This document shows positions 1-64,000 of a DNA stretch of 64,000 nucleotides, piece by piece; within the stretch, counting starts at the first letter, position 1, and each line of letters starts with the position of its first letter. The stretch is from Bispira polyomma (lineage: Eukaryota), in the NCBI GenBank assembly GCA_965649765.1, contig OZ287752.1, positions 16,306,001-16,370,000 of the forward strand, written 5' to 3'. Below the pieces are notes generated by a model, which was not told where the DNA came from, did not search any database, and worked only from the letters and a program-made list of their open reading frames with translations. A program made the position numbers and the translations under genes.

Positions 1-1323
1 ATATAGTTTCAAATAAAAGTATTGCCTTCTTAAAAAATGCTACATATGTATGAAAATATTTGGCTATGTATGATCTTTGAAGGAATATTGATGCTTGTAA
101 ATATAGTACCAAGAGGTAAACAAAGATGGCTTAAGAAAAAAATTGTCAAATTTTACAAACTTTGGCGAGAAAGTACATTTAGAAAAGATTTAGACCTTTA
201 AACTAAAATTATTACCTTGTACTACTACATATTTATGCAGTGTTTTATTGTTTCAATCGTGATCTACTTCTGATTTTTAAAGGAATATTCAAACTCGTTC
301 ATAAGATATAAATTGTTTGGGCGATAAATGAAGGTTTATTCGGGTACTGAGTTCCAGAAACTAGGATCCGGGTAGCAGTATCACGGGTGGGTACCCAGAC
401 TTTTAAGTATCTAATATTCTGTGTCGTAATGGCCTCTGACATGTGACGACATGAATTAGATTGACAGTAGACTTGAGGCCAGTGGTTTGCCGTTCAGAAA
501 TCTTAACCAACCACCCAGTACTGTTTTCCCTCCCATCAATAAACTGCCTGGTCGTGATAAAATATGCAGTTGTTTAGAATGACATTAAACCCCAAATTAA
601 CTAGTCTTCCATAATGGGCGTGCTTATTAAGTTGTGTGGAGGATTGATGTGTTACTGTATGTATTATATTCTGAGTTTTGCCAAGGACTTCCTAGTTTAT
701 GTTTTAACGTGACAAGTGAGGATTGTTCTGTGACGGGCGGACTGAGTACTAATCTGAAGATTGTCACAAACCACTAGATGTGGTGTCTGATGTCATGTAC
801 ACATAATTGTATTGTGGTAATGGTGATCAGGAGAGCATTGTAACAGTAAATCCTCCCTGAAATATGATTGTTTCTATATAATAAAAAATATCTATCTTAG
901 AACACTAGCACTTTTCAAGTGTCCAAAAGGGCCACGTTTAAATATAAGTGCAATGGTAATGGTGAGCTGAAATACGGTGTAACTAGTCCTCCCCTCTGAA
1001 TGGTCATGGGTTTAAATCTCAGCTGCAGCATGTATTTGGTCAAGCTGCTGAAGGCCACATTGTTTGTAGTTTAGAAATCTAGACAAACACATTACTACCT
1101 TTTTCTGCAACAATAAACTGCCCGTCCTGATATAATAATCTCTTCTTAAAAGTAGCTTTAAACCTAAATTTTTTAACTTAAAGAACATTTTCTTTTACGC
1201 AGTTTCGTTTATCTATTTTAACCAAAGTGGTAATAAAATTAGTGGTATATTATAGGCATATCACGATACTTGTTATGGCTAAAGTGACACCGGTTAAGCT
1301 ATACTTTCCTGTTTTATGTGTAG

Positions 1324-9786
<8,463 letters not shown>

Positions 9787-10184
9787 ATGAGGACATTATG
9801 AGTAGACCAAAACCAGTCGGTCACAGTGACTAGATGAGGACACTATGTGTAGATAAAAACAGTAGATCACAGTGACTAGTGGAGTACATTATGAATATAT
9901 ATGTCTATGAAACAGTGGTTCAGAGTGTACTAGAGGAGTACATTATATAGGAGTATAAAAATATTGATGAACAGAGGAATTAAATGGGTGCATTATGGAT
10001 GTAAATATTGGATTTGCAAGTCGACCTTGTTTAATCAGAGAAACCAGTGTCAGGCCACACACACAAGAAGACATTCTATATATTATCTAGCACTTGAAAG
10101 CTGTATATACCTACAGCCTGTGAGATCTCCCAAGGTTTACATTCTAAAAATCTGTTACAAAGTTTAAAGCTAAAAAGACACTCT

Positions 10185-10413
10185 TTAGAGAGCAACGCCT
10201 CCACCAACAGTCAAAAAAAAGAGGGAAAAATTCTTGAATCTGCCAATTTACCCGAATATGCTGTAAAATTCAATGGATCCTTACCTGATCTATGCCCCCC
10301 ATCTGTCCATTCTAATACACGGAAATCAGTGTTGTAGTTTTTTTGTAAACCTGATGACAAACAAGCTTACAAATAGACATGCGTCAAACATCACCTCTTT
10401 TGGTGGAGATAAT
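10185..10413. mobile_element. Putative HINE/DINE-1-like non-autonomous Helentron
   Basis: Short subterminal inverted pair cctccaccaa ... ttggtggagataat with an internal (acaa)-like microsatellite. Confidence 0.4.
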
Positions 10414-13400
10414 TTACAGCATCTTCTATATTGTGTAGTGTTGGGGTCATGACCAGGAGTAAAAACATCTCTGAAGTGGGTAAGCTTCCACATTAGATAT
10501 ACCACTATGTTAATGACATGATTCTGGTTTTATTTTGTTGTTATGTTTGTAATAGAAATGGAGAAATATCAATGCATTTACTTCCCTTCATTGAACTGTG
10601 TAAGATCTATAGAAAGTAAAACACTTTGAAAGTGGCATCTTCTGAATTGTATACCAGGGCTGGTATTCACAAATATTTTTAGCCTTGAATTTTTTTCTAT
10701 CAAGCAATTTGATTGGCTTGGAATATTTTTTTCCATACAAACTGACTGGCGGAGATTAAAACATTCTAAGAAGTTTCAGTGAATACGGCCCCAGGATAAT
10801 AATAGAATGAGTCAAATTTTGATTCTGTAAGGTTTTGTTTATTTAGAACCGAGAATAATAAGTGCATTTACATTATTTAATTGGACTTTGTATCCAAACT
10901 GGTATTTTGTGTAGTATTACATGTATTATCTGTGCTAATAATAGAACTGTTCTATTTTCTGTTTCTTTTTTCCAAACTTTTGGTACCCATTTTCAAGGGT
11001 TTAGTAATCTAAACGCACAAACCTATCGCCAATAAACAGTATTGCATGTGGTAGAGCTTCTTCGAACATGCAGTGCTTCACTATTGTCACCTAAAAACTC
11101 AATTTATGGATAGCATATTTACATTTTCATGAGTAGATTCTTCGATATGTCATTTAATATTAACTGTTAATTTAAAGCATAAAAAAATGGGCAGGACTAT
11201 ATATTAAAAATTTTGTATAAAATGATAAAAGTTGGTCAAATTTCTAATTTAACCAGTAATCAACAACTTGTTAAATAGACTTTTTATTTTCAACATTACA
11301 GAACTGTTGGGTATGAAATACATCATCATCAGTATGAACATGTACAATGGACTTCAGGGTTGATTATAGATATAGTAGAACCTTTATTATCCGGACATGT
11401 TCGGAGAGCAAGATATTGTTTGCATAATAGAAGGTTCATTATATATAAGAGGCATTTCTGTATGAAAACAATAAGAAAAATGTAGACTTGGTAGAGTGAA
11501 AATATGTTCATAAAATTGAATATTCGGACGATAGAAGTTCCGATAATAGAGATTTTATTGTACTATAATTAAGAACCTGGGTCAGACTTCTAGGGAGTCG
11601 TATTGTGGTTATCAGAGGTGCATTACTTTCAAAGTTTTCTGTCAGATTAAAATTTGTGGGTGATCAGGGAGATAAGAGTTTAAGACAAGGTTGAGAAATA
11701 TCTCCTGTGTAAAAAGTGTCAATTATAAAGAAATAAATTATTTTATGCCAAAAAGTGTCTTTATCTGTATGAAATCTTGAATAGATTTTTGGAAGATCAA
11801 AGCCAGTAACAAAACTAAAAGGATATAGAAAGTGTTTCCCTTGGGTCAACACTGATAACAGACAAAGGCTAATTTAAAGGTCAAGTTTGTTGCTGAAATG
11901 AAGCTATTTGCTCATTTGACAGACCTAACATGTAAATCATAGCATCCATTAGAAGCCTCAAATCTACAATGAAACCTACATCATCTGAAATGATATCCTC
12001 TGGTTAGTCAGTGCCTGAAAAATCAATTGTAATATTCCAGTTGTATTCACAATACATATTGCAATATATTGGATCATAATACTTTTGCAAATATTAAAGA
12101 GCTTTCAAGTCAAATGAGTTTCTTCAGATGCACAAAAATCGAATCTGCGAGCTTGGAAGAAACTGTAAAAAGCTTGAAAATTTGATTAATATTTAATTTA
12201 TTCAGATTCTGTTGTTGACAAATATTTTGTATGTTCTCACACTTTAGTTCTTGAATACTAAGAAAAGAGCGATATTCAATGATTTGATGTAAAAATTATC
12301 CAACCAATAGGTATTGCTCATTCAATCTTGTAACAATTAATAGGGCACATCGAGTTTTTAATATATTAACCATATGTTTTATGGGCTTTCTTCCAAACTG
12401 ATGTTTTCCTTTTTTGTTTGAAGTACATTTTGAGAGTAATATATTGTTTGCATAATAGAATGTCCATTAAGTAGAATAGACATTTGAGTATAAAAGAATC
12501 AGGATGATATAAATTGGGGCGAGTGGTCAGTCTTCATCAAATCCAATATTTGGACAATAGAAGTTCAGATAATGGAGCCTCATCATTAGAAACCATGTGG
12601 ATGCAGGGCCAATTAGTTTGTTGTCTATATTAGAATTGGGGGGGGGGGGGGGGGGGTTTACGTTGCCATTAACAGTTTAGTCATGTGATGGTCAGACTTA
12701 AAGGTGGAATAACTAGTACTGAAGACACTGTAAACCATCGGCCGACAAGTACCTGACAAACATCCCCACATGAAGGAACCAACAGGAAGATTCAAACCCA
12801 CATTGGCGAGAGGCCAGTGATTATAAAGCTAACAATTCGAATTACCTGACCATATGTCTGCAACTTGCTTTGCCAAGTCTAATTTTCCACTACACAAAAC
12901 ATACAAGTTGAGTTTAGTAAAAAATAAGTAAATAAATTTGGTAAATGTGTGCTTCAAAGAGGTTTTCTCGGAATCAAACTTACACTTGATAAAATGTAAA
13001 ACTTTGATAAAATGTAAAACTTTGTAAGGACACAAAGGTCAGCTTGCTTTCAAATTTTACCTTAAAAATTGTCTTTCGTGTCATTTGGAAAACAAGACAA
13101 AGAATTTTTGATGCTTATATTATTATAGGCAAGAAATATATATATATATATATGTAAGGTAATCATTCAAAATATAGCATTAGTAAATTGTTCAGATTTA
13201 ACTTTATGCATCCTATAAGACCATGGATCAATGGATATTTGTGGTTTTTACTGTTCTCAGGACCAGATACAGGAATAATCCTTTAAAGGTTGAAAAAAAA
13301 AGTCAAGATAAAAGCAACATACATAGTCTAACTGACTCATTTATTACAAGAAATCATAAACTTGACATACACTTCAGCTGTGAAAAAGTACATGTACCTA

Positions 13401-16160
13401 ATACTTTTTTAGCTTAACAATCGTGTTAAATTTTAAAAATAGTTTGCAAATCAAACCGAATGGATTTTATTCAATTCAGTTTCACCTACATAATGAATAT
13501 TTGACTACGGTTTGATGCCCATTAAAAATCATCTTTTTTTCATACCAAAAATATGCATAATCATAGTTCTAACACTTAACTGGTTACGGAAATGGACTAA
13601 GCATTTAGAAAGCTTTAAAAATTAGATAAGTACTGGAATATATAAACTTCTTTGTGATTATAATATACAGAAGATTTTCAAGAAGTCTGGTTACCGGAAT
13701 GTTATTGGAGACCTGACACTAGGTCAGATTGAATGAGAAGTTCAACTATATGTATGGGGTCAGATTTACAAATGAGTGACAATTAAAAATTCTTTGATTC
13801 TAACCAAAGGAGTCACTTTAAAATGTCTGATCAATATGAATAACAAATTGTATGCTTTACAATAAAATAAATGGGGATCTGTGAATGGAAAGCTAATTTA
13901 TTTGAAGTACATGCACTTTGTAAACTTTGCACTAAATATTTAAGCAAAATCCTTGATTAAGCCAGATTTTGAGATGACTGAACGTCGGATAAACAAACTT
14001 CTGTATTATAAAAGCAACTATTAAGTCGTAATAATATTTTCATTCATTCTCATCTGGAATTTAACCACTTTAAGTCGCACCTCGAGGGAGGGCCCAGGAG
14101 AAATACCTCTACTTAAGCAAAAATTCCATGTACAGAGTAAATTTTAAAGGAAAAGTCCTTTGCAGGATTATTTGTATTTCTCCACATAAGATGGAAATCG
14201 ACTTAACAGAGTTCTACTTAAATGGCTGAACTGTATGTCAACATTTTTGGTGGGTATTTTATAGTAGGTAAACCGTTTTGGTTTATGTACCTGTAAAATG
14301 ACTTCAATATTGGTTGATATCGGGACATAGCAAGAAATTTGTGAAGAAACTGAAACAAATCATAATAAAAAACCTGCCTGTATATAACCGAAAGTGAGAA
14401 CTGCCAAATATGTTTACAAGTAAAAATGGACTTAAAATGGTCCTCATTCATTATTTAAAAGGTATTAACCATAAAATATAACTAAAATGGTTGTATGAAT
14501 TTCCCAAGGTGTAATATGTGTCTATTATGATATTGATGGGTTTGTATTACACATCAATATCTGCACGCAAAAGCCTAAACAATAAATACTGAAAACAATT
14601 TACCCACTAGTATTTCATGCGTCTTATTAGACATTTGAGCTTACGAAGCCAAAATATTTTATTAAAGCTTGAGGATTTAATAACAAAGATATAACTGTAT
14701 AAATACACAAGTAAATCAGCATCAATTAACAAACACTTTTCTTAACAATAGATATAACACATCATGTTACAGCATGCTGTGCTGAATGTAAAACATTATG
14801 TAATTAATTGCAAGCACTCAGTTTAGAAAAGAAAAGCTTAGAAAAACAATTTTATTTTGATCACCGGTTAAAAAGTTGCTGTACAAATATAAAAGAAAGA
14901 ACATTTCTTATTGGTTGCCAGTAAAGCTTCATGTTTGAACATCAGACAGGGCAGAAACCCCATTATAGTAAATTAAAAGTATAAATGAAATTCTATTTCA
15001 CTAAGACCTAAAGAAGGAAAATGAATAGCAAGAGATTCATAAATTTACAAAAATTTAGTTATTGTTGGGGTCTCCAATTATCAGGAACAGTCTCACTAAC
15101 GTGAAATTAAAATATTATAATCAAAATTAGAAGAAATATAAAATCAAGCCACCTCAATCAATAATACAAGCCACGTCGATGAAAAAGAAGAGCGTTAATA
15201 TTGTAAAAGCAGCTGGCTAATGGTTATATATCTGTTCAGTTCAAAGTTTAAAATAATACTTGTTCTTTCCCCATTCAAATTTTTTTTAACATAGTTAACA
15301 ATTCTAAATCTTCCAGAAAGCATTAGACTTGAAGAAGTCTTGTCCCAATAGAAACCCTTTCAAGCTAACAGAGCAGAATATATAGCAATAGAAGAAGACT
15401 CGGAAGATTCAAATTCATGTATATTTAGGCAAGTACATATGGTGCTGCCCATATTACATTGTCTCGAAAAGGTTGCAAGACTTTCTTCACAAAATTAAAA
15501 GGAAGATACCAATCACGTTAACATAAGAAATGTGGAATTTCTTCCTTGTCCTGCATGGAATTCAGAAAAATTCAAAATGTTCCGAGACATATTTTAACGG
15601 TCATCAGGTCATACTTCCTCCATCCCAAATATGGAGTCAGAATGTGTACTAGTTTAAATAGTTTTTACAGAAATTGCCATTGACACCATAGTTAAGTGCC
15701 ACCTAATTCTTAATCCTCTATCCATATCATCTGACTTGAAAGAAGCCCTAATCTATTGATTCTACTCCGCCCAGAATGAAATCTCTCCTGAATGATGACA
15801 AGAAAGATTGTACATTAATTTAATTTTTTATATAATATTTATCAGACATTATGATTAAGGTGTCCTAGTGAATTATATTCTGGAAGTGAAAATGTACTAA
15901 AGCAAGCTTACCAATGGAAGATATTAAACATAGGATTTAAAAAAAAACAAAAAACATATTTGCCTCAACTTCAAAGCAATTTTGGATACTCTTGTCTTTT
16001 GGAACCTGATCACCATTACTGTTTTCTGTAAGCTTAGCTTAAATACCACAGATGCTTGTTTTGTTCAGATAATTCTTTCTGCTCTTATATAGACATTGCA
16101 AATCAAACTGGATCACAAAGCGAAAGAATGAATGTTGTAGACTGATATGTTCAGCATACA

Positions 16161-17935
16161 CTAGCTTTTAACAGGTGGCGAGTCATCTGGCTTCTCCAAA
16201 ACTGGCTCGTAATAGTCCAGCAGCTGGCAGTGGAACTCTGAAGGCTGAGGACATTGCAGAAGATACTCTGTGCATGTTTTCTGACCATCAGGTCCCTCTA
16301 CCTCTTCTACTGCACTTTCATGCTCCAGACATTTGTAGTAACTGCACACATGGTACTCATCATATTTAGGTGCAAGGATATCTAAAAAGGCGATCGTACC
16401 AATGGGTGCAGATATCTCGTGTACATTTCTATCACCAGGGGACAGCACACACACGTCGCTATCTTTTGTGACCATTAGGGGTTCATGTTTCACATGCCCC
16501 GTCACACATGATCGCTCCCATTGTCGTAATGACTGGAGTAAGCTTTCAGGTGGCTCTTTCTCTTTTCCTATTGTAAGAAACAGAAACATTAAATACATAT
16601 TTAAAGTGTGGGTCATATTTCAAATTGCTTTACCTTACATATATAATGCTAAACTTTATGAAATGCTAATATATAAAAATGTTGTTGATTAGAATTAGTT
16701 GTTTTTTTTCTTTTTATAAACAAGTAGATGTGTGTGATTTCTAATAGTCTAAGACTGGAAAGTGGTATAACCCTCATATATACCCAAATTCGATAGTTCA
16801 ATACATGTATTGAACAAACAGAAATAATCAAGTTAAAGAAGCTGCATGTAAAATACTTTGCAAAGGAAATTTTAACTTATTAAAAATAAGTCATTCAATT
16901 CCATTGGTATTGAAGTGGGTAACAACTTCAAAACAGAGCCAGTTTTCAAGTTGCCTTAAATAAAAACCCTCTACAATGCAGGTCAAAAACAGTTAAATAT
17001 CGTTGTATGGAAGTTGGTACTTCTCGGTGCTCTCTCTACAACAGTTTACCTAATTTGCATAAAATTCTTTCAATATTGCTCATATACACATGGCTTGTCA
17101 TTTAACTGTCAAAATTAATACTGGTGTCGTAACAGTTAAGGTATGATATTAGTTGGGGTTTTTAGTGTACTTAATACAAATATGTTTAACGTTGAATACA
17201 AAGTTAAGTAGTACGGTGAAAACCCCACTGCGCCGAAAACATGATGCATGACCATACTCAAAACCAGAATGTTAATTATGTAACAATTTAATGCCTTTTT
17301 TTTACCTCATATTTCCTTAATTTTTATTAGAGATAATTGAAGTTTGTTTTTATTTCGAAATGGCAAATGATTAATGCTAAATTGCAATAATACTAATAGA
17401 AAGTGATCGATAACAGGAAGTTTGACTATGTATAAGAGAATCCTTGGGGTTTTCGCCGCACTTAATAAAAATATATTTATCGTAAAATAGGTACAAAGTT
17501 AAAGCATTACGCCAATGATTAACCACGCCAATAACCCCACTGCGCTGAAAACATGATGCATTAATTTATCATACCTTCAGGTAGGCTTGAAAAACTTTTG
17601 ATTTCAGCTGTGCCATGTATCACCTTCACAATACCATGCATGTCCGGGTGATTGTGCAGAGGTATTCGCTGACCATTTCGGACGATAAAGATTCCCATTG
17701 AAAAGTGGGGGGAATCCCATAAATACACATAGCCAACCGGGGCTTCGTGAAGTGCTTCATCAAACTTTGTGTTATCATCGAGGATATCACTGTTGAATTT
17801 TATCTCATTCACTGTGAAACCTTTGACTAATTCCGCTAACTTAGATACATTTTCACTCACATCACCACTTCCCTCAAATCGAGAGAAAGTTCTGTGAGCA
17901 AAATTTAAGATACGTTGAACAAGTGGACCATTCAT
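16161..17935 (-). CDS. ADO: 2-aminoethanethiol (cysteamine) dioxygenase, PCO/ADO family, 255 aa
   Basis: Exon 1 17935-17575 (donor G|gtatga) and exon 2 16567-16161 (acceptor caatag|GA), 768 nt in total. Motifs FSMGIF, IPLHNHPDMHGIVKVIHG (HxH), NVHEI (third His), AFLDILAP-Y and CSYY. Confidence 0.95.
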
Positions 17936-17975
17936 GTTTTTATTTGGAGGTTGAGGACAACAAAACGGAACGGGA

Positions 17976-17983
17976 ACTTCCGG
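17976..17983 (-). promoter_or_regulatory. ETS-family consensus CCGGAAGT in a CpG-rich patch just upstream of the ADO ATG
   Basis: acttccgg on + lies 41-48 bp from the ATG within a locally CpG-rich stretch (17965-18001). Function is inferred only. Confidence 0.45.
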
Positions 17984-17999
17984 TTTGGCGGCGGCGGCT

Positions 18000-20900
18000 C
18001 GTAAATTTCAAAATTAAATTAATCTAGTCTTTTTATACCCACGTTTTGGCTTGTTTTACTCAAAAATCATCCTCACATGTTAGTATATAAACTGTTTTTC
18101 TATTTTTATGCTTAGTCTTTGTACAACATCTCTTATTTTTTTGAATGTGGGGTTATACTGAAAACGATCCCCTATTATCGACCATCACCACTGTATATTG
18201 TTTTCTGTTTTTTGTGCTTGGTACCCCTTTTTTTGTACCATCACGTTTACTTTTAGCGCTTGGCCCTTTTGTATCCTCATGCAATATTTTATTCCTTGTT
18301 TTTCTCCGAATTATTTTACAATCCCCCTTACAATATGTTTGCCATTAGGGCTGCCATCTTGTACCTGTCATTCCTTACGTTCTGTTACCGCAACGACTTA
18401 AAACTATCTGATACATTGTCAAAGCAGTACCACTTGGAAGACATTAATTTGTCTTGCAATCCTGTTCCACACTTTTGGTCCCTTCATACACACTGTTATT
18501 TTCGATCTAAATTCTGCCCAGTCAATTACCTACCAAAGGCAAAAACATTCAAACTCATTACCATCCTACTGGCAGGTGATATTGCGAGTAACCCTGGCCC
18601 TATTCAGTTCGGATTTGGAAATGCCCGCTAGTTGCGGAATAAAGGCCCTGTCATAGCCGATTTGATCGACTCATCCTCCATAGATATTTTCGCCATCACA
18701 GAAACACACATTAGGAGTTCTGATACTCCATCATTCCTGTCTGAACTTACCCCAGCTGATTTTCAGCTATTCCATACCCCTCGTGTAGGTAAACAGGGTG
18801 GGGGGGTGGGATTTTTTATTAAGAAAAACTATGAATGTCGATTAGTTGCTACACCAAGCTTTACATCTTTCGAACTCATCCTTGTCTCTGCTCACTGGAA
18901 AAACCAGTGTTTAAATTTTGCCACAGTTTATCGGCCTCCTGGCTCAAATCTCACTACATTTTTTGATGAATTCATGTCCTTTGTTGGGTTTACTTGCTCG
19001 GTACCCTCTCCTACTGTATTCTGTGGGGATTTCAATATTCACATAGACACCGCATCTGGAAATAGTAATCAGTTTTCCACAGTTTTTGAATCTTGCAATC
19101 TTACCCAACACATAAACTTCCCTACCCATATTCATGGGCATACACTAGACTGCTTGCTAACTCCGACTGATTTCAATGGTATCAGAAACATAAAAAACAT
19201 TGGCTGCATCAGTGATCATTTTTCGATATCCTGTGAAATTGATGCTCCCTCCCCACCATCTTTTGATGTCACACAAATCACTTTTCGGCAATTTCAAAAA
19301 ATCAATATGTCTGACCTTAGACGAGAGTTGGCAGATACGGCCTTCGTCAAGTCTCCTGCTGATAATGCCAGTGACCTATACACACAGTACTGCGCTGACC
19401 TGCAGTCTCTTATAGAACGCCATGCGCCATGTAAATCAAAGACATTGAAGAAGCCGGCACCTGAGTGGATCACCAGTAATTATCGTGAAATGAAGATGCT
19501 GCGCAGACAAGCCGAACGAACATGGCGCCGAAACAAAACTACTACAAATAGATCTAGACTACGCCAATGGATCACCCGGTGCAACAACACTATAAATGAC
19601 TCAAAACGTGCCTACTATGCTCAGATGATATCACAAAGCGAGGGTGACCCGAAGAAACTTTGGCAAAAACTAAATAGCACCCTCCACCGTAAAAAACAGA
19701 CTATACTACCAGAAAATTCCAATAGCAAATCACTGGCAAACATTTTTAGTACTTTTTTCACTGATAAAATTACCAGAATCCGTGACGGTTTTACATTAGC
19801 TGCCCCAAATGCCCCTTTACCAACATCTCCACCAACTATCTTCAACTGTTTCTCCACAGTAACTGTTGATGAAGTCAGGAAAATTATACTGGCATCACCC
19901 GTAAAATCTTGCTTGCTAGATCCGTGGCCCACATTCCTTGTTAAAGAATGTATTGACATTTTATTGCCCTCAATCACAAAACTTATCAACCTCTCGTTGA
20001 TAAATGGCGTTTTTCCAGATGACTTTAAAAAGGCTATTGTCACTCCTCTAATAAAAAAACCTTCTCTTCCAAAGGCTGACTTGAAAAATTACCGTCCTGT
20101 CTCAGGCCTTTGCTACATCTCTAAGTTGGTAGAACGCGCGGTTGCCTTACAGATCAAACAACATGTTGACGTCGGCAATCTGTCCAATAAGTATCAGTCA
20201 GCGTACAAAAGTGGTCATTCTACTGAGACTGCACTTCTCTGCATCAAAAATGATGTTCATACATCTTTATCCAAAGGTATGCCTACTGCCTTAGTACTGC
20301 TGGATCTGTCAGCAGCCTTTGATACTATTGATCACAAAGTTCTTCTTGAATGCCTATCGTCCTGGTTCGGTATCAGCGGTATGGCGCTTAAGTGGTTCAC
20401 GGCATATTTATCTGATAGATTCCAATCAGTCAAAATTGGCAATATCTTATCCGACCCAACATGGTTAAAATTTGGTGTTCCCCAAGGTTCCGTCCTGGGT
20501 CCCATTTTGTTTTCCATGTACACCACCCCACTCAGCAAGATTATTGCTGCATACAAAAACATAAACTTTCACTTCTATGCTGATGATACCCAACTGTACA
20601 TCCACCTTACACCTGACTCTGCCCAGGTAGCTTTCACTTCCTTACAGAACTGCCTTGTTGATGTACAACACTGGATGGCAGCAAATAAACTCAAGCTGAA
20701 CCCTGAGAAGACTGAGTTTATTTTGTTTGGCTCCAAGTCGCAACGGGAAAAATTGTCCAGCTGTTTTCCACTTGACATTCTTGGCAGCAGGTTTTTTCCA
20801 GCTGAAAAAGTACGAAACCTGGGCGTGGTGTTCGACTCTGAATTTTCCTTCTCGAACCATGTCGCATCGGTGTGTAGATCATGTTTTGTTGGCCTCCGTG

Positions 20901-21592
20901 ATTTCAGGCGGATTCGACGCTATCTTTCCAAATCCACTGCAGTCACTGTTGCCAATGCTTTGGTCAGCAGCAGGCTTGATTACTGCAACTCTCTGTTCCG
21001 TTCCTTATCTCGTAGTGATCTCAGACGCCTTCAGAATATCCAACACTCATTGGCACGTATTGTGACCAAAACATCTAAATTTTCCCACATTACTCCTGTA
21101 CTCAAGTCACTGCACTGGCTCCCAATAAAATATCGTGTTGCTTTCAAAACAGCAACAATAATATATAAATTTCTAAATTCTGGATTACCCACTTATTTTA
21201 GCCCCCATTTATCCAAATATACATGCTCAGTTAGGACTAGGCGCAGTAACCCTGATAAATTATACCTTAACATTCCCACCTTCGACCCTCGCATCCACAA
21301 ATCCAAAGTTCAGTTCAATCACTGCCTAGCTCATGATGGCCCCCTCATTTGGAACAGCCTACCTGATCATGTTCGCCTGGCTCAAACTTTCTCCTCTTTC
21401 AGGAGTAAGCTGAAGGCCTATCTTTTTGAACAGGCTTTTCCACCTTAGCCGTCGCAACCATCTACGGTAGTCTCCCTGGTTACGACTTCCATCCGCCCAC
21501 TATTTTTGATTTGCGATTAACGTTTTGGGTTTGTTGCGCCTTAGAATTTGTTGTACAAAGATTAAGCGCTATAAAAGTACAACTAGATTAGA
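18000..21592 (+). mobile_element. L2/Crack-clade non-LTR retrotransposon, near full length (5' boundary uncertain)
   Basis: APE endonuclease (ITETH, GGGVG, YRPP, GDFNIH, SDHF) and RT (LDLSAAFDT, GVPQGSVLGP, YADD). C-terminal SRLDYCNSL and HITPVLKSLHWLP are typical of the L2 group. Short 3' UTR ending gcgctataaaag..tagattag. Confidence 0.93.
18335..21448 (+). pseudogene. LINE ORF: leader peptide, 2A-like motif, APE endonuclease and reverse transcriptase, interrupted by one in-frame TAG at 18629-18631
   Basis: ORFs 18260-18631 and 18632-21448 are the same frame. The stop falls in the first endonuclease motif NAR*LRNK, normally N-x-R-S-L (TCG>TAG inferred). Confidence 0.85.
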
Positions 21593-21617
21593 ACAAGCCT
21601 CCCTTGTCACGTAAATA

Positions 21618-23265
21618 GGTATATACTATACCTCGGAATTGCCGCCCTATTTGAGCCGTCCTGGAACAGGGCGGCAGGGCGGCAACTTGATAAAGGTGTA
21701 ACATAAAGAATGAATTGTATAAATGGATGTATCTATCTAAATACTTTCTCCAAAAATTTCGTTTTGGTATGACTATGAAAGCTCTTATAATGTACTTTGT
21801 CATAGGTTTCACTAATTATAATTAAAAAAAGGCTGATTAAAATATTGTTAAATTTGGATTGTATATTTAAAATTTCTCCTCTTCTAACCTCCAGTCCAAC
21901 TTACCACCCTCTAAAGAGGCATATCTCTATTCCAACCCCCATTCCAACCTGCCGCCCTGTAGAGAAGTACATCTCCATTTCATCTCCCATGTCAACCTTC
22001 AATCCAGTCTAACTCCCTGTAGAAAAGTATATCTCCATTACAACTCCCATTTCAACCTTCAGTCTAGTCTGCCTCTTTGTAGAGAAGTATATCTCTATTC
22101 CAACTCTCATTCCAAATCCCATTCCAACGTGTCGCCCTGTAGAGAAGCCCAGCTACATTTCAACTTTCATTCCAACCCCCATTCCAACCTGCCGCCCTGT
22201 AGAGAAGTATAACTCCATTACAACTCCCATTCCAACCTTCAGTACAGCCTGCCTCCCTGTAGAAAAAGTATATCTCTATTTGAACTCTCATTCCAACCCC
22301 TATTCCAATCTGCCGCCCCGTAGAAAAGTACATCTTCATTTCATCTCCTATGTCAACCTTTAATCAAGTCTACCTTCCTGTAGAAAAGTATATCTCCATT
22401 CCAACTCTCATGTCAACCTTCAGTCCATTTTACCTCCCTGTAGAAAAGTATATTGCCATTCCCACTCCTATTCCAACCCCCATTCCAACCTGCTGCCCTG
22501 TAGAGAAGCCTAGCTGCATTCCAACTCTCATTCCAACCCCCATTCCAACCTTCCGCCCTGTAGAGAAGTATAATTACATTACAACTCCAATTTCAACCTT
22601 CAGTACAGCCTGCCTCTCTGTAGAAAAGTACATCTCTATTTGAACTCTCATTCCAACCCCCATTCCAACCTGCTGCCCTGTAGAGAAGTATATCCCCATT
22701 ACAACTCACATTCCAACCTTCATGCAGTACAGCCTGGCTCCCTGCAGAAAAGTATATCGCCATTCCAACTCTTATTCCAACTCCCATTCCAACCTGCCGC
22801 CCTGTAGAGAAGTATATCTCCATTCCAACTCTCATTCCAACCCCTATTCCAACCTGCCACCCTGTAGAGAAGTATATCTCCATCAACTCCCATTTCAATC
22901 TTTAGTCCAGCCTGCCTCCCTGTAGAGAAGTATATCTCCATTCCCGTCCCCATTCCAACCAGCTGCCCTGTACATTCCAACTCCCATTCAAACCTTCAGT
23001 CATTTTTGCTAGGTTTTGCACTCTAAATGGTAATTATTCATTTAAAACTTAGAAATTACTAAAGATAAATTTGCAATAAAATAAGATAAGAAAGCTTGTT
23101 TTATTGTGATTCCTGTGCTCTTTGTTGCATCAAAATCCGTTGAGAAATGGCTAAGATATTTAAACTTAAATACAAGTACCCAGCTTATATGACCAGGGCG
23201 GCAGTACAGGGCGGCATTCTGATTCCATTCTGATTCCAGTTCTATTTCGAGGTATAGTATATACT
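21618..23265. mobile_element. Non-autonomous DNA transposon with 9-bp TSD (Mutator-like), carrying a minisatellite
   Basis: TIRs ggtatatactatacctcggaat / atttcgaggtatagtatatact. Direct repeat acgtaaata at 21609-21617 and 23266-23274. Confidence 0.8.
21890..22998. repeat. ~60-bp minisatellite, about 18 copies
   Basis: Unit ccctgtagagaagtatatctccattccaactctcattccaacccccattccaacctgccg, with two alternating variants. Confidence 0.92.
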
Positions 23266-23275
23266 ACGTAAATAT

Positions 23276-23669
23276 GGCTGGGTTAGATTGGGGCTATTTA
23301 TTTCTGGAAACAGAAAACCCATTTCCCGTAAAAATATGCCTTGAATCCAATGTAAAGAAACATTTCCATTTCCAGACAAAGAATTCATACCTATATAATA
23401 AACAGAAAAAGTTTAAATGGAGTGGCAAACTTTGAAACTGTTTATAGGCAGGTTAGATTGGGAGGTATTTTTTCCGGAAACGGTGGATTTCCAATTTCCC
23501 TCCATTAGTTTGGGAGCATTTATTTTTTCGGAGTAGTTCTAAAGCTCTCCTTCAGAAACTTGGAGAGCTTTAGAACTACTCCAAAATAAGAAATGCTCCC
23601 AAACTAATGAAGAGAAATCTGAAATTGACCGTTTCTGAAAAAAATACCTCCAAATTTAACCCGCCCTAT
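23276..23669. mobile_element. Fold-back element, copy 1 (~225-bp hairpin at 23444-23669)
   Basis: Perfect 21-bp inner stem ggagtagttctaaagctctcc / ggagagctttagaactactcc around an 11-nt loop, with imperfect arms extending about 105 bp. Confidence 0.75.
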
Positions 23670-24039
23670 GGTTTCGTTGTAACTGTTTTCTTACTTCCTG
23701 TAAATGCGCATGCGCACACCCCCATTACTGTACTTTATTTATTACCCCCTATTTTCTTAATTTTTATTGGAGATAATTAATTGAAGTTTGTTTTTATTTT
23801 GAAATGCCAAATGATAAACGCTAAATTGCAGTCACATTACCTATGTATATGATCATCGTTGGGGTTTTCAACGCAAGTCTCCGCCTTCATGGGCCTAAAC
23901 CTTGAATCATGGTAAAATTCTGCGTATACCATGCTTTGTCAGATGTTATTCCTATATTCTAACATGATATGGCTGTGTCTGCGATTCTGATTGGCCGACA
24001 GCATCGGTAAAATTCTGTGTATGATTTCAAATGATTAAA

Positions 24040-24420
24040 TGGCCGGGTTAGATTGGGGCTATTTATTTCTAGAAACAGAAGACCCATTTCCCCCAAAAAT
24101 ATGCTTTGAATATAATGTAAAGAAACAGTTCCATTTCCAGACAAAGTATACATATCAATATAATAAACAGAAAAAGTTAAAATAGAGTGCCAAACTTTGA
24201 AACTGTTTATAGGCGGGTTAGATTGGGAGGTATTTTTCCCAGAAAGGGTCGATTTCTGATTTCTCTCCATTAGTTTGGGAGCATTTCTTTTTTCAGAGTA
24301 GTTCTAAAGCTCTCCTTCAGAACCTTGCAGAGCTTTAGAACTTCTCAGAAAAAAAGAAATGCTCCCAAACTAATAGATAGAAATTGGAAATTGACTGTTT
24401 CTGAAAAAATACCTCCCAAT
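24040..24420. mobile_element. Fold-back element, copy 2
   Basis: Direct-orientation diverged copy of 23276-23660. Confidence 0.75.
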
Positions 24421-26829
24421 GACTGTATCTAAATGGATACTCCACCTAAAGTATTTGTTTTTGTACCAACAGTAAGCTGTACCTTATGATTTTTACCTTA
24501 AATTTAATTAAAATAAAATGGTTATGAAGATATTGTTAGTTAAAGATGGACTGTATATGCCCACCTCCCCAGGGCGTTTTTTCCCAGGGCATTTTTTCCA
24601 AACTTGGTTTTTTCCTGGGCGTTTTTTTTCAGGGCGCTTTTTCCCCATGGCGTTTTTTCCAGATCCATTCCAACTCATTTGAAAGATTTTAAACAAAATT
24701 CAAATACATGTAACTTTCTTAATAATGATGTGTTTTTCAAAATTTAAAAAAATTAGTTTTAGCAGAAGATTAAGGCGTTGAAGCTGACACTAAATGTGGC
24801 TATATATTGATTTGGTGTAACAACAAACTTTAGTTTCATATATTAAGCGAATCAAATGTATACTTCTTGGTAATGATAATAAGTGCATTTATGAAAGTCC
24901 AAATTTAATTAATAACACCTGTTTAATCATCTGATTTGAAATTGGTGAAACCTATCAGAAGTTACATAATAAGAGGTTTCTGGTGATATCAAAACGAAAG
25001 TTTTAGATGAAGTATTCATATAGATACAGCTCTGTAACCAATTGAAATTTTCAGGGTGTTTCCAGGGCGTTTTTTCCCCACAGGGCTTTTTTCCGACTCC
25101 ATTCTGATTACGAGTGACGAGTGATAGTCAGAGGTGTAGTATGTACCTGAAATGGGTGCGATGGCTTACATAGAGGTGCGATGGGAGGTGCGATGGTTGA
25201 TCTGGGTGCGATGTGAGTTATTTACAGAATATAAGCTGTTTGTGAGGGCCATACTGCGATATATGCACCCAAAGTCAGGCCAATATAGCTTGAGGGCCGT
25301 CAGGCCCAAAAAGCCATATTTGGCTGACCAAGGGTTCAAAAGTAGTAGATCTCTGGGAAAATATTAAGCAGTACATCTATAGAAAGCTAAATGTTAATGT
25401 AAAATTGGATGAGAGAAATCAGAGAGAAAAATAAATAATTTATACATATATGTATAAATATTTGCGAGTAGATGGGTTTCTCAGGAATGGAGTGTGTACA
25501 ATTGATTGCTAATTTGGGAAGTAAATGTTCCAAGTCAGGCATTATACAAAAAAAAGAGGATAAATTTGTCAGTTACGATAGTCAATATAATATAGTTACT
25601 AGTCAAAATGTGATCAATGATTGAAATGATAAGATATGCACTAGTCAAAATACATACTACAGTTGAACCTCTCTACTTAGAACTCTGTTAAGTCAATTTC
25701 TATTTTAGTAAAAATATATTCAGTTCACAAGTGGGTTTTTTCCAGTCTCTTGAGGTTCGAGTTAAAAGGGTTCAACTGTAGATTAAAAATAGCAAATGTA
25801 ACAAATAGTTACACATATATTAAACTTTATTTAAATTTATTGTACTTCCTTCTATGCAATGCAAGTGTATCCCAAGATAATACAACAGAGATGATTTTTC
25901 GGTTCACACAATGATAACTGAAATGCAGTAGAACCTCTTACCCAAAACATGTTGGGAGAACAAGAGTTTGTTTGATAAACAGAAGGTTTATAAAATAAAA
26001 GAGATATTTCTGTATATAGCAATAGAATAATATAAATTTGTGAGAGTAGAAACGAGTTCATAAATTCTAATATTCGAAAAACATGTGTGACATTTATTGT
26101 GATAATTTAACTACATCACTAGCTTATGATGCTTTTAAAATTATAGTTCTAATTATGGGTGGTACTATACTGACAATTCAAGTCCGGTTATCAAAAACGA
26201 CTGATTGGACCACTCAAAAAATTTTCTGATTAGGTCTAGATTTTGATAATGATTTGAAAAAATTACCAGTGTAAAGTCTTTATAACCGACAAATAAAGAT
26301 AACTTCACTAGTAAAATTACAATAATAGAACACTGATTCATGGGAAGTTGAACCACTTGTTCGTGTATGTGTCATTTCCCCTGCCAAGTTGATGTTTCAG
26401 TGATATATTATATTGGTTTTTGTGGGATAGTAAACCTGATAAAATTAGTCAGGATTATGGTAATGGTGGAATCAAAATGATTGACATTGATACTTTTTCA
26501 AAGCTTCAAAGGCACCGTAATCAGAAAACTGCTGAAATCATAGAAATCACACCAGTCAAAACTTTTTGGATTAACATTACAACATTGTGCATCTTTGTTT
26601 GACCATGCAATGGAAAATAACAAGGATACCATCTTGAATACACCTTTATTGTACAACAAAATGATTACAAAAACCAATCTTTTTAAACCTAAATGGCATT
26701 AGAAAAGTATAACAGTTGTAGATGACATTCTACAAAGTAATGACATAGGTTTAAGCAAAGAAATAATTGAGTCAATGTATGATCAATTTTATCTAACATT
26801 ATTTTTTAGAATATTATCAAGTTAAAACA

Positions 26830-28600
26830 GTTGTTACTTAATTTAAAAAAAAAAATAATAAAGAATTCAGCAAACATTGGAGTTGTTTTTTTACATCAAG
26901 ATACATAAATATAATACTTAACATCTCTACATCCAAAAATAATATTTTCAATACATAGACCAAAACGTTTTTAGTTACTTTAACAATCCATGTCACTATC
27001 TCACACCATAACCTGTTGTCAGGTAAACAATCAAACATGTATGAAACAGGTCATTTTCTACATTACAAATGCCCCATACTTTTGATACAGTGCAGTCAAA
27101 TTTTGGAACAATATTATCAGTAAAATAAATCTTATTTATGTACTATTTGATATTGCATTTTTATTACTTTAAAGTCAGGATAAAATGTTTTTCAATTTAA
27201 AATTTTTTTTTTCCAGACTATTGCACTTAAATTAAAATTAACCAATTTCTTAGGCCATGTCGATTTACATGTTTGATTTTTTTTTTTTTTGGAATAAAAA
27301 CATTATAAATATTTTTGAATTAATTTTTTCCATGCCTTTTTAAGGGGCAACATAGAATACAGGTTTGTGTATGCTTTATTTAGCAACTCAGAAAATGGCC
27401 CAGTATTTTTATTTAAAGCTATTAATCGTTTCCATTCAGTTGGAATAGAATGTATTAGGCCTGAGTGAGTCACAAAATTTATGTTAAGATTATATTTCCA
27501 GTTTAAGGACTGAATTGTTAAAAATTGTCCATTATTATCAAGGATATCATACACATCAACAATTCCATTGTCAAATTTTGTAAAATATGGTCTTCTAGTT
27601 CACCAAGATGGTTTTCTTGAACCACATAACCTCTGAAAGTACTTCACCTAGACTTTTTTGAGGATTGTACAGCTCAAACCAAGCAGCTAACACCTCTCTG
27701 TAGAAGGCTGGTATATTTACAGAAAGTGTTTGTGGTTCAATAGCACTTCTGAGAATGTGATTTAAATTTAATTTGGGTATATTTAAATTAAATAGTTTAC
27801 TTTGCGGCTATTGTCATTTAATAAATCTCTTAATCCAGTTAATATTTAGAGCTTTTATGTATGAAACCATATCTGTAAGTTTTAACCAACCGTCACTATA
27901 ATTAGCTATCAAAACGTTGTGTCTTAACTTTATCCGAGATTGTCCCCATTTAAATGTCTTTTGGATTTCCTCTAATTCCTTTATAACCCAATTCTATGCT
28001 TCCAATACAATAATTTATTTTCAAAGGGCATGTACTTTAAATATTTTTATTTTTCCCTGTAACGTTAAATTCATTTTTGACCAAATTGCCAAAAGTTTTC
28101 TTGTAATTGCTTTTCGTTTTATATTATAATTTTTTGATACAGTCTGATGTATGTCTTTATAGAACCATGTTCCAAGTGCATAAATGTTTTCTATTCCCAT
28201 CTAATGTCATGAGTATTTGAGGAATATTTGGTTGTGGTCTAATCTGCAATATTTCTGTTTTTCGATACTTTAATTTAAGGCCTGAACTAACTGAGAACAT
28301 ATAAAGAGTATTTAACAATGTTTGAACTGACAATATATCTGCTAAAAGACACGTTGTATCATCTGCTAAATGTGATTTTTTTACTGTGTTATTACCAGCC
28401 TCTATACCACGTATTTTAGTATTAAGTATAATTTCTTTTGAAAGCAATTCAACAGGAATCAGGAATGATTATGCTGACAGTGGACAACCTTGCCTGATAC
28501 CACATTTGAATTTGAAATATTTTGAGGTATACTCATTATTTATTACAGAGCTTTCAATATATATGTTAATATATGTTCAATATATATGTCAATATATGTT
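26830..28600 (-). mobile_element. Degenerate L1/Tx1-clade LINE ORF2 relic
   Basis: Minus-strand fragments GIRQGCPLSA, IRGIE..SHLADDTT and DILDNNGQFL, with many stops and frameshifts. A small + strand piece of the same type (WDSKPDKI..GGIKMID) lies at 26410-26820. Confidence 0.7.
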
Positions 28601-29358
28601 TTATAAGTGTAATAAACTGTCAAAAAAGTGTGGCAAAATATTTTAAAATAAAGTTTATTATCTGAACAAAGAGACTTTTTTTTATTACCTGTAATACAAT
28701 TTTCTTTTTCTAAAAGTAATTTAAAACAGAAAGAAAAAGTGTGGCAAAATCGATGGATATCAGGGCGAAATTATCCCCCCTATAAAAAGTGTTGCAAATT
28801 CATTGTGTGGCAAAATCAAGTGTGGCAAAATCAATGGACACTGTTGATTAACTTGTTATTTGTTGCTCTCTCGACCTTTTAAATGTCCATGCTATTTGTT
28901 TTCCATATTAAGGTGATTATCTCAGTCTTCCAGAGGGTATATTGTATGTATGGCGATTTTCTCCCACTCGCCCTGGGATGTGGGCGATCGCCTCCGAGTT
29001 TTAGTAGGTACCTATGTTTAGTACGTTCCCATCCTTGAGGTTAATACTAAAGGTCGGAGGTAGCTCTAAAATTGGCTATATCTTAGAAGTTAGCTTAAAA
29101 ACCACCTATATTAAATAAAATAAGGTACCAAATCGAATAAAGAATAAATATAATACTACATACAAGACTACATAAATATAAAATTAAATCCTATACTGTA
29201 TATTATAATTCCCAAATCAAATGAAGAATAAATCTAATACTAGGCGATTTTACCTCCGTACGGAGCTACCTCCCAAGATCTAGGCGATTTTACCTCCGTA
29301 CGGAGCTCCGAGTTTTAGAAACCCCCATCCTTGACCTTCATAACGAAAACAAGGAAGT

Positions 29359-32300
29359 ATGAGTTTCAGGTTAGATACCTTCTGCATATTACACATTAGT
29401 TTTGTTGAAGATTTCTGTTTACCAGGATTAAAATACAAGACGCACTTGTACATATTGGTATCCTTATTGTTATATTTCCAGGAATCCTTTCAAGCCTCAT
29501 GGTCCGAAGAAAAGTGCAATATCGAAAACAGTAAGTCAACGCTCTACACTCTCATCCAAATTTTAGTGTATCTAGCGGTGGCAGACGATATTAATGCCTG
29601 TGATGTTAAAGACTTTAAAGTAATATTTGAAATAATTTACAAGGCGGGCGTTGATTGGTACCCGGGCGTCAACTGGCCTCCCCCCATTAATCTTTCAAAG
29701 ATCCAGTCTTTTAATCTGGGTGGGCGTACCCAAGTCTATTTTCTTATCAATCATGCCATAAACGACTAATTGACAAGTGATTGATTTTCCAATGCTATAA
29801 AATACATTAAAAATATCCCCTTCTCGCATCTATTTTATGTTTTCATCATCAACAAAACTAAAATATCTTTTACATTTTATTGATATATGACAGGTGGATG
29901 CACTAATATGAAACGATTCGCCTTATCTAACAATTGTAAGGTTACTTTAAACTCAATCCCCCAAAAACTAATTCATTTGAAAAAAACTGAAGTCAGTCTT
30001 TATTCAATTATGACACTTTGTGTCAATAAATACTAGCTTCATGTCTTTTCAATTCACTTTATCATATAGAATTATATAAGTTGCATGAATGGGTTTAGAG
30101 TTAGGTAGAGATTTAAACTTTAATAAATATTGTGTTTGGAAAATTCAGAGTAGCCAGTAATTGCTGTGACATCTGATATCTTATTATCTGAGAGCACCAG
30201 CTAAGATTGATCCTGCAATATTTGTGTAAACAAGATAAGATCATCTGTTTTTACAGTTGGTGATGGGATGAGAGTAATTAGTGGTGAAAATAATAAAATG
30301 TACCTTTAATTAGTAAGATATCATTCCAAACTTGTGTCCTTATACTTCTATTATCCGAGCAAAATTTTGATATCTTGACATATAATAGATAATAGAAGTT
30401 TTACGGGACATGTTATTTAATGTAAAGCATCTTTGATGACAAGTATATAAATTACTTGTAATTTCTTCAAATATTGTTTGTCCATGTTCTTTAAGCATAC
30501 TGTTTGTAAAGTCCTGACAGTAGACAAAATAGTCTTGCAGGTGTTTTTGTTGACCACATTGGTATATTAGACACTTAAAATATAGAAATGTGTATCTTAA
30601 AGAAACAATTATAGTTACACAAGTTGGCAATACTAAACAAATTGTGTACCTGAATAAGATTTGAAAAAAATTAGTTTAAATCACACACTGTATGAAAGCA
30701 AACCCTTTTAATCAATCGTTAGTGTAAACAATATGATATTGATGTTGATTATATTACATGGCATCGGTGGAAGACCATTTATCAACAATAAACCGCCATC
30801 ACAACTTCTTTAGAGATGATATTATATATCATTTGCAGGGAAGCCGTTGCATATATATTTGCCAAATTTGGTAATACACTTTGCCTAATTAAACATTCCT
30901 AAAGTGAACTTTGGCCTCGTTCTGTAAAAAAACATGGCAGCGACAGCCAAATTGAAACTTTTTTACATTTACACTCTCAGTGGAAAACTATTGTGGCTAA
31001 CCTTACCAAAATTTCTAGAACCATTTTTAACCTCTGGTAGATACAACAAGCATTGTTCTAGTTTTGGTTTAATTTTCTGTGGTTGTGTTACTTGAAACTC
31101 TAACAGTATCAATAACTTTACTTTTCATTGCAGGCAGAAAGAGAATTTGAAAGAGAAGCGAAGAAACTTGAACAGTAAGATTTTTTTTTAATTTTTCAAA
31201 AAGTACCACATGTATGAACTTTTATATTGGTGCTTTGTAAATGTATAGAAGAAACAATTTAAACAATTTAATTACACAAAATTATAAAAAGTTTAATATT
31301 TTAAACAAAGTGAAATTCAAATATTAAATAAAAGGCTATAATAAGCTAAGTTTAGATAGAAAATTTTATTTGAGAATGGACTCTAATTCTCATATTTGGC
31401 TTTGCCAGTGACTTGTGTTGGTTGGCTATATTTGCCATTATTTGGGCAGTCAAGAACAGGTTAGTTAGCACATCAAATAGAAGACAAAGAAAGATAATTT
31501 TCAAAGAAAGATAATTTTAAAAATGAAACCAAAATAGATATTGAGTTTTTTTTATAGTTGCTGCATTTTATGTTGTTTTCTTTGAAAAGATAGTACCTTT
31601 TGTTGTCATGTATATTGTTGACTAACCGTTGTTTTACAGGCTGGATGACAATGTAAAGAAGGTGTATAAAGATTTGAAAAGATGTACTGAATCTCATACA
31701 GGTAAGTGAGATAAAGAAGCCATATCAAGTCCCACTTTAATAATCCTGAGAGAAATAAAATGAAAAAAAAAAAAGACTTTTATTAATTACAATGAATTTA
31801 ATGGAATGTGATGGTATAGTGATTTACAACCATTCAAATCAAATTCCCCAAAATATCATGGTCATATTCATAAAAGGTCCTAGTCTTAACTTAGTCTTAA
31901 GCTTAACATTTATGTCTAAAATATTTAAGACTGTCTACTGTTAGTCTTAGAGTTCAGTGCAAAGTTAACACAAACCAAAGAATTGGCACTAAGACTAAGA
32001 CAAAAATCTTAACCTTTTAAGCAAAAATAAAAAAAATACCAAAATCATATGCATAAGGCTAAGTTATGACTAAGACTTGTTGTGAATGCAGCCCCACTTA
32101 AGTAATAATGACAAAACAGAGGTAATAGGGCTGCCATATGTAGCCAAGTGACATACTATGATGAGAATAAAACTGGTAAGAGAGTGAAAACGGATGCAAT
32201 ACTTCAGAAAAAGGAGAAAATAACCTTAAATGGTCAAATAAATTATCTGTATGACCCAAGACACTTGATGTTTTTTATAGTTCATGGACTGTAATACATG

Positions 32301-35300
32301 AACATTTCAACATATGAGGTTATAAAAAAGAAACCCGTGTATAAGCAGACTGTTTGTGAATGAAATTGAAATCAGTAAGGATGACTTAATTTATCGAGTG
32401 GCTAATTATAAAAGTTGTTTATGTTTATTTTAATTACCCATGTAAGTATATATCAGCAGTACTCTGCAGTATTAAGTAGTAGTGGGTGGACAATTAAACA
32501 TGTGTCCAATTACTTGTCTGTGGTCGATCAGCCTTAATTTTATATTATTGATTATTCACCAAATCCTGTTCCTAACTTCAACTTCTAAGATAGTTTGACG
32601 CTTTAATGTCAATTTATGTAGTTTTTATGTTAAAAAAAGCAATTTTGTCACTTTTACGTTTGTTTTCGTTAAACGCCAAGTTATATAGGTTAGCGGTAGA
32701 TACTAAATGTCAAACTTCTGAATCTAACTAAATTCTTACCGGATCGCATATATTCGGCCCGGAATGGCATGAGGAATACCTTGGTATTTCCAACAATAAA
32801 ATTAGGTGGATAATTGATTACAGGTCAATCATCGGGCGGACAATTGAGCAATTAATTGACCTGCAAAATACAGACCAATTCCCAACACTATAAAGTAGTG
32901 ATGAGTAATGGCTGGGGTATAATTCACTTCACCTTTTGGTACTCAGTAAAGCTGCAAGTCCAAGTTTGTCATTTGCATTGATTATCGCCCACACAGATTC
33001 AATGCATGTCAAAAAGACAATTTAATGCATACGGAAACTCAACTATTTCAGGAAGGTCGTCCTTTAATCGACAATAAAGTACAAGCTTAAGTACTTTATA
33101 TCTATTAGAAAGACGGACAATAGTGTATTTAACAGCAAATAATAAGATATTTTCCAACTTACTGTGCACTATATTTTGTACTTACTGTAAACAATTTATG
33201 CATACATTATTCTCCCAGATAAAGTACGGCTACGAATTGCGCACTGATGGCTTTTGTGTTTGATGTACACTTCCTGTCTTTCTAATGAGTCCCAAAGCCC
33301 AGATTCGTTGTGTCAACTAATGGGCTCAGCTTTAGTACTCCTGGCATAATCAAGTGACTTTCCTGTACTCATGGAAGTGATATTGATGAAGTTTAATGAG
33401 TCACCAAGTATATTTTTTAAGTAGCAAAATAAGGAAAAAGAACTACCTTCTGTGTTACAGCACAGAGCAAGCAAGAATGTAAAATTGTACAAGATTTGAA
33501 CAATAGTCCCTTGTGTCGGGAAGAAGACCAATTGCGAGACACAGTGGAGTGTTGGCTGCCAGTTGTACAGAAGGTGGAAGGTCTGACACATGAGCTGGTA
33601 AGTACAATTTGTCATTGGTTTAATAAACAAGTAAACAACACAACTTGAAGAAAAATTGAAGGGAAATTGAAGGAAAACAGTTGCTACATGTTCTCTAGAA
33701 CTCAAATTATTATCCTTATTCGGGGTCACGTTGAATAAAGATGTAACTATTCCACCAAACAGTAAAATGATTTTAGATGGATATGTGAAAAACCTATGAT
33801 GTAGATATAATAAACAAATAAATTTCTATGGACCTCCAGTATTTTTATTTTTATGAACTTAGTTTCACTTTCCCAAAATGTACATTTTCTTATTGTTTTA
33901 TTCACCAAAGTGTATATTCTGTTTTATGAAACTTCTATTTACTGCACAAAAGAGTACTATCCCAATATGTTCAAATAATAAAGGTTTTACTGTGTTCACC
34001 ATTAAAACTATATACTTATCATTGGCAAAAACCGGGACTCTGACCTAGAACCTGCCATCAGTGTGTCACTGACGAAACAATGAATTTGGCCATTTCAGGC
34101 TGTATTTATCCATCTGGCCGCGATAAGTTGTTCAAGCCAACAGTTAGCATATGGTTTCAAATGTGAGTGTTGCCACTTAAAAAAAATGTTGCATGTTGAA
34201 TCGGCAATATACACAAAATTTTATACACCAATTTTATACACTGGCAAAACATACACAGCCGAAATATTCGTGTGTCAATTTCTTCTTATGTTTTGACATA
34301 TTTACTCTACTATGGGTATGCGAATTAGAAAAACATTTCCTACAATTTTGGATCCTGACCAGATTTCTGGATGAATATCTCAATTCCGTGCAGTATAAAT
34401 GTCAACATTAATTTATAAGGAACGGCAAATTTGTTTATCTGCAATCGTTGCTGTGTGAATGAGCCATTACTTCGTCAAATTAAGTTCCGGCAAAAATAAC
34501 CACTTTTACAGAATGTGTATAAGTCGTCTTCAAGACAAACTCCTGACCAGCAACCTTGTCACCAGTCAAAGTCAGGGCCACTTTTGCAAAACAAGCTCTT
34601 TACCACTCAGTTGTAAATAATTTGTATAATTTGCTACATTTTAGGTCTGTAAAATGTAGGGCAAAGTCTAGAAGGAAGCTGTATTCATTTATTAATTAAA
34701 ACTGAAATTTTAATCAATTGATTAATTTTTTCGGTGTGTGTATTTTTAACCCATACTTTAAAAGTAGAAATTTAATTACATTTGTCATTTTAAAAAAAAA
34801 AGCACCCACTTTCTACATATTGTTCAGTTGATGTTTGTTACTAATGACTTATCAATCCTGATGTTGTGCTGTAGAAGATGCCTGCCATCATAAGGCATGT
34901 CAAAAATCCACAAATTATACAACTTAATCTTTAAGGTAATTGTCATTTTATTTATAATAGATTTGTTTAGACATGTACCAGCTTCCTCGTCATTTGAAGT
35001 GGTCTTTAGCTCTTATTCAGTCTGCTCAAGTGACATGTTTTTAATTAGTTTAACCTGTTTCTAGGTAGTAATTATCCAGTTCATACTAACATTGAGCTGA
35101 CTTTGTTTATTGGACCCAGGTGGACCATTTTTGCCACATTTTTGTAACTGTTTTTTTGCCAGCCTTGAATAACCTGTTTTGTGACCTCATTTAGAAAACA
35201 AGAGTTATCTTTTAAAAAAGATATCGGCGCACAGTGTGACTGACACCCCTCAGTTTGGCCTAAATTGTATTTCAAGGAGAGTAAAATAATAGATGCCCTT

Positions 35301-38300
35301 TCTGCACTAGTTGGACTGGGACCTGGGTCCCAGAGTACATCAGAGACCTTCCTTATTTCATGCTTCCCAACTGTGCCAGATAATCGCCTGATAGTATAAA
35401 TCTTACACCTTTCAGTTTGGCCAAGTTGATTGCTTCAAACCTATCCAGGAAGGCCTTGCATATTTCCAACATAGCAGGACCGTTTATAGACTAAAAACAA
35501 TTTTAGAATGTGCCTGATAAAAAACTTAAAAAATATGCCAGTTTAATTAACTGAGACTTGACCTCTGTATATGTTTACTTCTATGGTTACAATTTTCAGA
35601 ATTCATCATCCCACAAAGCAGTTACAGAACCAATGAAGAAGTAAGTCAAAGTGATCTAATAGTATAGATATATATATACACACGTATACAGTATGTCCAC
35701 CTCTTTTACTATAAACCTTCCATTTATTGTCCCTGTTTGGGTAGCGGTGGTTTATACTAGCTCTGCCTTGATGAATGAATGGTTATACAGGGTGACGGAA
35801 AACTGCCCATCAGGAAATTATCCCATCAAGTGTTTCCCATCAGGAAAATTGCCCATCAGGAAATTATCCCATCAACTGAATTGAGGGGATGGAAATCTTC
35901 CCATCAATAGTCAAATTTTATTAGTTATTCCAAACTAAATTATACAATATTAACTTAATATAACTTTTATTACATTTTAAGTACATAAAACAAATTTTAG
36001 CACTATTACTTTATGGAATTTTTGGCACTTTTGCATCAGATATGCATTCTTCTTTGGATCCCACCTGAGTAGATACCTAGATTAGAGATCAAAGCCCATC
36101 ATACACTATGACCACCATTTGATTTGTGATCAGGAATGAAAATGAGACAATCTTTAAGTTAATTACACTTGACATCTATCACAAGAACCAATGTTACAAC
36201 ATTTGATTTGTGCTCAGGAACACAAAATGAAGGAGTCTTTAAACTGATTACATTTGGAAATTAGCATAATACACATTTAATGTTATTTGATTTATGCTCA
36301 GGGATGGAAATGAAAAAGTTTGTCAATTGGCAATAATGACATCACACAACCTTTTGAAGTAATATTTACATCAACATAGATAGATAAATAGATACTTTTT
36401 CTATGATACTGACATTAAATATAATATTCTAATTAAATGTGTGTATAAAAGGTATAAAACTATTATTTTGCAGGAATTGTAGAATTCACAATTTATTAAA
36501 ACTTTCTATATCTTCAATTTTTTTTTAAATTTTAATTTCCTATATTCAAATTATTTAAATAAAATTTTAAAACACAAGCAAAAACACTTTTGTAAAAAAA
36601 AATATTTTGCTAATGGCTGATGGGCAGTTTTCCTGATGGGAAATAATTGATGGGGTAATTTCCTGATGGGCAGTTTTCCTGATGGGCAGTTTTCAGGGAT
36701 GCGGTTATACAATCAGCGTTTATAACACAAACAAATGCATTAGAATAGAAGAAATTATTTAAACTTGCATAGAAAGGGGTGTTAATTGTTTTAAATTTCT
36801 TTTTGCATTATGAAATTTAACCCATTGACAGAATATTCGATAAAATCCTTGATTATAGCCCACAAAGCCAATATTTATGTGAAAAATATTTTAAAAATTG
36901 GGGACAGCATTAGTTTCTGGGTTTTCGAATAAAAAGAGTTTGGATAATCAGGATTCTACTTTATATATAGATAATTTACTACATTAATTTAGAAATAAAG
37001 TGTTGATATAAGAAGGTGGAAGGTGATCAGAGTCAAAGTGCATTTGTTATGACTCACAAAACCTGTGGCTTATCTCTTTGATTTTAATCTAAAGTTTCTG
37101 CTGTAGGTTCAACCACTTTAAATTAATAATATGTCACTATTTTAGAAACTTGAGAAATACTAAATATTTAAATGGGCCTTGGGAATGTGGAATGTTTTTT
37201 GGTTAACTTAAAGGCTAATGAGGATACAATTGATGGATTTGACTTGTGAGTTCAAATATTATTTGACAATGCATTAAAATGTTGTTCAATTGTTAAATCA
37301 TGCTAGAAGTAGAATATTGTCCTTTTCTACTACTCTACTAAAATAAACTTACCTCATTTGCAGTGAGATCATTCTTTTTTGTGGCTAATTTTACGAATGT
37401 TTCTAATATATCCAGGTTTTCCACCATATTTCCTGCAGTTCAGTCAGCCATTAAGAAAAGAGAACAGAGTCTACAGGTAAGGAAGTGGGGGAGCCTTTAT
37501 CAACAATCATAGGTCTTCTTTTACTTTGTTATTGTAACACATCTGAAGACTTCTCATTTAATGGTTTTACTCATACTGTAGAACCCCTATTATCTGGGCT
37601 GGTATTCACAAAGGTTGTAATTTTTGTCTCAATCAATTTGATTGGCTGAACACATTGTTTCAAAGAATCTGATTGGCTTAGACTTAGAAAATTCAAAGAA
37701 TTGCATTGTAAGAATGTTTCCTATACACTGTAGAGAGTTATTTTCCTTGAATAATAGATGGGGTTAACAAATACAAAGATGCATTTTAGGTATCAGAACA
37801 GTATAAAAATCTAAACTGAAGAGAGTGGGAACGAGTCCATCTAAGGGAATTTTCGGAGATTATTATAAGAGTTCAGATAATAGAGGTTTAGTTGTATGTA
37901 TCAGTTTGCTGATTGTAAATACACTAGAACCTCTATTATCCGAACATGTTGGCAGAGAAAGATTTGTTCGGATAGTAGAAGGTTCATTTAGATAGAAGAG
38001 ACATTTTACTTTAAAATACAAATAGAAAAACCTAAATTTGGGAGAGTGGAAATGAGTTCATAAAATTGAATATTCAGATAACAGAAGTTTAGGCATTTTA
38101 GTGTAAAACTATATGAAATTTAACATTTGAAAATAAGTGGATAAATTGAATATTCAGATGATAGAAGTTTGTATAAATGAATAGAGGTTCTACTGTACTA
38201 GTATTGGTATGTAAGCAAAATGTGTTGAACATATTTTATTGTGTTCGCAGATGCTCAGAGAGTAAGTGCATAGATTAATTTCACTGCCTATTGTTTTCTC

Positions 38301-41300
38301 ATTCTAATGTGAGACAGCAGGTGTCTATTTACCTGGGGCCTGTAAATCGAAGCTCCAACTAACAAACATGAAAGGACCACACAACGAGGCTTTAACTAAA
38401 CCACTCCATGGGTACATAGAAAGCAGTTATGTTTTTGTTAAACTCAGCCCAAACAAAGGCCTAAGTTATAAGGTTCTATGTGATATCAGAAAGTCCTCGG
38501 TTCTATTCCCGGTACCGGCTGCTAGTTTCAGTTGGTGGGATAACATCCTTAGGCAAGATGTGAACACAAGTTTACCTAGTGGCTCGGATGACCACTTAAA
38601 ATGGCGGTCCTCTGTCACTGAGTAATATCTCCAGTGATAGATTAAAGATCCTTGGGGACGTTGATAAATGGTCATCCTCAAGCACCTCGGCGCCCATAGT
38701 GGCTGCCCATGAGGAAGCGCATTTGAAAGGACGCTGTGTTCTTTAAGTGCGCTATAACAAATGTACTATTTCATTTTATTTCATTTTCATTTCATATCAT
38801 ATGTTTAGGTTATGATATAAATGCAGTAATTGTGCACCATTTAACATGCACCAAGCTTTCATATGTCTTATACAGAGTTACACATAAACGTTAGGCTTAA
38901 CACTAAGATTAGACAAAAACCTTTTGTGAATACAACCCCTGGTGATCAGCTATATATACTTTCTGAGGTTTAGTTTGAAACGAGGCAAATTTACTATACA
39001 ACTTCTGATGCACGTGTAGACTTGTTGCGTGACCGTGACTAAATGACTTGAGATAAGTCAGTTTTGAAAATGAAATTAAAAATTTCAAATGGCACTTAGT
39101 CATCACCTGGTCTTACCAGGTAGGGTAATGACATCATATGATTGTTACCCCTCTTGTCTGTGACATCACAAACAAGATTGTTACAAGTCAGACACTATTT
39201 GGTGTCTATAGACATAATGGGGTGACACGGTTTCGCCGAAGAGGCTCATCAGACGCTATGTGCGGTGTCAAGATATGAATGGGTAGGTCCAGGTGTAGGG
39301 CCATGAGTGGAGAACAGCAAAGGTGATTGTTGTAGGACATATGCATGTGGTAATGCATAGGTCCTTGGTGTACTGGTGTAGGTATATGCTCCACTTATAC
39401 CTGGTGAGGGTTTACCTGTATAACACAGGTGGGTGTTATTCAGGGTGGGAATGGATTTTGGGGTGGTGGTGACCGTGGGTTACCAGGTTGTTTTCGGTGT
39501 CTATTAACACTGGTAGGACCAAATCCTGGAGTATGGGTTTGGGATGACTGGGGTGTACAAAGTATCATGAATAAAAATTTTTTAACGTGGCAAGTGATAC
39601 TTCGTGCAGCCCTAGGTGTTATTCCTGTATATTCAGGCCTTGTGGTGCATTGGTGTGTAACCTATGCTGCCAATTCCTCTCTATGATCCTGCGGATGTTC
39701 AGAGCCCGGGGTGACTCTGGGTGTGCATGGATAAAATCCACAATGTGAATCTCTAGATCTGAGATACCATTGTGGTCGGGTAGGTTAAAGTGGTGGCCTA
39801 CCGCATCTTTGAGGTTTTTGATTGTGATGTTGTAGAGGTGGCCCTGGAAACGGTCCATGAGTCTACGTTTGGTTTGGCCCACATACTGAAGTTTGCATGT
39901 TTTGCAGGTGATGCAGTAAATGAGGTTATTGCTTTTACAGTCAACCCTGATTTTGGTGGAGTAATCACGGTTGGTTGTAGTGCTGGTGATTCGACCTGTG
40001 GTGTTCAGAATGGGGCAATATCTGCATTTTGCAGTAGTGCATGGTGAGTTATGGGCTACCTTGGTGAGAGGAATGGTTTTGGGTTTTGGTGGATATTCCA
40101 CTTTTGCCCGTACGAGTTTTTCTCGGAGATTGTTGCTCCTATGGTGGCCGAACACCAAACTGTCCTTTTGGTCAAAAAGGTATTTGGTGTCGTTGGAACG
40201 AGTCAGATGAGACCAGTTCTGATTGACAATGTTTTTCAAACCAGGAAATTGTGGTTGATATGTAGTGATGATGAACAGACGGTTTGGGTCGGAAACCTGT
40301 TGTTGTGATGTAGACGGGTCCAGGAGGTCTGACCTGTTCTTGGACCTTGCCTTGGTGAGTGCTCGGTCAACTAGTTGTTGTGGGTAGCCTCTCCTGATAA
40401 AATGTTTTGAGAGGTGTGCGGCATTGATTTCGAAGTCCTCGGTGGAGGAACATATTCGTCTCACTCTTAGGAATTGACTAAAAGGGAGGCTGGATTTGCA
40501 GTGTAGAGGGTGCGAGGAGGTATACAACAGGTAATTGTGTGAGTCTGTAGGTTTACTATACAGATTCGTGCTTAGAGTGCCATCCTGGTGAAGGGAGACT
40601 GTGGTGTCCAAAAAGTTAACACTGGTGGATGATATTTCCGCTGTGAACTTGATTGATGGATGGCAAGAGTTCAAATGTTGGATGAACTGATGTAGGGCCG
40701 GCTTTGTGTCAGTCCATATGACAAATATGTCGTCTATGAAGCGTAGCCAAGTGTGTGCTTGGCTGTAGTACGTGTACACATGTGTGTTTTCGAAGTAGCC
40801 CATAAAGTTGTTGGCATGTGAAGGTGCCACTTTGGTGTCCATGGCTGTACCTGAAATTTGCAGGTAGTGTTTGCCATTAAACTCAAAGTTGTTTTTATTC
40901 AGGACCAGGTCTAAAAGTTGTATTAGAGATTGGTTATTGGGGTGTTTTGCCCCCGGTCGGTACTTGGCAAGGGTTCTAGCCGCTGCCCGTATACCCTCTT
41001 TGTTGGGTATGTTGGTGTATAGAGAGGTGACCTCCAGTGTCACTAGTAGACAATTTGGTGGTAATTGGCCTATGTTATTTATCATTTGTAGAAAATGAGT
41101 GGTGTCTTTGATGTAAGACTTCTGTAGAGGTATAGTGGGTTTTAGAAAAAAATCAACAAATGAGGATATTTTTTCGGTTGGACTCTCATTGGCAGATAGT
41201 ATGGGTCGACCTGGTGGGGGTCTTTGTGGTTTGTGTATTTTGGGCAATGTGTAGAACCTGGGGGTTCGTGGGTTCTTGTTGGCCAAAAAATTGTGACAGG

Positions 41301-44300
41301 TGATATCTATTTCATCCCTGTTTAGCATCTCATCTAGTATTTTGTGAACCAAAGTGTTGTGTTCTTCGGTAAGATCATGGTCTATGGGTTTGTAGAACTT
41401 TTGATCTTGTAATTGTCTGTTAATTTCAGATATGTAGTCTGTAGTGTTCTGAATGACCACTGCAGAGCCCTTATCAGCCGGTTTGATGGTAATTTCCTTA
41501 TTGTCAAATAATTGTTTGATGGCAATTCTTTCTGACCTTGTCAAGTTGTTGACCTTGGTGTTTCTGCAGATGATGTTTGCAGTTTTTGTCTCATTTAACA
41601 TTATCATGCCCTCTATGGTGGGGGGGGGGGGCCCGTGGGCTGCCAAGTTGATTTGTTTTTAAATCTTTGGTCCTTGAATGGCTCCTTGCTGTTGTGGTAG
41701 GGAGAAGGTAGGTTGAGGTCAGTAATAGGACTGGGGTTTACAGTGAGGTCTCTGGGGGGGTCATTGTCCTCTGAGTGGAAGAAATGGCGCCGACGTAGGT
41801 CCCGGTGGAAATTGTCGAGATCCTGAGTTGACTTAAATTAGGTTCACCAGGTGATGGGCAGAAGTTAAGACCTTTGGACAGTAAGGAGATTTGTGGCCGA
41901 GTGAGAGTAACACTGGAAAGATTAATAATGGATGTACTAACCTCTGTTTCTAGCGGGCTATTGACCTGGTTTGGGTCAAGGTTGCCGTTGTTATTGTTGA
42001 TGTTGGTTATAACATCGATCAAGTGATTACTTGATTTTGTCCACGAATGTGGTAGGGAGATACATATATAACAAAGCAATGTTTTATTAACCTGACATGG
42101 GTGTGTGGTCATAAACAAGGTATATAGTATGTGTGTTACTATTAACAGATAAAAAATCTTATCTACCTTGACTAGAAGTCTTAGTCTATCTGTTGAGTCT
42201 AAAAAACACATGTAATGGTTATAGTGGAGTTCTATTGGCGAAAGGCCCTGATGAGTGCCTCTTCCCTGGGTGTGAGTACAATGTTCCTGTTTGCTGGGGT
42301 ACCACGTCCTCTGCTGGTTCCCCTGGAGCCTCTGCCTCGTCCTCTGAAGGCAGGGGAGCGAGATCTTTGGTATGTAGATTTTGGGCTTTGGCCCCTGAGT
42401 GTGGTCCTCGGGAATGAGGGGCCTGGGCGGCGCCCCCTTGACCTTGAGCGAGGTCTCGTGGGACGCCTTTGGGCGTTTGGGTGGTTCCTGTTGGTTTCCT
42501 CAGTGGATGTGGCAAACCATCTAGCTGAAATGGCCTGGTTGGTGACGGGGTTTGCTCTGATTTGAGAAATCATTTTTGAGATGGTGGTTGATGTTGTATC
42601 CTTATCTTTTTGCACAAGCGTGGCAAGAAAGTTGAGGGCTTCCTTAGCTCCGTTTGTGTCTGAGCCGTACACATGCTCCACTGATCGAGTTAGAGCGTGA
42701 CCCATGGCCGTATCCTTAATATGTTTTGCTTCAAGTTCTTCGGCCAGGCTAAGGACGAGGTGGCGCCCTGCTTCTTTAAGCTTCTGGATAATAAGGTCAG
42801 ATTTATCCTTTGGCAAGAGGTGGCTGGGGACTGGTTCCAAACCCATAGCCCACGGAGGTAGTGTGTCCTCGGTGACAAGTTGGTTGAGGTAAGCTGCCCT
42901 AAGCTTAGCTTTTTCTGCAGCTGATAAGGCTGACCGTGTCTGGCGCCATAGGTCCATGGCTTCGGTTTTAACGTTGAAGACGGGTGTGTCTTGCTGATTT
43001 TGTACCTGAAACGACACAGATTTGTCGCTATTAGGGGTGGGTATAGCTGGTTGGGCTTGAGGAGTGGTAACAGTTTGTTGGTTAGGCAGACTGCCATTTT
43101 GGAGAGAATCCGGGTGTGAAATGTCCGTTGGGGCATTATTCCGGATTTGTGAATCAGTTATATCATTGGTTACACTTTCCGATGATGTTGTTGAATAACT
43201 ACTGATTGTGTGAATTCTACATCTTTTTTTGTTTTTTTGAGCACTGATGAAAGAGGTGGTATCGATCATCGTGTGTGCATTTGGTTGTTGCGCAGACGTA
43301 TGAGGTAAACTGTTTTGTTTACCTTCCGTGTCAATGGCGGTGTCCGATTTGATTTGAACCGTTGGTGAATCTGATATTTCTGCCAATTGCAGGTAAGGAA
43401 TGGAGTTTAAGAGAAGACACCATACACTAAAAAAAAAAAAAAAAAAAAAAAAATACTTTCTGAGGTTTGCTAAATTGTTAAAAAAATCTCCTACAATTAG
43501 TTTCTTGTCATGTTTTTAGGAGTACAATAAAAACCAAGCCAAAGTGGATAAATATCATGAGAAGGAGAGAACAGGACCAAACATAGTCAAACTGGACTCT
43601 GTGAGTTAAACTAACCATTATGGGATTATATTTTGTCTTGTGAATTACACTGACCATTATGGGATTTTTATATGTTGTCTTAGGGGCCGTGGTGGCCTAG
43701 TAGATATCTAGTAGTTATAAGCGTCTGCTTTAAGATCACTGACCTCTCACCTCTGGGGATCAAATCCCACATATTCCTTCTTCATGTGAGAAAGTTTGTC
43801 AGGTACTTGCCGTAGGTCTGTGGTTTCCCCCCACCACTAAACCTGGCCATCGCAATATGACCAAAGCTGTTGATGCAACTTAAAATCCAAATAAATTAAA
43901 TAAAAAAAAATTTATGTTGTCTTCTTGCATGGCACCATACAGTATAGAGAAGACACCATACAGTATAGAGAAGACTATTAGTTTTGTTAGCAAACCATTT
44001 TGGCAATTGTTTTCAATCATATCAATTCTAAAGTATAAGAGCATAGTGATAATTGGAATCCAAAATTCATAAATAAGATATCTACAGGGCTATTTGCAAA
44101 TAATATTATTCTAAAGTTACATTTCCGCAGTGAATTTGATTGGTTGATGTCAAGGTAACTAACGAACAGAGACTAAAACAATTAAAAAATAAAAGAATGT
44201 TCATGGTCATCTAAGAATATATGATATTTTTCCTGGTGGGATTTTTGATGTTTTCTATATTCTATTAATCTATCTTCGTTGTTGTTGTTGTCCCAATCCA

Positions 44301-46880
44301 GAGTAGAAAAGGTCTGAATATAGCCAGAGAAGACTATGAAAGTCAGAACAATGCCCTAATGCAAGACATGCCTACACTGTATGAGGGCAGAGTAGATTAT
44401 GTGGAACCTTCCTTTAAAGCTCTAGTCCAAGCACAGGTACAGTACACTACTACCCTCTGTACAATATAGGAATAACACCCGACAAACCATAGTTTATGCA
44501 GAATTTTGCCATGATTCCAGGTTTAGATCAACTCAGGCTTAAAATTTTTAAGGGAGGTGAAGATTACTTTTTTCCAAAATGCAGATTTAGAAATTAATAT
44601 CAGTAAAAATGCTATCCTTTTAGGCTATATTTCCAACGAGAAAAATCATCTCTTATTAAATATCATAAATATTATTGCAAAAAAATATGTGTTCTCCTGT
44701 GCTTTTAAAAGAAGTACCCCAGTTCTAAGAGCTTTTCTTCAATATCTGAAACAAATCTACTGTGAACAGGAATTACTAGCTAAAATAAACCTAAGGATAT
44801 TGCAGTTCCACAGAACTTGAGGAAATGTTAGTACTTTGCTTCAGAGTTGCTAAAAACATTATATATGTACTAAATGTTAATGGTGAACAATATTTTATAC
44901 TTCTATATTCATACTTATTTTTGAAACTATTGTATATGTATATCTTATGTATAATATGTAGTACTATAATGTGCCTATGGCAATAATAAAAAACTATTTA
45001 AAAAAAACCTAAAAACTCAGGCTACATCTTCCTGGTTCTAAACCTTGAATCATAGTAAAATTCTAGTACTAAACCTTGAATCATAGTAAAATTCTGGTAC
45101 TAAACCTTGAATCATTGTAAAATTCTGGTACTAAACCTTGAATCATAGTAAAATTCTGGTATTAAACCTTGAATCATGGTAAAATTCTGGTACTAAATCT
45201 TGAATCCTGGTAAAATCTTAGTCTAAACCTTGAATCATAGTAAAATTCTGGTACTAAACCTTGAATCATGGTAAAATTCTGGTACTAAACCTTGAATCAT
45301 AGTAAAATTCTGGTACTAAACCTTGAATCCTGGTAAAATCCTGGTACTAAACCTTGAATCCTGGTAAAATCCTAGTACTAAATGTTAAATCATTGTAAAA
45401 TTCTGTTACTAAACTTTGAATCATTGTAAAATCCTGGTACTAAACCTTGAATCATGGTAAAATTCTGTGTTTTCCAAGGCTTGGAGTGTGCTATTCCTAT
45501 TGTAACATAACGAAATAATAAAAATGATACAATTTTTATTTCTATCAATCTTTTAACCTACCATTGACCAAAAGTGAAGTAAGGGCCAGTGAATTTTGTT
45601 ACAAAATTGTAAATTAGTGAAAAAATTTTTAAGCTAAAAATTCCACTGATACAATATATATGTAAACTTGCTGTACAAAAATATGGTGGATGCACAAAAT
45701 ATGGAAATTTTTTTTTCAGTGTTCTAAAAAATATTGCATTGCCAAACACGGCTAATAAGTACGTTATTAAGTATTCTCAAGGAATAAATTGTCATATTAA
45801 CTTTCTGATACGTATCATGAAGAATATTTTTGTAATTGGTTATTATAAATATACTGGTCATTTAATATATGTATATGTTGCAGTAAAGTCATGTAATCCC
45901 TGATTTGGTCAGGTAAACATGTATATTCCCTATATCCCTTCTAAAAACAAGATGGCTGCCATGAGTTTCAGCTTGAACACACAGTTGGCCATAACTAGAA
46001 CCAATTTTTGTGTATATTGAACACTATGGGCTGTTATCACAGGCTTTTCACCCAAACGTATTTCCATCAATTTGCTTTTCCCCCTTAACATACATCTGCT
46101 GGTTGCAACTGAAGTGTGAGCACAAACCTATTTCTTTTGTTGGGATCTTAATTGGGATATGTGCCCCAACACAATATGCCTGGACATTAATTGGCATTAA
46201 CATTTGACCTATATACAGACTGTCTTCCTATATCTCCACAGTGGGCTAGTTGATAGAAGTGCCTGCTTTACAATTACTGGCCTCTCTCAACAAGGTGGGT
46301 TGAAATCCGCTTCGTTCCTTCATGTGGGAAAGTTTATCAGGTACTTGCCTGTAGGACTCGGTGGTTTACACAGTGGCTTCATTACTGGGCTTCTTTAACT
46401 CTGTGTTTTCAATGAAAGATATGAAGTTGCTAAAAACTGACATAGTACCATTCAGAGCTAATTAACTACATGACAGGACATAACATTGCTGAAAACTTCA
46501 CACAACGCTTTATCAAGTCGACATCTATTGGAGCACTATTACATATTAAGTGAAGAAACCTAGAATGGGTTTCGAATGCTAGGTTTAAAACATGCCTATT
46601 GGCTTTTCTCCACTGGGACATGCAGATTGGGGTATGCACCACACACACATGATATGCCTGGATATTGGTGGCCATTATCATTTGACTTGTATATACAGAG
46701 TCTTCCTATATGTGTGTGTTTCAGATGAAGTACTTCACAGAGGCCCACATAGTGTACAGTGAACTGTCAGAGAAACTCTGCTCAGGACGACCGGACTTAC
46801 TAGTCAAAGACGATTACGATAAACATGTGCAGCAACGTATTAATGAGATCATAGCACTGTCAATTACTGCAGATAACTAG
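29359..46880 (+). CDS. BIN3: Bridging integrator 3 (N-BAR-only protein), about 257 aa
   Basis: Exons 29359-29369 (least certain), 29482-29530, 31134-31174, 31640-31701, 33461-33597, 35600-35640, 37416-37476, 43520-43600, 44302-44436 and 46725-46880 (TAG). Total 774 nt with consistent phases. Translation MSFRNPFKPHGPKK..AEREFEREAKKL..SPLC..VTEPMKKFSTIFP..AIKKREQSLQEY..AKVDKYHEKERTGP..DMPTLYEGRVDYVEPSF..ALSITADN is colinear with BIN3. Confidence 0.93.
35790..36702. mobile_element. Mutator-like MITE with 9-bp TSD and subterminal repeat arrays
   Basis: TSD ggttataca at 35781-35789 and 36703-36711. Inverted ends g..gaaaactgcccatcagga / tcctgatgggcagttttc..c, with arrays of cccatca / tgatggg. Confidence 0.85.
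38484..38797 (+). mobile_element. tRNA-derived SINE (family A), 5'-clipped copy
   Basis: Reverse-complement match to 6980-7290, with an (atttc)n tail at 38768-38797. Confidence 0.85.
39211..39262 (-). ncRNA. Minimal type I hammerhead ribozyme candidate
   Basis: Minus strand reads CUGAUGA-GCC-ucuuc-GGC-GAAA-C-cgu-GUC. Predicted cleavage after position 39224. Stem I is imperfect (gu/ac plus acaua/uaugu). Confidence 0.65.
39619..42211 (-). pseudogene. Penelope-like reverse transcriptase plus GIY-YIG endonuclease, disrupted
   Basis: Motifs IINLS..LLSKGLNFCP, DLDNFHRDLRRRHFF, FKNKSTWQP, IKPADKGSAVV, FYTLPKIHK, PGRPI, RFIDDIF, NFLD, LYSKPT, a Cys linker PCTTAKCRYC, NLIYCITC..C..QYVGQT and PQGLN. 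Frameshifts near 41822 and in the G12 run at 41620-41631. Motif A reads LEVTSLY (Asp to Glu) and GTAMDT replaces GTAMGT. Confidence 0.9.
42232..43386 (-). CDS. ORF1 of the Penelope-like element: low-complexity N-terminus, helical core, Arg/Ser/Gly-rich basic tail (putative nucleic-acid-binding protein)
   Basis: 384 open codons on the same strand as, and directly upstream of, the RT region, with the same base composition. Tail RRPTRPRSRSRGRR..RGRGRGSRGTSRGRG. The listed start is TTG and the true start is uncertain. Confidence 0.7.
   Translation of the reverse strand: MAEISDSPTVQIKSDTAIDTEGKQNSLPHTSAQQPNAHTMIDTTSFISAQKNKKRCRIHTISSYSTTSSESVTNDITDSQIRNNAPTDISHPDSLQNGSLPNQQTVTTPQAQPAIPTPNSDKSVSFQVQNQQDTPVFNVKTEAMDLWRQTRSALSAAEKAKLRAAYLNQLVTEDTLPPWAMGLEPVPSHLLPKDKSDLIIQKLKEAGRHLVLSLAEELEAKHIKDTAMGHALTRSVEHVYGSDTNGAKEALNFLATLVQKDKDTTSTTISKMISQIRANPVTNQAISARWFATSTEETNRNHPNAQRRPTRPRSRSRGRRPGPSFPRTTLRGQSPKSTYQRSRSPAFRGRGRGSRGTSRGRGTPANRNIVLTPREEALIRAFRQ
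43682..43900 (+). mobile_element. tRNA-derived SINE related to family B
   Basis: ggggccgtggtggcctagt..tcactgacctctcacctctggg..caggtacttgccgtagg..gtggtttcc..ttaaaatcc. Related diverged copies near 470-600, 8510-8690, 12655-12850 (-), 46240-46380, 47010-47170 and 51060-51210 (-). Confidence 0.65.
44540..45013 (+). mobile_element. 5'-truncated L1/Tx1-type LINE 3' end with A-rich tail and 10-bp TSD
   Basis: TSD aactcaggct at 44530-44539 and 45014-45023. Peptide ILLGY..LLNIINIIAKKYVFSC resembles an L1/Tx1 ORF2 C-terminus. Tail aataataaaaaa..aaaaaaaa. Confidence 0.7.
45033..45467. repeat. 31-bp tandem repeat, about 14 copies
   Basis: Unit ggtactaaaccttgaatcat(a/g)gtaaaattct. Confidence 0.95.
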
Positions 46881-48737
46881 CCACTTAGAGAGCTTTTTAG
46901 GTATCGCTTAACTTCCAGCAAGTATCTGTGATGGATCTATATTAGGAATATTTGTAGTTATGTTCAAACTTGTATAATAAAACAGTCGCCCGTCTTATTA
47001 AGATTTACAGGGGCCTCAGTGTCGCAGTGCTAACACAGTCGCCTCCCGCCTCTATCTTCCTGGTTTGAATATCATCTCGGGCTTTAACTGGGAATGTTGG
47101 CAGTTCATTGCTGATGGTAGCTGGTTTTCAGTATAGTATCTTGAGCAACTGCTATACACTAGTTTCCCCCACCATTCATTTTAGAAGAGCTTTCAGCACT
47201 GAATTCAAATCTGCAGTCAGATTTTATGTAACTCCACTCTAGCCAGAGACATTGGCACTTCAGATTTGAGTTTGAGTCTGAGTTGAGCTTAATAACCTTC
47301 AAAGTTCAAACTTTTATCAAATTATGTTGGTTTCAATTGCTAAGCACTTCTTACTGTCGTGAATATTGGTAGTGGTACATTTAAACTTAAATAAATGGTG
47401 AATTGTTTAGTCCTCACCAAAAACAAACTCGGGTTCAGCAAAACAACAGTGTTAATGGGACCAATTCTTTAACACAAAATTCTCTACAATCAAGTACAAG
47501 GCTGAAGAAAGCAGCTGTAAAATAAAATAAGTGTAGAATTTTTTTCTCTGTTATACCTATGTGGGTAATTTTGAGGTAGTGTATGTCTAAAGATTTCTAG
47601 AAAAATTTACATATGAATTATTTAAATAACACAAAAAGACATTATTTGTACTTATAGATCGGTTAAGTTTTTTCATTTTTTTCCCCTATTTCAGTTGGTC
47701 TAGGTCCTCACTAAGATTGTACAAGCAGATTATTTGTTGTAGTAGTGTTATTTGTATTAAGGTTTGAATTTCTCAATATTTTGTGAACATGGCAATACCA
47801 ATGTTTAAACCATACAGTTGGAACTCTTTAAGTAGAGTCAATTGTACTTTTATGTGGAGAAAATATCTATAGTCCCCAAAAAGCTTTTCAACTCTATTGG
47901 GTTTTGTAGAAATCCTGCTTATGTAGAGGTATATTTCCTGGTCCCTTGAGGTTTGACTTAAAAAGGTTCAACTGTAGAGTATATATCACATGTTAATGGA
48001 CCTCTTTGTTTTTGTTTGTGTAAATAAATGGAGTAAAAGATGCAGGGGTGAACTTTTCTTTTGATATTCTGGTAGAATTTGTTGCTTTACCTCTTTGGCC
48101 GAATACTGTGAAAACTCAAGATAGCTGCCAAAGATTGAAAGGTCAACTTACACTAGTTATCTGTAGACCATCTGCCACTGTGGCCTAGTGGCTAACCCAC
48201 TTGCTTTGGAATGCAGAGGACCTGAGTTCAACCTCAACTTGGGGCAATCAGTCATTTATATTAATTTATATAAGCAGACATTTATATTACATTTTTACAA
48301 ATATTATGAGATTCGATGGGTTAAATTTTAGTTTAGGTATTTTCTTCTACATCAATGTTTTGTATTTAATGCATGCATTATGGCGGCATCAGTGGGTCAG
48401 TTTACTCGAAGCCTAGCCTTGACTCGAAGCCCAACATAAACGTAGCCCACAATAAGTACATGTCACCTAAAGTTATGGCACTTTAAGTGAACACAACGGT
48501 TCCCCCACCTGTGCAAGTAGAGCCCTGGACTGGTCATTCTGATTTTTAACTTTAAGGGTGCAACAAGGGAAAATTTCAGAAAAATTATTTTACGGACAAT
48601 TTACATCTATTTTGAGTGGTTCTAGTATTTTATCAAGAGTGCTGTTTATTCATAATAGGATACATACTATCATGTACGGATTTATCTTTACTGTATTTTG
48701 CAGAGCATGGGCTCCAAATGGAAAAAACTGCACTAGA

Positions 48738-48775
<38 letters not shown>

Positions 48776-51204
48776 AAAGTTATTTATTGTAGTGCCACCT
48801 GCGTATACATAAAACATGAACTTTTAGACATTAGCTACGCAGCCAGCCCAATGAAACTTAAGCTTACAAGGCACTGCTTATAGATACATTTTAGATTTTT
48901 AGCATATATACAATAGATATTACTATATACAATTTACATAGTATACAAGTAAAAATTTACATCAAGCAAAGTATAAGTTTACAAAACATGGATGAGGTTG
49001 ATTAATGCATGTCATTTTTAATTGGTTATGGCTTACTAGTTTAAAACAGATTTTATATTTAAGAATATTTTTTTATTATATAGTCCTTTAAAGATGTTAA
49101 TATTTTTTTCTTCATTAATAGGTCAAAAGTTTGTATTATCATCAAAACTGTTCCATTCGATGTATCGAGCATTTGTGTTCTGAGAGAATGCAAGTTTCTT
49201 AGTTTTGTGGTAGTTACAGTAAAAACTAAGTGAATTTCGTCTTTAATATCTTTGTCACACACATAATGGAACATTACACGTGCGTGTTTAAAATATAAAA
49301 TATATGCACCAATGTTTGAGGCATTGGTACCTAGGCACTGAAGCTCGAAGGATTTCCTCTTGTTATAGAGAGATACTGAATAGGTTCGTAAAATTGAGCA
49401 CATTTTCTTTTTTGACATACATGGAGAAGCTGATCTTTATAAGAAAGAGTGTCCCAGTCATTAACTCTAGATCATGCTGTCTTTTATTTTAACATTTGAT
49501 ACGTTTTAACTTATTTTTGCATCTGTTACAAATAATTGTAGAACTGAAAAATCCATTTGATGCCTATTTATGATCTTACCTTATTTATGGTCTTACTTAA
49601 AAATGTAACATATAAGTATATTAAATACAACATAAATAAGCTCTGGTTGAACCCAGATAATAAATTAAAATGATATTATACAGCCCCAATATCCAGGGTG
49701 CAGAACTTTCAACTTGTTTTCTGGTCTATATATTTGTTATACATTACAGGCCTCATACCAAGTATTGGGAAAACAAATTCTAGAAATATAGGAATTTGAA
49801 ACGTATGAATATAATATAAATATAGAGATTTTGTAAGGATTTCCAGTAAAAAGATGGACTAAATTTAATCACTAAAGAGGCACTGCTCAACCATTCCCTG
49901 TATAAACAATGGCATTAAATATCAAACTTGGGGTTACTTGCACTGTTTCAAGCGATCATTATGTAATTAAAAAATTGATTATAAAACTCCTCTGTAATCT
50001 AGGAAAGTCTAAACATGTTGAAGCAGGTCTTGGTTTGTGGGACTTAGAGATCTGAGAAGAATCAGAAGATATCTGCCAAATAATGTTGCAATTAAAGTTG
50101 CCAATGTTTTTGTCCATACAAGATGCGAGTACTGCAATTGACTGTGTCAGAGTTTTATAAATAAGGATTTTAACAAATTGCAGTGCAATCTGAACTCTTT
50201 AGCACGTCTGGTTTGTTGTTCATCCAGACTGTTACATGTTTCACCCACAGTTTCCTTAAACTGAAGAGCAGGCAAAGTGTTTAATTTGGTAAAACAAGTT
50301 CATAACACCTTTTGGCTATTTATTTTTACATACAAAACATGTTGGTCCAAATCTACACACCGTTAACTCAGAGATAGCTTACTTCAGTTCACATGCACTT
50401 GAATGGTAAAGTTAAGGCTTTAAGCCTGTTTTAGCCTTAAAAAGGATGTTACTTTAGAGTGGCTTAAGCCCCTTGAATATCTGAGCCCATCAATTTGTTT
50501 GGTTTGACAAACTGCTAGATGTCCGAGCTCAATGTTGTATAATCTTTGAAGCCATATTATTCGGGGCTTTATATAGAGAGCCAGCTAGCAGACCAAGTAG
50601 CAAACTGTATATACCAAGCAAACATGTACAACTGAAAAATTCTATCAATTTCCAAGAATTAACAATACCACTTTTTATATATGGGAATACCATTATCTGT
50701 AATCTTGGGTCATCTTGATCACTCACCTGGACAGCCTGGGAAAACTGTTACCTGTGGAATAGTTTGCCTCAATACACCATGCATGACAGCTCCTACCTTA
50801 CATTCCTCCTGTCGTAGATTAAAAACATATTTGCTTAATGATGTGCTTCTCTCCATGGTCGTTTGAGTTGTCTCCCAGGTCTTGCTTGATCTTTCGATGA
50901 CTTTTTTGTTCACAACGTATGATTTGTGTATTCTGATCATCATTTTAACCAAGGCTTTAACATTTGTTATAACAAAATATAAGTGCTAAAAATTTTGATA
51001 ATAGGCAATCAAATAAATAACAGTACAGTTAATTGTAAAATTGTAATAGTTGTTTTGTCACTTTCAACAGCTCAGGTCAGATTAAACATCGGGAAAAAAA
51101 AAGTTCTAAAGCACTGTAAAGCATTGACCTGTGGCAAGTACCTAACAATCTTTGCAACATGAACAAACATAATTTGAACCCACATTGGTGAAAGACCAGT
51201 GATT

Positions 51205-51456
51205 GTGAAACAGGAAGAAAAAAATAGCGGAGAGTGAGCTTGTGTCACATATAGCTTGTGTCACATCTAAAGATATAATCTGTGAAACAGGAAAAAAATA
51301 GTGGAGAGTGAGCTTGTATCACATCTAAAGATATAATCTAAGAAACAGGAAAAAAATAGTGGAGAGTGAGCCTGTGTCACATCTAAAGATATAATCTAAG
51401 AAACAGGAAAAAAATAGTGGAGAGTGAGCTTGTGTCACATCAAAAGATATAATCTC
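51205..51456. repeat. ~58-bp tandem repeat, about 4 copies
   Basis: Unit gaaacaggaaaaaaatagtggagagtgagcttgtgtcacatctaaagatataatct. Confidence 0.9.
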
Positions 51457-51731
51457 TGTCTTAACACAAGTGCACCTGACAAACAAGGTCAGAGTTTTAC
51501 ATAGTTTGGTGGGCTAATTTCTTTATTAATCACCTATCTCCTTAAACAAATAGAACAATCTATAGTGTTTGTGGAGGTAGGTATCCGGTGTAAAAATGAT
51601 GTAAAGTGCTGTTAAAGTGATACAAGTAACAGGCACAGATGAACACTAGAATATACGTTACGTGGTATATAAATAAATGGACATGAACAAAGATGTATAC
51701 ATATATAAGGAATGAGTGATCACAAGGGAAT

Positions 51732-54700
51732 ATGTACAGTATTAGAACCAAAAGAATAATGTCATATGTAGCAATTTGTACACTTTTGATTTCAAGCGTG
51801 ACTTGGATGTTTTTGTATACTAAAGGTAAGCAGACACTACAACTTATATATAGTACAAACTAATGATTTATATCTTTTATGTGGATAGATTAACATTTTT
51901 ATTTATATAACTCCATTCTGTGGATTTAAAGTGTGATTTAACCTTTTGACACCATTAATGCAGTCATCCAAACTAATAATATATCTGAAATGATCTATTT
52001 CATGGGGATAGATTAACATATGTATTCATATGCATATTTTACTCTTTTTATGTCACTCCTTTCTGGGGATGTCAAGTGCTACATAACCGTTTCTTGAATA
52101 CATATATGCATCTCCAAAGGTTTTAGCTTGCAGCTGGTGATAGGACCCAATGACTGATGAGCACCATTTTAATTCAAGGGCCAGTTATCACCAAGAGACA
52201 AATATTTAGTAAAATACCTTGAGCTTGAGTGTGTTTTGGTGAGGTGTGATTTTCTTGTATTTTTTGCTTCCAAATTGATAATTTCAAACTACACTATTCA
52301 TGTCTGAATAAATCCAATTGACATGTAAAATTTGTTCTTAACAAAGTAGAGACAGTTGCAGTGTATTTCTTATTTCATTCTTCATTTTATTCCTTAGCTA
52401 CTTTCATAAATCAGAAGGGTCACCATACCAAAAACAATAAAGCCAGTGTTGCCCACAATGTGTATATACATACCTCACAACAGAGATCTGACCAGCAGAC
52501 AGTAGAGAAGAGTTCAATAAGTACACAAGAAATTAATGGCACAATTGGGGTAACACACAATAAAGCTGATGACACAGGTAGAGCTGGTAAAACTGATAAC
52601 GTCCCTGTATGTGTCAAGTATCGACAAGAGATAGACCTGGTTCATACAGTCCAGCTTAATGTTTTTGGTGAGAGGGACTCTTCATCTGATGTGGTGTGTC
52701 TTCTGACACAGATGTCTTTCTCCAGGGTGGACATGATACAGAAGATAGCAGATCATTGGACAGGTGAGTTTGGTAAAGATACCAGAAAAGTGAGTTGGTA
52801 AACACTGTATAGAATGGAAATGACAGCTTGGTAAAGACAGTATGTAATTGAAAAGGTAAATTTGGTAAAGATAACTGACCAGTAGAAACGTGGGTTCGGT
52901 AAATGTATAAATATGTCAGTTTGAGGAGAAAGCTCATGAAAACACATGTACTTCATACAACTATTATATTAGAAACAACAATCGGGTTCTAAACAAACAC
53001 ATATCCTCGATCAATCTACTCTGTGGTATACACGCCACTGTTCAAGTTACTACATATTGTTACAGTAAAGATAGCATCCAGTATATAGGTGAGTTTGATG
53101 AAGATACCAGCCAGAAGAAATGTGAGTTTGATGAAGATAACAGCCAGTAGATAGATGAGTTTCATTAAGATAACAGCCAGTAGAAATGTGAGTTTGATGA
53201 GGGTAACAAACCAGTAGAAATGTGAGTTTGATGAAGATAACAGCCAGTAGAAATGTGAGTTTGATGAAGATAACAGCCAGTCGATAGGTAAGTTTGATTA
53301 AGATCACATCCAGTAGAAAGGAATGTGCTGAAAGGAAGTGTGGGCTTAGTCTGATATTTTCTCAAATTTGTGTGCCTCTCAAACAATTTATGTGTCATTT
53401 TACTAACAAACACGTACACCTAAATAATACATGTAACTACAGACAACCAATATTTACCCTTTATACATAACAAAATGCAAACTTTAGTCCTTGACTTTTG
53501 TATATGCTGTGGGCCGTTTTAAAACATTTGGCAACATTCCATGACTTTTTCAACATGGCCTGATCATTTTAAACATCCCAAAAATGGGAACATTATTGTT
53601 AACTGACATATAGGTGGTCTCCCGTAGCCTAGTGGGAACAGAGTTGGTCTGTAGATCAGAATGTCTCTAGTTTGACTCCTGCTAACGATGCTAGATTTAT
53701 TGGGGAATAACATTCTTGGGTACAAGCCATTGTTCACTAATGACAAGGCTATGTTAAAGGCCTTCCATTTTGTGGATTCAGGGCCTTACAGGATGATATA
53801 TCATTAAAAAATATGCCACTTGTTTTTTCCACACAGGTCCTATCTCAACGACAATTTACATCAGAGAGGAAGAACAAAATCGCACTACACAAATACTGTC
53901 TGAATGGCTCACTAGAACCGGGCGAACTAATATTGCAGTCCATTTTGTTATTGCTAAAGGGGTAAAGTATTAAAAATATTAGCACTGACACAATGCACTT
54001 CAGAAAAAACTTAGTGAAAGTAATGCATGTGATGGATTGTATGCAACAAATTATATTAGTAGTTTAATGATATTTATCTAAAACGTTGCTTAGGGGAACA
54101 TATTGCAAGAAAATTATAAGAGAGTTGACATTTTCCTTAAATTGTAGGGATTTGAATATTGTCAGCAAAATATGTAAATCCTGATATCCGTTGAAAAATA
54201 TTAAGGTGTAATCTTTGTTGCAATAATGTGACAAATTTTACTCTGCTTGTGGAATGTGTTGGCCAGTTCGGAATAGCGGATGACCTCCGTCCTGGTATAC
54301 ACTGGAGTAGGCCTTGCATTGGAGGTTTGGGGAATATATAAAAATGCATCCTTGTTGAATGTGTAACTGTTGTGATAAATAAAGCTCTACCTCAACCTCA
54401 CCTCTGGTTCAAGTTATGACAAATGTCAAGCAAAATCTGTCATTTTTGTTTCTATATATTACAAGAGCGGTCATTATCACTGTATATGGTTAATGGTAAT
54501 TAACGTCATTATTTGTATTCATATTCAAATTTACACTCGCGCATTTGTCTACCTTTACGTGGAATTTAAATAACGCTCTACTGACTGCATAAAAACAAGC
54601 ACCATTAACTGCTATTCACCTAAATGAAGACAGAGTTCTGAGGATGACTATTTATCAACACCCGAAATTTCTGTAGCCTGGAGTTGAATTTGAATTTAGA

Positions 54701-57700
54701 TATTTAATGTCCACTCTAGTACCTTTTAGTAGGTTATATTGGGACGGGTAGTTGGAAATGCTGGAGGAAACACTGCATACAGTTGATCAAGGTTCTGCAG
54801 AGAAACCAGCGCCCCACAGTAAGGAACTACCACCTTTCCCACATAGGCATCGACGGGATTCGAACTCACGCCGCCCAGAGGTGAGAAACCAGTGATTGTG
54901 AAGCGCAATGCTTGCTAACCACTAGGCCACCGCTGCCCCTCTGTAGCCTGGAGATCATACCTAATAAGCCAATAAGATGTCATCTAACCCACTGTTTATC
55001 TGCCTGCACCTGGGAGCTCCAGGCTAGCTGGTATTGAATCCAGGTCCTCTACATTTATAAACCAGTGTGTCACTAACTAGGCTACAGAGCCAGATGGAAA
55101 CCCATTACTGAAAATAGCTAATATGAATGGTTTAGTGTTTCAAGAAATTCAGTAAATTTAGTAAATATAACTATATTAGCTTATCAATTCCCACTAAATA
55201 TATCCTTTAACCAATATTGCTTTAATACTGTAATTTATTGACACAATAATTATTAATTTATTGGTACTGTCTAAATTTTAATGTTTATTAGACATTCTAC
55301 CCAGTGAATCGCTTGCGAAATGTTGCTTTGAAGAACACACAGGCAAAATTTGTCCTAATGATAGATGCAGATTTCCTTCCAAATAGAGATCTGTATGACA
55401 AGATAGTGAAGATGGTGAAAGATGGAGGATTAAGTAATAACAAAGTAAATTTTACTTTCATTTATGAATTGATGGTGGCACTAAACCACAAAAACAAAAT
55501 CTGTGACTAATTGAAGTCATGCATGACTGATAGTGATAGTTTTCTGGGTATTTATTTTGATATTTAACTTCCGGTAACTTAGGAACTCTATGTTACCTTA
55601 AAGTCGGAAGTAATAATAGTAAATACTATCTGTCTTATCAGTTATGCTGTTGGTTTTAATTTCAAAAATAGGGTTAACATTTAGAAACAGTAACATATAT
55701 CTCTTAAGATAGCTTTATCTAATGATTGTATTTATGTAAAAGACTGATTATCAAACTTATCAATCCTCTAATATATTACATCAATTTTGTGTACTCCAAT
55801 CTCTAGAAAGCCATAGTGATACCCGCCTTTGAAATGGTGAGCAATACCACCAAATTTCCAGCTGCAAAAGCAGAGGTCATCAAGCATTACAAAAAGAAAG
55901 CACTCATTACTTTCCAGTAAGTATGGTTTTTAAAATAGGTAGGTGTATTAATATTTCTTTTTAAGTAGTCCTATACATCACCCACCAACTTTATAATTAA
56001 ATTAGGGTGTGATTTCCAACTTGTGTCAGAAACTTTGTTTCATCACTGACATCAAATGTTTTTTTTTCTCCTTTTTGCCCTTGTAATATGGTGCCTTTCT
56101 ATTGCTTCACACTAGCTATGCAATGCCAATTGGATTTCGAAATATCAATCTTCATATACAGAAAGAGTAAATATAAGTTGTTATTGTTTTTGAAATAATT
56201 TAATTAATACTCTCATGTTTCAAACATCTTCAAGATATATTCAAGGCAATATATTTTCAAAAGAAGATTTTATGGCTTACAAATACAAGAAAATAACCTG
56301 AATGTATTTCCTTACTACACAAGGACCGTAAATTCCAATAAAATTTTGACACTTGTGTTTTGACTACACAAATAAGCTCAGTCAGAAAGAAATATAGTAA
56401 TTGATCCTTAAATGATTGAGAGTTAAAATATTGGTTGAAACTTCTTGTTGTTAAATATTCTTTCAGTGAGCAGAAATACAGACAAGGTCATCAGGCTACT
56501 AAAACAGCAAGTTGGATGACAACCAATACGATGTATAAGGTTAAGTATTTGTATATGAAAGTATTCTTGATGCTGATTGGTCAATCTTGCATATGAAATA
56601 ACAGTGTGTGCTCATAATTTTCTATTGATTTTCAAAATTTATGTAATGGACTAGGAATAACAACCAGATTTTTTAACAGATCAACCCACAAATCATGTGT
56701 AAAATATAGTTAGTACGAGATCTTTCACAGATGTTGAGTTTGTGCTAAATTATGTGACTGATATTCCAATATAATATCATTTCATATTGAACCCATGGAT
56801 TAGGTTTTTCGCTACCATTTATTTTAAGCCACAGATTTTTAAAAATTTTTTTATGAAAAGTTTGATTAATGTTTTGAACAAAAATATAAAAAAAATATGT
56901 CATACCAGACTCTTTCAAAACCTACAGAGATTTGAATATGGTATGTATTTCACTCATTACGGATTATGGGGAATACGGATCAGGAATATATTGTAAACAT
57001 TATCACCCAGGAATCCTGTCCCATGGATGGACATAACAAACAGATCAATCAAGGTTCATACATTTGTAGTGATTCTTTGAAAGATCATCAATCACTAAGT
57101 AATAATATTGGCATATTACCTTACTTGTAGTTCAATACTATGAAACATTATATTTGTATTTTTATTGATACTTAATATTTGAACACAGTTAATTGTATTA
57201 AATGCCTTTTTAAATTTAAGCTTAACATTATACCTAGAACTTGTAAGATAACATGTAAAATTTCATTAAATTTGTTATTAGTTGAAAATGATCACCAATA
57301 AGTCTTCAGTGTGCAATCTCCCAACCAAAACAAAAGCTATAAATAAGGCTTATTGGACTAAAATGATTTAGAAAGCAATTTTGTTCCATTTGTATGTAAC
57401 AATGAATGTAATTGCTGGTTTTAGGGATCGATTATAGTGGATTAGATGAAAGAGGTTAATGCCTTGTCGATACTCTGACTTGTTCCTATGTCTATTTAGA
57501 TATGGTACAGACTCACTTATGAACCCTATGTCATTATATCAAGAAAAGAGTCACCCATGTACAGCGAGAGATTTTTACACAGATTTTTCAACAAGGTATC
57601 TCATATATATGAACTACATCAAAAGGGGTATGTATAAATGTACCTAATATACATACTTAATATAAATTATTTAGTTTGATAAACTTTAAGTGATGAGCTT

Positions 57701-58735
57701 TAATTATTAAAAACAATTAAAACAAACTGTCAAATACATAAAATAGCTACAAAGCAATTGGTAATTGCATCTTAAATATCCATACATTCAATCTTTGGTT
57801 GCTAACTAAACAGCTAACCGATACAGATACAATTATAGTTTTGTATAACGGACTGTATATTATATATATATACATGTATATTGTCTTCTAGTTGGTCATT
57901 TCATGTCATGCCGGATGGTTACCTCATTCATATGCCTCACAAATGGGAACTAAAAAACAGTATGGACATGCACAGGTAAGAAGCATATTAATGACTGTAT
58001 TAACAAAAGCTTAATTTATGAGCAGTTAAAGCATAGGTTATTTAATTTCATCAAATTAAATATGTTGTAGGTACTTTGTTAACATATATTCTTTAGTTAA
58101 TATATTATGCGAATGAATTCTGTATGATAATAGTAAAACTGCCAGTGTAACATGTATTACAAAAATATATGATGATAAAAAAAAATCATAACTAGACTGC
58201 TTAGGCCAAGTTATATATATTAGTGATGTATTCAAGTCATAAAACTTTGTAATATACATGCTACAAGGTTAGTTTTACATTTGCTATCTGCTATGAAGTT
58301 CAAGCTATTTAGTGACGCAGACGTACACACATCAATTTGTTTTATTTACAATTTGTTGTAGTAAGCTCAATGTGGAGCCCCCTATCTAAACCAACAGAAA
58401 TCTTTGTTGATGTGGCTATTCAAATTAGATACTGCCTGATACCATTTGAACCTTGATTGATCTGTTTGTTATGTCCATCCATGGTACAGGATTCCTGGGT
58501 GATAATGTTTACAATATATTCCTGATCCGTATTCCCCGCTTTTGTTGGGAGCATCATGGCCGAGTTCATAATAAATACCTCTGTTCATATATTCGAATAT
58601 CTTCCAGCAGTATTATCAAGACCAACTAAACTTCATACATCTATGGTCTCTCTATAATTTTTTCCTTTTTCTAGATGTGCATTACTGGAGTGGAGTAAAT
58701 TTCAAAAAGCAGTACAAAGACATAGATTTTTTTAA
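51732..58735 (+). CDS. Type II membrane GT49-family glycosyltransferase (LARGE glucuronyltransferase domain / B4GAT1-like), 397 aa
   Basis: Exons 51732-51825 (MYSIRTKR plus TM segment IMSYVAICTLLISSVTWMFLY), 52398-52763, 53837-53961, 55292-55444, 55807-55916, 56467-56539, 57500-57627, 57892-57975 and 58675-58735 (TAA). Total 1194 nt with consistent phases. Motifs VCLLTQMSFSR..HWTGPIS, FYPVNRLRNVA, MIDADFLP (DxD), AIVIPAFE, GHQAT, YEPYVI, FNKVSHIYEL and IHMPH. Confidence 0.9.
53060..53320. repeat. ~33-bp minisatellite containing donor-like GTGAGT
   Basis: Unit gtgagtttgatgaagataacagccagtagaaat, about 7 copies. More diverged copies run from the true donor at 52764 to about 52900. Confidence 0.88.
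54684..54939 (-). mobile_element. tRNA-derived SINE (family B), full length with 14-bp TSD, nested in an older family A-like SINE
   Basis: A box tggcctagtgg and B box gagttcgaatcc on the minus strand. TSD tctgtagcctggag at 54670-54683 and 54940-54953. Flanks 54638-54669 and 54954-55090 resemble family A. Confidence 0.88.
56968..58537. repeat. 91-bp inverted repeat pair (56968-57058 and 58447-58537)
   Basis: The two arms are reverse complements with one mismatch and lie in introns 6 and 8 of the GT49 gene. Confidence 0.92.
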
Positions 58736-58974
58736 TGCTAAGAGAATAGTTGTATAGTATTTAATAACATAATATTTTTTCGAATGTAAAATATAAATGA
58801 TCAATTAAAATAGCTTAAAAATAACACCACAGTATCTTATAATGAAGAAAATAGTTAGTATATACTAGTATTTTATTGATATAAAATTTTCTAACTTGAC
58901 CAAAGTAATTTATCACTGTGGAAGAGGGGTTAGAAGAACTTATATAATTACAATTCACAAATTTGTAACCAAAC

Positions 58975-59480
58975 TATTTTTTTTTACTTTTTCATTTTGT
59001 CAATATACAAATTTTACATATTATTGACATAAGATTTTGCAATATATAATACTTTATATAAATAAATTGACAAATACTGACCAATTTTGTTGTAAATGAC
59101 TTTGTCTATCCATTTATATACTCAAACAAGTTTCTAAGTTTCATAGTTTCCTTTATAGAAGAATGGAGTGGTACATAAAGTTTTAATAATTTGAGCTCTA
59201 CCCAATATTGAAAATCTTCCTATAGCTTTTTAACATTTTCACTTGAAACTAGTAGGTGCAGCAGTGTTTCTGGATGTGAATGACGGAATCTGCACATTGT
59301 TAAATCACTTATGGCCATTTGACCAAGGATCTTGTTTGTTCCGACAATTCCATACAATACTCTATACTGAAACCAAGTTAATTGATTATTCTTTATTGAA
59401 TTAAAACACATGTAAAATATTCTTTTTCAGGTTATTTCACTGATAGAAGTTTTAGGTCTTTATTCAGCTCCTTTTGAAAT
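58975..59480 (-). mobile_element. Degenerate L1/Tx1-type LINE 3' fragment
   Basis: QLTWFQYRVLYGIVGTN..MCRF..HPETLLHLL is a zf-RVT-like remnant. Confidence 0.6.
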
Positions 59481-59890
59481 TTTCCTACGTTTCTCTGTTT
59501 ATTTTCTTGTTTTATCCAAAAAAGTAGGCAGTGGGGGGGATAAGAGGCCTTTGGAGATCTGGCTTAGTTTTAAGCTTAGTATCTTTTGTGAACTCATAAA
59601 TTACCTGGAAGTATCCTCCCAAAATTGTGATTGAAAAAATATATTTAACTTCAATCAAGGATTAAACTTATAACTTCCAGTAGTTCTCACAACAAACTAA
59701 AAAAAAAAAAAAAAAAAGATATCAATAAAAACTCCATAATTTACAAAGAGAAGGCTTTTCAAACTTATTATTTTTATGAGGTGCTTTACTGATGCTAGGC
59801 ATCTTCTCAAGCGCAACAGCAGAATCATTGATCCAATTGTAAAGTCCTTGGGCATAGCAAGTTAAACCTTATATGCTGGAGTTGGAGGAC

Positions 59891-60082
59891 AGACATACAT
59901 CGTTGAAAAACCGTCACAAATGTAGCTGATTTTATGAATGAAATTTTTTTCCAAATTTATTTGCTTTTTTTTTCAAATTTGATACTAGACATACATCGTT
60001 GAAAAACCGTCACAAATGTAGCTGATTTTATGAATGAAATTTTTTTCCAAATTTATTTGCTTTTTTTTTCAAATTTGATACT
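59891..60082. repeat. ~96-bp near-perfect tandem duplication
   Basis: agacatacatcgttgaaaaaccgtcac...tttcaaatttgatact occurs twice. Confidence 0.9.
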
Positions 60083-61380
60083 ATTTAAAACAAAACCTTA
60101 ATGGAGTAAATACATTACATTAACAGGTTTAAATTTTTTCATGTTTGTAGATAACGTCTTGTCAAAAGATAACTGTATGCCTGTAAAAAAAATGTTCAAT
60201 GTACAAACTGCAATATATCTGAATAACACAATAGTGATAAGATGATGTAACATAAGAATTAAAATACAAATATTGAAGTGTAGAGATACCGGTGAGACCC
60301 TATAATATGCAAGATGAATCATATTTTCACCAAAAGATTAATTTCAAGTACACTGATTTGTGTGGACTGTCAAGTTTGATGTTAATTTCTTTGTATACTG
60401 AAGGTTAGAAAGTATGTTTCTTTGATTGTAATATTTACATGAGTGAGTTTCTTTAATTAGATATTAAGTATCTATATATTACATGTATATAGTATAGTAG
60501 AAAATCATCCTGATATGAGCATACCTTGTCAATATAGCTTAAGTCCCCATTTCAGAACCCATCAACATACAACACATTTTATGATCAGTGACAATTGAGC
60601 TATTGTATGATACACTTTCACAATATTAAGGCTTGTGATGGCTGGTGTTTGCACTCGTCCAGAAACTGGCTTAAATAACCGAAGAAATGTTCGATGTAAA
60701 GTGCCTATAATCTAAGGCAGAAAAATATAAGGCCAAATCCAAAATATAAGACATAATATCAGAATAATTTATAAGAATTGGATGTATCTTCTCACAGTTG
60801 CCTTACATAAGCAAGATTCGGAACTAATTTGCACACACCGAACACTAAAATACATCTTAGAATGCCTCACTACACCGTCTGGGAACTAAGCTAAACTCTG
60901 AGATCGGTGATCTACACGAGAAGTAATGACGTCACAACGTCACAACACATAAAATCAAACGACGGAAAATATTTTGGAGAATATCTGACATAACAACCGT
61001 ATTGTCAACTTTTAAAGCAAAGTACACATTAGATGCAAGAAAATTAACCCTTTTTAAATAATTGACTCCATATATTAACCCAATATTGGACTTGCAATCA
61101 GCGACCATTAATGCGCTGTAAGTAAACTACTATAAGATGACAGGGTGATCTCATTCGTAACAGCTGTTGTGCTCTCATAATATTTATTTTCTAATAACTT
61201 GATTGAACAACTGAGTACATGCCCCCACTACGCACCTAATCCACAACATTACTTATATTATTAGAAATGCATTCATTACATATAATGCAACAAATAGAAA
61301 TAAATATGTAAAGTACTGTTAAGTAGTAAAAGTAATAGGCAAAGATGATTACACATGGAATACAATGGACAATGGACAAT

Positions 61381-63924
61381 CTAATCTAATCTAATCTAGT
61401 CGTACTTTTGTAGCGCTTAATCTTTGTACAACAAATTCTAAGGCGCAACAAACCCAAAACGTTAATCGAAAATCAAAAATAGTGGCCGGATGGAAGTCGT
61501 AACCAGGGAGACTACCGTAAATGGTTGCGACGGCTAAGGAGGAAAAGCCTGTTCAAAAAGATAGGCCTTCAGCTTACTCCTGAAAGAGGAAAAAGTTTGA
61601 GCCAGGCGAACATGATCAGGTAGGTTGTTCCAAATGAGGGGGCCATCATGAGCTAGGCAGTGATTGAACTGAACTTTGGATTTGTGGATGCGAGGGTCGA
61701 AAGTGGGAATGTTAAGGTATAATTTATCAGGGTTACTGCGCCTTGTCCTGACTGAGCATGTACATTTGGATAGATGGGGGCTAAAATAAGTGGGTAATCC
61801 AGAATTTAGAAATTTATATATTATTGTTGCTGTTTTGAAAGCAACACAATATTTTATTGGGAGCCAGTGCAGTGACTTGAGTACAGGAGTAATGTGGGAA
61901 AATTTAGAATTTTGGTCACAATACGTGCCAATGAGTGTTGGATATTCTGAAGGCGTCTGAGATCACTACGAGATAAGGAACGGAACAGAGAGTTGCAGTA
62001 ATCAAGCCTGCTGCTGACCAAAGCATTGGCAACAGTGATTGCAGTGGATTTGGAAAGATAGCGTCGAATCCGCCTGAAATCACGGAGGCCAACAAAACAT
62101 GATCTACACACCAATGCGACATGGTTAGAGAAGGAGAATTTAGAGTCGAACACCACACCCAGGTTTCGTACTTTGTCAGCTGGAAAAAACCTGCTGCCAA
62201 GAATGTTAAGTGGAAAACAGCTGGACAATTTTTTCCGTTGCGACTTGGAGCCAAACAGAATAAACTCAGTCTTCTCAGTGTTCAGCTTGAGTTTATTTGC
62301 TGCCATCCAGTGTTGTACATCAACAAGGCAGTTCTGTAAGGAAGTGAAAGCTGCCTGGGCAGAGTCAGGTGTAAGGTGAATGTACAGTTGGGTATCATCA
62401 GCATAGAAGTGAAAGTTTATGTTTTTGTATGCAGCAATAATCTTGCTGAATGGAGTGGTGTACATGGAAAACAAAATGGGACCCAGGACGGAACCTTGGG
62501 GAACACCAAATTTTAACCATGTTGGGTCGGATAAGATATTGCCAATTTTGACTGATTGGAATCTATCAGACAAATATGCCGTGAACCACTTAAGCACCAT
62601 ACCGCTGATACCGAACCAAGACGATAGGCACTCAAGAAGAACTTTGTGATCAATAGTATCAAAGGCTGCTGACAGATCCAGCAGTACTAAGGCAGTAGGC
62701 ATACCTTTGGATAAAGATGTATGAACATCATTTTTGATGCAGAGAAGTGCAGTCTCAGTAGAATGACCACTTTTGTACGCTGACTGATACTTATTGGACA
62801 GATTGCTGATGTCAACATGTTGTAAGGCAACCACGCCTTCTACCAACTTAGAGATATAGCAAAGGCCTGAGACAGGACAGTAATTTTTCAAGTCAGCCTT
62901 TGGAAGAGAAGGTTTTTTTATTAAAGGAGTGACAATAGCCTTTTTAAAATCATCTGGAAAGACGCCATTTATCAACGAGAGGTTGATAAGTTTTGTGATT
63001 GAGGGCAATAAAATGTCAATACATTGTGGGCCACGGATCTAGCAAGCAAGATTTTACGGGTGATGCCAGTACAATTTTCCTGACTTCATCAACAGTTACT
63101 GTGGAGAAACAATTGAAGATGGTTGGTGGAGCTGTTGGTAAAGGGGCATTTGGGGCAGCTAATGTAAAGCCGTCATGGATTCTGGTAATTTTATCAGTGA
63201 AAAAAGTATTAAAAATGTTTGCCAGTGATTTGCTATTGGAATTTTCGGGTAGTATAGTCTGTTTTTTACGGTGGAGGGTGCTATTTAGTTTTTGCCAAAG
63301 TTTCTTCGGGTCACCCTCGTTTTGTGATATCATGTTGGCATAGTAGGCATGTTTTGAGTCATTTATAGTGTTGTTGCACCGGGTGATCCATTGGCGTAGT
63401 CTAGATCTATTTGTAGTAGTTTTGTTTCGGCGCCATGTTCGTTCGGCTTGTCTGTGCAGCATCTTCATTTCACGATAATTACTGGTGATCCACTCAGGTG
63501 CCGGCTTCTTCAATGTCTTTGATTTACATGGCGCATGGCATTCTATAAGAGACTGCAGGTCAGAGCAGTACTGTGTGTATAGGTCAGTGGCATTATCAGC
63601 AGGAGACTTGACGAAGGCCGTATCTGCCAACTCTCGTCTAAGGTCAGACATATTGATTTTTTGAAATTGCCGAAAAGTAATTTTTGTGACATCAAAAGAT
63701 GGTGGGGAGGAAGCATCAATTTCACAGGATATCAAAAAATGATCACTGATGCAACCAATGTTTTTTATGTTTCTGATACTATTGAAATCAGTCGGAGTTA
63801 GCAAGAAGTCTAGTGTATGCCCATGAATATGGGTAGGGAAGTTTATGTGTTGGGTAAGATTGCAAGATTCCAAAACTGTGGAAAACCGATTACTATTTCC
63901 AGATACGGTGTCTATGTGAATATT
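61381..63924 (-). mobile_element. Second copy of the L2-clade LINE, 5'-truncated and frameshifted
   Basis: Highly similar reverse complement of about 19034-21592, with a (TAGAT)n tail at 61381-61398. It has a 14-bp deletion near 63024, a 9-bp deletion near 62822 and a 1-bp indel near 61910. Confidence 0.95.
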
Positions 63925-63986
63925 AATATGGATATTTTTGTATACTCAATGTAAATAAACACGACAAAGATATTTTCATAGGGAAT

Positions 63987-64000
63987 ATGTACAGTGTTAC
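63987..64000 (+). CDS. Probable first codons (MYSV..) of a tandem paralog of the GT49 gene; runs off the window
   Basis: gggaatATGTACAGT is identical to 51726-51740. Upstream 63952-63980 and, across the LINE, 61306-61363 align with 51599-51692. Confidence 0.55.

Follow-up and report, generated by a model that had tools for sequence, protein, structure and literature searches.

The open reading frame at 42232-43408 on the minus strand of the window (here the whole 64,000-nucleotide stretch of Bispira polyomma contig OZ287752.1) is the 5'-truncated ORF1 of a Neptune-type Penelope-like element (PLE). Its product is likely a Gag-like RNA-binding protein, and the reverse transcriptase-endonuclease (RT-EN) of the element would be produced by a programmed -1 frameshift at the heptamer C CCA AAC, about 82 codons before the ORF1 stop, as an ORF1-RT-EN fusion. 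This reading rests on sequence comparison and we give it, as a whole, a probability of roughly two in three.

The source genome (1.04 Gb, 75 contigs) was searched with the ORF1 core, which gave 111 matches at E<=0.001, and 40 loci were fetched around matches. From the comparison of these loci, the element was delimited as a unit of about 4.4 kb (43408-38971; this and all features below lie on the minus strand), comprising ORF1, RT, a Cys linker, a GIY-YIG domain and a pseudo-LTR (pLTR; 38971-39600). A 16-bp target-site duplication (TSD), with its 5' copy at 43453-43468 an exact match to the 3' copy at 38956-38971, enclosed all of these parts, together with a 25-nt T tract at the 5' junction (43429-43453; an A run on the plus strand) and a 20-nt filler (43409-43428) that shares 16 nt with host sequence at 43946-43961. 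A similar 5' T tract was found in 16 of 22 family A/B copies, compared with 1.1% of flank windows. An RT lay within 1.5 kb downstream of ORF1 in 33 of the 40 loci, and the seven loci without one were truncated or degenerate copies. The single TSD around both ORF1 and RT, and the frequency with which the RT follows, bear out the proposal of an earlier note on this DNA that ORF1 belongs to the element. The order of ORF1 and RT was collinear in at least five families at 41-98% identity and was the same in a metagenome contig (L112). Indirect support came from protein homologs: 4 of 10 ORF1 homologs looked up apparently share a source with an RT among the best 120 RT relatives (pairs P0003/P0155, P0006/P0166, P0011/P0153 and P0016/P0178). 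Copies of the element were spread over at least 13 contigs and flanked by TSDs of 15-17 bp.

In seven fuller sister loci (L031, L032, L033, L038, L040, L043 and L044), the last 600-650 nt of the element were repeated upstream of ORF1, and the ORF1 ATG was located 27 nt past this upstream pLTR, opening a frame of 432 codons in L033 and L038. The pLTR contained minimal hammerhead core motifs (CUGAUGA, a short stem and GAAAC; 39224-39252), a pattern kept in families A, B, D, E and F. An Rfam scan of 37500-45000 gave two chance hits and did not call the hammerhead core, and the fold of this candidate ribozyme was not significant (z-score -0.58).

The upstream pLTR was absent from the 5'-truncated window copy. 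The minus-strand frame from 43386 to 42232 comprised 384 codons with zero internal stops, and the helical core and RS/RG-rich tail described in the earlier note were both present. The description of this frame as intact did not hold, as the count of codons begins at a TTG and the sister copies L033 and L038 have an ATG-started ORF1. The truncation at 43408, which the earlier note did not mention, removed 30 codons including the ATG, and an in-frame 33-nt deletion near 43239 removed 11 further codons. The RT and GIY-YIG region (39619-41875) carried the two frameshifts previously noticed, a loss of 4 nt near 41826 and a gain of 5 nt near 41631, both absent from contigs of three DNA runs of one study. 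The reported change of the catalytic Asp to Glu in motif A was also confirmed, as the window reads VTLEVTSLY, with the altered codon at 41034-41032, and Asp was present in 38 of the 38 other matches listed. With its ATG missing, two frameshifts and an altered motif A, the window copy is a dead member of a young family, the sister copies being 95-97% identical to it.

The RT was of the PLE type, with a DKG motif and an N-terminal GLNF-type motif, and in the unbroken sister L044 it scored 31.8 bits against RVT_1 (cut-off 29.6). The endonuclease core (39805-39927), in which two Cys lie between the GIY-like and the YIG-like motif, matched PF01541 at E=6e-4 and 20.5 bits, below the cut-off of 22.6; the GIY-YIG motif itself was directly visible. 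A Cys linker between RT and EN is among the marks of the Neptune and Nematis clades in the available excerpts of PMC8557442, from which the motif definition was taken, and the C-X4-C-X2-C motif of the window (40015-40041) fits the CX2-5CxxC pattern used for Neptune, a pattern which is common to Nematis too. The DKG-bearing RT, the C-terminal position of the GIY-YIG domain, the pLTRs in partial tandem and the candidate hammerhead core motifs are likewise shared with Neptune, the clade of endonuclease-bearing (EN+) PLEs. A quick tree, built with unnamed relatives and two NCBI proteins without a PLE label and with no named Neptune references, grouped families A, B, D, E and F with P0153-P0155 (SH-aLRT 97), apart from L112. 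By these motif tests the element is a Neptune-type PLE, and its two overlapping frames depart from the single-ORF definition of a canonical EN+ PLE.

The ORF1 frame is more than a chance open stretch, because of the 111 genome matches and because purifying selection has acted on the core: between families A and B its dN was 0.077 at saturated dS, and dN in the N-terminal extension was 0.264. A profile was built from seven cores and used in a HMMER scan, which retrieved 281 clusters (50% identity) at E<=0.001 and 115 at E<=1e-10, whereas word-based protein searches each returned one homolog. Most of the 150 homologs listed had the same layout, with a variable N-terminus, the core, an RS/RG-rich tail, a short final helix and a stop; two of them (P0082 and P0147) continued into RT N-terminal sequence. 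The core of the window copy (42496-42990) was modelled by AlphaFold2 with a mean pLDDT of 93.6, giving long predicted helices at residues 9-40, 61-108 and 112-146 and a short fourth helix, and the model of homolog P0010 had helices as in the window core. Of the 82 residues of the tail, 22 were Arg; from this composition and from the position of the frame in the element, ORF1 likely binds or packages RNA.

A search of Pfam with ORF1 and 67 aligned homologs found no family common to more than one member, and no esterase. A sequence search of the PDB with ORF1 gave weak matches alone (best E 0.012), and Foldseek with the P0010 model against the PDB and viral structures returned nothing at E<=0.001. 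The best VIA-align hits with the same model were syntaxin-Habc-like bundles (Z 9.2, rmsd 5.8, 114 aligned); a syntaxin-Habc-like identity was rejected, as this Z falls within the range of generic helical bundles. The ESM Atlas contained unnamed eukaryotic clusters at 0.83-0.91, which are leads only. Viral contigs yielded no relative, and a metagenome scan reduced 193 pattern matches to two loci, one of which ended inside ORF1. The earlier note proposed that the ORF1 segment AAYLNQL..LPPWAMGL may be a diverged version of the motif found at the N-terminus of single-ORF elements; no single-ORF PLE with an N-terminus of this kind was seen among loci L071-L128, and no fused ORF1 core was present in the best 120 RT relatives. 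ORF1 is a member of an unnamed and widespread family, with a predicted helical bundle and an RS/RG tail. A second ORF1 type was present in the same genome, and its hhalign probabilities against this family were 1.6% and 2.0%, the latter near-gapless over 100 columns.

ORF1 had been described as separate from the RT, but the RT frame, at -1, overlaps its last 82 or so codons; neither this overlap nor the signal described below was mentioned in the earlier note. Within the overlap (42232-42474), frame 0 encodes the RS/RG-rich tail and the C-terminal helix, and the -1 frame is the open RT frame. It is followed by an AT-rich linker (41876-42231; 63% AT), which extends to the conserved KGLNFCP motif and contains 11, 11 and 0 stops in frames 0, +1 and -1, respectively. 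Families A to E likewise had the RT in the -1 frame relative to ORF1, and this frame was open through the intervening stretch. A census of frames was taken at 38 sites (40 rows less two duplicates), 30 of which retained the RT motif within 900 nt. The motif was in the -1 frame at 22 of these 30 sites, and 20 of the 22 were free of stops from the heptamer to the motif, the other two containing stops; at the remaining eight sites it was in another frame, and indels were seen in six of them.

In the overlap of families A, B (two copies), D1, E and F, no -1 stop was observed, compared with 2.5-9.5 expected from core codon usage, with P values for zero stops from <0.0001 to 0.067 which, as the families are related, are not independent. 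Depletion was weaker when codons were permuted within the overlap alone (P 0.001-0.18). In the core, upstream of the overlap, the -1 frame had 7-13 stops over 95-165 codons (in B, 1-3), the -1 open stretch inside ORF1 spanned 80-91 codons across families, and in D1 and E the last -1 stop was immediately before the heptamer. One -1 stop was present in the overlap of each of the C and D2 representatives. Both stops appear to be specific to the copy concerned, because a 6-nt insertion that holds the C stop is missing from 14 of 15 aligned sequences and two other D2 copies are fully open. The linker was 63-68% AT across families and had 4-15 stops in each frame other than -1; it was stop-free at -1 in six of the seven copies tested (P of about 0.001 each by shuffling).

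The candidate slippery heptamer (42475-42481) reads C CCA AAC in the ORF1 frame and is followed, after 7 nt, by a candidate stimulatory stem-loop (42429-42467). The pattern C(C/T)CAAAC, a spacer of about 7 nt (6 in one case) and then GG was present in each of the 14 sequences aligned, which represent nine families or subfamilies, come from related families and were picked by the signal pattern itself with up to five mismatches allowed. The heptamer was C CCA AAC in eight of the nine and C UCA AAC in family E. The C UCA AAC/AAU of family E and of C-like degenerate copies is a poor two-tRNA slip site. Outside the signal, synonymous sites had mostly diverged: of 44 core residues that are invariant across A, C, D1 and E, only 4 retained the same codon. 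In the stem of 8-10 bp, 82% of cells were paired, compared with 32-45% for slid partners. Three pairs had changed on both sides, one of them taking the forms C-G, A-U, U-A and G-C. The covariation score was reached by 0 of 500 shuffles, a control that ignores relatedness, and pairs changed on both sides were no more numerous than in shuffles (116/500). The stem was in the lowest-energy fold of all nine sequences, in agreement with RNAalifold; fold z-scores were weak in D1 (-0.5), G (-0.4) and I (-0.9), and the stem of D had two mismatches. In a by-eye search for a pseudoknot, candidate second stems were inconsistent across families. The Pro-Asn-x-x-(G/R/T)-R motif encoded by the signal was kept in P0003 and P0034, which come from other sources; as these were the only two among 150 homologs, the frameshift looks confined to one subclade. 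In the metagenome relative L112, the RT was in +1, AUGs were present at the ORF1 stop and there was no heptamer, so the mechanism is not family-wide.

Under the proposed frameshift, most ribosomes would stop at the end of ORF1 to release ORF1p, with its variable N-terminus, helical bundle, RS/RG tail and C-terminal helix, and this protein would form oligomers that coat the element RNA. A minority would slip back by one base at the heptamer to produce a fusion of about 1,300 residues that retains the helical core, loses the basic tail and carries RT-EN. As the core is common to both products, the enzyme would enter the particle through it at a fixed low ratio.

Termination-reinitiation is used by human L1 ORF2 and SART1, and RT-EN might similarly be translated from AUG or non-AUG codons at or just past the stop of a separate ORF1. 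This is conceivable because an AUG in the RT frame follows the stop by 8 codons in A and B and by 16 in C. The linkers of A, B, D and E share a short inverted repeat, the L112 AUGs are in the RT frame, and many related RT proteins start with a Met 120-300 residues ahead of the KGLNF motif; from L112 and these proteins, other branches likely do reinitiate. For the window family this route is unlikely: it leaves the 80-91 open -1 codons upstream of the stop, the heptamer, the spacer and the covarying stem unexplained, and D1, D2 and E have no Met codon ahead of the RT motif.

It is also improbable that RT-EN is translated from a spliced RNA, with an upstream exon joined to an acceptor near the heptamer or an intron that removes the ORF1 stop, and that a short ORF1 mRNA terminates at an AATAAA-like site in the linker. 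Introns do occur in PLEs according to the available excerpts of PMC8557442, and a word resembling AATAAA or ATAAAG is found repeatedly in the linker. Splicing comes into consideration because the spacer ends in AG in eight of nine families, though the codon phase of this AG varies between families. In A, B, D1 and I it reads AAG, and a pyrimidine tract is absent; an intron across the linker would need no single open frame there, and the four joints listed in three DNA runs fall elsewhere. Less probable still is that the heptamer and stem arise incidentally from the coding of a conserved peptide (P-N-x-x-R-R-P...R-S-R-S-R-G-R), or serve as a signal for RNA packaging or priming, with the RT reached in some other way. 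The stem arms do lie on conserved Arg, Gly and Pro codons, and an internal stem-loop marks the RT start site of Anolis Poseidon in the available part of PMC11167929; however, codon identity at the signal exceeds that of the core, paired third positions covary and the depletion of -1 stops begins at the heptamer. That ORF1 is an unrelated insertion or host gene adjoining the RT, for which the loci lacking a downstream RT, including a degenerate C-like group of about 30 copies, might be cited, is largely refuted by the common TSD and the recurrent collinear order.

The available excerpts describe PLEs as having a single ORF with EN or two ORFs without EN (PMC6431247), and canonical EN+ PLEs as single-ORF (PMC8557442), whereas here a 432-codon ORF1 with its own stop overlaps the RT at -1. 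A figure legend states that a coiled-coil ORF1 of PLEs can be split off by a frameshift with a pseudoknot (Fig. 1 of Craig et al. 2021, PMC8557442), and no clade is named there or in the legend of the preprint. Compared by description, that arrangement and ours share a helical ORF1 upstream of a PLE RT and a frameshift with RNA structure, but the window element differs in its GIY-YIG domain, its dispersed insertions with 15-17-bp TSDs and in the support for a stem-loop rather than a pseudoknot. The PLEs with such an ORF1 are probably those of the EN-deficient Athena group. With GIY-YIG present and copies dispersed, the window element does not fall with Athena/Coprina, which are EN-deficient, two-ORF and telomere-associated; the ends of the window copy had no telomeric repeats.

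Additional ORFs are also found in other Neptune-like elements: esterase ORFs in fish and molluscs (PMC5408684), and in the killifish Neptune repeat.CL27 an unannotated 140-codon ORF1, the ORFs being non-overlapping (PMC12602865). ORF1 of the window element differs in having no esterase or other Pfam family, and the available excerpts of these two papers describe neither an overlap nor a frameshift signal. The lineage can therefore be called under-described, as the earlier note did, only in part: frameshifted ORF1s have already been drawn for some PLEs and additional ORFs reported for Neptune-like ones, and it is the frameshift signal for which no published case in an EN+ PLE was found in the literature, Repbase and Dfam entries lying outside the comparison. 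The accessible portions of PMC4209133, PMC11167929, PMC3846280, PMC5718144, PMC6515669 and 10.64898/2026.07.22.740005 made no mention of such a frameshift.

In the gag-pol genes of retroviruses and Ty3/gypsy elements, an X XXY YYZ heptamer, a spacer of 5-9 nt and a downstream stem accompany a structural ORF in frame 0 and an enzyme at -1. The element has the same arrangement, with ORF1 in frame 0 and RT-EN at -1, but it lacks a capsid fold, zinc knuckle, protease, integrase and LTR, and viral structures gave no match; it probably resembles gag-pol in its working, yet is not a member of those groups. The ORF1p of LINE-1, a target-primed retrotransposon, is a coiled-coil protein with a basic region, and L1 ORF2 is translated by reinitiation. 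ORF1 of the window element shares with it the upstream position, the coiled-coil character and the basic region, but no RRM and no sequence or fold match were detected, and a frameshift is proposed instead of reinitiation.

Telomerase RT has PLEs as its sister group, and to our knowledge little has been established on the assembly of their ribonucleoproteins. A wider picture, which we offer tentatively and at somewhat less than even odds, is that of a large unnamed branch of EN+ PLEs with a true equivalent of Gag, the helical-bundle ORF1 present in hundreds of clusters. One subclade would couple RT-EN to it by -1 frameshifting and others by reinitiation, the second ORF1 type may be distantly homologous, and the T tracts at the 5' junctions would reflect tailing of nascent cDNA at integration. 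The 60-nt signal, a confidently predicted domain without a Pfam family and several near-complete young copies provide testable handles. Annotation pipelines assume that EN+ PLEs have a single ORF, and the ORF1s are therefore recorded as hypothetical proteins and an internal Met is wrongly taken as the RT start; a conserved ORF1 and frameshift cassette would change the annotation of these elements. If the wider picture is true, much of Neptune diversity does not fit the description of EN+ PLEs as single-ORF elements.

The two-ORF arrangement was also found in further Penelope-like element (PLE) families of the same genome, which are more numerous than the window-type families (loci L071, L072, L076, L080, L081, L083, L089, L113, L114, L118, L121, L123 and L128). 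The ORF1 of these families, of approximately 260-267 aa, is different from the window-type ORF1, although it may be distantly homologous to it (hhalign probabilities of 1.6% and 2.0%, the second for a 100-column alignment almost free of gaps), and gave no match to Pfam. Their reverse transcriptase (RT) ORF has its own ATG downstream of ORF1, with no overlap between the two. A C2H2-like zinc-finger ORF was repeatedly observed 3' or 5' of these second-type PLEs (L071, at 2157-3407 in oriented coordinates, L084, L114, L115, L119, L121 and L123), and at L079 a recombinase-like ORF was present downstream of the RT. These additional ORFs may be cargo or portions of bigger elements.

Among the window-type PLEs, indels within the overlap bring ORF1 and the RT into a single frame in some copies (L054/L055, L058 and L059), the single frame of L059 encompassing 1,172 codons; these indels were not shared from one locus to another. 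A family C-related group of approximately 30 degenerate copies retains remnants of ORF1 and the linker, mostly without a detectable RT (L065-L068, L070 and L131-L143 among them), and is possibly a non-autonomous derivative. The linker of the window copy harbours a short inverted repeat (42018-42035) and an AATAAA-like word (42079-42084), both of which are recurrent in families A, B, D and E. Long open leaders, poorly conserved and AT-rich-looking, were often present in the top 120 RT relatives (P0153-P0272), with a median length of 121 residues and a maximum of 304 (102 of the 120 measured), and end with an Asn run followed by an SVVNLS motif.

Elsewhere in the window, two exon-like frames matching PCO_ADO, the cysteamine/cysteine dioxygenase family (16161-18007, minus strand), are a host gene. 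An unbroken endonuclease-RT LINE ORF of 938 codons is present on the plus strand (18632-21448), the minus strand carries a second, broken member of its family (61534-63945), and several PLE copies contain or adjoin members of this LINE family. Tandem arrays of 169-bp, 60-bp and 31-bp units are located at 1624-2346, 21924-22944 and 45032-45467, respectively.

The 5' junction of the window PLE copy carries a sense-strand T tract (43429-43453). Across the 5' junctions of family A and B copies (this copy and loci L031-L045, L057 and L101-L105), a long sense-strand T tract was present in 16 of 22, wherever the copy was truncated, compared with 1.1% of flank windows. The tract is positioned within the target-site duplication, which was at least 9 bp in 17 of the 22 copies and mostly 15-17 bp. 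No description of a 5' T tract of this kind was found in the literature searched. Its presence suggests that the cDNA end was A-tailed or that a poly(A) tail served for priming.
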